Source: a bacterium (GTDB taxonomy: Bacteria; Hinthialibacterota; Hinthialibacteria; Hinthialibacterales; Hinthialibacteraceae). From it: a DNA stretch of 64,000 nt. The DNA is taken from positions 2,866-66,865 of the forward strand of contig JBHGBC010000001.1 of assembly GCA_041946805.1 (NCBI GenBank), read 5' to 3'. The notes beneath the pieces are model-generated. The model saw only the letters and a list, made by a program, of their open reading frames with translations. It had not been told where the DNA came from and made no database searches. The position numbers and the translations under genes were made by a program. Positions 1 to 64,000 of the stretch are shown piece after piece (the stretch's first letter is position 1; the number at the start of each line of letters is the position of its first letter).

Positions 1-2
1 AT

Positions 3-128
3 GTGGATGGGAAGAAGGTTGTGCTGTTGGGTGGTTTACGAGTTACTCCCAGAGAAATGTTAAATGACACCGGGGAATTGGATCTGGTCACCAGTGGGCT
101 GAAAGCCAGTTTGTGGTTGAAATATTGA
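3..128 (+). CDS. C-terminal fragment (41 aa) of a gene that starts upstream of the window
   Basis: Frame 3 is open from the window edge to TGA at 126-128 (..DGKKVVLLGGLRVTPREMLNDTGELDLVTSGLKASLWLKY*). No start codon is present, so it is a partial gene. I do not recognise the family. Confidence 0.3.
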   Translation: MDGKKVVLLGGLRVTPREMLNDTGELDLVTSGLKASLWLKY

Positions 129-453
129 ATCCAAGACTCGTCCGGTGAATGCGCGCGGGATTGGAGCGGACACCGCGGTCCGCACCTGCAAAATTCCCTC
201 ACCCTCCCCCAGAAGAATGTTCTTTACCCGGAAGTCCTGATCCTGTCATAGAAGTGAATCCCCGCAGGGATCGCTATCTTTTGGTCTGAAACCGGGGATT
301 ATCGCCCCCGGCCATTCTAATAGGACCCTACGGGTCCTCAATACTTCGCCAGGATCCCCGCATACGCGGGGATGACAACCTACGAGGACGATCCGATAAA
401 GATCAGCCCAGTTGGGTAGGATGGATTAACGAAGCGGAACCCATCCAAACCCC

Positions 454-1407
454 TCACAACGCCGCCAGGGCGCCGCGCATATAGGCGTACGATTCGATCA
501 TCCCCGGCATCGGATTGTCGGCGTCCTTCTCGTACTCCAAGGCCACGTGCCCCGTGAAACCCACTTCCAGCAAGGCTTTCAGCACGCCGGGGATGTCGAT
601 CACCCCGCGGCCGACTTCGGTGGCCCCGCCCTGGGCGTCGCGGCCGGTCACGTCCTTGATGTGAAAATCGTACAAGCGGTCATGGACGGCGTGGACCGCC
701 TCGACCTCGTTCAAGCCCAGACGGACGGTGTGGCCGATATCGATGCACACGCCCATGTGTTCGCCGAACTGCTTGGCGCTTTTGTAGGCGTCCATGTGGG
801 AGGGATAGCGGTCATCGTTGGGGCCGTGGTTGTGGATGGCTACTTTGATGTCATATTCCTCGGCCATTCGGGCGACCGCGGGGAGGGCGTCGAGATCCGG
901 GGCGGACACCATCACCGGCATCCCGGCGTCGCGGGCGTACTCGAAGGCGTTGCGGATCTGCTTGGCGTCATTTTTCAGGTACACCACGCCGCAGCCCATA
1001 AGGTTGATGCCCGCCTCCTTGACCTTGCGGGCCGCCTCCTGGCGTTCCTCTTTCGTTGAATCCATCTTGAGGTGGAAGTCCTTGAGGGTGACGTATTTCA
1101 TACCGATCTTCTTCATCATCTCCAGCGTTTCGTCCAGGGAGAACTTCCGGGCGGTATAGGACGCAAGACCCAGTTTCAGATTCTTGGCGGAATGAGTGGA
1201 TGCCGAGGCGCTGGCGGAAGCGGACACGCTGGCGGAAGCGGACGCGCTGGACGATTCCACGGCGCCGGCGGAACCGCGCGGAGCGGCGAGGGCCAAGGCC
1301 GCCAGCCCCGTGGAGGCGATGAATCCCCTTCGGTCCAGAATGGGTGTATGGGTCATGGGTTTTGGTTCCTTTCCAGTCAAATTCGGATTCGGGCGAAAAA
1401 TCATCAT
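454..1407 (-). CDS. Sugar phosphate isomerase/epimerase (xylose-isomerase-like TIM barrel) with twin-arginine signal peptide
   Basis: 317-aa ORF. N-terminus has RRGFIASTGLAALALA (TAT motif), followed by a low-complexity SASASASVSASASAS linker, then a TIM-barrel isomerase-like body (HLKMDST...GINLMGCG...HNHGPNDD...IDIGHTVRLG). Confidence 0.75.
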   Translation of the reverse strand: MMIFRPNPNLTGKEPKPMTHTPILDRRGFIASTGLAALALAAPRGSAGAVESSSASASASVSASASASASTHSAKNLKLGLASYTARKFSLDETLEMMKKIGMKYVTLKDFHLKMDSTKEERQEAARKVKEAGINLMGCGVVYLKNDAKQIRNAFEYARDAGMPVMVSAPDLDALPAVARMAEEYDIKVAIHNHGPNDDRYPSHMDAYKSAKQFGEHMGVCIDIGHTVRLGLNEVEAVHAVHDRLYDFHIKDVTGRDAQGGATEVGRGVIDIPGVLKALLEVGFTGHVALEYEKDADNPMPGMIESYAYMRGALAAL

Positions 1408-1698
1408 TTTTATAACACATGAAATGGGGGATTGGGGAGGGGGATATAGTCATGGAAACCATCTTCCCTGGCAATCTATCCCTCATAACGATAGGGTCTG
1501 TATCAGACCGGACAGCGTGGGTGCCATGCGGATTTATGCCGTGTTATAATAGAAAGGTGGAGGATCATCACGGCATATTCATAAAATTTTTTTCTTCATA
1601 ATTTTTTGGAGTATTATTTCAGGATTGAATGGGTGAACGCAAGCATGACTGGAGAAGATTTGCGGCATTCACGTAGACTTTTATGAATATGCGGTGTT

Positions 1699-2127
1699 AT
1701 GATTGATACGCTTAGCGAAAAAGAACGAAGCGAAAGAATGTCCTTGGTACGAGGCAAGGATACCAAGCCTGAAATGGTTGTCCGTCGACTGGTTCATGGC
1801 CTAGGGTATCGTTACCGTCTTCATGATGGCAAACTCCCGGGTAAGCCGGATCTGGTGTTTGCATCAAGGAAAAAGGTAATTTTTGTGCATGGATGTTTTT
1901 GGCACCGTCATGGAAAGTGCAAACTCGCCAGAATGCCTAAATCTCGATTGGATTTTTGGCATTCCAAATTGGAAGGGAACCGCAGACACGACTTGAAAAA
2001 TCAGAGATTGTTGAAAAAGATGGGATGGAGTTATCTTATAATCTGGGAATGCGAGTTAAAAGAAATCAAGTTGATAGAGGAACGGATCGTTGATTTTTTA
2101 TCATTGACTAACGAGGACAAACAATGA
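1699..2127 (+). CDS. vsr: Very-short-patch-repair endonuclease Vsr
   Basis: 142 aa; MSLVRGKDTKPE...RYRLHDGKLPGKPDLVF...IFVHGCFWHRH.C motifs typical of Vsr. Low-GC region. Stop overlaps the start of the methyltransferase gene (ATGA). Confidence 0.9.
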   Translation: MIDTLSEKERSERMSLVRGKDTKPEMVVRRLVHGLGYRYRLHDGKLPGKPDLVFASRKKVIFVHGCFWHRHGKCKLARMPKSRLDFWHSKLEGNRRHDLKNQRLLKKMGWSYLIIWECELKEIKLIEERIVDFLSLTNEDKQ

Positions 2128-3332
2128 AATCGGTTGAATTGTTCGCGGGAGGTGGAGGCCTGGGATTGGGTTTGAGCATGGTGGGTTTCGGCCCTACACT
2201 GATTTTGGAAAAAGACAAATGGGCTTGCGACACGATTCGGGAAAATCAAATCTGTGGCTATCCTCTAGTCCAAGATTGGGATGTTTTTGAGTGCGATGTA
2301 AGGAATTTTGATTTTGGCCATATTGAAGGTGTTGAATTGGTCTCGGGGGGGCCGCCTTGTCAGCCATTTTCCCTGGGTGGTAAGCACATGGCGTATTTGG
2401 ATGAAAGAGATATGTTTCCCACGACAGTGGAAGTCGTGCGGAAATTGCGTCCCCGGGCTTTTTTGATTGAGAATGTGAAGGGCATCACGAGACAAGCCTT
2501 CGCGAATTATTTTCAATATATTCTTCTTCAACTTTCCTTTCCCGAAATTATCAAAAAAAATAGTGAGTCTTGGATGGACCATTTATCCAGATTGGAAAAA
2601 CATAAAACCCGTGGACGAATTCAGGGACTGGCTTATAACGTTGTGGCTAGATTATTAAACGCGGCGGACTATGGAGTGCCGCAGTTTCGGGAACGGATTT
2701 TCATTGTAGGTTTTAGGACCGACCAGGATCGAGAATGGAGTTTTCCCGAGCCAACACATTCGATGGACGCCTTGCTATACGATCAGTGGATCTCGGGTGA
2801 ATATTGGGAGAGGCATGAGATATCCCTAAAAAACCGCCCGTCGCCACCCGCAAAAATCCTTCCCAGAATTAAAAAACTAAATCAAACACTTTTTCCGAAT
2901 ATGATTGGCAAACCTTGGCGAACGGTACGAGACGCGCTTTCCGGATTACCTGATCCACGGGACTCCGGGGCGGATAAGTTTCATAATCATACATACCAAC
3001 CAGGCGCGAAATCATATCCTGGACATACGGGCAGCCAGCTGGATTTTCCCGCCAAAACCTTGAAGGCAGGGGATCATGGCGTGCCTGGCGGAGAAAACAT
3101 GTTGGTTATGCCCAATGGCGGGATTCGATATTTCTCGGTCCGGGAGTCAGCTCGGCTGCAAACATTTCCCGATGGATACCGTTTTCACGGATCATGGACA
3201 GAAACCATGAGACAACTTGGAAATGCGGTACCCGTGATTCTTGCCCGCGCCGTGGGCGCTAGCATCGTGCAAGAACTTGTTTTTAGTCAGGAAAAAGCCT
3301 TGTTGAAGCAGTCTAACGAAATCATTTCATGA
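2124..3332 (+). CDS. DNA (cytosine-5)-methyltransferase
   Basis: 402 aa; motif I ELFAGGGGLGLG, motif IV GGPPCQPFSLGGK, ENVKG, target-recognition domain and C-terminal QLGNAVPV motif. Translationally coupled to vsr upstream and the REase downstream. Confidence 0.9.
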   Translation: MKSVELFAGGGGLGLGLSMVGFGPTLILEKDKWACDTIRENQICGYPLVQDWDVFECDVRNFDFGHIEGVELVSGGPPCQPFSLGGKHMAYLDERDMFPTTVEVVRKLRPRAFLIENVKGITRQAFANYFQYILLQLSFPEIIKKNSESWMDHLSRLEKHKTRGRIQGLAYNVVARLLNAADYGVPQFRERIFIVGFRTDQDREWSFPEPTHSMDALLYDQWISGEYWERHEISLKNRPSPPAKILPRIKKLNQTLFPNMIGKPWRTVRDALSGLPDPRDSGADKFHNHTYQPGAKSYPGHTGSQLDFPAKTLKAGDHGVPGGENMLVMPNGGIRYFSVRESARLQTFPDGYRFHGSWTETMRQLGNAVPVILARAVGASIVQELVFSQEKALLKQSNEIIS

Positions 3333-3934
3333 AAAACATATCTCCTTATAATCCACTTGATAAAAGGCACCTAGGTAAAAGTGTGGCGGATGCTCTTTTA
3401 TCCCAAGAGAAAATTCCTCTCAATGAAATCGAACCCTTTAACGGAGCGGGGATCTATGCGATTTATTACCGAGGGGATTTCCGAGGGTATGAATTTCTAT
3501 CGCGAGGAGGCTGGACCGAAATCCCCATCTATGTCGGCAAGGCGGTGCCAGCTGGCGCTAGAAAAGGGAACTTTGGATTGGATATCAATCCAGGATTTGC
3601 CTTGCACAATCGCTTGAATGAGCATGCCACCAGCATTCAACAAGCCCAGAATCTTCGGATCGAGGATTTTGTATGTCGATTTTTAGTTGTGGATGACATC
3701 TGGATACCTCTGGGGGAATCTCTTTTAATCGCGAAATTCTCTCCCCTCTGGAACAAAATTATCGACGGCTTCGGTAATCATGATCCTGGGAAGGGAAGAT
3801 ACAACCAAGTCCGCTCACGGTGGGACACTTTACATCCGGGTCGAGAATGGGCCTTGCGATGCAAGGAACGGCCTGAAACCGTGGAACAAATAATGATCGA
3901 AATAGAGAATTTTCTTCGGAGTGTGATCATTTGA
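3329..3934 (+). CDS. GIY-YIG type II restriction endonuclease, Eco29kI family
   Basis: 201 aa; GIY (AGIYAIYY) ... YVG (IPIYVGKA), then R-x3-H (RLNEH), then E...N spaced 12 apart. This spacing pattern matches the Eco29kI-type GIY-YIG REase active site as I recall it. ATGA overlap with the MTase gene. Confidence 0.7.
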   Translation: MKNISPYNPLDKRHLGKSVADALLSQEKIPLNEIEPFNGAGIYAIYYRGDFRGYEFLSRGGWTEIPIYVGKAVPAGARKGNFGLDINPGFALHNRLNEHATSIQQAQNLRIEDFVCRFLVVDDIWIPLGESLLIAKFSPLWNKIIDGFGNHDPGKGRYNQVRSRWDTLHPGREWALRCKERPETVEQIMIEIENFLRSVII

Positions 3935-3980
3935 CATTATTAAATAATTAAAGAAAGCGTTTTTTATAAGATCATCCGTG

Positions 3981-4075
3981 GGATGGGTTGGCGCGCAGCG
4001 CGTAACCCATCACATGACCGCCTCATGAACATCACTCTCTCCCCGCGCGGGAGAGAGCCAGGGGGAGGGAAAGCC
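3981..4075 (+). repeat. Mosaic hairpin repeat, copy A (GATGGGTTgGCGCGCaGCGcGTAACCCATC module + CTCTCCC..GGGAGAG hairpin + GGGGGAGGGAAA)
   Basis: Matches the core and accessory modules of other copies (for example the reverse-oriented copy at 37123-37248). Sits at the right boundary of the low-GC R-M island. Confidence 0.65.
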
Positions 4076-4140
4076 TTGCATGAACAATCGATCGGGGAGT
4101 TTCAACCAATGAACCAATCCAGGAAAAATCACGCCCCCCC

Positions 4141-5586
4141 TCACACCCGCTTGCGCTTGCTGGTGGGGAGGATGTCCATCTTCTCGCGGTACTTGGCGAC
4201 CGTGCGGCGGGCGATGTTGAGGTTGTAGTCGCGGTGCAGGATTTCGGTGATTTTCTGGTCGGAGAGGGGCTTGCGCGGGTCTTCTTCCTCGATCAGGGTG
4301 CGGATGATCTCCATGACGCTCTTGGCGGACATGTCGTCGCTGCCGGAGGTGTCGAGGCCGGTGGAGAAGAAATACTTGAGTTCGAACAGCCCGCGGGGGG
4401 TCTGAACGTATTTTTTGTTGACCACGCGGCAGACGGTGGCTTCGTGGATGCCCAGTTCGTCGGCGATGTCGCGCAGCTTGAGGGGGCGCAGGGAGGTCAC
4501 GCCTTCCTCCAAGAAGCCGATCTGCTTGTCCATGATGGCCTTGGTCACGCGGTAGAGCGTGCGCCGGCGTTGTTCGATGTTGCGGATCAGCCAGATCGCG
4601 GACTGGAATTTCTTGCGGATGAACTCGTACTCCTCGTCGGTGATGCCGTCCTTGTTTTGCAGCATCTCGCGGTACTTGCGGCTGATGCGCAGGGGGGGCG
4701 AGCCTTCGTCGTTGACGCGCACCTGCCATTCGCCGTCCACTTTTTCGATGAAAACGTCGGGGGTGATGTACTCCACCGGCTCGTGGTGGTATTGGCGCGC
4801 GGGCCGGGGATCCAGGCCGCTGATGATGTCGGCGATTTCCTGCACGTGCGTTTCGGTGACGCCCAGGGCGCGGGCGATTTCCTTCAACCGGCGGCGTTCG
4901 AGCAGGGGGAGATAATGGCGGATGACGGCGAGGATATCATCGTCATCGATTTCCAGGTTCCGGCACTGGATCTCGAGGCATTCCTGCAAATTCCGGGCGG
5001 CGATCCCCGACGGATCGAAGCCCTGGATGATCTTGAGGATGGCTTCGACCTTTTCCTCGGTTTGGCTGAAGGTCTCGGCGATCTCCTTGACGGTCACGTC
5101 CAGGAAGCCGTCCTCGTTGAGATGGTCGATAATGTATTCGCCGATCTGGAATTCCAATTCGCCGTTGATGGAGATCCCCAGCTGCCAGAGGAGATGATCC
5201 TTGAGGGTTTCTTCCTGCGCCATCTGCATGGTGGTTTCGTCCCCCTCTTCCTCGATGGAAGCCGAAGAGCCATTGCCCACGAAACCCAGGTCGCTGCTGT
5301 CGGTAAAATAATCGGTCCAGTTTTGATCGAGTTCGATATGCCCCAACTCCCGCTCACCGGCCTCACCGTCCAGATCCTCGGGTGTGATTTCCGGTTCCTC
5401 GGTGGAAAGATCGGATGTGCCGGTGAACTCCTCTTCCTCCAACATGGGATTTTCGGCCATCTCCTCCTGGAGCAGTTCGGACAGTTCCAGGGTGGAGAGT
5501 TGCAGCAGTTGGATCGACTGCTGCATTTGCGGCGTCATGATCAGCCGCTGGGTCATTTTTTGTTGGAGTTGTAACCGTTGATCCAT
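4141..5586 (-). CDS. rpoN: RNA polymerase sigma-54 factor
   Basis: 481 aa; N-terminal Gln/Leu-rich region I (MQQSIQLLQLSTLELSELLQEE), acidic linker, and C-terminal RpoN box ARRTVAKYRE. Confidence 0.95.
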   Translation of the reverse strand: MDQRLQLQQKMTQRLIMTPQMQQSIQLLQLSTLELSELLQEEMAENPMLEEEEFTGTSDLSTEEPEITPEDLDGEAGERELGHIELDQNWTDYFTDSSDLGFVGNGSSASIEEEGDETTMQMAQEETLKDHLLWQLGISINGELEFQIGEYIIDHLNEDGFLDVTVKEIAETFSQTEEKVEAILKIIQGFDPSGIAARNLQECLEIQCRNLEIDDDDILAVIRHYLPLLERRRLKEIARALGVTETHVQEIADIISGLDPRPARQYHHEPVEYITPDVFIEKVDGEWQVRVNDEGSPPLRISRKYREMLQNKDGITDEEYEFIRKKFQSAIWLIRNIEQRRRTLYRVTKAIMDKQIGFLEEGVTSLRPLKLRDIADELGIHEATVCRVVNKKYVQTPRGLFELKYFFSTGLDTSGSDDMSAKSVMEIIRTLIEEEDPRKPLSDQKITEILHRDYNLNIARRTVAKYREKMDILPTSKRKRV

Positions 5587-6159
5587 TTAGACTGCCTGTT
5601 AAACCGCGCCTTTCGTTTTCTATGGTGATTATCCAGGTTGGATCCGACCAATCGCAATACATCCGGGATCTATTATAACTCTCAATTAAATTTTCATGCC
5701 AAAAATATCACATGTTGGCGGATCTGTCAATATGCCATGGCTGGCTTCCTCCTGCTTCTTTCTATTCTATGTTCATTTATATCAAATAGTTATAACTTTT
5801 CAGAAATGAGGATTGTGTGGCATTTGAACCGCAAAAATTTTGCTGGAAGATCGCGTGTCCTAGCCTCATTATCTCTCGAAACGCGGATCCGGAATACGGA
5901 ATGCTCTCCCGAAAAAAGATCGGAGGGAATAATGGGAGTCGGCATGAGATTATTTTAAAATTCTATAATTTGACCAGAACTATAATTAATATGCTGTTTC
6001 ATCCGGTTCGGCCGCTTTGTACAGGGACGCGTTGCCATGTGCCCCTTCCATCGACAAACTCCCTATGTATCTCCCCTCTCCCCATGTATGGATTGACGAA
6101 GCCGGGTCCCACCCGTATTCTCGATCCAACCGATTTGAAATGGTCTATTACGTAACGTA

Positions 6160-7710
6160 TTGATGCATCAATATTTATATCGAAATTTCATGGATTCCCT
6201 TTTCAACCGCCTCGCTGCTGATGGCCGCGCCGCTCTCCGCCGGACGGTGGATTTCTGGCGGGGGCGTTGGATTGCTCATTCCCTCCTCCTGGCGGTGTTC
6301 GTGGCGGTCCACACTCTGTATTACGGCCTGGGCGGGGTGTTCGACGCCGACATCTTCTCGTTCTGGCAAGTGATCGATCTCGATTTGTTAAAACACCGCC
6401 TCCTCGAAAGCCTTTGGTATCTCCACATGCAGCCGCCCCTGTTCAATGGCTTTTTGGGCCTGGTGGAGAAGTGGAGTTTCGGATCTGCGTACAGCGTGTA
6501 CGGGGCGGTTTATCTCGCCTTCGGGCTTGTGGCGGCCTGCTCTTTGCTTCATCTGCAGTTACGGTTCCACATTGCGGCGCCCATCGCGCTGGGAGTGACC
6601 AGCCTGTGCCTGATCTCGCCTTCGTGGTTCCTATATGAGAACTGGCTGATGTACACTTTCCCCGTGATGGCCTTGCTGGGGCTGTCGGCGGTGCGGATGC
6701 ATATCTACCTGGAGAGGCCCACGATCCGCAACGGGATCTGGTTTTTCGGCCTCCTGGCGGTGTTGGTCTACCTGCGTTCGTTGTTTCAATTCGGCTGGTT
6801 CGTTTTTGCGGCGGCTCTGGCCTGGATGCATCTGAAAGACCGGCGGCTTGATGTGGCGAAAGCCCTGGCCGTCCCGCTCGCGCTGGTATTCCTGTTGTAC
6901 CTGAAAAACTGGCTGGTCTTCGGAACTTGGGCCACCAGCACCTGGCTGGGACCCAACCTGATGGTTATGACCCGCTTGGTTCCCCCCGACATCCGGCGGG
7001 ACCTGGTGCTGAAGGGTGAACTCTCGACCCTCTCGTACGTGCATCCCTTTTACCCCATCGAGAGCTACCGGGGGTATACCCAGGTGGATCCCAACCAAAC
7101 CTGGGGAGTCCCGGTGCTCGACCGGATGTTGAAAAGCGATGGCGATCAAAACCGCAATCACGGCCTGTACTTGATGATCAACCGGACCAACCTGCGGGAC
7201 GCCTGCGTGTTAATCCGGGCCGCTCCGGGGTATTACCTCCAAACGGTGGCCGAAGCATGGCGGCGGTTTTGTCTCCCCGCATGGAACTACCGTTATTTCC
7301 GGGGACAAAATCCGGTTTTTCTGGAAGGGATGGTGAAGTGGAACCACTGGCTGCTGGGTTGGCCGGAGGAGGATTTCATCAACCAGTTGCGAAAGATCGA
7401 GGGGGATCCCCGTCTCACGGCCTTTTGTTGGCTGCTGCCGGCGCTGGCGCTGGGCGGGATCGTCCTGCTGCTCTTGCCCGGGCATATCACCCGGTTTTCG
7501 TCCGTGGACCGCATCGTTTTGTTATTCGTCTTGATCACCCTGCTGATGGTAACCTTCGAAGGGACCTTTTGCCTCCACCGGGAGAACAACCGCATCCGCT
7601 TCGTATTGACTCCCTATTTCGCCTTGCTCGTGGGACTTCTAGCGGACCGGATGGTGCAGGCCGTGCGGCGGCTTATTGGTTTTCCCACCGCTCCAGCTGC
7701 TCTTCCATAA
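6160..7710 (+). CDS. Polytopic integral membrane protein (possible GT-C-like glycosyltransferase; unassigned)
   Basis: 516 aa with about 10 or more hydrophobic helices. No soluble catalytic motif recognised. Family not assigned. Confidence 0.55.
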   Translation: MMHQYLYRNFMDSLFNRLAADGRAALRRTVDFWRGRWIAHSLLLAVFVAVHTLYYGLGGVFDADIFSFWQVIDLDLLKHRLLESLWYLHMQPPLFNGFLGLVEKWSFGSAYSVYGAVYLAFGLVAACSLLHLQLRFHIAAPIALGVTSLCLISPSWFLYENWLMYTFPVMALLGLSAVRMHIYLERPTIRNGIWFFGLLAVLVYLRSLFQFGWFVFAAALAWMHLKDRRLDVAKALAVPLALVFLLYLKNWLVFGTWATSTWLGPNLMVMTRLVPPDIRRDLVLKGELSTLSYVHPFYPIESYRGYTQVDPNQTWGVPVLDRMLKSDGDQNRNHGLYLMINRTNLRDACVLIRAAPGYYLQTVAEAWRRFCLPAWNYRYFRGQNPVFLEGMVKWNHWLLGWPEEDFINQLRKIEGDPRLTAFCWLLPALALGGIVLLLLPGHITRFSSVDRIVLLFVLITLLMVTFEGTFCLHRENNRIRFVLTPYFALLVGLLADRMVQAVRRLIGFPTAPAALP

Positions 7711-9607
7711 GCGAGATCAACAACCGGGCCTGGCCGATATACGCGTCCAGCAGGCGCGCCTGATGATACAACTGATCGCTCAGCCGCGCCTCCTCGTTGG
7801 ATTGCCAGTACGCGCGCCAGCGGTTGTCTTCGATTTCGAAGCGGGACAGTTGCAAGAGTTCCTCGAGCCATCCCAACGTCTCGGTATGTCCGGCATGGCA
7901 TAGAGACACGGCCTGTTCAAGCCGTTCGAGCAGATCCTTGCCCCGCCCCGCCGCCGGATTGAACTCCAGATCCGGCGGAAGCAAGTCCAGGCCAGCCCGG
8001 GCGGTCTTCACCAGGGCTTCGAGCCGCTGGACGGCCCGCGCGAATTCGCGTCCCAGATCGATGGTGTCCATCCGGGGCTTGAACGGGGCGTGCAGCGCCG
8101 CGATCTGGCGGGGCAGATCGAAGACGCGGTTGGGCAACTCGGCGAAGATCGATTCCAACCGGCTGGTGATGGTCCCCAGGATGATAAGGCCGGCGCTGGT
8201 GTTGTAGACCGGCACTTGAAAGCGGGCAATCTCGTGTTCGAGGCATTGCCGGTACAGTCCGGGCGCGCCGTTCGACGTTGCCGCGGCCTCCTCCAGAATG
8301 GAATCCACGGGAACGTCCGGGTATTCCAGCGGCCGGGAGGCATCTCCTTCCCCCATGGCCGGCTCCCCGGGAAGGGGGAGGTCGTGCCCGGCGAGAATGA
8401 TGGGCTGGCAGCCCATGCGCGCCAGGATGTGGAATCCCATGGCGGCCGCCCCGCCCGGCCCATACACATCCCCCTTGGGCCCCGACAGGGATTGCAGCCA
8501 CTGGTATACGGCGTTGCCTGGCTCCACATGCTCGGATATCCGGTTGAGCGGCGCGGGGCGGCCCAACGGTTCGCGGGTCGCGTGCCACGCAGCCAGGAAC
8601 ACGCGTGGATGAAAATGGCGGAGCATATCGGGATGCGCCCGCGGATCGGCGGCCAGGTAGGTAATGGCGGAGGGGACGTCGTCTTGTAACGCCAACAGGA
8701 CGCGCTCGGGGGTCTCCAGGCTGAAGACGAGATGCGGGCGAACGCCGTGGGCGCGGAGGAACGGATAGGCGGCGTCCACGCAGGCGATCAGGAGGCGGTT
8801 CTGCAGCTGGCGCAGCAGGTTGAAATTCTTGTCGAGCGAGGAGCCGGGCGCGATGAGGACGGCCGGGATGCCGGAAAAATGGTGAAACAGCACAGACGCC
8901 CCGGGATACCGGATCACGGCGCCGGCGTTGGCGATGGTGTGCACCACGATCCGCTTCCCGTATTCGATTCGGTCCAGGCGGCTTTGCGCGGCCCGCTGCC
9001 GGGCGGCCTGCCACGCTTCGTGGAATTGCCGCGCGAAGCCGGGATGGACACGCTCGAGTAAAGGAATCGCCCACACCCGGTACGGCAGGTTCAAAAAACG
9101 GGACCATTCGAGGTCCCGCCCGATGCTCTCCACCGCCTGGTCCGCTGCTTGCCCCACGTACAAATGAGCGCGCGGATCGCCCAGGAGGACGGTGAGATCG
9201 GTGTGATGAAAAGCGGTGAAAAATTGGAGGGGATCGGGTTCAACCATGGCCAGGATCCCGCGTGGAGGGAGCGCCGCGAGGATCCGGCCGGCTTCGTAGC
9301 CCATGCCGAAGCCCAGCAGGATGACGGCGTGCGTCCACTCGGCCTCGCGCAGGGGCTCCGCCAGCCACTGGTCAAGTTCGTTGCGCGGCTCCGGGGTGAG
9401 AAACAGGGCGGCGGGAGGTTCGGGGGGACGCGGGACGCTGACGTTGAAGAATCCCACGCCCAGGGGCGTGACCGGATAGAGGCGGTGCTCCACCTTCGGC
9501 GCGAAACCGGCGATGATTTCGCCCTGGCGGGGATTGACCGATTTCAACGTCGCGAGGTTTTTCTCGAAGAATGGACCGGGGTCCATGGGCCACCTGCCCT
9601 CAATCAT
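7673..9607 (-). CDS. Motility-accessory-factor (Maf)-like protein with DUF115 / MptE-like domain
   Basis: 644 aa; N-terminal FFEKNLATLKSVNP resembles the Campylobacter Maf N-motif (F.KNL.AL). The central segment APGSSLDKN...LIACVDAAYPFLRAHGVRPHLVFSLE matches the PF01973-type motif (GPSL...IIAC...G..PDfvvslD). Confidence 0.65.
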   Translation of the reverse strand: MIEGRWPMDPGPFFEKNLATLKSVNPRQGEIIAGFAPKVEHRLYPVTPLGVGFFNVSVPRPPEPPAALFLTPEPRNELDQWLAEPLREAEWTHAVILLGFGMGYEAGRILAALPPRGILAMVEPDPLQFFTAFHHTDLTVLLGDPRAHLYVGQAADQAVESIGRDLEWSRFLNLPYRVWAIPLLERVHPGFARQFHEAWQAARQRAAQSRLDRIEYGKRIVVHTIANAGAVIRYPGASVLFHHFSGIPAVLIAPGSSLDKNFNLLRQLQNRLLIACVDAAYPFLRAHGVRPHLVFSLETPERVLLALQDDVPSAITYLAADPRAHPDMLRHFHPRVFLAAWHATREPLGRPAPLNRISEHVEPGNAVYQWLQSLSGPKGDVYGPGGAAAMGFHILARMGCQPIILAGHDLPLPGEPAMGEGDASRPLEYPDVPVDSILEEAAATSNGAPGLYRQCLEHEIARFQVPVYNTSAGLIILGTITSRLESIFAELPNRVFDLPRQIAALHAPFKPRMDTIDLGREFARAVQRLEALVKTARAGLDLLPPDLEFNPAAGRGKDLLERLEQAVSLCHAGHTETLGWLEELLQLSRFEIEDNRWRAYWQSNEEARLSDQLYHQARLLDAYIGQARLLISLMEEQLERWENQ

Positions 9608-10143
9608 CAGAATATCATCCAGCCAACCATCCGGCGCGATACCGTTAAGCCAGCCGATGATCCATCACGCGCCGGAAATAGCCAACCCAGCCCGGGAAGA
9701 CCGGCCGCCGAAACCGCTTGTCACACACAGCCGCCGGAAACCGCCGCCACCGCAATGCAAATTAAAGCGAATCAATATGTTCAAATAAATCCGATTGAAC
9801 CGGCCCCGGGGGGATACCCGTACGCCTGCCCAAGGATGATACCCCGATTTGGGCTCAGGTGAAACCGGCGTCTGAGTGGGAGAGATGAGTAAAGGGGGTA
9901 GAAATGAGTCATTGATGGCCCTCGAGAAATAACTACAAAATGAAAACGATCTTATTTTTGGATGGAATGCGCAATTTACAAATTGTTTTATAAATTCGAA
10001 AACAGTTACAATGATTCTTCCTTCACTCCAATTTTCACCCGCAGAAAGAGGGGAGCAACTCCTGTTATTAAAATTGATCGCCTGCCGCTGGATTCGGATG
10101 AAGCCGATTATAGAAAAAATAAATAACGCGGCCAGCGGAGTGA

Positions 10144-10362
10144 TTAGGGGTAATCATCCCCTTCCGGGTTTTCATAACGGGAGATGAGCCAGTGGAGGCC
10201 CCAGATGTCGGCGGCGGCCATCACCAGGCAGATCAGGACCAATCCCAGATGCCAAAGTCCCGAGAAGAATTCCGGGAAAAAATAGACAAGCAGCACGTAA
10301 ACGATCAGGTAAAAGCCAACCACGATGGTGGAACATTTGATCCATTCTTTTCTCTTGTCCAT
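10144..10362 (-). CDS. Small two-helix membrane protein (hypothetical)
   Basis: The ORF track extends to 10566, but only the last ~72 aa (MDKRKEWIKCSTIVVGFYLIVYVLLVYFFPEFFSGLWHLGLVLICLVMAAADIWG..) look protein-like. GGAGAG lies about 10 nt upstream of the ATG at 10362. Confidence 0.4.
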   Translation of the reverse strand: MDKRKEWIKCSTIVVGFYLIVYVLLVYFFPEFFSGLWHLGLVLICLVMAAADIWGLHWLISRYENPEGDDYP

Positions 10363-10705
10363 GGCCGTATCACTCTCCGATGGCAATCGGGAACCCAACC
10401 GTACCGCTTCCCGATGCATGGGGACGTTCGCATGCGTACCCACGCTCATCCGTCTATCATAAAAACTCTCCGTGAGAATGAAAGTGGATTCTTGCGGCTG
10501 GGGCGGTTCATCATTCACCTTGAGGGGATCCGTTGAATGGATCCAACGCCTCGAAACCCGCCACAACCACTATTAGGTCCTGTTGAGTTTTCGTACTACA
10601 TGATGATTCACCGGAATTCAGTACTGGGATTCAAGCGCCAATGGCGCGTTAGAATTGCGCCCTGGGCAACGTCCTGGGAAAAGGACGATCAAATGCATAA
10701 TTCCT

Positions 10706-10840
10706 TCTCCCCCTGGGAGAGGATTAGGGTGAGGGAATTATTGTAGGGGCGGACCTTGGTGTCCGCCCGAATTTCATCGAGTGGATGGAATGCCTTCTTC
10801 ACCAGCGGGTACGCACTTGTCGGATGAACCGGAAAATCAG
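10706..10840 (+). repeat. Mosaic hairpin repeat, copy B (core hairpin + GGGTGAGGGAAT + TAGGGGCGGACCTTGGTGTCCGCCCG hairpin + GTACGC..GGATGAACC arm)
   Basis: Aligns module by module with copies at 31365-31500 and 33704-33848. Confidence 0.7.
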
Positions 10841-10908
10841 AATCCCTTTCACGGCCGGGGCGCGCCGCGATGGGTCCCTCCGGTTGCGGCCCCTCGATTT
10901 CTTCGCTC

Positions 10909-12837
10909 TCATCTCACATACCCCACTCCTCGCAGCTGCTCCAGAAACGGCTCCCAATCCACTTCCGGTTTTTCTCCGGCGGCCGGCAAGGGAGGATAGG
11001 CCGGGGTGGAACGGGGCGCGTGGGCCTGACGGTAAGAGGGGGACACCGCCTCCAGGAGGATCCGGCCGGGCAGTTCCTCGCTGATCGGTAAATCCAACAA
11101 ATAAAGCATGGTCGGGGCGATGTCGAGCAGCGTTACATTCTGGATTGTGGTTCCGGGAGTGATGGCGGGGCCGACAAGGACGATAATCCCGTGAGGATCG
11201 TGGGCGCCGGAGAACGTCCTCTCGAAAAAGATGCGCCGGGTGGGGAGGATTTGGCCCTCGATGAGGATGGTATCATGGATTAGCAGGGGTGATTCCGCAT
11301 GCCAGGAGAGAGAGAAAGTGGTCTGCAACAGAATCCGGCCTTCATCATCCAGTTCCATCTCGAAGACCGGATCGGAAGAGCCGGGGAAATGGACACGGCG
11401 GAGACGTTCCAATAAGGTGCGGGTCAATGTGGGATCGGGAATAACCGGTTCGAGAACGATCTTGCGTTGAATGGTGGAATGGCGGAAAAATGAGGCCGCG
11501 TTCAGGGCCTCGAGCAGGCAGGGCACATCGACGAAAAACTGGCGGGGGGCGGCGGGATCGGCTTTCATCCCATGGTCGGAAAGCAACAGGAAGTGCGTGC
11601 TGGGGGGCAACGCGTCCCGAATACGGCCCAGCGCGCGGTCGGCCTCCTGGTAATAATCCCGAATTGCGGTTTTCAGTTTTGGATTACTAGGCCATTCCAT
11701 GCCGGGAAAAGCCTGGGGCTCCATATAATGCCAATACCGGTGCGCGAGTTTATCAGTGCCATACAAGGTGAAGGTGGCGGCATCGGGAGTGAAACGGCGC
11801 AGCAGGGCGAGAAACACATCGGTTTCCAGCCGGACTTCGGACAGCATTTTGGCGGCGAAGCGTTCTTCCTCGGGCAATCCGAATTGGTCCCGCGCCAGAA
11901 ATCCGGCCATCTGGCGGAAGGCCCGCAGGCGCGCGCCGTGAAGGGCGCACTCCCACAGAGCGCGAAAGGGATGAACCGGTCCGCCATTGCGGTCCTGTTC
12001 CAGTTTGAGTTCCTGAACACAAGCATAATCCAGAGGCCGCGTTTCAGGCGAACGCGCCATCCAGGAGGGAATGACGAACGCGAAGGCGTCATGGACCGGC
12101 CAAGTGGCCAGCCAGGCGTAAAGTCCCACCCGGAGGCCATGGGCAGCCGCGACATCCCATACGCGTGGCGCGGTCAGATCCGCCCGGGTGGCGAAAAATC
12201 CGGTCACGCCATGTTTCTCCTGGGGAAGGCCAGTGGCGATGGAGGTCCACAGCGCGGGGGATTCCATCGGTTCAAGACTCTCGAGGACGCCGCGTGCGCC
12301 CGATTGCATAAGTCTTTGCAAATTAGGCAGTTTACTCTCAACCAAGAGCGGATCGAGCAGGTCCCAGGTGGCGCCGTCCCAACCGATGATCACGAGGCGC
12401 GGTCCGGTGTCAAGGTAGGGCGGCCGATTGTACGCATACGCGATCGTGAATAAACATATATATGTAATGCAGACGATCCCCAATCCGCCGAGGAACACGC
12501 GGATGTTTCCAATAAACTCTAACCATTTGATAACAAGTAACTTAAATCGATTTTGGGGCGGGAGCAGGCGGCTCAATCCCCACCCCGCGAGCCATACTCC
12601 CGTCATGGTTATCAACAACAATAAATGGACAAAAATTGGAAACGCATCAAGAAAAACCGGATTGTACAAACTGAAATAAAACAACACCCCGGCAGGCGGA
12701 ATGACGATGATCAAAAAACAACAGCGGGCCAATGCAGCCATAGGTAATTTTTTCCTGCTCTTTGCTTCCCGATCCATCATACCCGATCCGCGGAAAGATG
12801 GATATGAAAAAGACACCGGCTGTATCCATTCTGCCAT
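10909..12837 (-). CDS. Membrane-anchored alkaline-phosphatase-superfamily protein (type I phosphodiesterase / nucleotide pyrophosphatase-like)
   Basis: 642 aa; N-terminal TM helices, then VIIGWDGATWDLL...PNLQRLMQSGARG...ESPALWTSIATG...KHGVTGFF, typical of the PF01663-like AlkP core. Confidence 0.75.
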   Translation of the reverse strand: MAEWIQPVSFSYPSFRGSGMMDREAKSRKKLPMAALARCCFLIIVIPPAGVLFYFSLYNPVFLDAFPIFVHLLLLITMTGVWLAGWGLSRLLPPQNRFKLLVIKWLEFIGNIRVFLGGLGIVCITYICLFTIAYAYNRPPYLDTGPRLVIIGWDGATWDLLDPLLVESKLPNLQRLMQSGARGVLESLEPMESPALWTSIATGLPQEKHGVTGFFATRADLTAPRVWDVAAAHGLRVGLYAWLATWPVHDAFAFVIPSWMARSPETRPLDYACVQELKLEQDRNGGPVHPFRALWECALHGARLRAFRQMAGFLARDQFGLPEEERFAAKMLSEVRLETDVFLALLRRFTPDAATFTLYGTDKLAHRYWHYMEPQAFPGMEWPSNPKLKTAIRDYYQEADRALGRIRDALPPSTHFLLLSDHGMKADPAAPRQFFVDVPCLLEALNAASFFRHSTIQRKIVLEPVIPDPTLTRTLLERLRRVHFPGSSDPVFEMELDDEGRILLQTTFSLSWHAESPLLIHDTILIEGQILPTRRIFFERTFSGAHDPHGIIVLVGPAITPGTTIQNVTLLDIAPTMLYLLDLPISEELPGRILLEAVSPSYRQAHAPRSTPAYPPLPAAGEKPEVDWEPFLEQLRGVGYVR

Positions 12838-13262
12838 AATATATTGTAAATAAATGACTTACAAAAAGCAATACGTACTATCTTTTGTCCGCCGGTAGCC
12901 TTTTGGGGTGAAAAACTCATAACCGAAAAGCCGGTCATTCGTTTTTAAAAAAAATAAAATTATGACAATAGCCTGGTCCGGTGTAAAAAAAATACCTCTG
13001 GAAGCGGGAGTGACATTCATTTTGTATATAAATATGCTAGATTTTTTTCAGATCGATCCGCTTCGTGTTACGATTAAAAAAAACATAGGACGAATGTGGA
13101 TTGCCAAAATGACATCGTATCGCATATAATGTAATATTGAATGAAGCAAGCTGAATGAATCGGGAACATGAGGGGGTGGCGTGCCGGGCCAAGGGTGTGA
13201 GGGGAACTGGAGTAAATGGAATCCATGACGAACCGATCCTCACCAGAGAAGAGTTCAATCCG

Positions 13263-14318
13263 ATGACTGCCAGCAACGAAAAAGCACTTGAATTCCGCCA
13301 AAAGAGTCATGAGTCTGGCAAAATCCGCGCGGAAAAAGGCCAATCCGAGTTTCCTCCCCCCCGGCCGCACAAGAAAACCGGCCTGAAATCGGTTCCCACG
13401 TCCCCGAAATCCGTACCCTCTCCCAAAACCCGACCGGAAGCCACCCCCCGCCCTTTGCTCAAACGAGCCGAGGCGAAGAAGACTGCAAGCGTCAAAAAAC
13501 CGGATAAAACAGCCCGGAATCCCGTGAAGCATCTCCTCGTGACCGGCGCGGCCGCTCAACCCGGATTCAAAGTGAAAGCGGTCCCCAAAACCGCAGCCAA
13601 ATCCATGGCCAAAGTGGTGGATAAGCCCAAAAGAAAGCAGGCCAGCCATAAAAAAACCGCCGCGACGCCGGTGAAGGAATCAAGCAAACCCAAAATCCCG
13701 CCCATGGGTAAGAAAAAAACCACCTCCAGCCCCAAAACCGTATCGGAGGTCAAAACCGGCGCGAAAGCCGCCCCCGCGAAAAAACGATCCTCCCGGGCGG
13801 CTCTTGTGTTTCCCACTACCCGCTGGGGCACTGAAAGCATCATCAGCTTCGAGGCCACGGAACATTATCCCACGCCGGAACTGACCAGCATCGTGGGCGG
13901 ATTTGTCTTCCACGACGGCAAAGTCGTGCTGGCCAACGTCCCCGGACGCGGCTGGGAGATCGTCGGCGGCCGGATCGATATCGGCGAAACCCCCGAGGAC
14001 ACTTTTCGCCGTGAGGCCCTGAACCAGGTGGGTGTGACCCTTTCCCACATCAAGATGATCGGCGTCGTGCGCATCGAACACATGGGCCCGGAACCGCCCA
14101 ACTGCCCCTATCCCTACCCGATCGGTTACGGCGTCCAGTTCATTGGCATTGTCGACCAAATGATCCCCTTCAGCGGGAGCGAAGACTCCCTGGGCCGCTC
14201 GCTGATCTCGCCCGAAGGCTTCAAGGAACATTACTACGACTGGAACGAATATTACGAAGCCGTCTTCCATTACGCCCACGATGTCTACCTCAAATGGCGG
14301 AAAAAGTTGAAAATATAA
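13263..14318 (+). CDS. NUDIX hydrolase with N-terminal histone-H1-like Lys/Ala/Pro-rich domain (the ORF could start at 13155)
   Basis: About 200 aa of basic low-complexity sequence (KKTASVKKPDK..KPKRKQASHKKTAATPVKESSKPK..) precede a Nudix fold. The Nudix-box-like segment is GGRIDIGETPEDTFRREALNQVGV (G-x5-E-x7-RE..). Confidence 0.6.
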   Translation: MTASNEKALEFRQKSHESGKIRAEKGQSEFPPPRPHKKTGLKSVPTSPKSVPSPKTRPEATPRPLLKRAEAKKTASVKKPDKTARNPVKHLLVTGAAAQPGFKVKAVPKTAAKSMAKVVDKPKRKQASHKKTAATPVKESSKPKIPPMGKKKTTSSPKTVSEVKTGAKAAPAKKRSSRAALVFPTTRWGTESIISFEATEHYPTPELTSIVGGFVFHDGKVVLANVPGRGWEIVGGRIDIGETPEDTFRREALNQVGVTLSHIKMIGVVRIEHMGPEPPNCPYPYPIGYGVQFIGIVDQMIPFSGSEDSLGRSLISPEGFKEHYYDWNEYYEAVFHYAHDVYLKWRKKLKI

Positions 14319-14442
14319 ACCGCCTGCCGCCGGCCGGTACGTATTTTCGAGCCGTTACCCAAATCCACCCGGACCATGATATACTGGTATACTGTATGCG
14401 TCCCGGCCTCGTGGCCGGGGGCGGCAATTCCATGGCTGAGAC

Positions 14443-14979
14443 GTGGAACGAATCATGGGCACTATCCTGACACAAGAAGAAATTGACGTTCTCATGCGGG
14501 CGGGCTTGGGTAAAACCAAGGTTTCAAAGCCGCGGACCGGCGCGGAGGGGCAATCCCTGTTCTCCGAGTTTCCCGAATCGGATGAGGAAGCCGCCCCCGG
14601 CGAAGGGGAATCCGGCCGCGACCGGCCCACTTGGCGGCGCTCCCCGGTGCGGGAAGGAAAGGTGCGCGTCCAACCGGCGGTCTTCGAAACCTTCGAAGAC
14701 GGGGAGGTAATGGGGGATGTCACCAATCTGGAAATCATCCTCAACCTGGAACTCGAAATCCGCGTGGAACTGGGGAAAACGGCGGCCACGGTACGCGATG
14801 TGCTGCAGATGGGCCCCGGCTCGGTCCTGGAATTGCAAAAACTGAACGGCGAACCCGTGGACCTGATGGTGAACCAGAAGCCTTTTTCCAAGGGAGAAAT
14901 GATCGTGATCGGCGACCACTTCGGGGTGCGGGTGACCGACATCCTCTCGGTTCCCGAAATTATCGAGGCTTTGAAATGA
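14443..14979 (+). CDS. fliN: Flagellar motor switch FliN/FliY-like protein (SpoA domain) with N-terminal CheY-binding-type peptide
   Basis: 178 aa; the C-terminal EIILNLELEIRVELGKTAATVRDVLQMGPGSVLELQKLNGEPVDLMVNQKPFSKGEMIVIGDHFGVRVTDIL is a clear SpoA/FliN domain. The N-terminal ILTQEEIDVLM resembles the FliM/FliY LSQxEIDALL motif. Confidence 0.75.
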   Translation: MERIMGTILTQEEIDVLMRAGLGKTKVSKPRTGAEGQSLFSEFPESDEEAAPGEGESGRDRPTWRRSPVREGKVRVQPAVFETFEDGEVMGDVTNLEIILNLELEIRVELGKTAATVRDVLQMGPGSVLELQKLNGEPVDLMVNQKPFSKGEMIVIGDHFGVRVTDILSVPEIIEALK

Positions 14980-15297
14980 GAAACCACCAACTTTTCTCCC
15001 CCACGGCCCGTTTTCGTTGACCACCGCATGGCGCCCGGCATATTCCCCTCCCAGTGAAATCCGATCATTTTTCCCAACGGTCTTGATGACCACTATCTCA
15101 AAACCTGGATAAATCCACACGGGATAACAGACACCCCTGAAACCCCCTCGTTTTCGCTGGCCTTCGCGCCCGCCACGCTTCGGCGGTGAATTCCGGATCC
15201 CGCCTTCGATATTTCTCTCCCCCCCCTGGATATTTCCCTCCGGACTTGTCATGATTTCCCGCGGATTCCCGCACCCTCATCCTGGAAAGGAACATCC

Positions 15298-16062
15298 ATG
15301 TCCCTCGTCAAAATCATGCCGTGCCTCGACATGAAAAACGGCCGCGTGGTCAAGGGTATTCACTTCGTGGACTTGAAAGACGCCGGCGATCCGGTTGAAA
15401 ACGCCGCCTTCTACCAAAGCGAGGGGGCCGACGAACTGGCCATGCTGGACATCGCCGCCACCCTCGAAAACCGCAAGACCCGCCTGGAATGGGTGAAAAA
15501 CGTCTCCGCCGTGATTGACATCCCCCTCACCGTCGGAGGGGGCATTTCCTCCCTGGAAGACATCGATCTGCTGCTCGAGGCGGGGGCGGACACGGTATCC
15601 ATGAACAGCGCGGCGGTCAAACGCCCCGCCCTGGTGCACGAGGCGGCTCAGAAGTACGGCTCCAAACGAATCACCGTGGCCGTGGACGCGCGGCGCAATC
15701 CGGCCATGCCCTCCGGCTTCGAAGTGGTGGTGTCCGGCGGCACGAAACCCGTGGGCCAGGATGCGGCCGTCTGGGCGAGACAATGCGAGGATCTGGGCGC
15801 GGGCGTGATTCTCCCCACCAGCATGGACGGCGACGGCACCCAGGCCGGTTACGACCTGGAATTCACCCGGGCGATCGCCGATGCGGTCTCCGTGCCGGTG
15901 GTGGCGTCCGGTGGGGCAGGAAAATTAGACGACTTTCTGGACGCGGTAAACCAGGGCCGCGCGAGTATTCTCCTGGCCGCCTCGGTGTTCCACTACCGCC
16001 TGATCGGCATTCGCCAGCTGAAGGAATATCTGCGCGAGAACGGCATCGCGGTCTATTTGTAA
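15298..16062 (+). CDS. hisF: Imidazole glycerol phosphate synthase cyclase subunit
   Basis: 254 aa; IMPCLDMKNGRVVKG..AGDPVENAAFY..GADELAMLDI..TVGGGI..GADTVSMNSAAV..VAVDA. GGAAAGGA RBS upstream. No hisH is adjacent. Confidence 0.9.
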   Translation: MSLVKIMPCLDMKNGRVVKGIHFVDLKDAGDPVENAAFYQSEGADELAMLDIAATLENRKTRLEWVKNVSAVIDIPLTVGGGISSLEDIDLLLEAGADTVSMNSAAVKRPALVHEAAQKYGSKRITVAVDARRNPAMPSGFEVVVSGGTKPVGQDAAVWARQCEDLGAGVILPTSMDGDGTQAGYDLEFTRAIADAVSVPVVASGGAGKLDDFLDAVNQGRASILLAASVFHYRLIGIRQLKEYLRENGIAVYL

Positions 16063-16779
16063 GGATTCGGGTGAACGATTTCGCGTTTTGGACAATGAGG
16101 GCCATCTTCATTCCGTGTGCATCCGGTATCCACTCAAATTGACCTCACTCTCAGGGAGCGGATTTGGGGGGAGGGGATGATATTAATCATGTCCCTTCCG
16201 GGATTACAGTTTTCAATGCCCGGGGAGCGAAACAATCAATACCATGAATCCACAACTTACCGCCGTCCGATATACCGTTCTCTTCCTTGGTCGGCATTTG
16301 ATTTGGGGGACTCAGGCCGCGGAACCACGAACCGATCAAGGCAAGGGGGTATTGAATCTCGTCCCCGGTTTGGGAAATATGACGGGATGGATCATGACCG
16401 AAATTCCGGCTACGCACTCCCCCGAGAACCTCTACCGGAACGTGGAAGGAGCGGCGGGACTGTAGCTTTCGTACGGTTTTCGAGCCTTGGCACATGCCCG
16501 CCACAAAAACGCGCGGGATCCGTCGTTGATCATCCCGCTGGTTCCGTTCGATATGGGAGCGGTGAAAGGCGGCTTTGGAGTGTTTTCTGCTGGCCGGCGT
16601 CTCATCCCCGTTTTGCTTCGCGGCCGTCAATCCCTACTTGGGGACGTGCTTGATATCCCTCCAGGAACCGTTTCTTGTAGGCGTGTATGCCGAGCCGGAA
16701 TCCACGGATTGGGACGATATGCGAACTCTTCTGGAGGAGTGTCGAAAATCAATGAAATCACCCTCCTAGCCGATCTCTC

Positions 16780-18153
16780 ATGCACCGGTTGATCATTCCC
16801 CTTTGGCTTTTGACCGTCCTGACCGGGGGATATTCATGGACCGGTCCGGCAGACGAAAAGGCTGCAAGCCGTCCGGCATCCCCCGGGGCCGCTCCGCCCG
16901 CCCCGGTAGAATCTACCCATCCGTCCACGGCGGAGGCCTTCCCGCGCGCCTTGGCGTTGAAAGATTCCCACCGGTTTCCCGAGGCCATCCAGGCATTTGA
17001 AGATCTGCTGCGGAACGATCCCGGCCATCCGGAATATCATTATCATACCGCCATCCTGTTAGGTATTCTCAAACCGGATGATCCCGAGGCCGTGATCCAC
17101 CTGGAACAGGCGCTCCGCTTGTCGCCGGACAACGAAACCTACGCCAACGCCCTGGCCGAGGCGCGGCTGCGGCTGGATCTCGACGAAGAGGCGTTGGCCG
17201 CTTACCGCGATTTACGGAACCGGCATCCGGATAAACCGCGGTATGCATATCAAACCGCCGCCATTCTCGTGAAACAAAGAAATTTATCCGCCGCGCTGAA
17301 GGAGTTGGAGGAAGTCCTCGCGCAACACGGAAACGATCCCGACTGCCTGGCCCTCAAGGGACGGATTCTGGTTCTTACCGGCGATCCGCGCCAGGCGGAG
17401 CCCCTGTTGCGGACAGCCTTGGCACACCGGCCCGGGCATCTTATTGCCCTCATCGAATTGGCCAAAATCGAAGCGCAGCGGGGCGAGTGGCGCGCGGTGG
17501 AAGCCCGGTTACAGGCCGCGCTCGAAGTGAATCCTTTCATCCCGGAAATCCACAACCGGCTTGGCGCGGCGTACCAGGCCCTGGGGCGGAAGGAGGAGGC
17601 CCGCGGCCGCCTGGATGCGGCCCAACGCCTGATGAAACTCGGCGAAAGCCAGAAGGCGTTTCTCGATTACTTGATCCGGGAAGGGCCGAAAACTTTTCCA
17701 GAACACCTCGTCCTGGCCCGGGAATTCGTGCAGCTGGGACTCCACGCGATGGCCGCCCGGCTGTATGAACTCGCGCGCCGGGCCGATCCCGAAGATCAGA
17801 CGGTGCTCGTGCCCCTGGCCTTGCTGTATCTGGAATTGAAGAATCCAGAGGAGGCCTATCGGACCATCGATCGGTTGCATGACCAAAACGAATGGTTTTC
17901 CGAGGCGGCGTTGACCGCGCTGGGCTGGTCGGCGTTTCTCACCGGGCGGGTGGAGGTGGCGCAAGGAGCCGTGGCCGCCGCCCGGGCCCATTCGGTTACC
18001 TCGGAACGTCTGACCGCGCTCGCGGCCGCGTTGGAAAACCGGCCCCGCGCGTGGGATTCCCGGATTGGAAACCCTCTCGCGATCCTGACGGTCATTTTCT
18101 TGTGCGGGATTTTGGCCGCCTTGCGAAGGCGAAAGAAAATCCCGGCGCCGTAA
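16780..18153 (+). CDS. TPR-repeat protein, secreted or membrane-anchored
   Basis: 457 aa; N-terminal hydrophobic signal, multiple TPR-like helices, C-terminal hydrophobic helix followed by RRRKK. Confidence 0.7.
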   Translation: MHRLIIPLWLLTVLTGGYSWTGPADEKAASRPASPGAAPPAPVESTHPSTAEAFPRALALKDSHRFPEAIQAFEDLLRNDPGHPEYHYHTAILLGILKPDDPEAVIHLEQALRLSPDNETYANALAEARLRLDLDEEALAAYRDLRNRHPDKPRYAYQTAAILVKQRNLSAALKELEEVLAQHGNDPDCLALKGRILVLTGDPRQAEPLLRTALAHRPGHLIALIELAKIEAQRGEWRAVEARLQAALEVNPFIPEIHNRLGAAYQALGRKEEARGRLDAAQRLMKLGESQKAFLDYLIREGPKTFPEHLVLAREFVQLGLHAMAARLYELARRADPEDQTVLVPLALLYLELKNPEEAYRTIDRLHDQNEWFSEAALTALGWSAFLTGRVEVAQGAVAAARAHSVTSERLTALAAALENRPRAWDSRIGNPLAILTVIFLCGILAALRRRKKIPAP

Positions 18154-18177
18154 AGGACGATGCCGCTCTCCATTCCA

Positions 18178-18236
18178 CTCCCTCTCTCCCCGGAAGAGGA
18201 GAGGGCTTGGGGCCTGAATCAGGAGGGCCAGGGCGC
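18178..18236 (+). repeat. Mosaic hairpin repeat, degenerate copy C (CCTCTCTCCCC-ggaa-GAGGAGAGGG + GGGCCAGGGCG)
   Basis: Core hairpin plus a degenerate GGTGAGGG-type tail. Intergenic, upstream of the DtxR-family gene. Confidence 0.5.
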
Positions 18237-18422
18237 ACAGGATGTCCAGGAGGCTGATGGATTACGCGCGTCCCGGGAATCCATCCTCACGTTGGATTCC
18301 CATTTTCGCGGGGAAGACAGCGAATCAGCACACCGAACAGGCCGGAAGAGGGGTGGAGGGCGCTCCACAGGAAGGTGAATAGGATTTTCGATCCCGGCCG
18401 CTGGTTTTTCCGGGTTGCCCCT

Positions 18423-18451
18423 TGTCAATCCGCCGGACAAGTGTTATGCTA
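18423..18451 (+). promoter_or_regulatory. Candidate sigma-70 promoter (TTGTCA-N17-TATGCT) for the DtxR-family regulator gene
   Basis: TTGTCA at 18423-18428, a 17-nt spacer, TATGCT at 18446-18451. The spacer contains TTGTC..GACAA with inverted ends. Predicted from sequence only. Confidence 0.35.
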
Positions 18452-18532
18452 CTAAAACAAAATGAAGGATGGGCTAACCAGGATGTGGACCCGGCGGTTT
18501 CATCCGCACTTGGGAACCCAGGGGATAAGCGG

Positions 18533-19135
18533 ATGACGGTGCTGACCAACGATTCCACGTATTGGCGGGCCTTTGAAGAAAACCAACTGACGCATTCGGT
18601 GGCCCATTACCTGATGGCGGTGGATCATCTCCGGAACGAGTTGGGGTACGCCCGGGTCACGGATGTGGCGAACTTGTTGGACATCTCCCGGGGCGCCGCT
18701 TCCCTGGCTCTGTCCCATCTCAAGGAGCGGGAGCTGATCAAGGAAGATCCCAACCGCTTTTTGTTGCTGACCAATGAAGGGGAACGGCTGGCGCGCACCG
18801 TGGAACACAACTATGTCCTGCTCACGTGTTTCTTCGAGAACGTTCTGGGCATCACTCCGGAAACCGCCCGGGCGGACGCTTGCAAAATGGAACATTTGTT
18901 GAGCATGGAAACCTCGAACGCGCTGGTGCGGTTCTTGCGCGTCTTGCTGTCCAACCGCAAATGGGTTCAGGAGCTTGCGCAGAAATTGGACCGGATGGAG
19001 GATATCTGCGATCTCGACACCCCCTGTCCTCTCTGTGAACCGGTAGGCCAATGTCTGATGCCCAAGACCGACCGGTTTCAGGAATGCCCCCTGATTCCCG
19101 CCGGGGAAGCCCCATCGAAAAAGGTGAAAGGATAA
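18533..19135 (+). CDS. DtxR/IdeR/MntR-family metal-dependent transcriptional regulator
   Basis: Aligns with the DtxR N-terminal HTH and metal-site region (HYLMAVDHL..RVTDVANLL.ISRGAAS; ARADACKMEHLLSMETSNALVRFL ~ [22 protein letters not shown]). The ORF track begins at 18422, but homology starts near the ATG at 18533. Confidence 0.7.
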   Translation: MTVLTNDSTYWRAFEENQLTHSVAHYLMAVDHLRNELGYARVTDVANLLDISRGAASLALSHLKERELIKEDPNRFLLLTNEGERLARTVEHNYVLLTCFFENVLGITPETARADACKMEHLLSMETSNALVRFLRVLLSNRKWVQELAQKLDRMEDICDLDTPCPLCEPVGQCLMPKTDRFQECPLIPAGEAPSKKVKG

Positions 19136-19141
19136 GGCAAC

Positions 19142-19447
19142 GTGTCCAACACGCAACTGTGCCATTGCGCCTCTGGTACTCATGGAATCATCACCCGGGT
19201 GGAAGGCGATTCCCATGTCACCGCCCGGCTGCGGGAAATGGGCGTTCTGCCCGGCCAATGGGTGCGCATGATCAAACCGGGCAATCCCGTGATCTTTCAA
19301 ATCGGCGATTCGCGCCTGTGTGTCCGGGCCAACCAGCTGCTGGGCGTAGCGGTCGACACGTATCCGAATCCTTCCCGTGAAAGTATGATCCCCCTCGATT
19401 TGGCGTTCGCGCCGGAACCAATCGGGGCGGCGGACCAAACGGAATAA
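19142..19447 (+). CDS. feoA: FeoA-domain protein
   Basis: 101 aa; SH3-like FeoA pattern (GIITRVEGDSHVTARLREMGVLPGQWVRMIKPGNPVIFQIGDSRLCVRANQL). Confidence 0.8.
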   Translation: MSNTQLCHCASGTHGIITRVEGDSHVTARLREMGVLPGQWVRMIKPGNPVIFQIGDSRLCVRANQLLGVAVDTYPNPSRESMIPLDLAFAPEPIGAADQTE

Positions 19448-19518
19448 ATCCACGACGACATGGTCAGGATTCCATATAGAGGCGGCCGGAAGGCCGCCTT
19501 CCAGAGAGATTGGTAGAG

Positions 19519-19538
19519 TATAATAGCATGCTATTATA
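19519..19538. promoter_or_regulatory. Perfect 20-bp palindrome TATAATAGCATGCTATTATA overlapping a TATAAT -10 hexamer, between feoA and feoB; candidate metalloregulator operator
   Basis: The sequence is its own reverse complement. ATAAT/ATTAT arms are Fur-box-like. It lies 55 nt upstream of the feoB start. Confidence 0.5.
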
Positions 19539-19592
19539 TAATTAAGATCCGGAAAACCCTCCTGTCTTCACCACTCATTTCCGGATGGATCG

Positions 19593-21980
19593 ATGAACCG
19601 AATGAACCAGTCCGCTGCCGCCACTCCGTCATCCCCCACTGACCACCGCCTGGTCCGGGCCGCCCTGGTGGGCAATCCCAACACCGGCAAAACCACCTTG
19701 TTCAATGCCCTGACGGGATTGAATCACAAAGTGGGGAATTATCCCGGCGTCACCGTCGAGAGGAAAACCGGCCGCTTCCTGCGGGACGACATGGAAGTGG
19801 AACTGCTCGATCTGCCCGGCACTTACAGCCTGGCGGCCCGCTCGCCGGACGAGATGGTGGTGGTGGACGTGCTGCTGGGGCAACAGAAGGGCGAGGACCC
19901 CATCGACGCCGTCATCGCCATCGTGGACGCCTCCAACATCACCCGGAACTTCTACCTGGTCAGCCAGGTGCTGGAGTTGGGCCTGCCCGTGGCGATCGCC
20001 CTGAACATGACTGATCTGGCCGAAGCCAAGGGGATTCATATCGACGCCACGGGGCTGTCCCACCGGCTGGGCGCGCCCATCGTCCCGCTTTGCGCGAGCC
20101 GCCGTCAGGGAGTGGAACAACTGCAAAAGGCTCTGCGGGAGGTGTTGGCTCGTACGGATCGAACGCCGATCGAATCCCCCATTTTTCCCGAGAAATTGCG
20201 CCTGGCGCTCTACGAGTTGAAACAGGCCATCCAGGCTGGGCCCGGTCCAGCCGTTCCGGTCCCGGAGCCCAAACTGTTCCGGGCCTTGATCGACACGGGC
20301 GGCTATACCGAAAGACGGCTGGTGGAACAGTTGGGCGAACCATTTCGAGCGAAACTGGCGGCCGCCCGTCAAGCGGCCGGCTATGCGCTGCCCCTCGCCG
20401 CCATCGAAACCAAAACCCGCTACGAGTGGGTTGCGGCTCTTCTGAATCCGTACGTCAAACGGCCCGAAGCGTTGATCCCGACCCGTTCCGACCGGATCGA
20501 CAAAATTCTGACCCACCGTTTCTTTGGCACCGTGATCTTCCTGGGCCTGATGGCTTTCGTGTTCCAGGCGATCTATGCCGGCGCGTCGCCATTGATGGAA
20601 CTCATCGACTTGTTTTTCGTCTGGCTGGGCGGCGGCGTGTCACGCTTCCTGCCCGACGGCGCCCTGCGCAGTTTGTTGGTGGATGGAGTGATTTCGGGCG
20701 TGGGGGCGGTGCTGGTGTTTCTGCCGCAGATCGCCATCCTGTTCTTCTTCATCGCTATTTTGGAAGACTGCGGCTACATGCCCCGCGCCGCCTACCTGAT
20801 GGACCGCCTTCTATCCAAGTGCGGATTGTCCGGCAAATCGTTCATCCCCATGCTCTCCAGTTTCGCCTGCGCGGTCCCTGGCATCATGGCCACCCGGACC
20901 ATCGAGGACCGGCGCGACCGGATCACCACCATGCTCGTCGCTCCCTTGATGAGCTGCTCGGCGCGGCTGCCGGTGTACCTCATCTTCATCGCGGCCATGA
21001 TTCCCGGCCGGGCGGTGCTCGGCGGCTGGGTGGGGCTGCAAGGATTGACACTGTTCGGACTCTATCTGATCGGCATCACCGTGGCCGTTCCCATGGCTTG
21101 GCTCATCAAGTATTTCTTTTTCAAGAACGAATCCTCCCCGTTTGTGATGGAATTGCCTTCGTACAAATGGCCCACGCCCCGCACCGTGGCCCTGTACGTG
21201 TACGACAGCGCCGTCGAGTTCGTGCGCCGGGCGGGAACCATCATCTTCTGCGTGGCGATCGTCGTCTGGGCGCTGGCGTACTTTCCCCATCCCGCATCCA
21301 TCGGCGAAGGGTACGTGCATGCCCGCCGGGCGGCGTGGGAAGAACACGAACGGGACCTTCTCCCCCTATTGCATGCCTTGGATCCCCGACGCTACGGGCC
21401 GGAACTAAGCGGAGAAGCATTGCAAGCGGCGCTGGCGGCGGATATCCGCTTGCAAGACGATGAATCCATGCCCGCCGAATGGCAGCCGGTCCGGGCCCGG
21501 ATCGAGGCCTATCAGGTCCACTTGGCTCGGCTGAACAACCAGGAAGCGGGCGATTATCTCCGGCATAGCTGGCTGGGCCGTATGGGGCACATTATCGCGC
21601 CGCTGGCCGAGCCGCTGGGCTGGGACTGGCGGATCGGCATGGCCACTCTGGCTTCGTTCCCCGCGCGGGAGATCATCGTGGCGGTGCTGGGAACCATTTT
21701 CAACCTGGGGGCGGACGCGGACGAGTATTCGCTCAGCCTCCGCGACGCCATCCGCCAGGCGCGGCGGGATGACGGCCGGCCGCTGTTCTCGATCGCGGTG
21801 GCGCTGTCGGTCATGGTCTTCTTCGCGCTGTGTTCGCAATGCGCGGCCACGCTGGCCACCATCAAGCGCGAAAGCAATTCCTACCGCTGGCCGGTATTCA
21901 CCTTCGCGTATTTGACCACCCTGGCCTACCTGGGCGCGTTGATCACCTATCAGATGGCTTGCCGGCTGGGGTTGGGGTGA
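19593..21980 (+). CDS. feoB: Ferrous iron transport protein B
   Basis: 795 aa; N-terminal G-domain (GNPNTGKTTLFNALTG, DLPGTYS), followed by a long polytopic membrane domain with gate motifs. Confidence 0.95.
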   Translation: MNRMNQSAAATPSSPTDHRLVRAALVGNPNTGKTTLFNALTGLNHKVGNYPGVTVERKTGRFLRDDMEVELLDLPGTYSLAARSPDEMVVVDVLLGQQKGEDPIDAVIAIVDASNITRNFYLVSQVLELGLPVAIALNMTDLAEAKGIHIDATGLSHRLGAPIVPLCASRRQGVEQLQKALREVLARTDRTPIESPIFPEKLRLALYELKQAIQAGPGPAVPVPEPKLFRALIDTGGYTERRLVEQLGEPFRAKLAAARQAAGYALPLAAIETKTRYEWVAALLNPYVKRPEALIPTRSDRIDKILTHRFFGTVIFLGLMAFVFQAIYAGASPLMELIDLFFVWLGGGVSRFLPDGALRSLLVDGVISGVGAVLVFLPQIAILFFFIAILEDCGYMPRAAYLMDRLLSKCGLSGKSFIPMLSSFACAVPGIMATRTIEDRRDRITTMLVAPLMSCSARLPVYLIFIAAMIPGRAVLGGWVGLQGLTLFGLYLIGITVAVPMAWLIKYFFFKNESSPFVMELPSYKWPTPRTVALYVYDSAVEFVRRAGTIIFCVAIVVWALAYFPHPASIGEGYVHARRAAWEEHERDLLPLLHALDPRRYGPELSGEALQAALAADIRLQDDESMPAEWQPVRARIEAYQVHLARLNNQEAGDYLRHSWLGRMGHIIAPLAEPLGWDWRIGMATLASFPAREIIVAVLGTIFNLGADADEYSLSLRDAIRQARRDDGRPLFSIAVALSVMVFFALCSQCAATLATIKRESNSYRWPVFTFAYLTTLAYLGALITYQMACRLGLG

Positions 21981-21992
21981 AAGGAGAACCTC

Positions 21993-22274
21993 ATGGATTG
22001 GCAGGAACTCATCGCATTGCTCATCGCCGCCGCCTGCGGGTATTCCGCGTTTCGCTCGTTCCGGGCCTCCTGGAAGGGACAGGGCGGGTGCGCGAAATGC
22101 CCCGCGGGCAAGCCCAAGCCGGTGGGGATTGGCGGGATCGGCTTACCGGGGAAGAAGATAGATCCAGCTAAGTACAAGGAAAAAATAAACATCTCTTCCC
22201 TCACCCCAATCCTCTCCCAGAGGGAGAGGGAGCAGAAACGAGACCCGTATCATTTTCCGAAAAGTGGTTTGTGA
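21993..22274 (+). CDS. FeoB-associated Cys-rich small membrane protein; 3' end extended into a repeat element
   Basis: MDWQELIALLIAAACGYSAFRSFRASWKGQGGCAKCPAGK is one TM helix plus a Cys-rich tail, as in FeoB-associated Cys-rich proteins. AAGGAGAA RBS 5 nt upstream. The last ~25 codons (..ISSLTPILSQREREQ..) are encoded by repeat copy D. Confidence 0.55.
   Translation: MDWQELIALLIAAACGYSAFRSFRASWKGQGGCAKCPAGKPKPVGIGGIGLPGKKIDPAKYKEKINISSLTPILSQREREQKRDPYHFPKSGL
22194..22233 (-). repeat. Mosaic hairpin repeat, copy D (reverse orientation: TCCCTCACCC..CCTCTCCC-agag-GGAGAGGG)
   Basis: Core consensus. Lies inside the 3' end of the small ORF that follows feoB. Confidence 0.7.
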
Positions 22275-22425
22275 AATAGCGTTCGCAAGTGTTTTCTGAT
22301 TTCCAAATAGGGGACTATTTATCACTCCCTCATTTGTATTGGATCATGATGTGGAAAATGGGTATGCACTAGGGCGTTGCATTTCCCATGTGTGGAGCCG
22401 CCAATCATCACTTCCCGCTAAACCA

Positions 22426-22466
22426 TTCCCTCTCCCCCCGGGCGAGGGCCAGGGTGAGGGAAACGG
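22426..22466 (+). repeat. Mosaic hairpin repeat, copy E
   Basis: CCCTCTCCCC-ccgg-GCGAGGGCCAGGGTGAGGGAAA, forward-orientation core. Confidence 0.7.
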
Positions 22467-22519
22467 TAATGAATGCATCTTTCAATTCAGAAGCATATCC
22501 TTCGTAAATCACTCCCCCC

Positions 22520-23569
22520 TCACGCCACCGGAGTGCCGTACATCGGCCCCCAGGCGTTGGCCAGCTCGCGGCCGCGTTGCTCCACGGTTTTTTTCTCCGC
22601 TTCGGTGAACGGCTTGAAATTCCTCACGCGTTGGACCGCCGCCTCCAACTCGTCGAGCGTGCGCACGCCGAGATTCGCCGAGCAGACGCCCGGGATTCCC
22701 AAGGCGTACCGGACGCAGAGGTCCAGGTTCTCATCCGCCAGGCGCGCCTTGCCGCCGCTCCAATTCCCCGCGCCGCCCAGGACCTTCATGGCGATCAGCC
22801 CCTTGTTTTTCTGCTGGGCCGGCTCGAAGACCTTCTCTTCGAAATTGTATTGATGCCGCGCCACGAAATTCACCGCGCACATGAAGACATCGATTTCGTC
22901 CCGCTCCAGCACCGCTTTGAACCGGGTCGGATACAGGTGTCCGGAGACGCCGATGGCTTTCACCACGCCCTGTTTTTTGGCTTCCACCAGCGCGGCCAGT
23001 ATTCCTTGCGGACCTAGCAATTCCTTCACATCCGCGAACCGGCCTTCCATGCCCAGATTGTGGATGTACACCAGATCGAGATACTCGGTCTGCAGCCGTT
23101 TCAGGCTTTTCCGCAGCAGCTCCCAGCCTTCCTTGTACGCGGCTGCCTCGTTCTTGGTCGCCAGGAAGACCTTCTCCCGTTTCCCTTGGAGAATTTCCCC
23201 CAGGTAATCTTCGGACTCATCGTAATTCGGCGCGGTGTCGATGGAGTTGACTCCCAACTCCAACGCCCGGTGCACAATCTGTCCGGCTTTTCCCAGATCC
23301 ATGAAACTGGCCCGCAAATGCCCGCAACCCAACGTCATGAGCGAGAGTTCCCGGCCGGTTCCTCCCAACACGCGGGTGGGCATTTTCACCTCTTCCCCCC
23401 GGCTCGATACGGGAGTGAACAGGCTTCCCGCGGCCAGGCCGGCGGGCAAGAGCGCTCCCGTGGTTTTCAATACATCGCGTCTCGATAATTGGATGGATGG
23501 TTCGTGACTCATGGCTCCAACATCCTTTGAAATTTGATCCGCGGTCATCATGACATGATGTGAATTCAT
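22520..23569 (-). CDS. Aldo/keto reductase with TAT signal peptide (the start could instead be the ATG at 23512)
   Basis: 349 aa; SRRDVLKTTGALLPAGLAAGS twin-arginine signal, then an AKR (Tas-like) TIM-barrel body (IDTAPNYDESEDYLG, VFLATK, IGVSGH). Confidence 0.8.
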   Translation of the reverse strand: MNSHHVMMTADQISKDVGAMSHEPSIQLSRRDVLKTTGALLPAGLAAGSLFTPVSSRGEEVKMPTRVLGGTGRELSLMTLGCGHLRASFMDLGKAGQIVHRALELGVNSIDTAPNYDESEDYLGEILQGKREKVFLATKNEAAAYKEGWELLRKSLKRLQTEYLDLVYIHNLGMEGRFADVKELLGPQGILAALVEAKKQGVVKAIGVSGHLYPTRFKAVLERDEIDVFMCAVNFVARHQYNFEEKVFEPAQQKNKGLIAMKVLGGAGNWSGGKARLADENLDLCVRYALGIPGVCSANLGVRTLDELEAAVQRVRNFKPFTEAEKKTVEQRGRELANAWGPMYGTPVA

Positions 23570-23670
23570 GTCATCCTATCATTGTTAGGGATGGGCATGG
23601 AGTGAATTGGCCCAGGTTTCTATCCCGGGAATCCATGGGATACCGCGGGATGCGATGAAAATGGTTGTAT

Positions 23671-23759
23671 TTTCCCTCACCCCGGCCCTCTCCCGGAGGC
23701 AGAGGGAGCAGAAATAGCACCAGTAGCCAGTAGGATGGGTTAGCCAAGCGTAACCCATT
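23671..23759 (-). repeat. Mosaic hairpin repeat, copy F (reverse core + GGATGGGTTAGCCAAGCGTAACCCATT module)
   Basis: TTTCCCTCACCCCGGCCCTCTCCCGGAGGCAGAGGGAGC followed by a GATGGGTT..AACCCAT hairpin module shared with copies A and N. Confidence 0.7.
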
Positions 23760-23896
23760 CTCTCCCGATCATCCTAATCATCCTGACTATCCTGATTCAG
23801 GCGGAGACCTTTTCCCCGGGCATTGCCAAGCAAGACAAATCACAGAATAGTATGCTGTATCATGATGCATTTCATCGACACATGGGAAAAATCAAA

Positions 23897-24928
23897 ATGA
23901 TCATCGGCATTTTAGGATCCGGTTCCTGGGGATGCGCGCTGTCGATCGTGCTCAGCGGCAAGGGGCACACGGTGTATCTCTGGTCCAATGATCCCCTGGA
24001 AGCGGAGAAAATCGCCAAAACCCGCCGGCTCGCGCACAAATTGCCCGGCGTGACCGTCCCGCCGGAAGTCACGGTCACCTCTGATTGGTCGTGTTTCATG
24101 CCCGAGGCGGAACTGCTGGCCGTGGCCGTGCCTTCCAAGTTCATGCGCTCCTTCGCCCGGCGGCTGGCCGAAAATCTCCAGGGAGGACCCAAGCTGATCG
24201 TCAACGCCACCAAGGGCCTGGAAGCCGGGACGCTGCTCACCATGAGTGAAGTCCTGGAAGAGGAGATCGCCGCCCGCTCCACGCCGGCGGCCCGGGGCGT
24301 CCTGGCGCTTTCCGGCCCCAGCCACGCCGAGGAGGTGGCCTTCCTCCTGCCCACCGCCATCGTCGCCGCGCATGCGGATGTGGCGCTCGCCGCCGAGGCG
24401 CAGGAAATCCTCCAGACGCCCCGCTTCCGCGTTTACGCCAACACCGACCGGAAGGGAGTGGAAATCGGCGCGGCGCTCAAGAACGTCCTGGCGGTGGCCG
24501 TGGGGATATCCGACGGCCTGGGCTTCGGCGACAACGCCCGCGCCGCCTTGATCTCACGCGGACTCTACGAGCTGAGCCTCGCCGGCCGGGGACTGGGCGC
24601 GCGTCCCGAGACTTTCACCGGCCTTTCGGGCCTCGGCGACCTGGTGGTCACCTGCACCAGCCGACACAGCCGCAACCGGAAATTCGGCGAACTCATCGCC
24701 CAGGGGTACAGCGCCGACGACGCGGAGGAAGAAATCGGCATGGTCATCGAGGGCCGCACCACCGTCCAGGCCGTCCCTGCCCTGCAAGAGCGTATCCACG
24801 CCGAACTGCCCATTTCCAACGAGGTTTATGCCATTGTTCTCGAGGGCAAGGATCCCCGCCGCGCCGTCGAAAGCCTCATGCTGCGCGGACTCAAATCCGA
24901 AACCTGGCCGGGGGCGGCCCTTGGATAA
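23897..24928 (+). CDS. gpsA: NAD(P)H-dependent glycerol-3-phosphate dehydrogenase
   Basis: MIIGILGSGSWGCALS Rossmann N-terminus and a conserved GpsA body (NATKGLE, LSGPSHAEEV, GLGDLVVTCTS). The ORF track starts 15 codons earlier, at 23852. Confidence 0.9.
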   Translation: MIIGILGSGSWGCALSIVLSGKGHTVYLWSNDPLEAEKIAKTRRLAHKLPGVTVPPEVTVTSDWSCFMPEAELLAVAVPSKFMRSFARRLAENLQGGPKLIVNATKGLEAGTLLTMSEVLEEEIAARSTPAARGVLALSGPSHAEEVAFLLPTAIVAAHADVALAAEAQEILQTPRFRVYANTDRKGVEIGAALKNVLAVAVGISDGLGFGDNARAALISRGLYELSLAGRGLGARPETFTGLSGLGDLVVTCTSRHSRNRKFGELIAQGYSADDAEEEIGMVIEGRTTVQAVPALQERIHAELPISNEVYAIVLEGKDPRRAVESLMLRGLKSETWPGAALG

Positions 24929-24993
24929 ACAGAAGGCAGGGAAGCGGAAGGGAAAAATGATTCTTATGAAGGAACCCTGGAGATGCCACGGAT

Positions 24994-25040
24994 ATCCCTC
25001 ACCCCAACCCTCTCCCGGAGGGAGAGGGAGCGGAAATGAG
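24994..25040 (-). repeat. Mosaic hairpin repeat, copy G (reverse)
   Basis: ATCCCTCACCCCAACCCTCTCCCGGAGGGAGAGGGAGCGGAAATGAG. Confidence 0.7.
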
Positions 25041-25153
25041 AGAGTTATTGTGTATTGGGACGTATTGGTTTTACGAAGGACTTCAATATGATCCACGATG
25101 GCGTGGCCTAACACCAGGATGTCACCGCCGGTCATTACCTCCCGCCCATCTAT

Positions 25154-25193
25154 CCTCTCTCCCTCTGGAAGAGGGCCGGGGTGAGGGAAAGCC
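25154..25193 (+). repeat. Mosaic hairpin repeat, copy H (forward)
   Basis: CCTCTCTCCCTCTGGAAGAGGGCCGGGGTGAGGGAAAGCC. Together with copy G it forms an inverted pair about 110 bp apart. Confidence 0.7.
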
Positions 25194-25242
25194 TTTCTTC
25201 CTGGCCTGCATCTCAAGGAGTGGGTTTTTCAACGTATCGGAT

Positions 25243-26028
25243 TTACTTCCCCTCGGGGAAATAACCCAAATCCGGCAGAAACTCGACGTGCATCATCTCC
25301 TCGATCCGCCGCACGAGAGGCGCGTTCTTCTTCAAAAACGCGGCGTATTCGGGTCCTAACAGTGCCATGTCTTTGGGGTTTTCCTCCAGGAACTGAGGCA
25401 GATCCTGGGTTTGAATCGCCACCATATACGCGGGGGTGTCAGGGCCGAACAACACTTCATACACAAAGTAATCCAGGCGGGATTTCTTGCTCTTGTGCAA
25501 GGCCAGCGCTTCCTTGAATATTCCTGGAATTTCAAATCCGGCTTCCGGTTTGAAATAGTAGGTCACGACATAAACATTAAAGGATTTCATGATGTCGAAC
25601 TCAAACACCGCTTCATCCGGCATGTAAGACAGTTCGGGGTGTGACACGATGATCATGGTCGAGGAAGACAGGATATTTTCAGCGTTTTGTGTCATCAATG
25701 CCTTGAATTTCTCGGATCCCACCGCCTGCTCCACTTTCTGGAAGGCTTCCATCCCTTTGTCCAAGGCGGCAAAACCCTCGATCGGCATCGCGTAATAGAA
25801 CGACGACAAGTAGCGGAAAGCCAAGGACGCATACGGCCAGTTCCCTTGCTTGAACATCTCGTTGATTTCCTTGGCGGCCGCTATGTAGGCCTCCTCCTGG
25901 CCGACCTTCACATCATCCCGCATGAGCAGAAATATCTGCGGTTCCGGTTCTTCCCGCGAAAAAGAATTGGATCCGGGAATCAGTATCAGAGTGACAAAAA
26001 CCGGGATGAACAGCCAACGTGCTTTCAT
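25243..26028 (-). CDS. Secreted hypothetical protein, paralog 1 of a tandem pair
   Basis: Signal peptide MKARWLFIPVFVTLILIPGSNSFS, with AGGAGG about 6 nt upstream of this ATG. About 50% identity to the downstream paralog across the full length. The ORF track extends to 26073. Confidence 0.6.
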   Translation of the reverse strand: MKARWLFIPVFVTLILIPGSNSFSREEPEPQIFLLMRDDVKVGQEEAYIAAAKEINEMFKQGNWPYASLAFRYLSSFYYAMPIEGFAALDKGMEAFQKVEQAVGSEKFKALMTQNAENILSSSTMIIVSHPELSYMPDEAVFEFDIMKSFNVYVVTYYFKPEAGFEIPGIFKEALALHKSKKSRLDYFVYEVLFGPDTPAYMVAIQTQDLPQFLEENPKDMALLGPEYAAFLKKNAPLVRRIEEMMHVEFLPDLGYFPEGK

Positions 26029-26187
26029 GGCACACCTCCTCAATGAATTGGATTTTTCGAAGACGCCGCACATGGATGGATAGGATGATTGTGGGGATTA
26101 TTAGAATGAATTAATAGGGGCCTTCACAAATAAGGATCATCCGGGAAGTGGATGCATAATGAAGGACAATCGATTCCTTTCACACCG

Positions 26188-26296
26188 GGATGAGGGCGGT
26201 CACCAAGGTCCTCCCCTGCCATCGAGGGCAAGGAATGCTATTTCACCACCATGTACGGACTTACCGGAAGAACTCATATAATCGGTTTATGAATAA
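26188..26296. repeat. Partial mosaic repeat copy (GGGCGGTCACCAAGGTCCTCCCC hairpin-2 variant + CATGTACGGACTTACCGGAAGAAC arm), no core hairpin
   Basis: Matches the hairpin-2 and right-arm modules of copies B, I and K. Lies between the two paralogs. Confidence 0.45.
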
Positions 26297-26304
26297 TTCT
26301 GGTC

Positions 26305-27087
26305 TTACTGCTCTGCGGGGGAATAACACAATTCCGGCAGGAATGCCACGTTCATCTGCTCATCGATCCGCTGCACCAGACTTGCGAGTTTCTTGCGCAT
26401 CTCGGCGCATTCCGGCCCCATTTGTTCCATGGCTTTTTTGCTTTCCTCCAGGAATTGAGATAGATCTTGGGTTGGGAAAACAACACTGAACGCGGGAGTC
26501 TCTTGACCGAAGATCACTTCACAAACCTGGTAGGCCATGCGGACCTTTTTGTCTTTGGCCATGGCCAGCATTTCCTTGAACACCGCCTCGATATCGAAGC
26601 AGCATTCCGGCTTGAAATGGTAGGTCGCGATGTACGAGTTATACGTTTTTGTGAAATCGACATTGAACAAGGGATCCTCTGGTTCGTAGGACAGGTCGGG
26701 GCGCGCGACGAGAATCGAGGAGGAAGTGGATAGAATGTTTTGGTTGACCTTTTTTACCACTTCCTTGTATTTCTCGGATCCCGCCGACTGCTCCACTTTA
26801 TGGAAGGCTTCCATGCCTTTGTCCAAGGCGGCGAAACTGTCTAGGGGGACGATTGTGTAAAACGTGGACGAATGGCGGTAAGCCATGGACATGTAGGGGA
26901 AGCCGGCCTTCTTGAACATCTCGTTGGCTTCCTGGCCGGCCGCGATGTAGGCCTCCTCCCGGCCGACCTTCACGTTGTCCTGCATCAGCAGAAAAAGCTG
27001 CGGTTTCGGCGGTTCCTCCGCGAAGGACGAAGAACCGGAAATCGAGACCAGCGCGATAACGGCCGGATACAACCATCGTGCTTTCAT
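26305..27087 (-). CDS. Secreted hypothetical protein, paralog 2 of a tandem pair
   Basis: Signal peptide MKARWLYPAVIALVSISGSSSFA, with the same AGGAGGCGCAC-ATG ribosome-binding context. Conserved blocks with paralog 1 include LFLLM.D.VKVG.EEAYIAA, FAALDKGMEAF.KVEQ and GSEK.K. The ORF track extends to 27153. Confidence 0.6.
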   Translation of the reverse strand: MKARWLYPAVIALVSISGSSSFAEEPPKPQLFLLMQDNVKVGREEAYIAAGQEANEMFKKAGFPYMSMAYRHSSTFYTIVPLDSFAALDKGMEAFHKVEQSAGSEKYKEVVKKVNQNILSTSSSILVARPDLSYEPEDPLFNVDFTKTYNSYIATYHFKPECCFDIEAVFKEMLAMAKDKKVRMAYQVCEVIFGQETPAFSVVFPTQDLSQFLEESKKAMEQMGPECAEMRKKLASLVQRIDEQMNVAFLPELCYSPAEQ

Positions 27088-27235
27088 CGTGCGCCTCCTA
27101 AACCATGGGATAGGATTATTACGATGGTGAAGTCCTGGGTGGGATGGCGTCATTCTACGAAGCCTTGAATCGGGGGAGAAGGGAAAAACGTCCCGGGAAC
27201 TGGATGAATTTTCCGAACGGGAAGTTGTCCAGAAT

Positions 27236-29293
27236 TTACGACTGGGTTTCCTCCCCGGCTTCGCTATCGGCCTTGGGCAGTTTTTGGCGGTCGAAAAAGT
27301 AAGGGCTGTGGCTGAATTGCTTACAAATCAGCTCGGGCGGGATCTCGCGCAAAAACCGGGACGGCACCCGCTTGACCCGCTTGCCGAACTTGTTGCGTTC
27401 CTGGGTGAGGCTCAGGGTGAGATGCCGCTGGGCGCGGGTCATGCCCACATAACACAGGCGGCGCTCCTCGTCCACGTTCATGGCGTCCTTCATGGAACGG
27501 CCGTGGGGCAGCAGGTCTTCCTCCATGCCGCATAGGAACACGTAGGGGAACTCCAATCCCTTGGCGCTGTGCAAAGTGACCAGCATCACCGCGTCGGAGG
27601 GCTGTTTCTTGGGATGGCCGTTGCGTTCGGGCTCGTCCCCCAGGGAAATGGAGTCAATGAAATCCCGCAGCCGCCCGGCGGGATTCTGCTCGGCATAGGC
27701 GGACGCGGCCGAGACCAGTTCTTCCACGATGTCGATCTTGTTCTGCAGGGTGATGGGGTCGTCAATGGAGCGTTGCAGCTCGTCCCGGTAGCCGGAACGG
27801 TCCAACACCAGCCGGACGGTATTGACCAGCGGGGCGGTCTGGCTGTGCTGGTGGAGCTCGCCGATCATCTCCACCAGCGCGTGGATGCCCTCGCGGGCCG
27901 CCTTGGGGAGGGAGAGATCCCGCTGGGCGCGTTGCAGCGCCGCGAATACGCTGATCCCCTGTTTTTGCGCTTGTTCGCTCAGATGCACGATGGTTTGGTC
28001 GCCGATGCCCCGCCGCGGGTAGTTGACGATCCGCAGCAGGCTGAGGTCGTCGCGCGGATTCTGGATCACGCGCAGGTAAGCGGCCAGGTCCTTGATCTCC
28101 TTGCGCTCGAAGAATTCATACCCGCCCACCACCCGGTAGGGAATCCGGCACACGCGGAAGGTGCTCTCCAGGGCGCGCGACTGCACGTTGCTGCGGTAGA
28201 GGACGGCAAAGCTCAACCAGGGGGCCTGCGTCCGTTCGCGGATGGTTTGAATGCGCCAGGCGATGGTCTTGGCCTCGTCGTTTTCGTCCTTGGCCAGGAA
28301 CGCGTCGATGTTGCGTCCCCTCCCGTGCCGGGTCCAAAGCCGTTTGTCCTGGCGCTTGGGATTGTTTTTGATCACATGATGCGCGGCGTCGAGAATCGCC
28401 TGGGTGGAACGGTAGTTCTGTTCCAGTTTCACTACCTTGGCCCCCGGGTAGTCGTGGGTGAAACTCAGGATATTGCGTATCTCCGCTCCCCGCCACCCGT
28501 AGATGCTTTGGTCGTCGTCGCCCACCACGCACAGGTTCTTGTGCCGGGCGGCGAGCAGTGAGATGAACTGGTACTGGCCGTGGTTGGTGTCCTGATACTC
28601 GTCCACCAGGATGTACCGGTATTGGTCCTGGCAGGTCCGGAGAATGTTGGGATGCTCCCGGAACAGGCGGATGGGCAACAGGATCAAGTCATCGAAATCG
28701 GCCGCCTGGCAGGCGCGCAACTGCCGCTGGTAACTCTCGAACACGTCGCCGAAAACGAGATCGTACTTGTCGTTGAAAAGGGGGTAGTCCCGCGGGCCGT
28801 CCGCCAGAGTGTTTTTGTAATTGCTGAGGCGGGCCAGCAAAATGCCCGCGTCGAATTTTTCCCGCTTTTGGGGATGTTCGCGGATCAGGGTACGGATCAG
28901 GGCCAACTGATCGCCATCGTTGTAAATGGTAAAATCCCGCCGGTAGCCCAACGCCTGGCTGTGCAGGCGCAGAATCCGCAGACCGAGCGAATGGAACGTG
29001 CATAGGGTCACTTCACGGGCCGGGGGGCCGACCTGCTTCTGGATCCGCTGGCGCATTTCGTCGGCCGCCTTGTTGGTGAAGGTGACGCCCAGGATCCGCG
29101 CGGGATCCACTTTCCGTTCGTGGATCAGCCAGGCGATGCGGAAGGTGATCACCCGGGTCTTGCCGCTGCCCGCGCCGGCCAGGACCAGCAGCGGCCCATC
29201 TCCATGGGTCACCGCCTCGAGTTGTTGGGGATTCAATTCTTTGGCGAAATTCAAAGGACTCCGTCCCTTTTCCCATCGGGGATGACTTTTCAT
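27236..29293 (-). CDS. ATP-dependent DNA helicase, UvrD/PcrA/Rep family
   Basis: LNPQQLEAVTHGDGPLLVLAGAGSGKTRVI (motif I), DEYQDTN, and the conserved motifs through VI. Start is most likely the ATG at 29293 (MKSHPRWEK..); the upstream part of the ORF is low-complexity. Confidence 0.9.
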   Translation of the reverse strand: MKSHPRWEKGRSPLNFAKELNPQQLEAVTHGDGPLLVLAGAGSGKTRVITFRIAWLIHERKVDPARILGVTFTNKAADEMRQRIQKQVGPPAREVTLCTFHSLGLRILRLHSQALGYRRDFTIYNDGDQLALIRTLIREHPQKREKFDAGILLARLSNYKNTLADGPRDYPLFNDKYDLVFGDVFESYQRQLRACQAADFDDLILLPIRLFREHPNILRTCQDQYRYILVDEYQDTNHGQYQFISLLAARHKNLCVVGDDDQSIYGWRGAEIRNILSFTHDYPGAKVVKLEQNYRSTQAILDAAHHVIKNNPKRQDKRLWTRHGRGRNIDAFLAKDENDEAKTIAWRIQTIRERTQAPWLSFAVLYRSNVQSRALESTFRVCRIPYRVVGGYEFFERKEIKDLAAYLRVIQNPRDDLSLLRIVNYPRRGIGDQTIVHLSEQAQKQGISVFAALQRAQRDLSLPKAAREGIHALVEMIGELHQHSQTAPLVNTVRLVLDRSGYRDELQRSIDDPITLQNKIDIVEELVSAASAYAEQNPAGRLRDFIDSISLGDEPERNGHPKKQPSDAVMLVTLHSAKGLEFPYVFLCGMEEDLLPHGRSMKDAMNVDEERRLCYVGMTRAQRHLTLSLTQERNKFGKRVKRVPSRFLREIPPELICKQFSHSPYFFDRQKLPKADSEAGEETQS

Positions 29294-29684
29294 TTTCGGA
29301 GGGGGGAGATCCCCGCAAGGAAAGGGAATGATAGCACGCTGCGGCGGTTTAGCGAAACCGGGGGAAAGGGCGGACGCCTTTTTTGAACGCCCGGATCCAG
29401 GAAAAGGCCCTGAGAAATCGTGGTGGGGATTTTCGATTCCTCCTCCCAGATTGGGAGAAGATAGGAAGGTGTTGATTGATTCCTCCAATCGGCCGAATTA
29501 TCCTTCGCCGCGTCCTGCCAATCCCTCCGCGCCGGGAAGAAGGAATCAGAGACGGATCGCATTGGCCAGCCGCATACAAACTCTTCGGGATTGCATGCAG
29601 AACATATGCCCACGCTTCCATTTTTCTGGAACAACGCTTTCGCGGGGATGAAATCATGGTTGAACCATGGGATACAGATCTTGT

Positions 29685-31232
29685 CTATATAATCCTCCGG
29701 TACTCTTCCAACTCATATTCCCACACCCGTTCGCCGCAGTAGCGGTCGCCTTCGGGACAGAGGGGCCGCTGCCGGGCGAGCCGCCGCAGCGTACAGGGCG
29801 GCAGCAGGTAGCGCCCGATTTGGGGATTGACCGCGGCGATCTGCCGCGCCTCGTCCAATGACGCCCGCCAAATTTCTTCTTGCGCGTTGTAGCACAGGCG
29901 CATGGCATGCTTGTGCCGCAGGTTCAGCAGGTCGGACGATTCCGTGAAGCGGACGGCCGCCGCGTTGGGCAGGAGATATTCTACGAATTCCTCCCGCACG
30001 CCCCGGCGGCGGAGGGCGTTCATGGCGTCCCAGGCGAGGACCATGCCCTCTTCGTATTCCCGGCGGATGGCGTCGTCGAGTTTGATCAACTCCGGTGTGA
30101 TGAAATCCGGTTCGTCGGTGAGATGGGCGGCCAGGATGGGGCGCGAGGCGGGAGTCATGCGGTGCCGCTGATCCTGCGAATCGGCGGTGTGACTCAGTTT
30201 CTTGCGGAATGTATAGGCCGGGTGATACAGGCAGCGGGAGAGTTTCGACAAGGTCGTCACGTTGAGTGATTCACCCAACAGCCGGTTTTGCCCCGGATCC
30301 AGCACCAGCGCGATGGCCTCGCCGTCGCTCAGGGCGGAGCGGGGAAGACCGAGCACTTCCCGGACCGCGCCGGCCAGGACGGATTCATTGTTGGTTTTAT
30401 AATCGATGAGGCGGGATACCTTCCCCTCCAGGCCTTCATCGAATTCCTGGATGAACGCGCGGGCGTGTTGCGCTTCGGCGGGCCGGTTCGCGAAGAATAC
30501 CCATTCGGGCGTGGCTTCCAGTTCCAAAGGTTCTTCCAGTATTTCTTGAAACTTCGGCTCCACCTCCAGCAGGCATCGCGCCATCTTTTCCACCACTCGG
30601 TGTTGCTCGCTGGGAGCGTCGAACTGGCGGCAGAGGCGGTAATAGCGCAGCAAGGTCACTCCGCTGACGGTGTGATAGAGATAAGCGAAGGTGGCCACCG
30701 GCAGCACGTACCGTGCCGCTTCCTGCGCCCGTTTTTGGATGTCGGCGCGGACCTTTTTATCTTGAAGCGATCGCGCGGGAAAGCGTTTGCGGTATTCGCT
30801 CTCCACCAGGGGAACGAGTTTTTCCCCCAGCAAGCGGTACTGCGCCATCTGCGCGGCGAGGGTGTCCTGGTAAATCTCCAGCGCGGCCCCCGGTAGCGCG
30901 GGGATGACCGCGTTGCCGGGTTTGACGGCCACATACCGCTGGCTCACCTGTTCGGAATTATAAAAAGGATGGCTGTGCAGAAACGACCAGATGAACTGGC
31001 GGGACACGCGGTCCAGGGTGAATTGGAAATAGGCGTGCTGCAGTGTCGTGTGATGCCCGGCCTGGTAGAGGCTCTTGGCCAAAAAATCCCATTTATCGCC
31101 GATTTCGCCGTCGTGGACTATGCCCTTGGAGGAATAGCAGGTCCGCGCCGTGGCCAGGAAATTCCGGTAGGCGGACGGGAACCGCTTCTCCAGGATCACT
31201 ACCGGTTCGGGGGATAGAAACAAATCGGCCAT
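29685..31232 (-). CDS. thyX: ThyX-family (FAD-dependent thymidylate synthase-like) protein with two tandem ThyX domains
   Basis: 515 aa. The N-terminal half aligns with ThyX ([43 protein letters not shown] ~ [57 protein letters not shown] ~ [21 protein letters not shown]). The C-terminal half repeats the fold ([35 protein letters not shown]). The RHR signature is HSH in the first domain and RKK in the second. Confidence 0.75.
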   Translation of the reverse strand: [515 protein letters not shown]

Positions 31233-31364
31233 GCCGCGCTCACATTGCTTAGGTCTGATTGATTAACTCTGTATGTATGGCTCATCCGGCGAGTGTGTCT
31301 TTTTTTTTTCAAAAAATCACGATCGCCATCCAATCCATCTGGTACGACCAATAGCCCTAAATTA

Positions 31365-31500
31365 CCTCTCCCTTTGGTAGAGGGTTAGGGTGAGGGATTT
31401 TTTCTAGGGGCGGACCTTGGTGTCCGCCCGTATCATAACGTGGATAGAATAACGTAACCCCATCATGTACGCGCTTCCCGGATGAACCACATAAGTTATA
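31365..31500 (+). repeat. Mosaic hairpin repeat, copy I (core + GGGTGAGGGATT + TAGGGGCGGACCTTGGTGTCCGCCCG + CATGTACGCGCTTCCCGGATGAACC arm)
   Basis: Full-length composite copy, nearly identical in the hairpin-2 module to copy B. Confidence 0.75.
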
Positions 31501-31611
31501 TGAAATCAAGGTCTTATACCAATCCACTGGATATAATCTCAAAAGTGCGTAAGTGTCGGATTTATATTGACTTACAGATTTCGCCCTCTGGAACTTCGCA
31601 CTCTCTTGTGA

Positions 31612-31733
31612 AGTAATGTCTTTGAGCGCCAACGGCGCGGCAGGAGTATAGCCCGGGTGTAAGCCCTGGGATGTTTGCGAAAAAGTAAATAATCCCCTCT
31701 TCCTCTAGGAAAGGGATAAGGTGAGGGAAACCC
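31612..31733 (+). repeat. Mosaic hairpin repeat, copy J (GTAATGTCTTTGAGCGCCAACGGCGCGG..AAAAGTAAATAATCCCC left arm + degenerate core + GGTGAGGGAAA)
   Basis: Its ~90-bp left arm is about 85% identical to 42551-42640 (copy M). Lies in tandem with copy I in the same intergenic region. Confidence 0.7.
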
Positions 31734-31843
31734 TGCGCTATATCTACTGTCCGTACAATCGATTAAACGGTTCCATATTATTATTTTTGGCTACATTGAG
31801 TGTACTCAACAGAACCTGACCGGATGAATCCCTCTTTCGGCCT

Positions 31844-32815
31844 TCATTCCGGCTTGGAGTGAATGATTTCCCGAATGACGTAGGTTTTTTTGCGTTGGCT
31901 TTCGTGGTAGACCCGGGTCATCATTTCCGCCAGCAGGCCGATCATGATGATCTGGATTCCCACCAGCGCGAAAAAGACCGCCAGCAACAGGAAGGGATTA
32001 TTGGAGGCCTTGTCGCCTTCGAAAAATTTCTCGTAGGCCACGTCCAGCGCGCAGACGGCGGCGGCCAGGTGGAAGAGCATGCCAATGCCGCCGAAAAAAT
32101 GGCTCGGCCGGGTGAGGAAATTCCCCAACAAAACGAGCAGCGGCAGGTCGAGGAGCACCTTGATGATCCGGTTCAGCGAATACTTGGACTTGCCGCGCAG
32201 CCGGGGGTGATGGGTGACCTCGACTTCGGCGATGCGCGCGCCCATCCAATGGCCCAGGACGGTCAGGAAGCGGTGCATTTCGCCGTACAGGGAAACGCGG
32301 TCCAACACCTCGCGCCGGTAGGCCTTCAGGGTGCAGCCGTGGTCGTGGAGGTGGACGCCCGTGATCCAGGAGATGATCCAGTTGGCGATCCGGGACGGCA
32401 GGCGCTTGGAAAGAAACGGATCTTTCCGGTTTTTCCGCCAGCCGCTGACGATGTCGTAGCCTTCGTCCAGTTTCTTAAGCAGTTTGGGGATATCGCGGGG
32501 ATCGTTTTGCAGGTCGGCGTCCATGAGGATGAGGACGTTTCCCCGGGCGTGATCGATGCCGGCGGCGATGGCGGCGGTCTGACCGAAATTCCGCCGGAGC
32601 ATCAGCGCCTGGATGCCGGGATGGTTCCGGGCGATGTCTTCCAGTACGCGCGGCGAGCCGTCGCGGCTGCCGTCGTCGCAGTAAATGATCTCGTAGGACA
32701 GGCCGGTGGCTTCCAACGCCGGGCGCAAGTCTGCCTGCAACGGGAGGAGATTGTCCTCCTCGTTGTAGACCGGTATAATCACCGAGAGTTGGGGAGCGGG
32801 GGATTGTTCGTTCAT
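31844..32815 (-). CDS. GT2 polyprenyl-phosphate sugar transferase (GtrB/ArnC/dolichyl-phosphate mannosyltransferase-like)
   Basis: 323 aa; LSVIIPVYNEEDNL...YEIIYCDDGSRDGS...LMDADLQNDP (DxD), followed by two C-terminal TM helices. Confidence 0.85.
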   Translation of the reverse strand: MNEQSPAPQLSVIIPVYNEEDNLLPLQADLRPALEATGLSYEIIYCDDGSRDGSPRVLEDIARNHPGIQALMLRRNFGQTAAIAAGIDHARGNVLILMDADLQNDPRDIPKLLKKLDEGYDIVSGWRKNRKDPFLSKRLPSRIANWIISWITGVHLHDHGCTLKAYRREVLDRVSLYGEMHRFLTVLGHWMGARIAEVEVTHHPRLRGKSKYSLNRIIKVLLDLPLLVLLGNFLTRPSHFFGGIGMLFHLAAAVCALDVAYEKFFEGDKASNNPFLLLAVFFALVGIQIIMIGLLAEMMTRVYHESQRKKTYVIREIIHSKPE

Positions 32816-33062
32816 GATCCTGGATGGGTTACTCTACGGCGTGGGCGCACACCGGTCAATCCACGACGATTCCGTGAGCGACGGCCACGCCCACGGCCGC
32901 AACGCCGGTCAAGGGCGCGTGGGAGTAACCGGTAAGCCCCCGTGGTTCGGGCCGTGAGGTCGGGGGAAAGGCAGCATCTTGCGTTTTTGGCGGCGATGGA
33001 TAGGATGACAGCGGCTCTCGGGATTCAAGATCCCAATTTCATGGGGAAGGTGGTAAACCGGA

Positions 33063-33506
33063 ATGGATAGAGATTTGCGGAGCAACTTGTACGAGTATGA
33101 AATCAACCGGTTTCAGGAGTTGTTGAAGGACAACCGGGAATACGCGTTTCAGCGTTACGGATGGACCGTGTTTTACAGTCTGCCTCCCGAGCAGACGTTT
33201 CAGTTGAAGAACGAACTAGGCTGGAAGGGCAACGAACCCTTGGATTTATACAACCTGGGAGCGCTGGAATGTCAGAACGGCAATCTGAAAGAGGCCATGA
33301 AGTATTTCGAGAAGGCGGAAAACCAGGGATGCACCGCGCCGGAATTGTATTTCAACATCGCGGCCATCCACGAAGAGCAGCAAGAGACGGCCAAGGCCAA
33401 GGCGTATTATCAGAAATACATCGACGCGGCCGAAAAATGGGATGAGATCCCCAAGAGCCTGCAAAAAGAACTTGATGAAATCCGCGAGCATATTAAAAAA
33501 TTATAA
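33063..33506 (+). CDS. Small TPR-like protein (hypothetical), in a lower-GC patch
   Basis: 147 aa; LGALECQNGNLKEAMKYFEKAENQG..ELYFNIAAIHEEQQETAKAKAYYQKYIDAAEK. Local GC is clearly lower than the flanking DNA. Confidence 0.4.
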   Translation: MDRDLRSNLYEYEINRFQELLKDNREYAFQRYGWTVFYSLPPEQTFQLKNELGWKGNEPLDLYNLGALECQNGNLKEAMKYFEKAENQGCTAPELYFNIAAIHEEQQETAKAKAYYQKYIDAAEKWDEIPKSLQKELDEIREHIKKL

Positions 33507-33703
33507 AAGTAAAATATAAGAGGGGGATTCCCTCCCTGGGGCTCAATCTCCCTTCGGAGATTCCGATAATAAGCTGGCGCGGCCGGCTTATTTCTTTTTC
33601 GGATCATTCGGCAAATGCGTGCCTTTTATATCGAATAGCTCGCTTGTTCAGATGGCTGGATGGCGACTCTTCGAGTTGATCGCTCAGAATCACTCCCAGA
33701 ATC

Positions 33704-33848
33704 CGCTCTCCCTCTGGGAGAGGGCCAAGGTGAGGGAATTGTGGTTGGGAGGTCCTTGGTCTCCACCCGTACCAGCAATTGGATGGCCTGCCAGTTCACC
33801 ATCCATGCACGCGCAAACCGGAAGAATATCTTTCGGACAACCGGTGTG
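33704..33848 (+). repeat. Mosaic hairpin repeat, copy K (core + GGTGAGGGAATT + GGGAGGTCCTTGGTCTCCACCC + CATGCACGCGCAAACCGGAAGAAT arm)
   Basis: Module order is identical to copies B and I, with compensatory changes in the hairpin-2 stem. Confidence 0.7.
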
Positions 33849-34043
33849 TCTGGGAGGGGCTACCCGGACGCAGTGAGGGATATGATAAACCAGATCAAGC
33901 CGCGGACCATAACTGTATATAAATTGAGAATTTCGTATTGCACTCAGGTTGGATTCATGCTATGGTGAACAATCGTCTGATCCGGACAAGGATCTATGCG
34001 TGTGTGAAATGAGAGGGACTCCTGGGTAGAATTTCGCGGTCGC

Positions 34044-35936
34044 ATGGAGGCAGCCAGGAAAATGCGTTGTTTGTTTCGAGGATGGAGAGGTGTGTTCGTT
34101 GGTTTGGCGATTGGATTCAGCGGCGCTTGGCCGTCGCACGGCGCGGCGATTCCCAAGCTGGATGTCATCCGGTGCGCGGACTACGTGAATTACACGCAAT
34201 TGGCTTTCGAGATCACCGAAAAAGGCGCTCTGGAAACGAAGATCTACCCGTTGCGCACCGGCAAGGCGCCCATTCTGATCGTGGAACTCAAAGGCGTACA
34301 GACGGGTCTGATCAGCAACGACTGCCATCTGGACGGCACTTACATCCGTAAAGCCTCGATTTCCTATAGTTCACACTACGATACGCTCACCGTCACGATC
34401 CCTTGTCATCCCAACGTCAACCTGGAGGGAATGGTTTGGAACGTCTGGGAAGACATGGTGACGGTGGATATACCCCTGTTCGAGCCGAATCACGCCTTTG
34501 TTCCCCCGGTGGACGAAATCCAGAAGCACAAGGAAAAAGGGGGGAAGGTGGTGGTGTTGGATCCCGGCCATGGAGCGTTCCATGACAACGACGGGGGGGA
34601 TTACATCCGGTATCCCCGCCTGACCGAGAAAGAAGTGGTGCTGGACCTGGGCTGGCGGATCAAAAAATTGATGGATCAGGATCCAAAGTTGTTGACTTTG
34701 TTGACCCGTTACGGCGACTATCTGCCGGTGCCTTTCGGTTTGAAGGGCCGGACCCGGGAGGAGTACAAAACCGCATCGTTGAGCTACCGGGTGCAACTGG
34801 CCAAGGAATACCTGGGAGACGCGTATATCTCGCTGCATTTGAACGCCATCTCGGGACCGCGTCAGAAAACCGCCAAGGGCTTCGAGGTGTATTTCCTGGG
34901 CGAAGAACACGCCAATGATCTGGTCAACAATCCGGACGTGGAGGAGTTGAGCCTGCTGGGGATCGAAGAAGAGGGAAAGAAAGACAGTGAGTTGTCGAAC
35001 GTGCTGCTGCTGATGAACAAGGATTACGTACAGCAGCAAAGCATCAACCTGGCGGCCACGATCACCCGGGAGGTGGCGGGGCTGCCCTGGATCACGCTGC
35101 GCGAACGGCCCATGAAATCCCAGCGGTTCGTGGTCTTGCGCCAGTTGGTGATGCCGTCGGTGTTGGTCGAGTTTTTGTTCCGCACGCATCCGCAGGAGCA
35201 CGAATACATCCGGAGCGCCCGCAACCGCAACCAACTGGCGGAAGCGGTCTATAAGGCGGTGAACGCGTTCTTCTTCGAACCGGCGAAGCCTATTCCTCCC
35301 GATATCTATTCACCCCGGCCGGTGGAGATCGCCCATGCCGCGCAGACTCCCACGGTGCAAGCGCCCAAACCGGCGCCCAAGGCGACTCCCGTTCCCAGCC
35401 GCGGCCCCGTGTATCACACAGTCAAATCGGGCGAATCGTTGAGCGCCATCGCCAGCCGGTACGGCGTTTCCACCACCCGCCTGCGCCAACTCAATCCGGG
35501 CAAAATCGACAAGCGCAACCGGATCGACCGGGGGGACCGGTTGTTGATCTCCCAGGGAACCGCCCGCTCCGCCGCGGCCGCACCGGCTAAATCGACCTCA
35601 TCTTCGGAGCCGCGGCATGACATCGTCTTCACCTATACAGTCAAGTCCGGAGACACGTTGGGCACGATCGCCGCGAAATACAGCTCCACCGTGGAAGAGC
35701 TCAAAACCTTCAACCGCAAGCGGTCGATCCAGATCAAGCCGGGAGAGAAGTTGCGGATTCCCGGCCACCGTGATATCCGCCTGGCTTCCGCGCAAACCAC
35801 CGAGTACAAGGTCCAGCGCGGAGATTCGCTGGATGAGATCGCGAAACAATACAAAACCACACCCCAGCGGCTCAAGAGTTTGAACCGCCTGCAAAAATCC
35901 ACCATTCATCCCGGGCAGGTCTTGCGCGTGCGGTGA
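34044..35936 (+). CDS. N-acetylmuramoyl-L-alanine amidase (Amidase_3) with three C-terminal LysM domains
   Basis: Signal peptide. Amidase_3 core (VVLDPGHGA..DNDGG; SLHLNA; GFEVYFLG). LysM repeats YHTVKSGESLSAIASRYGV, YTVKSGDTLGTIAAKY and YKVQRGDSLDEIAKQY. Confidence 0.85.
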   Translation: MEAARKMRCLFRGWRGVFVGLAIGFSGAWPSHGAAIPKLDVIRCADYVNYTQLAFEITEKGALETKIYPLRTGKAPILIVELKGVQTGLISNDCHLDGTYIRKASISYSSHYDTLTVTIPCHPNVNLEGMVWNVWEDMVTVDIPLFEPNHAFVPPVDEIQKHKEKGGKVVVLDPGHGAFHDNDGGDYIRYPRLTEKEVVLDLGWRIKKLMDQDPKLLTLLTRYGDYLPVPFGLKGRTREEYKTASLSYRVQLAKEYLGDAYISLHLNAISGPRQKTAKGFEVYFLGEEHANDLVNNPDVEELSLLGIEEEGKKDSELSNVLLLMNKDYVQQQSINLAATITREVAGLPWITLRERPMKSQRFVVLRQLVMPSVLVEFLFRTHPQEHEYIRSARNRNQLAEAVYKAVNAFFFEPAKPIPPDIYSPRPVEIAHAAQTPTVQAPKPAPKATPVPSRGPVYHTVKSGESLSAIASRYGVSTTRLRQLNPGKIDKRNRIDRGDRLLISQGTARSAAAAPAKSTSSSEPRHDIVFTYTVKSGDTLGTIAAKYSSTVEELKTFNRKRSIQIKPGEKLRIPGHRDIRLASAQTTEYKVQRGDSLDEIAKQYKTTPQRLKSLNRLQKSTIHPGQVLRVR

Positions 35937-35974
35937 CGCGCCGGGACAACATATCCATTCACCCGATCAAATCC

Positions 35975-36008
35975 CACCCCCGGTTGACGCTCGCCGGGGG
36001 TGGTTTTC
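35975..36008 (+). terminator. Rho-independent terminator after the amidase gene (9-bp perfect stem CACCCCCGG/CCGGGGGTG, 10-nt loop, TTTT)
   Basis: Read directly from sequence. It is immediately followed by a TGGTATACT extended -10-like element at 36009-36017 and the radical-SAM gene ATG at 36025. Confidence 0.6.
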
Positions 36009-36024
36009 ATGGTATACTCCTGGC

Positions 36025-37101
36025 ATGTTTGCGAACGGTCCCCGATTGCGATACTTGATTTACTACATCACCTCGCGCTGCAACCTGCGGTGCGAGCACT
36101 GTTTCTATCTGGAGGAATTGAACAAGCATGACGAAATGACCCCGGAGGAAATCGGGCGGGTGGCCCGCGGCGTCCATCCCTTGCCCTTCGTACGGGTGAC
36201 CGGCGGCGAGCCTTTTCTCCGCAAAGACTTGCCCGAAGTGCTCCAGGCCTTTTACCGCCACGCCGCCACGCGGCGGATGGGAATCATCACCAACGGAACC
36301 CGCCCGGCGTGGGTGGAGGAATCGGTCCGGCGGCTGCTGGAACTATGCCCGGAGTTGGCGGTGGACGTGGGAGTCTCGATCGACGGTTTGGAGGCCACGC
36401 ATGACGCCATCCGGAGGCTGCCCGGTTCGTACGCCAAGGCGCGGGAAACAGTGGAGCGGTTGAACGCATGCAAATCCGGCTTGGCCAACCTGTTGACCTC
36501 CATCGTCATGACCGTCACCGCGAGAAACGAATCCCAGCTGGACGAATTGTATGAGGAAATGGCCGGGTTGGGGGTGGACCGGTTGTCCGTCAATCACGTG
36601 CGCGGCAAGGTGCATGATCCCTCCCTGCTGGAGATTTCATTCGACAAGTACCGGGAGTTCGCCGAGCGGTGCGAGCGGTACCACCTGGACCGGGACCGGA
36701 GTTGGAAGGCGGGCGTCCAACGGGCCAAGAACCGCCTGGCGCGCGCGGCCATCAACCAGGTGGCCCGGGGCGAGCCTTCGGATATTCCCTGCCTGGCGGG
36801 ATCGGCGATCGGCGTGCTTTACTCGGATGGGACGGTATCCCTGTGCGAAATGCTGGAAGATGAACTGCCGGCGGGGAACGGCGGAGGCGCGGCCCATCCC
36901 CGCCTGGGTAACGTGCGCGAGACCGGATATGATTTTTATGCCATTTGGAATTCCGAAAACACGCAACGCTGCCGCGAGTGGATCGCCGCGACCCGCTGTT
37001 CCTGCACCCACGAATGTTTCCTGACCGCCAGCATCCTGTTCAATAAGCGCAATTACCCCCGGTTGTTCAAGGAGTGGGTGCGGCAAGGGGTGGGGCGGTA
37101 G
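36025..37101 (+). CDS. Radical SAM enzyme with C-terminal SPASM/twitch-like Cys cluster
   Basis: CNLRCEHCFY (Cx3Cx2C) near the N-terminus, GGEPFL glycine motif, and C-terminal cysteines (CLAGSAIGVLYSDGTVSLCEM ... CREWIAATRCSCTHEC). No precursor peptide ORF is evident nearby. Confidence 0.8.
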   Translation: MFANGPRLRYLIYYITSRCNLRCEHCFYLEELNKHDEMTPEEIGRVARGVHPLPFVRVTGGEPFLRKDLPEVLQAFYRHAATRRMGIITNGTRPAWVEESVRRLLELCPELAVDVGVSIDGLEATHDAIRRLPGSYAKARETVERLNACKSGLANLLTSIVMTVTARNESQLDELYEEMAGLGVDRLSVNHVRGKVHDPSLLEISFDKYREFAERCERYHLDRDRSWKAGVQRAKNRLARAAINQVARGEPSDIPCLAGSAIGVLYSDGTVSLCEMLEDELPAGNGGGAAHPRLGNVRETGYDFYAIWNSENTQRCREWIAATRCSCTHECFLTASILFNKRNYPRLFKEWVRQGVGR

Positions 37102-37122
37102 GTGGCTTGTATTCCAAATGAT

Positions 37123-37248
37123 GGTGGGCCACGCGCCGCTATGAGCCCACCCTGCAACCTGTAGTGAGAGTTGATGGGTTACACGCTGCGCGCGAGCCCA
37201 TCCTGCGTTTTCTTCCCTCACCCTAGCCCTCTCCCAGAGAGAGAGGGG
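37123..37248 (-). repeat. Mosaic hairpin repeat, copy N (reverse: GGTGGGCC..GCCCACC hairpin + GATGGGTTACACGCTGCGCGCGAGCCCATC + reverse core)
   Basis: The GATGGG..CCCATC module is the reverse complement of the copy-A module (about 27 of 30 nt). Core is TTCCCTCACCCTAGCCCTCTCCCAGAGAGAGAGGGG. Confidence 0.7.
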
Positions 37249-37274
37249 ATTTGGAGCTGGTTTTCATCGATCAC

Positions 37275-39998
37275 TCAGCGGGGCCGGGTGGGCCAGGGCG
37301 TGGGGTGGATGTAGAGATGAGAAACGTCGATCACGCCGAGATCCGTCGCCTGGTCCGCGTTGACTTCCACTTCGGACAATATTTCCTGCCCCATGGCTCC
37401 TCCTTCCATCGTATAAAAACAAAACAACTGGTAGCGCCCCGGGGGGACGTTGTCGATCTGAAAGCGTCCCGATTCCGGTTGGGTGGTGGGATAGACCGCG
37501 TCGAAATAGGCCGGGCGGTCCAAATCATTTCCGGTCAGGCGCAGTTCCTTGATGTTGGAATACAAATGGTAGGGGCGGAGCACGCCGTACACGATGCCCT
37601 GGCCTTGGCGGGTCAGGCGGATTTCCAGCGGTTTCACGACGCCGGGAGATTCGAAACCGATTTCCTGACGGGCGTTGACGTAACCCTCGGCCTCGATGGT
37701 AACCAGGTATTCGCCCGGCAGGGGGGCGGAAAACGAAAAGACTCCCGGCTGTCCGGCGTCCCAAACGCCTTCACGGAGGGACCAGTTCAAGAAGTTGGTG
37801 AATTCGGGGAACCGATAACCAAGCGAGGCCTTGAACTCGGTCAGGGGTTGGTTTGTGGCGCCGTCCCGCACCGTGCCGAGAATGCCGCCTTCGGGTTGCA
37901 GGGAAATCAGCAGATCGCGGGAACCCGGTTCCACGGGCACCAGATAGGCGAAGAACGCGCCAGTGGGGAAGATATCCCGCGTGGATCGCAGGGGAAACGG
38001 CCATACGTATTGGGAATCGCCATACCAGGCCATGATCTGTAAGGTGCTGATAGGATAAACATTTTCGATGACAAACCGGCCTTGGGAGTCCGTTTCGGCG
38101 GTCTGGAATTCGGCGCCCATGAGGAGGACCATGGCGCCGCGGGCGGGATTTCCATCAGGGAGCAGGACCGTGCCGGAAAGCATGTCTCCCTTGTGGAGGA
38201 TGAAATTCTCGTTAAGGACTGTTTCTCCGGCGATTTCCACGAAGCGCAGCTGGTATTCATATCCAGGGGCCCGAACGGCCACGGCCACTCCGTTTTGCCC
38301 GTTGTATACCTCTTCAGGAATCGTGGCGGGTACGTGCTCGAGCCGGTAGCGGCCGTCCGGCCCGGAAGTCACGCTGCGCGATTCGGATCGGTCCTTGTAC
38401 ACCTTCATCGTGATCTGGGCCTGGGGGATGGGGTGGTTCATGGTGTCGGAGATCCGCCCTTGGATCGTGAGTCCCGAGGTCAGGATCAGGTCGATGTTCT
38501 CGAGACGGTCGCCTGCGGAAAACTCGAGCCGCCCGCTGAATCCCGCCGCGTAATCGGAGTGGTGGGCCATGATCCGCCCCTGATCCTTGCCTGATTTGGG
38601 GATTTGGCGGAACGGGGCAAGACGAGTGAAGGCGTAATCGCCTTCCGCGTTGGTGCGCACCGGAGGTTGTGCCTGCCCATGGCCGATCCACTCGACCTCG
38701 GCGTTCGCGATGGGCTCTCCTTTCTCGTTCCGGACATGGCCGGAAACCGAACCGAAGGGCTCCAACTCCACGGTCATGTTCTCCAAGCCTTCGATTGGTA
38801 CCTGAACGGGCAGGGAAGCCGGGGCGAAGAGTGCTGTGTCACTGGCGGCCGCGCGCAGGATGTACCGGCCGGGAAGCACCGTCTCGAAAACGAACCGTCC
38901 TTCCGGGCCGCTCTGGGCGCGGGCGGCCTGCACCTGGAAGGCTTGACCCAGGCGGAAATCCAGCAGTTCGACGGGGATGCCGGAGATAGGCTCGCGGGTT
39001 TGTTGGTTCAATACCACTCCGGAAACGGGGACTGGCCGGCTTTCAAGGATCAAGGTCACTTCATGGACGGCATGGGTGATCTTCAGTTCGATTTTTCCGG
39101 GGGGATAGCCGGTGGCTTCGGCCACAAGCGTGGCCGGCTGGGGCGGAATATCCGTGAAATAGAAACGCCCATTGGGCGACACCGGCGCGCGATACAAGAT
39201 CATCCCCCGCTCTCCCCGGCTGGTCAGCGAGACCGCCGCGCCGGGCAGGGGATGGCTCCAGATGTCGAGCACGGCGCCTTCGATCCGGGCGAGCCGGGTC
39301 AGGACGATGGCTTCCTCACGGTCGCCGTCCAGGAGAAGGCTTTTTTCGGAAACCAAGTAATTATCCGCCGAGACCGTGAGGCGGTAATGGCCCGCCGGCA
39401 GTCCTTCGAAGAGGAACGATCCATCGGCGCCGGATTGGGCGTTCCAATGTTGTCCCGGCGTGGCCAGGGTGATTGCGGCGCCCGCGACCGCGGATTCGGA
39501 GGACGACAATACCCGGCCGGAAAGCAAATACACGGGCGGACGCAGGATCAGCGCCACCGATTGCTCCCGGGGAGACGAAGCGGTGATTTGGACCGTGGCC
39601 TCGCTGGGGCTGTAGCCGGCGGCGGCGGCGGAGACACGGAATTCGCCCGGCATGAGGATCATCAAGCCGCATCGGCCCTGGGTGTCGCTGACGGCCGTGT
39701 GAAAATACGGCCGCTCGGAGGTGGAGGACAAGGTCACCCGCGCGCCGGATACCGGTTGTCCCTCCGAATCCGTGATGAGACAGTTCACGGAGTAGGCGGT
39801 GCTGGGGAACAAGTTCGAGGGCGTTGAGGAAACCGGCGTGGCGCGTGGGAGCAAGGGAAGGACCGGCGTGAGCGCCTTGGCGAGTCCCGGCGTGGCGGTA
39901 TCCGGTCCTGAATCCGGCATCCACAGGGCGGTTAAGATCAAAGCGCCCAGACTAAGGATAAACAGTAACGCGAGCAATACCGGCAGAAAATTTTTCAT
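37275..39998 (-). CDS. Large N-terminally anchored protein made of about 9 carboxypeptidase-regulatory-like (CarbopepD_reg) beta-sandwich repeats
   Basis: N-terminal TM helix (MKNFLPVLLALLFILSLGALIL), then repeated units of the form G..V.L......TD..G...L..PG.Y...A.A.GY. Start is most likely the ATG at 39998; the ORF track extends to 40094. Confidence 0.7.
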   Translation of the reverse strand: MKNFLPVLLALLFILSLGALILTALWMPDSGPDTATPGLAKALTPVLPLLPRATPVSSTPSNLFPSTAYSVNCLITDSEGQPVSGARVTLSSTSERPYFHTAVSDTQGRCGLMILMPGEFRVSAAAAGYSPSEATVQITASSPREQSVALILRPPVYLLSGRVLSSSESAVAGAAITLATPGQHWNAQSGADGSFLFEGLPAGHYRLTVSADNYLVSEKSLLLDGDREEAIVLTRLARIEGAVLDIWSHPLPGAAVSLTSRGERGMILYRAPVSPNGRFYFTDIPPQPATLVAEATGYPPGKIELKITHAVHEVTLILESRPVPVSGVVLNQQTREPISGIPVELLDFRLGQAFQVQAARAQSGPEGRFVFETVLPGRYILRAAASDTALFAPASLPVQVPIEGLENMTVELEPFGSVSGHVRNEKGEPIANAEVEWIGHGQAQPPVRTNAEGDYAFTRLAPFRQIPKSGKDQGRIMAHHSDYAAGFSGRLEFSAGDRLENIDLILTSGLTIQGRISDTMNHPIPQAQITMKVYKDRSESRSVTSGPDGRYRLEHVPATIPEEVYNGQNGVAVAVRAPGYEYQLRFVEIAGETVLNENFILHKGDMLSGTVLLPDGNPARGAMVLLMGAEFQTAETDSQGRFVIENVYPISTLQIMAWYGDSQYVWPFPLRSTRDIFPTGAFFAYLVPVEPGSRDLLISLQPEGGILGTVRDGATNQPLTEFKASLGYRFPEFTNFLNWSLREGVWDAGQPGVFSFSAPLPGEYLVTIEAEGYVNARQEIGFESPGVVKPLEIRLTRQGQGIVYGVLRPYHLYSNIKELRLTGNDLDRPAYFDAVYPTTQPESGRFQIDNVPPGRYQLFCFYTMEGGAMGQEILSEVEVNADQATDLGVIDVSHLYIHPTPWPTRPR

Positions 39999-40390
39999 CG
40001 GTTTGAATCCTGCAATCGATCCCTCAAGACGGACGGGCAAGGATGGATCGGAAAATCCGCGGCCGTATCCATGCGGCAGGCCGGGTGGTTGCAATGAGAA
40101 GTTGTCGCATGGAAACAGGATTCAATCAAGATGGATCGAGGAGGGAGGGACCGCGGAGAAGATGCTGGGGTCACCTTAAAAGGCCGTGGACCGAAGGGAC
40201 TCAAAGGACCAAAAGGGTCTGATGGTTATGTAAATCCGCCCTATCCCACGCTTCCCTGGCCGGATCTTCTGAAATCCCGCCCCGTTCCTCTTTATGAATG
40301 ACCTATCCTGATGGATGATGAAACCGGAAACGGAGCGGGATTTTGTTTCGGAACCATTCAGGGAATTAGGAGCTTGCGGGAGCGGCCATC

Positions 40391-40891
40391 ATGGAACTCT
40401 ATCTCATTCGGCACGCGATCGCCGTGGACCGGACAGATCCCGCCGTGCAGACGGACGCGGAACGCTGGCTCACGGAGGAAGGCATTCAAAAGATGGAACG
40501 GGCGGCGAAAGGGATGAAGATCGTGGTCCCTTATCTCGATCGCATTTTCACCAGCCCCTATGTCCGGGCGCGCCAAACCGCCGAAATCATCGCCCGTCAG
40601 TATGGCGAAGAGAACCTCATTACTGAAATTCCCGAGTTGGAGCCCGGGGCCGATTTCCGGGGCCTCGCGCCGCTCCTGAACAAGCAGGCCGCGGACGCCC
40701 GGATCGCCCTGGTGGGGCATGAGCCGGACTTGAGCGAGTGGATTTCGTTGCTGGTGACCGGAACACCGGACGCGGAAATCCAGATGAAGAAAGGGGCGGT
40801 GTGCCGGGTGGATTTGAACGGCAAACCAGTCCGGGGCGCGGGCGTGTTGGTGTGGCTGCTGCAGCCGGCGCAATTGCGGCGGTTGGAGTAA
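40391..40891 (+). CDS. sixA: Phosphohistidine phosphatase SixA (histidine phosphatase superfamily)
   Basis: MELYLIRHAIA (RHG-type catalytic His motif), SPYVRARQTAE, and a C-terminal His (ALVGHEP). Confidence 0.8.
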   Translation: MELYLIRHAIAVDRTDPAVQTDAERWLTEEGIQKMERAAKGMKIVVPYLDRIFTSPYVRARQTAEIIARQYGEENLITEIPELEPGADFRGLAPLLNKQAADARIALVGHEPDLSEWISLLVTGTPDAEIQMKKGAVCRVDLNGKPVRGAGVLVWLLQPAQLRRLE

Positions 40892-40921
40892 AGAACAGCC
40901 CGGCCGGATGCCTGAATCTCC

Positions 40922-42028
40922 ATGATGTTGTCCTCCCTTCTCGCGCGCAATTTTCGAGTGTTCCAAGAAATCAACCTGACGTTCGAACCTGGGATGCAGT
41001 TGTTTCTCGGCCGCAACGCTCAGGGAAAAACCAGCCTGATCGAAGCGGTCCTGTTTCTGGCCACCTCGCTTTCCCACCGCACCCGCCGCGAGGACGAATT
41101 GATCCGCTGGGGCGAAACGGCGGCCTTCCTCCGGGGGATCACGGAAGGGCCGGCGGGGGAGCGCGTGATCGAATGCGGGCTGGAGAAGAAACGTAAAGCC
41201 CTCAAGATCGACGGCAAGCCGCTGCCCCGTGTGGGCGACCTCTACGGCTGCCTGCGGACGGTGCTGTTCGCGCCCGAAGACCTGGCCATCGTGGGGGGCG
41301 GCCCGCTGGAGCGGCGGCGGTTTCTCGACATGGCCATCGCCCAGCTGGATCCCGGCTATATCCCGCTGCTGCAGAACTACCGGCGGGCGCTGCGGCACCG
41401 CAATCACTTGTTGAAGCGGCTGCAAACGGCGCGGGGCGGGCCGGGCTGGCGGGAACTGGAAACCTGGGACCAGCCCTTTGTGGAGTATGCCGTCCAGGTG
41501 GTCCGCCGGCGCGTCGAAACGCTGGAACGCTTGGGCCCCCTGGTGAAGCATTATTACAGCGGATTGGCGGACGACGGCCCGCTGGAGATTACCTACTCCC
41601 CACGCCTGGAACCGGATCCGGAAGCGATCCGGACCTATCTACAAGAGCGCATGATCCGCGGCCGTCCGGCCGAAATCGAACGTGGCAGCACGCTGTCCGG
41701 GCCGCACCGCGACGACCTGCTCCTGGAACTGGCGGGGAAAAACCTGGGTTGGTACGGATCGCAGGGCCAACGGCGGGCGGCGGCCCTGGCGCTACGGCTG
41801 GGTGAAGCGCGCCTGAGTTTCGAGGGAACGGACGAATGGCCGCTGCTTTTGATTGACGATGTGGTATACGAAATGGATAATACGCGGCGGACCCGGTTTT
41901 GGGACCGCATGGAAACGGCCGGCCAGCTGCTGGTTACGGCCACGGAACGCGAACATCTGGGGGCGGGAGTGAAACCGGCCCGTATTTTCAGGGTGGAGCA
42001 TGGATCAATATATCCTGATGGAGCGTGA
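40922..42028 (+). CDS. recF: DNA replication and repair protein RecF
   Basis: FLGRNAQGKTSLIEAVLFLA Walker A, RGSP-like segment, and C-terminal LLLIDDVVYEMD (Walker B / D-loop). Confidence 0.9.
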   Translation: MMLSSLLARNFRVFQEINLTFEPGMQLFLGRNAQGKTSLIEAVLFLATSLSHRTRREDELIRWGETAAFLRGITEGPAGERVIECGLEKKRKALKIDGKPLPRVGDLYGCLRTVLFAPEDLAIVGGGPLERRRFLDMAIAQLDPGYIPLLQNYRRALRHRNHLLKRLQTARGGPGWRELETWDQPFVEYAVQVVRRRVETLERLGPLVKHYYSGLADDGPLEITYSPRLEPDPEAIRTYLQERMIRGRPAEIERGSTLSGPHRDDLLLELAGKNLGWYGSQGQRRAAALALRLGEARLSFEGTDEWPLLLIDDVVYEMDNTRRTRFWDRMETAGQLLVTATEREHLGAGVKPARIFRVEHGSIYPDGA

Positions 42029-42554
42029 CGGTGTTGTCAGTGTGCTGTGGGATGAGGGCGTGACCGCGCCCGAGCGGATGGTGTTGCTGCCCTTCGCGCA
42101 GGAGGTGATTTTCAACCTGAATCAGCAAGGCGTGCAGGTCATCGTGCTCAGCGATCAGAGCGATTGGATTCCCGGGAAGATGGAGCTGGCCGCGCTGGAG
42201 CCCATTCACGCGAAGATGCGGAGTTTGATCGAGGAATTCGGAGGGCGGGTGGCCGACATTCTGGTCTGCCCGAACGCGGAACTGAGCGTCAAGGAATGCC
42301 GGTTTCCCCAGACGGGCCTGTTCCATCTGGCGGCCCGGAAATACGGGATCAAACTCGCGGAAACGTACTTTATCGCCGGACGCCTGGAAAGCCTGCAAGC
42401 AGCCTGGGCGGCGGGTTGCCGCACCGTCCTGGTGCGCACGGGGAAAGCCTTCGAGACGTTACAGGCCCTCCGGGATTCGGCCAAGCAACCGGAAGCCGTG
42501 GTCCCCGATCTGCTCAGCGCCTACACGAGGATATTCGCCGCCAATATCCCGTAA
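42000..42554 (+). CDS. HAD-IIIA GmhB-like (D,D-heptose 1,7-bisphosphate phosphatase-like) protein with substituted catalytic residues
   Basis: Aligns with GmhB (ILMERDGVVSV ~ IFLDRDGTINV; IVLSDQS ~ VVTNQS; CRFPQTGL ~ CRKPHPGM; FIAGRLESLQAA ~ MVGDKLEDMQAA). Nucleophile Asp is Glu, motif III Lys is Phe, motif IV Asp is Arg. Overlaps the recF 3' end by 29 nt (or 11 nt if it starts at 42018). Confidence 0.7.
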   Translation: MDQYILMERDGVVSVLWDEGVTAPERMVLLPFAQEVIFNLNQQGVQVIVLSDQSDWIPGKMELAALEPIHAKMRSLIEEFGGRVADILVCPNAELSVKECRFPQTGLFHLAARKYGIKLAETYFIAGRLESLQAAWAAGCRTVLVRTGKAFETLQALRDSAKQPEAVVPDLLSAYTRIFAANIP

Positions 42555-42850
42555 TGTTTTTTGAGCGCCAACGGCGCGGCCTGAGCATAGCCCGGCGCGT
42601 AAGCCCTGAGATGGTTGCGTGAAAAGTAAACAATCCCCTTTCCCTCCGGGAGAAGGCCTGGGTGAGGGAAAGCCTTTTCGCTTTGTTTTACTTCTACCGG
42701 TTGCGTATATCCTTTCGCTTATCGGTAAAATAAGTCCCTTCAGGGGACGGCTTTATGGCAGCCCAGGGGATCAACCCGGGGCCAATTGCCTCGTGTGTAC
42801 GAGCTCGTGTGTACGCGCTTCCCGGATGAATCCCAAAAGTCTTACAAGGA
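42551..42850 (+). repeat. Mosaic hairpin repeat, copy M (longest: GTAATGTTTTTTGAGCGCCAACGGCGCGG.. left arm + core + GGGTGAGGGAAAGCC + hairpin + GTACGCGCTTCCCGGATGAAT arm)
   Basis: The left arm is about 85% identical to copy J. The right arm GTACGCGCTTCCCGGATGAA is identical to copy I. Begins at the stop codon of the GmhB-like gene. Confidence 0.75.
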
Positions 42851-43150
42851 CGTCATTCCCGCGCAAGCGGAGATCCCAGGGTGTTTTGTCCGATATTTCC
42901 ACGAATAAAACCGTGGTCTCTTATTGTGCCGCCCTCTGAGGCGGACGAGCTGACTTGCCCAGGACGACTTTCGCCCTTCCGGGGCGGAGCACCATCAGCC
43001 CCGGATTGCAATCCGGGGAATTCCCGCGTCCCATGACAACCCATCATGAAAACGACCTCCTTACCGCGAATCGATTGGCGTTCTCCCGAATCATGGGGCA
43101 GGTTCGTGAGGCTCAATCCTCCCCACCGGCTTTCGGGAAGGGTTGACCGG

Positions 43151-45742
43151 TCATGGGCGTCCTAACGGCGCGGCGGATTGATCCGGATCCAAATCGATTT
43201 GCACGTTTTCGACATGAATGAGATTTTTGAGCCGGTTTTCCTCGGCTTTTTTCTTTTCGGGATCGTTGGCCTTGTCGTACAGCAGCATGAGATGCGCGGA
43301 GACGGTGGGATCCTCGGGAAACTGGTCGCGGAGGCGTTCGGCGAGTTGGAGGGCTTGGGCCAGCTCGTTGGATTGGTAATAAATCAAACCCTGGCTCAAT
43401 AAAAAGCGGGTATTGTCCGGCGACCGTTTGAGGGCTTCATCGAGGCAGGCCTGGGCCCGGGCGATGTTTTTCCGCCGGGATTCCATGACCGCGGAGAGAA
43501 ACCAGTAGTGGGCGCTCTCCTGGCAGGAAGGGCGGAGAGCGTCCAGATATTCCTTCGCGGCGCCGGGGGTCTGGTTGCGGATGACCCAGCGGGCGAAGGC
43601 CAGTTTGTGAGGCAGGGCGCCCGCGCCGGTCTCCTGCAGGATGGATTGTTTCCGCTGGGTGAAGAGACGGGCGTCGTAATCGGGTTTGGATTGGATGTTG
43701 AAAGCCTGTTCGTTGATTTGGATGAATTCGGCGCCTCGTTCCATGGCCTTTTTCGTGGCGGGGGAGAGGACGGGATTCAAGGTTTTGGGATACACCGCGA
43801 AACAGATGCCCTCCAGCAGTTCCGGTTCGGTGTACAGCGCCGGCTCGGAGGGAGTCACGCCCTCCGCGTAGAACACCCCCCGGTCCGGGGCGGCGCCGGC
43901 GATCAGGGTGAGGGTGTTCACGCGCTGGCTGTTGAACATTTCACCCTGGCAGAAGATCACGGGGACATCCTGCCGGAGGAACTCGAGCACCGCGTCCGCC
44001 GTGCCCACGAACGGTTCGAGCCGGTAGCGGGTTCCGATGCGCACCACTTTCAGGAATTCATGGAAAAACAGGCCGCGGCGGGGCGAGGTTCCCAGCCAGC
44101 TGTTGAGCGTGGCGAACGCGATGGCGTCGCCCCAGTGGCCGCGGATCTCGGCCAGGAGGAACGGCGCGCTGTATTGATCGTACCGGGACATGAGGGAGGA
44201 CACGTTCACCGGCCGCAACTCCTTGGCGGCGTCCGCGGCGGGAGTTTGCGGAATCCGGCGCGCCACCGTCCCCGGATAGGAATCGGGGAACGACTTCGCC
44301 AGTTCGGCCGCATACGCCCGGGCGGATTGCGCGTCTCCCGCGCGGAAAGAGAGATCGGTGAGGAGCGCCAGCACCTGGCAGGGGCGGAATGCGGGATCGG
44401 CTTTTTGGACCTCGCGCAGAGCCTGAACGGCTTCCCGGTACAACCGGTTCCGGCGCAAGATGGCCGCGAGAACGAATTTCTCGTAGGCTTCCGGACCTTT
44501 CCCGCCGTTGCGGGTGGTGAGCGCCGCAGTGGCGTTGGCCACATCGTTATGGAGCAAGTAGAGATAGACCTTGGTCAGCGAGTCGATCCCCTTGAGGCCC
44601 TCGATTTCGCGCCGCCGTTTTTGGCGGTAGGCGTCGAGGGTCTTCTTGAGTTCATCGCCGATGAGCGCGGCGGAACCGCGGGAGCCGTCCAGCCGCCGGG
44701 CCTTTTGCTCCAACTGGTTGGCTTCCTCCTGTTTGCCTTGCTTGGCGCGGACGAGGGAGAAAATGTCGTAAAAATCCCGGGTGGGTTCCACCTGGGGGGC
44801 GTACTGTTCCAGAATCCGGGCCGCCCATGCGAATTCATTGAGAATCAAGGCCCATTTGACGCTTTCGGTGATCAAGTAGGGATCGGCGTACAACAGGGGT
44901 TCCAGGCGGGCCAGGTATTGCCGGGCCCCGTCGTATTGTTTTTTTTCCAGGCTATGGAAAATCAGCATGTTGAGCGCCTGGGGGTCCTGAGGATTCGTGT
45001 GTAGAAGGCCGTTGATGAGGGTTTGCGCTTCGTCGAGATTGCCGTTGACGATCAGGATCTTGGCCCGGTCCAACGCCAGCCAGCGCTCGAGAAGGGGCGA
45101 TCCCATCTGGCCCGCGGCTTGTTCGAAGAACCGTTCGGCCTCGATGAAACGGGTTTCACGGGCCGCCACGATGCCCAGGAAATAGAAGGCGTAAGGGCTG
45201 ATTTTTTGCCGCGACAAGTCGTTGTAAAAGACCTTGTACGCGGTAAGCATGTGGTCCGCCTTGAGGGCGAGGACCATGTAGGCCGGGTGGGGCGGTTCCT
45301 GGCCCTCTCCCTTCTGGATTTGGCGGATGATCGCCTGGGCCGTCTCCCGCCGCTTCCCCTGGTTGATGGCGTTGACAAAATCGGTGAACGGCGGTCCCTG
45401 GAGGGCCGGATCCGCGCCGCCCGGAGCCGGCTCCAGCTTGGTGTAGATCGAGGAATAAAAATCCAGGCAAAAGCGGTGGGCGTTGCGGGACGGTTTCATG
45501 AGTTCGAAAAACTGGGTGAGAAACGAAGCGGTTTTCACACGTTTGTCGAATTCCACGGCGGGGGAAAGAGCCAGATTCCGCAGTTCGGTGATGTCTTCCA
45601 GCGTCAGCGGGATTTCCCGGGTTTTCCCGGGCGCGTCCTTGGCTGCCGCGCTGGTCACCAACACGGCTCCCAGGAGAAGCCATCCCAGGAAGTGCAATCC
45701 CCGGAGTGGAAAGAACGGCGGGCGAAGCGGCGCTGGTATCAT
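43151..45742 (-). CDS. Large TPR/Sel1-like repeat protein with signal peptide
   Basis: 863 aa; N-terminal hydrophobic signal (LGWLLLGAVLVTSAAA), then extensive TPR-like helical repeats. Confidence 0.7.
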   Translation of the reverse strand: MIPAPLRPPFFPLRGLHFLGWLLLGAVLVTSAAAKDAPGKTREIPLTLEDITELRNLALSPAVEFDKRVKTASFLTQFFELMKPSRNAHRFCLDFYSSIYTKLEPAPGGADPALQGPPFTDFVNAINQGKRRETAQAIIRQIQKGEGQEPPHPAYMVLALKADHMLTAYKVFYNDLSRQKISPYAFYFLGIVAARETRFIEAERFFEQAAGQMGSPLLERWLALDRAKILIVNGNLDEAQTLINGLLHTNPQDPQALNMLIFHSLEKKQYDGARQYLARLEPLLYADPYLITESVKWALILNEFAWAARILEQYAPQVEPTRDFYDIFSLVRAKQGKQEEANQLEQKARRLDGSRGSAALIGDELKKTLDAYRQKRRREIEGLKGIDSLTKVYLYLLHNDVANATAALTTRNGGKGPEAYEKFVLAAILRRNRLYREAVQALREVQKADPAFRPCQVLALLTDLSFRAGDAQSARAYAAELAKSFPDSYPGTVARRIPQTPAADAAKELRPVNVSSLMSRYDQYSAPFLLAEIRGHWGDAIAFATLNSWLGTSPRRGLFFHEFLKVVRIGTRYRLEPFVGTADAVLEFLRQDVPVIFCQGEMFNSQRVNTLTLIAGAAPDRGVFYAEGVTPSEPALYTEPELLEGICFAVYPKTLNPVLSPATKKAMERGAEFIQINEQAFNIQSKPDYDARLFTQRKQSILQETGAGALPHKLAFARWVIRNQTPGAAKEYLDALRPSCQESAHYWFLSAVMESRRKNIARAQACLDEALKRSPDNTRFLLSQGLIYYQSNELAQALQLAERLRDQFPEDPTVSAHLMLLYDKANDPEKKKAEENRLKNLIHVENVQIDLDPDQSAAPLGRP

Positions 45743-45796
45743 GAAAATCCGTCCGGAACGAGCCGGAAAAAGCGCGTCGGGAAATCCGGGATCCGG

Positions 45797-46714
45797 TCAA
45801 ACCACGGGCAGGCCCAGACCGGCCAGGACCGCTTTCAGTTTGTCTTCGTTGGCGCGGGCCATGGGCACCAGGGGGGGACGCAAGTCCCCGCAATAGGGCA
45901 GGCGGGTTTCGGGCGAGCGGCTCAGCCAATTGACCGCGGTTTTCACGGGAATGGGATTGGTTTCGATAAACAAGACCTTGTTGAGCTCGGAGAGGTGGCG
46001 GTGCAGCCGCAGCGCTTCCTTCGTGTCGCCCTGGAGATAGGCGTGGACCATGGCGCGCACCGTCTGGGGCGCGACGTTGGCCGAGACGGAAATGACGCCC
46101 CGGCCGCCCACCGCCAAGATGGGCAGGGTCAGGCCGTCGTCCCCCGACCAGACATAAAAGTCCGGGGGGGTCAGGCGGGCGATTTCGGAGATTTGCGTCA
46201 GGTTGCCGCTGGCTTCCTTGATGCCGATGATGTTGTTCTCCTGCGCCAGTTCCACCACGGTCTCGACGTTGATGTTGACGCCGGTCCGGCTTTGGATGTT
46301 GTAGGGGACTTGGGGGATATCCACTTCGCGGGCGAGAGTCTGGAAGTGGTACAACAGTCCCGCCTGCGTGGGCTTGTTGTAATAGGGCGAAATCAGGAGG
46401 GCCGCATCGGCCCCGTAATGCTTGGCGGCCTGGGTCAATTCCAAGGCTTCCCGGGTGCTGTTGCTGCCGGTGCCGGCCATCAGCAGGGGATAGCGCCGGT
46501 TCCCGCGGACGGACCGGATGTACTCGGCGGAGTATTTGATGATCTGTTTGTGTTCCTCGTGGGTGAGGGTGGCGGATTCGCCGGTGGTTCCGCACACCAG
46601 GATGCATTCCGTTTCGGCGGCCACGTGGAAATCGAGGAGTTTTTCCAGGGCGGAGAAATCGACGGCGCCGTCCTTGAACGGGGTTATCAGGGCAACAGCG
46701 GATCCTTCGAACAT
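45797..46714 (-). CDS. dapA: 4-hydroxy-tetrahydrodipicolinate synthase
   Basis: GSAVALITPF..GTTGES.TLTHEEH...YYNKP...IKEASG (Schiff-base Lys context). Start ATG at 46714; the ORF track extends to 46795. Confidence 0.9.
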   Translation of the reverse strand: MFEGSAVALITPFKDGAVDFSALEKLLDFHVAAETECILVCGTTGESATLTHEEHKQIIKYSAEYIRSVRGNRRYPLLMAGTGSNSTREALELTQAAKHYGADAALLISPYYNKPTQAGLLYHFQTLAREVDIPQVPYNIQSRTGVNINVETVVELAQENNIIGIKEASGNLTQISEIARLTPPDFYVWSGDDGLTLPILAVGGRGVISVSANVAPQTVRAMVHAYLQGDTKEALRLHRHLSELNKVLFIETNPIPVKTAVNWLSRSPETRLPYCGDLRPPLVPMARANEDKLKAVLAGLGLPVV

Positions 46715-46833
46715 CGGGTGGGTCCTTTCTTGGGCCGGAATCAACCTGCCTTCCTCGGGCAGGTTCATACTAAAAATCCCAACCGCCTCTGTCAACCAAT
46801 CCGGGATTGAAGTAAACTGAAACGGTCAACAAA

Positions 46834-47985
46834 ATGCGCCACGCCACGTACGCGGCCCGCGTGCAATCCAAATCCCAGGTTCAGTCCTCAAGCATGGCTG
46901 CCCAGTACATACCTCTACGCTCGAGCAATCCCCAATCCGATGCCAACTTGTTCGTGAATTCCCGGATTCTGGTGGTCGATGACGATTCGGCCATCTGCGA
47001 GATTTTATCCGCGTATTTCCGGGATCTCGGAGTGGATTGCCGGCCTTGCCAGAATCCCCGGGATGCGGCGGAGTTGATCCGCCAGAACGAGTACGATGTC
47101 ATTTTATCGGATATTTACATGCCGGGAATGACGGGGCATGAATTGCTGGCCATCGGCATCGAGCATTGTCCGCTCACCCCCTTCGTGCTGATGACGGGCA
47201 ATCCGAACCTGGAGAACGCCATCAGCGCGATCCGCCTGGGCGCCTACGATTACATCACCAAGCCCTTCCACCTGGATTTCGTGTATTTCACCCTCAACCG
47301 GGCCCTGCATTACCGCCGGCTGGCGCTGCAAAACCGGGCCTACCAGGAAAACCTGGAACAACAAGTGGAAGAGCGCACGCGGGAACTGAGCGAGTTCCTG
47401 TTCCTCGCGGTGCAATCGTTGTCCCGCGCCCTGGAAGCCCGGGATCCCTACACCCAGGGCCACGCCACTCGCGTTTCGCACCTGGTGATCCGGGTGGCGA
47501 GGGAATTGGGAGTCGACGAGAAAGATATCCCCGGCTTGCGCCTGGCGGCCCAGCTGCATGACATCGGAAAAATCGGAGTGCCCGATTCCATCCTGCAAAA
47601 AAAGGGGAAACTGACGGACGCCGAGTACGAGGTGATGAAGGACCACGTCAACATCGGCCACAAAATTCTGTCCCCCATCCCCTCCCTCAAGGAAGTCAGC
47701 CGCTACGTGTACGAACATCACGAGCGGGTGGACGGCCGCGGCTATCCCCGGGGGCTCACGCGGGAGCAGATCCATCCCAACAGCCGGATCCTGATGGCGG
47801 TGGAAGTATGCGACGCCCTGGCCACGGAACGGTGTTACAAGGAAGCGTGGGAAATCCCGCGGATCATCGCCTATTTCCGGGAGAACGCCGGCGCGGCCTT
47901 CGACCCGGAGGTTGTCGAGGCCCTGGTCCGGGTTCTGGAAACCGAGGGCGGCCAATTTCTCATGTCGTGGAATGACAGTCCGTGA
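46834..47985 (+). CDS. Response regulator with HD-GYP phosphodiesterase domain
   Basis: REC domain (ILVVDDDSAICE..DVILSDIYMPGMTG), then HD-GYP (AAQLHDIGKIGVPD..YEHHERVDGRGYPRGL). Confidence 0.85.
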   Translation: MRHATYAARVQSKSQVQSSSMAAQYIPLRSSNPQSDANLFVNSRILVVDDDSAICEILSAYFRDLGVDCRPCQNPRDAAELIRQNEYDVILSDIYMPGMTGHELLAIGIEHCPLTPFVLMTGNPNLENAISAIRLGAYDYITKPFHLDFVYFTLNRALHYRRLALQNRAYQENLEQQVEERTRELSEFLFLAVQSLSRALEARDPYTQGHATRVSHLVIRVARELGVDEKDIPGLRLAAQLHDIGKIGVPDSILQKKGKLTDAEYEVMKDHVNIGHKILSPIPSLKEVSRYVYEHHERVDGRGYPRGLTREQIHPNSRILMAVEVCDALATERCYKEAWEIPRIIAYFRENAGAAFDPEVVEALVRVLETEGGQFLMSWNDSP

Positions 47986-49162
47986 CGAACGCCTCGATCC
48001 GCCGCAGCGCCTCCCGCAACGCGTCCAGGGACGTGGCGTAGGAACAGCGGACAAAGCCCTCCCCGCATTCGCCGAAGGCGGTCCCGGGCACCACGGCGAC
48101 GTTGTATTCGGCGAGGAGCCGCTCGGCGAAATCCTGGGAACTCAAGCCGGTCCTTTGAATGGAGGGAAAGACGTAAAACGCGCCCCGGGGGATCATGCAG
48201 GTCAAACCCATGCGGTTGAGGTGATGGCTGATGAAACGCCGCCGCCGGTCGTACTCCTGCCGCATGGTTTCCACTTCCTTGTGGCCGTTTTTCAAGGCCT
48301 CGACGGCCGCGTGCTGAGCCGTGGTGGGCGGGCACATGATGGCGTACTGGTGGATCTTGGTCATGGCCGCGATCAGGTCGGGCGGTCCGGCCGCGAAGCC
48401 CAGGCGCCAGCCGGTCATCGCCCAGGCCTTGGAGAAGCCGTGGAGGAGAACCAGATGGTCCCGCAGCTCGGGAATGGCGGCGAAGGAGAAGGCATCGCCT
48501 TCGTAGGTAAGCGGCAGGTAAATCTCGTCGCTGATCAGAATCAGGCCGTTCCGTAACACGAAATCGGCGATTTCATGCACCTGGTCCTGGCTCAAGGTGG
48601 CCCCGGTGGGATTGTTGGGGTAATTGATCATCAACGCCCGGGTGCGGGGCGTGACGGCCTGGTCCAGATCTTCCCGGCGGGGAGCGAAGCCGTGCCCGGG
48701 CCGGGTGGCCACCCGCACGGGGATTCCGCCCGCCAAGGTCACCAGCGCGGGATACGCCACGAAGGAGGGATCGATGACGATCACTTCGCTGCCGGGTTCC
48801 AGAATGGTCCGGAACACGAGGTCGACCCCTTCGCTGGCCCCCACGGTGATGAGAATTTCCCCGTTCGGATCATAGCGGCGTCCGGTGGTGTTCATCAGAT
48901 AGAGGGAAATTTCCTCGCGCAGGGCGAGGAGGCCGCTGTTGGAGGTGTAGCTGGTGCGGCCCGATTCCAACGAATGGATGCCGGCTTCGCAGACATGCCA
49001 GGGCGTGACGAAATCCGGTTCCCCCACGCCCAGGGAAATCACCCCCTGGCGGCTCATCACCAGGTCAAAAAAACGGCGGATGCCCGAGGGCGGCAAATCC
49101 GCCACGGTTCGGTTCACGCGGGTCTTCCGCGATACGGTTTGAGGGAGGGTGGACATTTTCAT
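47960..49162 (-). CDS. Pyridoxal-phosphate-dependent aminotransferase, class I (aspartate/aromatic type)
   Basis: SGIRRFFD...ISLGVGEPDF N-terminus, NNPTG, and the SKAWAMTGWRLGF PLP-lysine motif. Confidence 0.85.
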   Translation of the reverse strand: MKMSTLPQTVSRKTRVNRTVADLPPSGIRRFFDLVMSRQGVISLGVGEPDFVTPWHVCEAGIHSLESGRTSYTSNSGLLALREEISLYLMNTTGRRYDPNGEILITVGASEGVDLVFRTILEPGSEVIVIDPSFVAYPALVTLAGGIPVRVATRPGHGFAPRREDLDQAVTPRTRALMINYPNNPTGATLSQDQVHEIADFVLRNGLILISDEIYLPLTYEGDAFSFAAIPELRDHLVLLHGFSKAWAMTGWRLGFAAGPPDLIAAMTKIHQYAIMCPPTTAQHAAVEALKNGHKEVETMRQEYDRRRRFISHHLNRMGLTCMIPRGAFYVFPSIQRTGLSSQDFAERLLAEYNVAVVPGTAFGECGEGFVRCSYATSLDALREALRRIEAFVTDCHSTT

Positions 49163-49180
49163 GGTGGAGCGGTGGAGTCC

Positions 49181-49675
49181 TTAGGGGCTGACGGGAATGC
49201 GTTCCTGGCCGTCGGGTTCGACCAGAATGGTTCCCAGTTCCTTGTACTTTTTCAACAGGAAATGCGAGGCGGTGGAGCGGACATTGGGCAGAACCGAGAG
49301 TTTCTCGATCACGAAGTCGGCGATTTCCCGCATGGTTTGGCCTTCGATGACGATCAAGAGGTCATACCCGCCCGAGACCAGGTACACCGAACGGACCTCG
49401 GGAAAGCGGTAGATCCGCTCGGCAATCTTGTCGAAGCCATGGCCGCGTTCAGGCTGCACCGACACTTCGATCAGGCAGGCGACTTTGTCATCCTTGATCC
49501 GTTCCGGATTCATGATGGTCTTGTATCCCAGGATGATCCCCTCTTTTTCCATGGCGCCGATTTGCGCGGCCACCGTGGATTCGTCCTCGGCGATCAAGAC
49601 GGCGATATCCCGGGGCGTCGAGCGGGCGTCTTTCTCGAGGACCTCGAGAATTCTCTTGCGGATGGATGATATCAT
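49181..49675 (-). CDS. Lrp/AsnC-family transcriptional regulator
   Basis: Starting from the ATG at 49675: MISSIRKRILEVLEKDARSTPRDIAVLIAEDESTV (HTH), followed by a RAM domain (YDLLIVIEGQTMREIADFV). The 150 upstream codons of the track ORF are Pro/Arg/Gly low-complexity and unlikely to be coding. Confidence 0.8.
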   Translation of the reverse strand: MISSIRKRILEVLEKDARSTPRDIAVLIAEDESTVAAQIGAMEKEGIILGYKTIMNPERIKDDKVACLIEVSVQPERGHGFDKIAERIYRFPEVRSVYLVSGGYDLLIVIEGQTMREIADFVIEKLSVLPNVRSTASHFLLKKYKELGTILVEPDGQERIPVSP

Positions 49676-49785
49676 AATTTTGTACCCAGGCCGCGCCGGG
49701 CCGGCACGGCGGTAATGGACAGTATGAAAAAACATCATACGTAGTTTGCGGTGATTGGACAATCTCTTTGTGAAAAAAAGTTCGG

Positions 49786-50484
49786 TCAGCCGGTGAAGTG
49801 GATGAAGTTGCGTCTCCCATCCTTCCAGCCGAACGAGAGAACCCGGCCGGTTTTCCCCCCCACCGTATATTCCCGCTGGTAGGTCTGGTGCAGGTGGCCG
49901 TGGACGATCACGTCGATGCCGGAGGCGATGATGGACTCGTAGGCGCGGCGGGGAACCTCCAGAGTGGACGCCGCCTTGCCCGCGACCAGCACCGTGCTGG
50001 CCTGAGAGAGCCGGCGGGCGGTCCGGTGGCGCAGGGGGGCGGGCAATCGATCGGCCAGGAAGCGGAACGGACGGGAGCGGATGACCGTTTTGTAGACCTG
50101 ATACGCCCAGTCGTTCCAGCACAACTCATCCCCATGGCCAATGTACACCGCCCGTCCGCCCAGTTCGGTGACCGTGGGATTCGCCAGCACGTCAATCCAG
50201 GGCTGTTCGTCGAAGTAATGGCTGGCCAGAAAATCCCGGTTGCCTTCGATAAAGAACAATTGGATGCCTTCCCGGTCCCAGCGCCGCAAGCGGTCCAAAA
50301 AAAGCGAGTAGCGGGTTTGCAGAAAAGGAGGATCGTTGACCCAGAAATGAAAAATATCGCCGATCAGGAAGATGCGGCGGGTATCGGGCGGGATTTCGTT
50401 CAACAACCGTTCGATTTCCTCCACCTCCCCGCCGGGGTGATGCAGATCGCTGAAAAAAACGTTTTCTCCGGATGGTTGATTCAT
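49786..50484 (-). CDS. lpxH: LpxH-like metallophosphoesterase (UDP-2,3-diacylglucosamine diphosphatase-like)
   Basis: FFSDLHH, RIFLIGDIFHFW, GNRDFL, IGHGDE, HGHLH; the spacing of these motifs matches calcineurin-like LpxH. Confidence 0.7.
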   Translation of the reverse strand: MNQPSGENVFFSDLHHPGGEVEEIERLLNEIPPDTRRIFLIGDIFHFWVNDPPFLQTRYSLFLDRLRRWDREGIQLFFIEGNRDFLASHYFDEQPWIDVLANPTVTELGGRAVYIGHGDELCWNDWAYQVYKTVIRSRPFRFLADRLPAPLRHRTARRLSQASTVLVAGKAASTLEVPRRAYESIIASGIDVIVHGHLHQTYQREYTVGGKTGRVLSFGWKDGRRNFIHFTG

Positions 50485-50550
50485 CAGCTTCTGGATTAGA
50501 GAAGGAGATCCACTCCATTGTTGGTCAATCAAGTCCTCATGCTTTCGTGT

Positions 50551-50700
50551 GCCGGGCTTTCCTTTCCTCCCCCTCCAGAAGAGGGGCTGGGGGAGGTGAA
50601 ATCCTTACAACACCCTGAACCATTGTCATCTCTGCCATCTCCACCATAAACCAAACACCAAACCATTGTAGGGGCACGTTGCTATGTACCCCTGCGGTAA
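50551..50700 (+). repeat. Mosaic hairpin repeat, divergent copy O (CCTCCCCCTCCAGAAGAGGGGCTGGGGGAGGTGAAAT + TGTAGGGGCACGTTGCTATGTACCCCTGCGG hairpin-2 variant)
   Basis: Shares the core architecture and the TGTAGGGGC.. hairpin-2 opening with copies B and I. Confidence 0.5.
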
Positions 50701-50886
50701 AACAGCCCAAACTTCCGGCTTCCGGGGGGATGACCACCTATGAAAATCCCCGGTAAAAAAGTGAGCCGGGCGGAAGTGAGAACCAAGGGCAAATAGTAGC
50801 AAAAAAGCATAAAGAAAGCGGCCGTGCGGCCGCTTTCTGAATCCTCAAGATATGGAAGGCTGGCTTCCGTCCGGGGATATTCTACT

Positions 50887-51846
50887 TTAGTACCCGCCGA
50901 AGCCTCCGCCGAAGCCACCGCCAAAACCGCCGCCGAAGCCGCCCATGCCGCCGCCCATGCCGCCGCCCATGCCACCGAAGCCGCCACCGAAACCACCACC
51001 ACCGCCCATGCCGCCCCCCAGACCCATGGATCCCGCCTGCCGGTCGAGACGGCGCCGGCGGTATTCTTCAATCCGTTGGAACTGATCCTGACGCTGCTGG
51101 ACCTTGATTTCCTGCTTGGCATAGACCAGGGCGCGGTCCAGGGCGCGTTTGCGGGCGCGATGCCAGATTCGTTCGTTGGCGGAGCGGGGGCGGATCCATC
51201 CCAGGTATTCCGCCAGGGACGTTTGATCCGCGCCTTCAAAATCGAGGCCCAGGTCGGAGACAGGAATATCGGCGATGAGGCCCAATTCGCCCAGCGTCTG
51301 GCCGGCCTGCAGTTGGCGCATCTGGAAATCCAACATGCGGTCGATTTCTTCCTTGGTGAGCGTTTCCGAGCGAAAATCGGGCGACATCATTTTTCCGTAC
51401 ACATCGATCTGTTCCTTGTAAAGATCCTGGAGCCGGTCGATGATGTTCTGGCAAAAATCGGCCATCTTTTGGTATTCGTTGTTCGCGGAAGCCGCCGTTT
51501 TGTAGGATTGCAGGGCCATGGGGAACTGCCGGCTCATCAAGGCCATGAAGGCTTGATTGGCTTGGGCCAACGTGGTATCGAAGCTGCCTGAGGAAGTGGC
51601 AGCCTCTCCCGGCGCGCCGGGCGCGGCTTCGCCCCCGGTTTGCAACGTGGGAGCCGGCAGGGCCGTATCCGGCGCCGCGGCATCCGGCGCGGGCGCGGCC
51701 GGCTCGGCCGTGGCGGCCGCCGGTTCCACGGGGGCGGAGGCATCAGGAGGCGTGGCCGGAACCGCGGCATCCTGCGCGCATACCGGCAGATACAAGGCCG
51801 ACATGAATAAAGCCAAGCAACCAACGATCCCGATTCTTTGTTTCAT
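50887..51846 (-). CDS. Secreted protein with Ala/Pro-rich segment and C-terminal glycine-rich (GGGFGGG)n tail
   Basis: Signal peptide MKQRIGIVGCLALFMSALYLPVCAQD. Acidic helical middle region. C-terminus GGGMGGGGGFGGGFGGMGGGMGGGMGGFGGGFGGGFGGGFGGY. GGGAGAAGG RBS upstream. Confidence 0.5.
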   Translation of the reverse strand: MKQRIGIVGCLALFMSALYLPVCAQDAAVPATPPDASAPVEPAAATAEPAAPAPDAAAPDTALPAPTLQTGGEAAPGAPGEAATSSGSFDTTLAQANQAFMALMSRQFPMALQSYKTAASANNEYQKMADFCQNIIDRLQDLYKEQIDVYGKMMSPDFRSETLTKEEIDRMLDFQMRQLQAGQTLGELGLIADIPVSDLGLDFEGADQTSLAEYLGWIRPRSANERIWHRARKRALDRALVYAKQEIKVQQRQDQFQRIEEYRRRRLDRQAGSMGLGGGMGGGGGFGGGFGGMGGGMGGGMGGFGGGFGGGFGGGFGGY

Positions 51847-52047
51847 GGCCTTCTCCCGTTTGCATCTTGTGGATTTATACCTTCGGTCTATCCACTTTTA
51901 ATTATAATAAAGCCACGTCCCGGCCGTCAAGTAACGGTTTCCGCCACATTATGGCCGATCTCCGGACGAAAGCCAAGGCGTTCCCGCGCCGGGAGAGGGA
52001 AGTGATTGTGTAATCCAAGATAAATCAAGGAGAAAAGCCACTGCACC

Positions 52048-53655
52048 ATGTGTATCTGCCAATCCATTGATCGCTTGTTGTCCGCTTTTGGGAGGGTGGA
52101 GTCCGGGGCCTTGTTGCGTTCCTGCTATGGACCGCACCCGATGCTGCTCGAACGGCAGCGAAAGCGGATCGTGGCCTTGTTGGAAACCTTCCGCCGGGCG
52201 TTTCCCGAAGCCCGGGAGGCGGGGATTCTCCGGGTTCCCGGCCGCATCAACCTGATGGGCGTCCACGTGGATCACCGGGGGGGATGGTGCAACTTCATGC
52301 CGGTGGCCTGGGAAACCTGGTTTTGTTTTTCTCCCCGCCCGGACGACCGGATCGCCGCCCGGAATCTCTCGCCCGCGTATCCGGATCTGGAGTTTTCGCT
52401 GCAACGCGAATTGCCCCCCGCTCTCCGGGGGAACTGGATGAAGTTCATCGAGTCAGCCGCCATCGAGCGGGGGCAATGGGGCAATTATCTCAAGGCCGGA
52501 GCATTGAAACTGCAGGATGGATTTCCGGACCGGCCGCTCCGGGGTATGAACGTGATGGTGGAGGGAGACATCCCGCCCCGGTCCGGGCTTTCATCCTCTT
52601 CCGCCCTGGTCGTGGGGACGGTCCTGGCGCTGCGCGGCCTCAACCGGCTGCCGTTGTCCGAAGCGGAGATGGCCGAATGGTGCGGGGAAGGCGAATGGTA
52701 CGTGGGGACGCGCGGCGGCGCGGGAGACCATGCGGCCCTGCTGTTGGGAAAATTGAACCAAATCACCCACACGGGATTCAAACCTCTGACGGTGGAGTAT
52801 TGTCCTTTCCCGGCGGATTACGAAGTGCTGGTGGCGCAAAGCGGCATCGAGGCGGGCAAGGCCCTGCACGCGCGGGAGACATTCAATTCGCGGATCGCGG
52901 CCTATGAAATCGCGCTGGCCCTCTTTCGGGATGCGCATCCCCGCTGGAAAGAACCCTTGGCCCTGGTGCGGGACATTTCCCCCGGAGTCCTGGAGGCGGA
53001 TCTGTCTACGCTGTACGCTGCGTTCAAGGCGGTTCCCATGCTGGCTTCTCCGGCGGCTCTGCGCCGGGAGTACCCCGCGTTGCGGGAGAAACTGGACTGG
53101 GTCGTGGCGACCTACGGGGAACCGCGGGAGCCTTGGCCGCTGCGCGAAGTGTTGTTGTTCGGGGCGGCCGAGTGCGCCCGGGCCCGGATGTTTCCCCGGC
53201 TGATCCGGGAGGGACGCATCGCCGCGGCCGGGGAACTCATGTATATCTCGCATGACGGCGACCGGGTCGCGGTCTGGAACGGCCAGGGGAATACGTGTAA
53301 ACCGTACCGGAGTCCGTATTCCGACGATTATCTTGACGCGCTGGCCGCGGCGGCCCGGGAGCGGCCCGGGGATGAGCGGTTGGAGTTGGCGTATCAGCCG
53401 GGCGGTTACCGGTGCAGCGTTCCCGAGCTGGACCGGATGGTGGACCGGTGCAAGGAGTTGGAAGGTGTCGTGGGAGCGGGCCTGACCGGAGCGGGCCTGG
53501 GCGGCGCGATCCTGGCGCTGGTGCGTCCCGACCGCACCGCGGCGGCTGGGGAGGCCTTGCGGACGTTGATCGCCTCCTGGCATCCCGGGGAGCCCTGGGT
53601 GGAGCGGTGCCGTCCCGTGGCGGGAGCCTCGCGGATCGATGGATTGGTGGAATGA
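52048..53655 (+). CDS. GHMP-family sugar kinase (galactokinase-like)
   Basis: GRINLMGVHVDHRGG (galactokinase signature-like) and PPRSGLSSSSALVVG (GHMP ATP-binding motif). 535 aa, which is longer than canonical GalK. Confidence 0.75.
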   Translation: MCICQSIDRLLSAFGRVESGALLRSCYGPHPMLLERQRKRIVALLETFRRAFPEAREAGILRVPGRINLMGVHVDHRGGWCNFMPVAWETWFCFSPRPDDRIAARNLSPAYPDLEFSLQRELPPALRGNWMKFIESAAIERGQWGNYLKAGALKLQDGFPDRPLRGMNVMVEGDIPPRSGLSSSSALVVGTVLALRGLNRLPLSEAEMAEWCGEGEWYVGTRGGAGDHAALLLGKLNQITHTGFKPLTVEYCPFPADYEVLVAQSGIEAGKALHARETFNSRIAAYEIALALFRDAHPRWKEPLALVRDISPGVLEADLSTLYAAFKAVPMLASPAALRREYPALREKLDWVVATYGEPREPWPLREVLLFGAAECARARMFPRLIREGRIAAAGELMYISHDGDRVAVWNGQGNTCKPYRSPYSDDYLDALAAAARERPGDERLELAYQPGGYRCSVPELDRMVDRCKELEGVVGAGLTGAGLGGAILALVRPDRTAAAGEALRTLIASWHPGEPWVERCRPVAGASRIDGLVE

Positions 53656-53683
53656 AGCAATCCGGCTGGAAAAAGAGAAAAAA

Positions 53684-54280
53684 ATGAAAGCCGTCCGTTT
53701 TTTGCGCAAGTCCTATGCGTTCACATTGATCGAATTGCTGATCGTGGTCGCCATCATCGGTATCCTGGCTGCGATCGCCGTGCCCAACTTTTTGAACGCC
53801 CAAACCCGGGCGAAGATCGCGCGGGTGATGGGGGACTTCAAGGCGTACGGCACCGCCCTGGAGACATACATTTTAGACCAAAACGCCGCCCCCTGGGACA
53901 TGCCCTGCCCCTCGGGCGATCACGGATGGGCGTCCTGCCTGTCGCGCCTGACCACGCCGGTGGGCTACATGAGCGCGGTGGCGCCCGACGTGTTCCAGGC
54001 GGAAGACGTGCGGGCGAGCCTGTCCCCCTCGCATTTCGTTGGCAGTCAGATGAGTTACGATTACACCACGATTTATTACAACGGCGGCGTGGGGACGCAA
54101 TCGGAAATCTGGAGGTACCTGTTCGGCAATTCCCTTTGGCGGCTGGCCAGCGCCGGTCCCGACCGGGCCTTGATCAACGTCACGGCGCGGCAATGGCTGG
54201 CCCCGCCCTACAATTCCTCCAACGGATTGGTCTCCCCGGGGGACATCACGTATTCGCAGCAGAATTTCCTGGACCGGTGA
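53684..54280 (+). CDS. Prepilin-type N-terminal cleavage/methylation-domain protein (pseudopilin-like)
   Basis: MKAVRFLRKSYAFTLIELLIVVAIIGILAAIAVPNF is a class-III signal with the Glu+5 hydrophobic helix. Mature domain is about 170 aa. Confidence 0.7.
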   Translation: MKAVRFLRKSYAFTLIELLIVVAIIGILAAIAVPNFLNAQTRAKIARVMGDFKAYGTALETYILDQNAAPWDMPCPSGDHGWASCLSRLTTPVGYMSAVAPDVFQAEDVRASLSPSHFVGSQMSYDYTTIYYNGGVGTQSEIWRYLFGNSLWRLASAGPDRALINVTARQWLAPPYNSSNGLVSPGDITYSQQNFLDR

Positions 54281-54292
54281 GATCCGGGCGGT

Positions 54293-55312
54293 TTAATCTT
54301 CCGGGGGGTGAAGGTCGTCCAGCGGTTTGAACAACACGGTCTCGATGAATTGCTGGGTCTCGATTTCCTTCCGCGGCTCGGGCAAAGACCGCAGAGTGGC
54401 CAGAGACACGCGGAGGGTGTCTCCGGCGGAGGGAACCGTTTGCGCCCAGTTGTTCCGGAGCAGTTGTTCCAGCAGGGCTTCGGCGCGCTGGTTTTGATAA
54501 TGGAGGCGCAGATGGCGCCAGAGATCCGGATGGGCCAGCAGGCGCAGCAACGCGCCCCGGGGCCAATCCAGCCACTCCCGCGTTTCCATTTCCGGCGGAC
54601 ATTGGGAGAGAATCAGCCGGGCGGCCGCATAGGTCTTGGGGGCGGAGAAGGTTTTGACGGATTGATTGCTGTATTCCTCCTGACAATGAATCAGGAAATC
54701 CCCCATCCGCGGCAGATCGGCGGCAAGGAGGCGGTTCTCCTCGATATGAACCAATCCCGCTTCCTCCAGGCGGCGGAAGAGTTCCCGAATCCGGTGGCCG
54801 GGGATATCCAGCATATCCCGGCAATGGGCGGAGACCAGTGCGTGGATCCGCTCGAAGTCCGGCTCCGACCGGATCGTAAGTTGGATGAGAGTCAGGACTT
54901 TCCGCCATAAGTCCGGCGAAGTCAAATCGGAAACGACCGCCATCCGTTGATGCGTGTTGCGGAGTTTGTGGCAAATGAGTTTGAGAATCACCTCGGCCAC
55001 GGCCGGCGAGCGGCGGATGATGGACCGGATGCGGTGTTTGTTGAGGATCACCAGCAGCGAATCTTCCATGGCGGTGACCGTGGCGGAGCGGGGCGCGTCG
55101 TCCAGGATGGCCAACTCGCCGACAATGTCCCGCGGTTCGATCTCCGCGATGGGCACGTTCTCGCCGTCGATGTTTTTTTCCACCAGCAGCCGTCCGTGGA
55201 CCACGAAATAGGCGCACTGGCCCATTTCGCCCTCCCGCATGATCACGGTTCCTTTGTCCACCCGCACAGCTTCTCGTGAAAGATCACCTAAGAATGAATC
55301 CCCCATGACCAT
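54293..55312 (-). CDS. Cyclic-nucleotide-binding (Crp-like cNMP domain) protein with uncharacterised C-terminal domain
   Basis: VIMREGEMGQCAYFVVHGRLLV...IAEIEPRDIVGELAILDDAPRSATVTAMED (cNMP-binding beta-roll). The ~230-aa C-terminal region has no recognisable HTH. Start at the ATG at 55312 or 55306. Confidence 0.65.
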   Translation of the reverse strand: MVMGDSFLGDLSREAVRVDKGTVIMREGEMGQCAYFVVHGRLLVEKNIDGENVPIAEIEPRDIVGELAILDDAPRSATVTAMEDSLLVILNKHRIRSIIRRSPAVAEVILKLICHKLRNTHQRMAVVSDLTSPDLWRKVLTLIQLTIRSEPDFERIHALVSAHCRDMLDIPGHRIRELFRRLEEAGLVHIEENRLLAADLPRMGDFLIHCQEEYSNQSVKTFSAPKTYAAARLILSQCPPEMETREWLDWPRGALLRLLAHPDLWRHLRLHYQNQRAEALLEQLLRNNWAQTVPSAGDTLRVSLATLRSLPEPRKEIETQQFIETVLFKPLDDLHPPED

Positions 55313-55451
55313 GCCCCACACGCTGTTTGGTACGGTCCGGATTTCCTGGTCCTCCGGATCACCGCGCCCTTTTTCTTGCTGAACGGTTCTAGTATACAAT
55401 GAGGCGCCAGTCTTTCTAAGTTTCCAAGGGGCTTTGGGGGAGAATGAGCTC

Positions 55452-57323
55452 ATGAAACGATACCAGTTTTGGCGGCTGATGCTGGCGGCATGGATCGGGA
55501 TGGCGGGCGCGCGGCCCCTGCCAGCGGAGCAGGCCGGATTTTCCATCCGCGGCACATTGCCGTGGCATAATTTCTTGTCGGGACCGACCGCCTGGAATTT
55601 CGAAGATTACCAGGCCTATCTGGATTGGATGGCGAAGCGGAACCTGAATTTCATCGGATTCCACTGTTACACGGGCGGCGCCGAGCGGTACGTCAATTAC
55701 GTGGAGCCGCTGATCGAGATCCGTTACCGGAACGTGTTGCCGCAAGCGCAATTCGATACGTCCCTCACCGCCCGGTGGGGATACTGGCCCATGGCAACCA
55801 GCCGGTTCGCCTTTCACACCGGACGGCTGTTCAAACGGGATGTTTTCGGGGCCGAATGCGCGGTCCGGGCCCGGTCCAACGAAGAACACTACGCCCGGGC
55901 GCGGGACCTGATGCGGCAGGTGACCGGGTACGCCCACGAGAAGGGGATCCGGGTCTGCCTGGGCTTTGAATTCGGCGTGTACCCTCCCGAGTTCTACTCC
56001 GTGATTCCACCGGACGCGATGCTGTACACTCCGTATCTTCCCGATCCCACGCATCCGGCCAATATCGAACTGCTCGGGAAGTATATCGAGGCCATCCTCA
56101 CCGCGTATCCCCGGATCGATTACATCTGGTTCTGGCTCCAGGAAATGCAGAATCCCGTGGAAACCAAGGGATTCCCGGTGGCGTTTCAACAATATTACGA
56201 CACGCACAAGGACCGGTTTGCGTATCTGACAGACGAACGGCAGTTGTTCAACGGGGTCTGGTCGCTGGCGTATGTTCAGAAAGCCTACGAGCTCCTCCGG
56301 CAAAAAGCGCCGCACGTGCGCATGGCCATCAGCGGCTGGGGCGGGGGAAATCAACTGCCTCCCCTCCTGAGGGGACTGCATGAAGCGTTGCCGAAGGACA
56401 TCATTTTCTCCTGCCTGAATCCCAGCCAGGGGTGGGACCCGCAGGTGGAATTCATGGGGAAAATGCCCGGCCGGGAGGTGTGGGTGATTCCCTGGCTGGA
56501 AGGGGACATGCGCCTCTGGCATCCCCAGCCGCGCGTTTCGGTGCTGGCCGAGCACATCGCCCTGGCCCAACAGCAAGGCATCGCGGGTGTGATCGGCATC
56601 CATTGGCGGACGGAGGACATTCAGGCCAACCTGGATGCGCTGGGCCTGTTCACCGTGTCGCCGCCCGAGTTGGACGGCGTCCGCCTGATGACCCGCGAGG
56701 AGAAAATCGATGTCACCTCCGCGTTTTACACGGCCTGGTGCGAAACGAAATACGGTCCCGAAGCGGCGGTGAAGATCGCGCCGGTGTTGACCCGGCTGGA
56801 TGTGGACCAGGTGCTGGCGCCCCGGCGGGGGGGCGTGGATTCGCCGGAATATTTCCCCTATCATCCCAGCTGGGGGCGGATGACCCCCGGAATCCGCGAG
56901 GATGTCGCGCGGTTCCTTGAAGTCGTGGAGGCGGCGCGGCCCCTGGCGCGGGACAAAGACCAGCGGGCCAATCTGGAATATCTGGAAAATACCCTGCGGG
57001 GAATCCTGGCGCTCGAACAGGTGGGCGCGCGCTTGGAACCGGCCTGCCGGGTGAAGGAAGCCTGGCTCGCGGGGACGCTGCCCGCCTCCGAACGGCTTCC
57101 GGCCTGCCGGGAAGCCCTGGAAGCATGGAAGCAGGCGCCGTTCGAGGAGTTGTTCGGCGCCTTCAGCCGTAGAGTCCGGACGCGGGGGGATTTGGGCGTG
57201 CTTTCCTCGATGAACCAGAAATTATGGGGATTGGCCCAGGAATTACGTGACTTTTTGGAAGCGAACCAGTTGGAAGCGAACCAGGCCGCGGAAAATCGAG
57301 GGGAAAATGAACGGAAGCCCTGA
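55452..57323 (+). CDS. Secreted hypothetical protein (possible TIM-barrel glycoside-hydrolase-like fold)
   Basis: Signal peptide MKRYQFWRLMLAAWIGMAGA. Body is Trp/Tyr-rich (FSIRGTLPWHNF..NFIGFHCY); no confident family assignment. The ORF track starts at 55434. Confidence 0.5.
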   Translation: MKRYQFWRLMLAAWIGMAGARPLPAEQAGFSIRGTLPWHNFLSGPTAWNFEDYQAYLDWMAKRNLNFIGFHCYTGGAERYVNYVEPLIEIRYRNVLPQAQFDTSLTARWGYWPMATSRFAFHTGRLFKRDVFGAECAVRARSNEEHYARARDLMRQVTGYAHEKGIRVCLGFEFGVYPPEFYSVIPPDAMLYTPYLPDPTHPANIELLGKYIEAILTAYPRIDYIWFWLQEMQNPVETKGFPVAFQQYYDTHKDRFAYLTDERQLFNGVWSLAYVQKAYELLRQKAPHVRMAISGWGGGNQLPPLLRGLHEALPKDIIFSCLNPSQGWDPQVEFMGKMPGREVWVIPWLEGDMRLWHPQPRVSVLAEHIALAQQQGIAGVIGIHWRTEDIQANLDALGLFTVSPPELDGVRLMTREEKIDVTSAFYTAWCETKYGPEAAVKIAPVLTRLDVDQVLAPRRGGVDSPEYFPYHPSWGRMTPGIREDVARFLEVVEAARPLARDKDQRANLEYLENTLRGILALEQVGARLEPACRVKEAWLAGTLPASERLPACREALEAWKQAPFEELFGAFSRRVRTRGDLGVLSSMNQKLWGLAQELRDFLEANQLEANQAAENRGENERKP

Positions 57324-57348
57324 AGAGGCCAATGAGGCGGCGGGATGA

Positions 57349-57378
57349 GGCCGGATCCCGGGTTTTTTGCCGGTGGAA
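57349..57378 (+). terminator. Candidate intrinsic terminator (GGCCGGATCCCGG hairpin followed by a T-run)
   Basis: GAGGCCGGATCCCGGGTTTTTTG lies 25 nt after the stop of the 55452-57323 gene. Confidence 0.45.
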
Positions 57379-57795
57379 GATAAAATCACCAAATTCCCTT
57401 GTCTTTCGCGGAAGATCACACTATACTAGCAATAGATTCAATGAAATTGACTGTCCGGCACTCCTGAATCCAGGGAAAAATCCTCAGACGAAACAATTCG
57501 GGTTCCAACCGAACGAACCAATTGGATAAGAGTTTCATTTGTGTGCCACCCCGGTTCCAACCCGCACACGAAGAATTGTCAAACTAAGGCAGATCGTTAT
57601 CTCCCAAAACCCCGATAACCGCTTTGGAACAAGCGATCGTACAGGATCGGCGAAGAATCAGAAAGTTTCACTATTCCTTGACATGCAATGGTTGAATGGG
57701 TAAGCAAGAATGGTCCTGAGGTTCGGGCAGCCCACCGCAAGGCGCTGGCCGGCGTGGGTGGTTTTCCTTCGATGATCCGCCTTTGAGTTTCAAGC

Positions 57796-60453
57796 ATGAA
57801 CACTGTCTATCTCGTGGACGGAAGTTCCATCTTTTTCCGCGCGTATCATGCCATTCCCAACCTGCGGCGTTCGGACGGAATGGCCACAAACGCGCTGTAC
57901 GGCTATGTGTCGACACTGCGGAGCCTGATCCGGGAATACCAGCCCCGCCGCATGGTGGTGGCCTTCGACCGTCCGGAACCGACCTTTCGCAAGGAGCGGT
58001 TCGAGGCCTACAAGGCCAACCGGGCGCAGCTGCCGGATGACTTGGCGGCGCAGATCCCGTGGATCAAGGAAGTGACGAAAAAATTGGGCATTTCCACCCT
58101 CGAAATGCCGGGTTTCGAAGCGGATGATATCATCGGCACGCTGGCCGTCCGCCTGGCGGAGCAGAACCGGGATGTGGTCGTGGTTTCGGGGGACAAGGAT
58201 CTGCTGCAACTCGTGAACGATTCGGTGAAAGTGTTGCGCTTGTCGCACGGCCGGAATCAGATGTACGCGGCGGAGGACGTGGCGGCCCGGTATGGGGTTC
58301 CGCCGGAGAAACTGATCGATGTCCTGGGCTTGATGGGAGACGCCAGCGACAACGTGCCCGGGGTGCCGGGCATCGGCGAAAAGACCGCCATCGCGCTGAT
58401 CCAGGAATACGGCTCGATGCAATCGCTGTATGAAAATTTGGATCGGATCAGCGGAGCCAAGCGGCGGGAAAATTTGGACCGGTTCCGGGACCAGGCGTTC
58501 TTGTCCCGCGAGCTGGTGACAATCAAAACCGACGTCCCCTTGCCGGTCGAAAACGGCTGGCTCGAGATGCGCCCCGTGGACGAGGGCGGCCTGCGCCGTT
58601 TTTATGAAGAGATGGAGTTTCGTTCCCTCGCCGCGGAGTTGAGTCCCGCGCCGGTGGGAGAGATCCGGCCGGTGCGGTACGAAACGGTCCGGACGGCGGC
58701 GCGGCTGGCCGAAGTGGTGTCCATGGTCTTGGAACGGGGCGCCTGCGCGGTGGATACCGAAACCACCTCGCTGGACACCCTGGGCGCGCGGCTGGTGGGC
58801 GTTTCCTTGAGCGTGGAAGAGGACCAGGCCTGGTATATTCCCCTCGGCCACACGGAAGGGGGCAACATTCCCCGGGACGAGGCGTTTCCGCTGCTCCAGG
58901 CGGTTTTGGAATCGGAGGCGGTGCGCAAGACCGCCCACCATGGCAAGTTCGATCAGCATATCCTCGCCAACGAAGGCATCCGGCTGCGCGGCCTCGCCGA
59001 CGACACCCTGGTGGCCGCGTCGCTGGTCATGCCCCAGCGCGACAGCCAGAAACTGGACGACCTGGCGTTGGACCTGCTGAATATGCGGATGACGCCCATC
59101 ACCGATTTGATCGGCACGGGACGGGACCAAATCGGCATGGCCGGCGTGGAAGTGGCGAAAGTGGGTCCCTACGCCTGCGAGGACGCCGACGCCGCCTGGC
59201 GGCTGCGCGCGGCGCTGCGGCCCCTGATCGAGGAATACGGGATGACGGAATTGTACCGCGATGTGGAGATTCCGCTCATCCAGGTGTTGGTGGACATGGA
59301 ACGCCAGGGCGTACGGGTTGACGCGTCCGTGCTGGAGGAACAATCCCGCGAGTTGGGCGAGGAGATGCGGGAACTGGAAACCGCCATCTTCCAGTCGATC
59401 GGGCGTGAATTCAACCTCAATTCACCTTCGCAATTGGCGCGAATCCTGTATGATGACTTGAAAGTGTTGGACGGCCGCAAGCGGTCCACGCGCGCCGAAG
59501 TGCTCGAGAAGCTGGCGGAGGACGGAGTGCCCATCGCCCGGCGGATTTTGGAGTACCGGCGCCGGCAGAAGATCAAATCCACCTATCTCGACGCCCTGCC
59601 CAAGATGGTCCGGCCGGACACGGGGCGGGTCCACACCACCTACAACCAGTCGGCGGTGAACACGGGGCGGATTTCGAGCAACGATCCCAATCTGCAGAAC
59701 ATTCCCATCCGCACGGATTTGGGCCGCCGGGTGCGGAAAGCCTTCGTGGCGCGCGAGGGATACGTGCTGATCTCGTTGGATTATTCCCAGATCGAATTGC
59801 GCGTCCTGGCGCATATCTCCCAGGACCCCGGCCTGTTGCGGGCCTTCGCGGCGGGCGAGGATATCCACGCCCGGACGGCGGCGGAAATTTTCGGCGTCCC
59901 GCTCGGCGGCGTCACGCCGGACATGCGCCGCAAGGCCAAGGAAATCAATTTCGGACTCAATTACGGCATGTCGCCCTATGGGCTGGCCCGGCGGCTGTCG
60001 ATCAGCACGGACGAGGCGGCCTCGTATATCCAAGCCTATTTCACGCGGTATCCGCGGGTCCAGATCTACATGAGCGAAATTCTGGCCTTCGCCCAAGAAC
60101 ACTTGTACGCACGGACGTTGATGGGCCGCCGGATTCCCACCCCGGGAGTGCGCGACAGCCATCATCAACGGCAGGAAAACGCGCGGCGGGCGGCGATCAA
60201 CGCGCCCATTCAAGGCTCGGCCGCGGACCTGATGAAAAAAGCCATGGTCGATGTCCACGCCGAACTGCGGTCCGAGGGGGACCGGGCCGCCATCCTGCTG
60301 ACCGTGCACGACGAACTGGTGCTGGAAGCGGCGGAGGACCGGGCCGAGGATGTTTGCCGGCGGTGCCGCGAACGGATGGAACAGGCCCTGCGGCTCGACG
60401 TCCCCACGCCGGTGGAAACCTCGATGGGGCCCAGCTGGGCGGATTTGAACTGA
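57796..60453 (+). CDS. polA: DNA polymerase I
   Basis: 885 aa; 5'-3' exonuclease domain N-terminus (VYLVDGSSIFFRAYHA), 3'-5' exonuclease domain, and polymerase motifs (RRKAKEINFGLNYG motif B-like; VHDELVLE motif C). Confidence 0.95.
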   Translation: MNTVYLVDGSSIFFRAYHAIPNLRRSDGMATNALYGYVSTLRSLIREYQPRRMVVAFDRPEPTFRKERFEAYKANRAQLPDDLAAQIPWIKEVTKKLGISTLEMPGFEADDIIGTLAVRLAEQNRDVVVVSGDKDLLQLVNDSVKVLRLSHGRNQMYAAEDVAARYGVPPEKLIDVLGLMGDASDNVPGVPGIGEKTAIALIQEYGSMQSLYENLDRISGAKRRENLDRFRDQAFLSRELVTIKTDVPLPVENGWLEMRPVDEGGLRRFYEEMEFRSLAAELSPAPVGEIRPVRYETVRTAARLAEVVSMVLERGACAVDTETTSLDTLGARLVGVSLSVEEDQAWYIPLGHTEGGNIPRDEAFPLLQAVLESEAVRKTAHHGKFDQHILANEGIRLRGLADDTLVAASLVMPQRDSQKLDDLALDLLNMRMTPITDLIGTGRDQIGMAGVEVAKVGPYACEDADAAWRLRAALRPLIEEYGMTELYRDVEIPLIQVLVDMERQGVRVDASVLEEQSRELGEEMRELETAIFQSIGREFNLNSPSQLARILYDDLKVLDGRKRSTRAEVLEKLAEDGVPIARRILEYRRRQKIKSTYLDALPKMVRPDTGRVHTTYNQSAVNTGRISSNDPNLQNIPIRTDLGRRVRKAFVAREGYVLISLDYSQIELRVLAHISQDPGLLRAFAAGEDIHARTAAEIFGVPLGGVTPDMRRKAKEINFGLNYGMSPYGLARRLSISTDEAASYIQAYFTRYPRVQIYMSEILAFAQEHLYARTLMGRRIPTPGVRDSHHQRQENARRAAINAPIQGSAADLMKKAMVDVHAELRSEGDRAAILLTVHDELVLEAAEDRAEDVCRRCRERMEQALRLDVPTPVETSMGPSWADLN

Positions 60454-60456
60454 CGC

Positions 60457-61101
60457 ATGAAGCGAAAGACAACGCCGTCCCTCCGGGATGTGGGGCCTCC
60501 CGAGATCTCCCCGCGGCGCAAGGTGCTGGGCCTGACCGGCAATCCGGGAGCGGGCAAAAGCACGGTGGCCGCGTGGATGCAAGAGATGGGCGCCGTGGTG
60601 ATCAGCGGAGACGCCGAGGGCCACCGGTTGCTGCGCCGGGATTCACCGGTGTATGAAACCCTGGTGGAGGAGTACGACGTGAGCATCCTGGGGCCGAAGA
60701 ACCGGATCGACCGGAAGGCGCTGAGCCGGATCGTGACCAAAACGGTCGAAGAATTACGGCGCTACAACCGGTTGATCCATCCGGAACTGATCGAAACGAT
60801 TTTGTATCGAATCGAACAGTTCCGGAAATCCAAGCGAAGCGGACCGCTGGTGGTGGACGCGGCGTTGATTTACGAATGGGGAATGAGCGGCGTGTTCGAC
60901 GCCGTGCTGGTGGTGGCCGCGCCCCGCGCGGAACGGCATAAACGTTTTCGGGCGGCGCGCGGGAACGAATCCCTGTTTCAAGTCCTGGAATCGGCGCAAT
61001 GGCCGGAACAGGAGAAAGTCCAACGAGCGGATGTGGTATTCCAAAACGAAGGCGATTTGGCCGAACTCCGGTCCCAAGTCGAAGCGTTTATGAACTGTTG
61101 A
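60457..61101 (+). CDS. coaE: Dephospho-CoA kinase
   Basis: [17 protein letters not shown]-loop, CoaE length and motifs. Starts 4 nt after the polA stop. Confidence 0.9.
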
Positions 61102-61105
61102 AAGG

Positions 61106-62602
61106 TTGATCACACGGATTATGGAGAGCAAAACCCAGACACGACGTCCCCGGCTAGGGAACAACCGGATGCATAACTCGCATGGTCGGAGAGGAATGAT
61201 TAACGATATGCGAACCAACGATCGGAACAACAAACCGTATGGCGCCTCGAATCCCGGCGGCGGGACTCCCTCGGCCTCCCCGGCCGCTCCCGGCAGCACC
61301 ACGGCCACGGCCGCTCCGGGCAAGAATCCCGGCCTGGAGATGGAGACCCTCAAGAAAAAGACCATCGCCGAGCTGATGGAACTGGCCCACGAGATGAGCA
61401 TCGAGGGAGTCAGCGGCCTCCGCAAGCAGGAACTGATCTACAAGATCGTGGAGCACGCCGCCAAGGTGGAGCCGGAAGAGACCGGCGAAATGCAGGGCTC
61501 GGGCGTGCTGGAGGCCTTGCCGGAAGGCTTCGGCTTCCTGCGCAGCGCCGATTACTGCTACCTGCCGGGGCCGGACGACATCTACGTGTCGCCGTCCCAG
61601 ATCCGGCGGTTCGGCCTGCGCAAGGGCGACACCGTGACCGGCGTCATCCGCCCGCCCAAGGAAGGCGAACGCTACTTCGCCCTCCTCAAGGTGACCTCCA
61701 TCAACGGGGAACCTCCGGAAGCGGCCAAGGACAAGATCCTGTACGACAACCTGACGCCCCTGTTTCCCAACATCCGGATCCGCATGGAGACCACCCCGAA
61801 CCGCATCTCGGCGCGCATCATCGACCTGATCGTGCCCATGGGCCTCGGCCAGCGGGCGCTGATCGTCGCGCCTCCCAACTCGGGGAAAACCATGCTGCTG
61901 CAGGAGATCGCCAACAGCATCACTTCGAATCATCCGGACGTGACGCTCATCGTGCTGCTCATCGACGAGCGGCCCGAGGAGGTCACCGAGATGAAACGCA
62001 CGGTGAAGGGCGAGGTCATCTCCTCCACCTTCGACGAACCGCCCGAGCGCCATATCCAGGTCGCCGAGATGGTCATCGAGAAGGCCAAGCGCCTGGTGGA
62101 ATACCGCCACGACGTGGTGATCCTGCTCGACAGCATCACGCGGCTGGCCCGCGCCTACAATCAGATCGCTCCGCACAGCGGCAAGATCCTCTCCGGCGGG
62201 ATCGATTCCAGCGCCCTGATTCCGCCCAAGCGTTTCTACGGCGCGGCCCGCAACATCGAGGAAGGCGGCAGCCTCTCGATCATGGCCACCGCGCTCATCG
62301 ACACCGGCAGCCGCATGGACGACGTCATCTACGAAGAGTTCAAGGGCACCGGCAACCTCGAGCTGCATCTGGACCGCAAACTGGCCGAGCGCCGGATCTA
62401 TCCCTCCATCGACATCAACCGCTCCAAGACCCGGAAGGAAGAGTTGCTGCTCGAACCGGATGAACTGGAGCGGGTGTGGCTGCTGCGCAAGGTGTTGAAC
62501 GAAATGAATGCCAGCGAGGCGGTCGAACTGCTCATCGAGCGGATGAAGAAAACCAAGAACAACAAGGATTTCCTGGACACGCTGAGCAAGTCGACGCTCT
62601 GA
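61106..62602 (+). CDS. rho: Transcription termination factor Rho, with N-terminal low-complexity extension
   Basis: Rho N-terminal domain ([32 protein letters not shown]), CSD, and Walker A ([21 protein letters not shown]). The track start at 61106 is a TTG; the first ATG is at 61121. An Asn/Gly/Arg-rich ~80-aa leader precedes the conserved domain. Confidence 0.9.
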
Positions 62603-62704
62603 TCCCGCAACGCGTTCCCCAGTTCTGCAAGGAGAAAGGGGACACCCGTGGGCGGAGGCGGATGCCCGCGCGCCGGCCCCGGGCCCGCTTCCCCGCGTGC
62701 CACC

Positions 62705-64000
62705 ATGATGACTTCGCGTCCGCGGGGCGAGGCCGGCGCCCTGCGCCGGTTCGCCTGTTATGTTCTGCGCTACAAACTCCGTTTCGTTTACGCCGTGGTT
62801 TGCAGCGGCCTGATTTCCATCACCTCACTGTTGCTGCTCACCTTGTTGAAGCCGGCCGTGGAAACCATTTTCCGCGAGCCGGCTTCCGGCATGGCCGCGG
62901 CCGTGACCGCCGCCCCCGCGGAACCGGAACGGGGCCTCTTGGAGCCTTCGGGCCAGCTGGGAACCCTGCTGGCCCCCGTGTATCACCTGATCGGGCGCTT
63001 CGCGCAAAACAACCGCCTGCTGACCCTGGGCATGGTCTGCCTGTTCATCCTGCTCCTGGTGATCGTGAACGGCGTCTTCCGCTACATCCAGGAATACATG
63101 GTGAAATGGATCGGCAACCGCACGATCCTGGACCTGCAAAGGGATTTGTTCGAGCACATGCTCCACTTCGACGCGGCCTATTTCGCGCGGCACAAGGTGG
63201 GCGCGCTCATCTCGTACTTCACCGTGGACACCCGCAAGGTGGGCGAGACCGTCTTCGACGTCTTCGGCCGCCTGCTGCTGGATCCTTGCATGATCCTGGC
63301 CGCCCTGGTGTTCCTGCTCTACATGCAGTGGAAATTGACGCTGCTGTATGCCCTGATCTTTCCCTTCATTTACTGGACGATCCGCATCTTCTCCAAGAAA
63401 AGCCGCCAGGCCGGCCGCCGGGCGCAGGAAATCATGTCCGCCATGGGCGCGTTTCTGCAGGAGCATTTCAGCTCCATCCGCCTGGTGCAGGGTTACGCCA
63501 TGGACGAGCGCCAGAAGCGCCTGTTCTGGAAGGAAGCGCGGGGGGTGTTTGACGCCAGCATGTCCCTCGCCAAGTCGATGGGCGCCTCGTCGCCGATCAG
63601 CGAGTTGATCGGCGTGTTCGCCCTGTGCTGTGTGCTGATGCTGGGCGGCTTCATCATGTTCCGGCAGGAAGGCGGACCGGGCGTTTTCGACGGCGGCGAC
63701 TTTTTGGTGTTCCTCGCCACGCTGGGATTCATCTATCAGCCCGTGAAACGCATGGAGCGCACCATCCAGCAGATCCAGCAAGGCCTGGCGGCCGCCGACC
63801 GCGTCTTCGCCGTGCTGGACACGGACGCGCGCCTGCCCCAGGCGGCGGACCCGGTGGAGGTGGAAACGTTCCAGCGGGAGATCCGCTTCGATGAGGTTTT
63901 CTTTACGTACGATGGGCAAGTCCCCGTGCTGGAGCGCGTGTCCTTCGCCGCGCGCAAGGGCGAGCAGATCGCCCTCGTGGGCCCCAGCGGGGCGGGCAAA
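62705..64000 (+). CDS. ABC transporter permease/ATPase, MsbA-like exporter (3'-truncated by the window end)
   Basis: Frame 2 is open from ATG 62705 to the window end; it is absent from the track because no stop falls inside the window. Six-TM exporter domain (..LLLLTLLKPAVETIF..), then a Walker A at the end (ALVGPSGAGK). Confidence 0.85.
   Translation, partial: MMTSRPRGEAGALRRFACYVLRYKLRFVYAVVCSGLISITSLLLLTLLKPAVETIFREPASGMAAAVTAAPAEPERGLLEPSGQLGTLLAPVYHLIGRFAQNNRLLTLGMVCLFILLLVIVNGVFRYIQEYMVKWIGNRTILDLQRDLFEHMLHFDAAYFARHKVGALISYFTVDTRKVGETVFDVFGRLLLDPCMILAALVFLLYMQWKLTLLYALIFPFIYWTIRIFSKKSRQAGRRAQEIMSAMGAFLQEHFSSIRLVQGYAMDERQKRLFWKEARGVFDASMSLAKSMGASSPISELIGVFALCCVLMLGGFIMFRQEGGPGVFDGGDFLVFLATLGFIYQPVKRMERTIQQIQQGLAAADRVFAVLDTDARLPQAADPVEVETFQREIRFDEVFFTYDGQVPVLERVSFAARKGEQIALVGPSGAGK

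Follow-up and report, generated by a model that had tools for sequence, protein, structure and literature searches.

The intergenic spacer at positions 31233–31843 of the window (the whole 64,000-nucleotide stretch of DNA that was analysed) probably contains two tandem members of a mosaic MITE family, one whose spread is driven by a transposase, whose arms are exchanged, and for which no host function is indicated. The core of the repeat is, as judged from its sequence, the published BoxC/PIT/TM_ECO intrastrand-triplex motif, and the association of BoxC with a transposable unit, which appears to be undescribed in the literature searched, is the main point of interest. For the most part this is ordinary selfish DNA. 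It is a new family of MITEs that carry a known motif and lie beside REP-like palindromes, one of their arms being related to a known Rfam motif. The initial annotation of this DNA missed that the core had already been published, that its module b is a terminal inverted repeat, and that the unit as a whole is transposon-like, with target-site duplications.

Results

The 611-bp spacer lies between two genes carried on the minus strand. A thyX-like gene for a FAD-dependent thymidylate synthase of 515 aa (29685–31232; Pfam Thy1, 3.1e-44) has its start codon 47 nt from the first element, element I, and a family 2 glycosyltransferase gene (GT2; 31844–32815; Pfam Glycos_transf_2, 1.2e-33) has its stop codon 12 nt from the end of the second, element J. 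As had been proposed, the two elements share this one spacer in tandem and in the same orientation. The DNA that separates them (31489–31602) is unique, nhmmer finding no second copy of it in the window or the fetched loci. The ThyX protein is a 100% match to one NCBI MAG protein, and its more distant homologues include proteins from Candidatus Omnitrophota and Nitrospirota MAGs. Next to its closest relatives (82% and 73% identity) the neighbouring genes differ and synteny is not kept, so there is no orthologous spacer for an empty-site comparison; the genome with the 82%-identical ThyX does carry a copy of the repeat, at a different locus, between aspS and dnaJ. A blastn comparison of the spacer with plasmids gave no match, and a tRNA scan of the window found none.

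Element I is a complete MITE-like element of 210 bp on the plus strand (31279–31488), matched by the full-length family profile over model positions 1–209 (nhmmer, E = 8.7e-53). It begins with the left terminal inverted repeat (GGCTCATCCGGCGAGTGTGTCT, 31279–31300) and a left arm, followed by the BoxC core at 31364–31396 (ACCTCTCCC ttt GGTAGAGGG tta GGGTGAGGG), which departs from the published pattern at 2 of 24 specified positions. Hairpin a, module a of the initial annotation, comes next with a perfect 8-bp stem (31408–31429; GGGCGGAC CTTGGT GTCCGCCC), and then a right arm and the right terminal inverted repeat, which is module b (31467–31488; GTACGCGCTTCCCGGATGAACC). Element I is complete but old: its terminal repeats are now complementary at 15 of 22 positions and its flanks no longer match (3 of 8 positions, with no recognizable target duplication). 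Folded as single-stranded DNA, it does better than its shuffles (z = −3.56). One open reading frame alone overlaps it (31357–31632, minus strand), and this is an artefact that the repeat creates.

Element J (approximately 31613–31832, plus strand) is a decayed second copy, made up of arm d, a degenerate core and a remnant of the right end. The arm, at 31613–31694, is module d, an alternative type of left arm that is 82% identical to 42551–42636, and no terminal repeat defines the element's left edge. The core at 31695–31727 (CCCTCTTCC tct AGGAAAGGG ata AGGTGAGGG) mismatches the published pattern at 4 of 24 specified positions; in register, its stem has two broken pairs and one wobble pair. Beyond it lie about 85 nt of unique sequence, from which hairpin a is absent, and then CCGGATGAATCCC (31820–31832), a remnant of the outer tip of the right terminal repeat that closes the element. 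An identical 13-mer, at 42822–42834, ends the other d-type element as well. The folding of element J is no better than that of its shuffles (z = −0.44). The earlier description of two full copies is thus accurate for element I and not for J, with its degenerate core, its missing hairpin a and its 13-nt right end, and the interval then assigned to the pair, 31365–31733, leaves out both the left terminal repeat of I and the closing remnant of J.

The identity of the core emerged from a full-text search with GGGTGAGGG, which led to Holder et al. (2015; PMC4666352). There the BoxC sequence of E. coli, renamed the PIT element and then TM_ECO, has the pattern CCCTCNCCC N3-6 GGGNGAGGG N3 GGGNGAGGG; 3610 copies were counted in 262 proteobacterial genomes, and the study found neither a consensus in their flanks, nor a connection to mobile elements, nor a function; triplex formation by the motif was studied with CD or NMR (PMC4666352). 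The recurring core noted in the window is real. The string AGGGTGAGGG, a 10-mer of the core, has 23 matches at no more than one mismatch, against 4.8 expected, and the published three-block pattern, allowing up to five mismatches, finds 13 sites in the window and none in 10 shuffles. Twelve are clear copies, two of them perfect (22428 and 24996) and three with one mismatch. All twelve lie between open reading frames, eight on the plus strand and four on the minus strand, in either orientation relative to the neighbouring genes and with no consistent strand. The BoxC family is clearly present in the window, and the cores of elements I and J are degenerate members of it. Each of these two cores has two broken pairs between its first two blocks, in register, and because of these breaks both would be poor formers of a triplex or hairpin.

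The likeness to the E. coli motif extends to detail. The three-block sequence is the same, the copies are always intergenic and use both strands, and the second loops come in the same kinds, TTA/TTG and CCG/CCA. The cores at 22198/22428 and at 24996/25155 form two inverted pairs, and in each pair one second loop is TTG and the other CCA or CCG, which mirrors the A-plus-B pairs of E. coli (PMC4666352). A 46-nt query around the perfect copy at 24996 matches 4667 of 5426 complete E. coli genomes by blastn, at a median of seven places per genome and with 82–95% identity over 43 of the 46 nt. When the whole element was compared with plasmids, the core alone was matched; the arms and terminal repeats matched nothing. 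The differences from the canonical motif are equally plain: elements I and J carry imperfect cores (2 and 4 mismatches, respectively), the MAG that hosts them is PVC-group-like rather than proteobacterial, and the motif here forms part of a larger unit bounded by terminal inverted repeats and duplications of the target.

The extent of that unit was defined with relatives. A scan of one genome per species, using a pattern in which only the loop of hairpin a and part of the core were specified, yielded five loci from the Omnitrophota MAG Ch114 (PVC group), the closest genome found with the repeat. Aligned with the window copies, these loci have in common a unit of about 210 bp that consists of a 22-bp left terminal repeat, a left arm of about 60 nt, one BoxC motif, the 8-bp hairpin a, a right arm of about 40 nt and a right terminal repeat. 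The consensus ends, GGCTCATCCGGCAAGTGCGTAC on the left and GTACGCACTTCTCGGATGAACC on the right, are complementary at 19 of 22 positions; the ends of the unit are inverted repeats of each other, which makes module b the right terminal repeat. About 20 more independent copies, from wastewater and digester-type assemblies, were added by a metagenome scan that used the left terminal repeat and the core as anchors. The full-length profile (209 nt) has 110 matches in the window and these loci, about 0.4 Mb in all, and full-length elements measure 181–228 bp.

Thirteen non-redundant full-length copies were examined for target-site duplications. The 8-bp flanks agree at 8 of 8 positions in five copies, as perfect direct duplications (TGTTTTTT, ATAAGTAA, ATAAAAAT, ATTTTTTA and CAAAAATG), at 7 of 8 in three and at 6 of 8 in two, and one further copy has a 9/9 flank match at a one-base offset. 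In a control of 156 non-cognate flank pairs the mean was 2.9 matches, and no pair reached 8 of 8. The flanks of the 13 copies are 62–100% A+T, and at least 75% in 12 of them. Copies flanked by 8-bp target duplications bear the signature of transposition, and since the transposed element is short and non-coding, it is a MITE. On viral contigs, the loose core-plus-loop pattern gave 17 matches, all attributable to chance and none with a core, and the terminal-repeat pattern gave none.

The family resembles other bacterial MITEs, such as Correia/NEMIS, ERIC and RUP, in that its elements are short and non-coding, have terminal inverted repeats, duplicate their target sites, are dispersed in many intergenic copies, can fold into a long hairpin and leave internal deletion derivatives. 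It differs from them in having at its centre a motif common to distant phyla, and in arms that are unusually mosaic. In the literature searched, we did not find the terminal-repeat sequence in a relevant context, any link of BoxC or intrastrand triplexes to MITEs, or a description of MITEs from Omnitrophota.

Several other members lie in the window. A complete d-type relative at 10605–10830 (plus strand) has a degenerate left terminal repeat, arm d, core, hairpin a and right terminal repeat. Another d-type relative, at 42551–42832 (plus strand; copy M of the initial annotation), consists of arm d, core, module e and right terminal repeat, and no left terminal repeat remains. The element at 33601–33828 (plus strand; copy K) is full-length and diverged (nhmmer model positions 2–207, E = 1.6e-32), and a short palindromic derivative at 26134–26274 is reduced to hairpin a between two terminal repeats. 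Modules a, b, c and d do occur at the places previously reported for them, and none is expected there by chance. Module a, the internal hairpin in the right half of the element, is identical at 10746–10768 and 31407–31429, with a two-mismatch copy at 26194–26216 on the minus strand. Module b recurs at 31467, 42811 and 10809 and, more diverged, at 33807–33828 and 26134/26253. Module d is one among at least four types of left arm; in addition to the copies in element J and at 42551, a diverged copy starts at 10630, and homologues are found in relatives at loci L030, L044, L052 and L055. Some cores are followed by a further unit, module e.

The proposal that modules recombine is borne out by the relatives. 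In complete elements the terminal repeats, core and hairpin a are held in common at 80–100% identity; the left arms fall into unrelated types, 35–45% identical between types, and the right arms into at least two. Between loci L023 and L030, for example, identity is 95% in the left repeat, 35% in the left arm, 91% in the core, 89% in the region of hairpin a, 71% in the right arm and 95% in the right repeat. The left arm of L041 is that of L023 and its right arm that of L044, whose left arm is in turn that of L030. All four combinations of two left-arm with two right-arm types therefore exist (L023, L030, L041 and L044), and exchange between lineages is required. The exchange points fall within the conserved centre, and we infer recombination or template switching across the segment that holds the core and hairpin a.

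Compensatory base changes, which had been cited as a sign of selection on structure, are a different matter. Among 20 distinct variants of hairpin a, 86.9% of cells are paired, compared with 86.4% after shuffling; one cell is compensated, against 0.6 expected, and 21 are broken. The variants that had been called compensatory prove, in register, to hold uncompensated mismatches: A-A, T-T and C-C in the copy at 33744, A-G and A-A in that at 26193, and T-T in that at 163. The core hairpin is similar (28 distinct variants, 88.1% paired versus 87.4% shuffled), and RNAalifold returns a covariation term of +0.43, that is, none, for 12 full copies. The argument for structural selection thus fails for hairpin a, and the core and the element as a whole show no covariation either. 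Module c alone exceeds its shuffles: the outer stem is 97.3% paired compared with 93.1% in shuffles, with 0 of 500 shuffles as high. Three pairs of that stem have changed on both sides, and the signal is mostly one split between two subfamilies. Only module c lends support to compensatory evolution; hairpin a and the core lend none. That the stems look perfect in most copies is probably due to the youth of the copies.

These data bear on whether the modules might instead be structured RNAs, sRNAs or cis-regulatory hairpins kept by selection on the RNA fold and assembled as a toolbox of RNA domains. Part of arm d does resemble a family listed in Rfam as an sRNA. A two-hairpin unit at 31625–31670, on the minus strand, aligns with the full Acido-Lenti-1 model (RF01687, positions 1–46) at 24.4 bits, and the two window copies of arm d score 27.5 and 24.4 bits against a gathering score of 37. 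In relatives, arm d of L055 reaches 40.6 bits, above the gathering score, the module e unit of L024 29.6 bits, and two further Acido-Lenti-1-like units 30.4 (L024) and 22.4 bits (L025). Since the window scores lie below the threshold and that of the homologue L055 above it, the window copies are best called diverged relatives of Acido-Lenti-1. Read on the strand opposite the G-rich core, arm d and module e share with that motif the two-hairpin layout and a conserved linker. The published examples of the motif (Weinberg et al. 2010; PMC2864571) are, like arm d, multi-copy and in part arranged as tandem units of about 200 nt in Lentisphaera; unlike arm d, they were reported only from Acidobacteria and Lentisphaerae, with no link to BoxC or to terminal repeats. 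Nine copies of arms d and e align poorly, and the second hairpin is retained in both arms with its entire stem swapped between them.

That this second hairpin still pairs with a completely different stem would suit a selected RNA, as would the covariation in module c and the folding of element I. We nevertheless regard the structured-RNA explanation as unlikely. Hairpin a, the core and the whole element show no covariation, and their variants are broken pairs; element J folds like its shuffles; the cores stand in both orientations relative to transcription; and no Rfam family reaches its gathering threshold anywhere in the window. In E. coli the core showed neither promoter nor terminator activity (PMC4666352). 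Moreover, the terminal repeats and target duplications account for the copies without recourse to RNA.

Module c, a REP-like palindrome, is a unit of its own, found next to the MITEs and not within them. One copy, at 3982–4011 (plus strand), stands beside the core at 4035–4069; another, at 37173–37202 (minus strand), stands beside the core at 37215–37247 (minus strand) and next to a second REP-like unit at 37123–37151 (minus strand); and a shorter variant occupies 23734–23759. The module occurs alone and on both sides of cores, and beside the ends of MITEs in the window and in relatives. Module c had been said to follow the core in copy F, where the c-like unit in fact precedes it, inverted. 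The units are imperfect palindromes of 26–31 nt that are preceded by GTAG in 5 of 14 cases and by GCAG in 4 of 14, and the 5′ GT[AG]G, the imperfect palindrome and the compensated stem changes are those of a REP. As in REP, REPIN and BIME systems, module c clusters with other short motifs in extragenic DNA.

E. coli BIMEs are mosaics of short motifs in extragenic DNA, and the arrangement here resembles them. One might therefore ask whether the whole assembly is a REP/BIME-type system, in which a RAYT spreads the palindromes by way of DNA hairpins and the other motifs are mosaic fillers. The REP hallmarks of module c and its doublets, such as that at 37123–37151 and 37173–37202, point in this direction, and BIMEs are mentioned in the account of the core motif (PMC4666352). 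We consider such a system very improbable as the basis of the family. Terminal repeats and 8-bp duplications bound elements that have no module c, module c is found alone and on either side of cores, and no Y1 transposase (RAYT) was found among the window proteins scanned. REP and REPIN spread is not known to involve terminal inverted repeats of 22 bp or 8-bp duplications of the target.

The positions of the repeats relative to genes, which the initial annotation had proposed to check at convergent gene ends, are biased. Counting intergenic regions of at least 150 bp, repeats are held by 5 of 6 convergent and 5 of 9 tandem regions and by 1 of 7 divergent ones (hypergeometric, one-sided p of about 0.03). 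Such a bias might mean that the elements persist because their DNA does something useful for the host, as a terminator or insulator at gene ends, a protein-binding site, or a triplex that serves recombination or replication pausing. The occupation of 10 of 15 convergent or tandem spacers would fit this, as would the deep conservation of the core across phyla, the exchange of arms around it, and the connection drawn by Holder et al. between the motif and local genomic instability (PMC4666352). Scans of the spacer for promoter and terminator consensus sequences, however, gave results at shuffle level, and no run of T follows the hairpins; broken stem pairs in the cores of I and J would make both of them poor triplex or hairpin formers; and in E. 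coli neither promoter nor terminator activity was seen for the motif, nor a triplex footprint in vivo (PMC4666352). The location bias would also be produced by purifying selection on selfish insertions, and we think a host function of this kind quite unlikely. Taken with the use of either orientation and the shuffle-level promoter and terminator scans, the bias toward gene ends fits selfish insertions that survive where promoters are left intact, and lends no support to a strand-specific RNA role.

Discussion

We suggest that the family spreads as follows. A DDE transposase encoded elsewhere would bind the terminal repeats and insert the element by way of 8-bp staggered cuts. The mosaic of arms, besides arising by exchange across the conserved centre, may also come from copies that land beside one another and beside the REP-like palindromes of module c. 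Similar hairpins would be expected if most copies descend from a few master elements and are still young, with no need for selection stem by stem, and copies would persist mainly where at least one gene ends, selection removing insertions from promoter regions.

No transposase domain was found among the 30 window proteins scanned. A parent insertion sequence was also sought, and no inverted pair of terminal repeats 0.8–3 kb apart occurs in any locus, these being small genome samples. The ends themselves provide a lead, a possible relationship to the ISL3 family. The terminal repeat opens with GGCTC.TC.G and the duplicated target measures 8 bp, as against GGCTCTT... and 8 bp for typical ISL3 ends; ISArsp7 has the left repeat GGCTCTTCGCGGTTGGTGGTGAAT, the inverted repeat GGCTCTTCGCGG... 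and a direct repeat of 8 bp (PMC6305408). The likeness amounts to about 9 of the first 12 bases in comparison with one element, ISArsp7, and no ISL3 transposase was found beside such ends.

The conservation of the 33-nt core between this lineage and the Proteobacteria is not accounted for by purely selfish spread. A more speculative idea, which we hold to be rather doubtful, is that BoxC/TM_ECO is the obligatory centre of MITEs mobilized by a transposase, supplying the homology for arm swaps or a structure required for transposition, and that Acido-Lenti-1 is one of the interchangeable arms and not an RNA gene.

The elements reveal no new kind of system. For annotation, the MITE family explains several of the unusually long spacers and several spurious open reading frames in this MAG. 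The resemblance of arm d to Acido-Lenti-1 suggests that one of the candidate sRNAs in Rfam may be a module of repeated DNA. In a larger context, BoxC/PIT/TM_ECO occurs thousands of times in bacterial genomes, and its embedding in a MITE offers one concrete, testable route by which the motif may have multiplied.

Repeat Modules and Composite Arrangements

The inverted pairs of BoxC cores (the 33-nt three-block motif at the center of the MITE) occupy convergent spacers, at 22198-22230(-)/22428-22460(+) and at 24996-25028(-)/25155-25187(+), with 160-230 bp between the cores of each pair. In each pair one second loop is TTG and the other is CCA or CCG, a combination of loop types like that reported for the type A plus type B BoxC pairs of E. 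coli. Since the two pairs also have flanking sequence in common, at about 70-83% identity, they make up a further composite family. The window holds, in addition, a thirteenth match to the three-block pattern, a weak one with 4 mismatches, in a tandem spacer at 50565-50597.

Downstream of some BoxC cores lies a second two-hairpin unit, module e (GTCCCCTTCAGGGGAC ... GCAGCCC.GGG..TCAACCC.GGG), found in the window at 42732-42783 and in related loci at 5777-5826 of L024 and about 150-230 of L023. Its opposite strand gives matches to Acido-Lenti-1 that fall below threshold (29.6 bits in L024), and module e has the look of a sibling unit to arm d, an alternative left arm of the MITE, but has a different second stem.

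Tandem MITEs occur in relatives as well, one copy lying immediately after the next copy's target-site duplication; the loci concerned are 7378-7748 of L041 (also in L054) and 624-861 of L044. Hairpin a, the internal 8-bp hairpin, is duplicated in one relative's element and precisely deleted in that of L038, an internal deletion of the MITE. A palindromic derivative in the window (141 bp, 26134-26274) consists of two terminal repeats flanking a single hairpin a. The genes on either side, 25243-26073(-) and 26305-27153(-), are paralogous, with 72% identity over a common 209-nt stretch, and neither has a Pfam match.

Additional palindromes resembling REPs, similar in type to module c, are present at 420-445, 18256-18285, 23734-23759, and 37123-37151 of the window. 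They take the form GATGGGTT...AACCCATC or GGTGGGCT...GGCCCACC, most with GTAG or GCAG directly 5′; the window showed no gene for a RAYT.

Neighboring Genes and Reading Frames

Three plus-strand genes form a compact restriction-modification cluster (1699-3934): 1699-2127 encodes a Vsr mismatch endonuclease, 2124-3332 a C-5 cytosine methyltransferase, and 3329-3934 a restriction endonuclease of the Eco29kI family. A REP-like unit and a BoxC core come after the cluster. The ThyX-like protein (29685-31232, minus strand; 515 aa) contains two Thy1 stretches and is about twice as long as the 191-position Thy1 profile. Equally long homologues occur widely among MAGs of Omnitrophota, Nitrospirota, and Acidobacteriota. 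The ORF at 50887-51846(-), which lacks a Pfam match, has internal periodic repeats of 12 and 21 nt at 50894-51020 (CCGCCGAAGCC..., CCGCCCATGCC...), and this periodicity suggests a glycine-rich repetitive protein.

Repeat copies account for all or most of the length of several ORFs of 91-106 aa (21993-22274, 31357-31632(-), 33660-33968, and 42619-42939). These are probably not genes, and in gene calling they would readily turn up as false positives.
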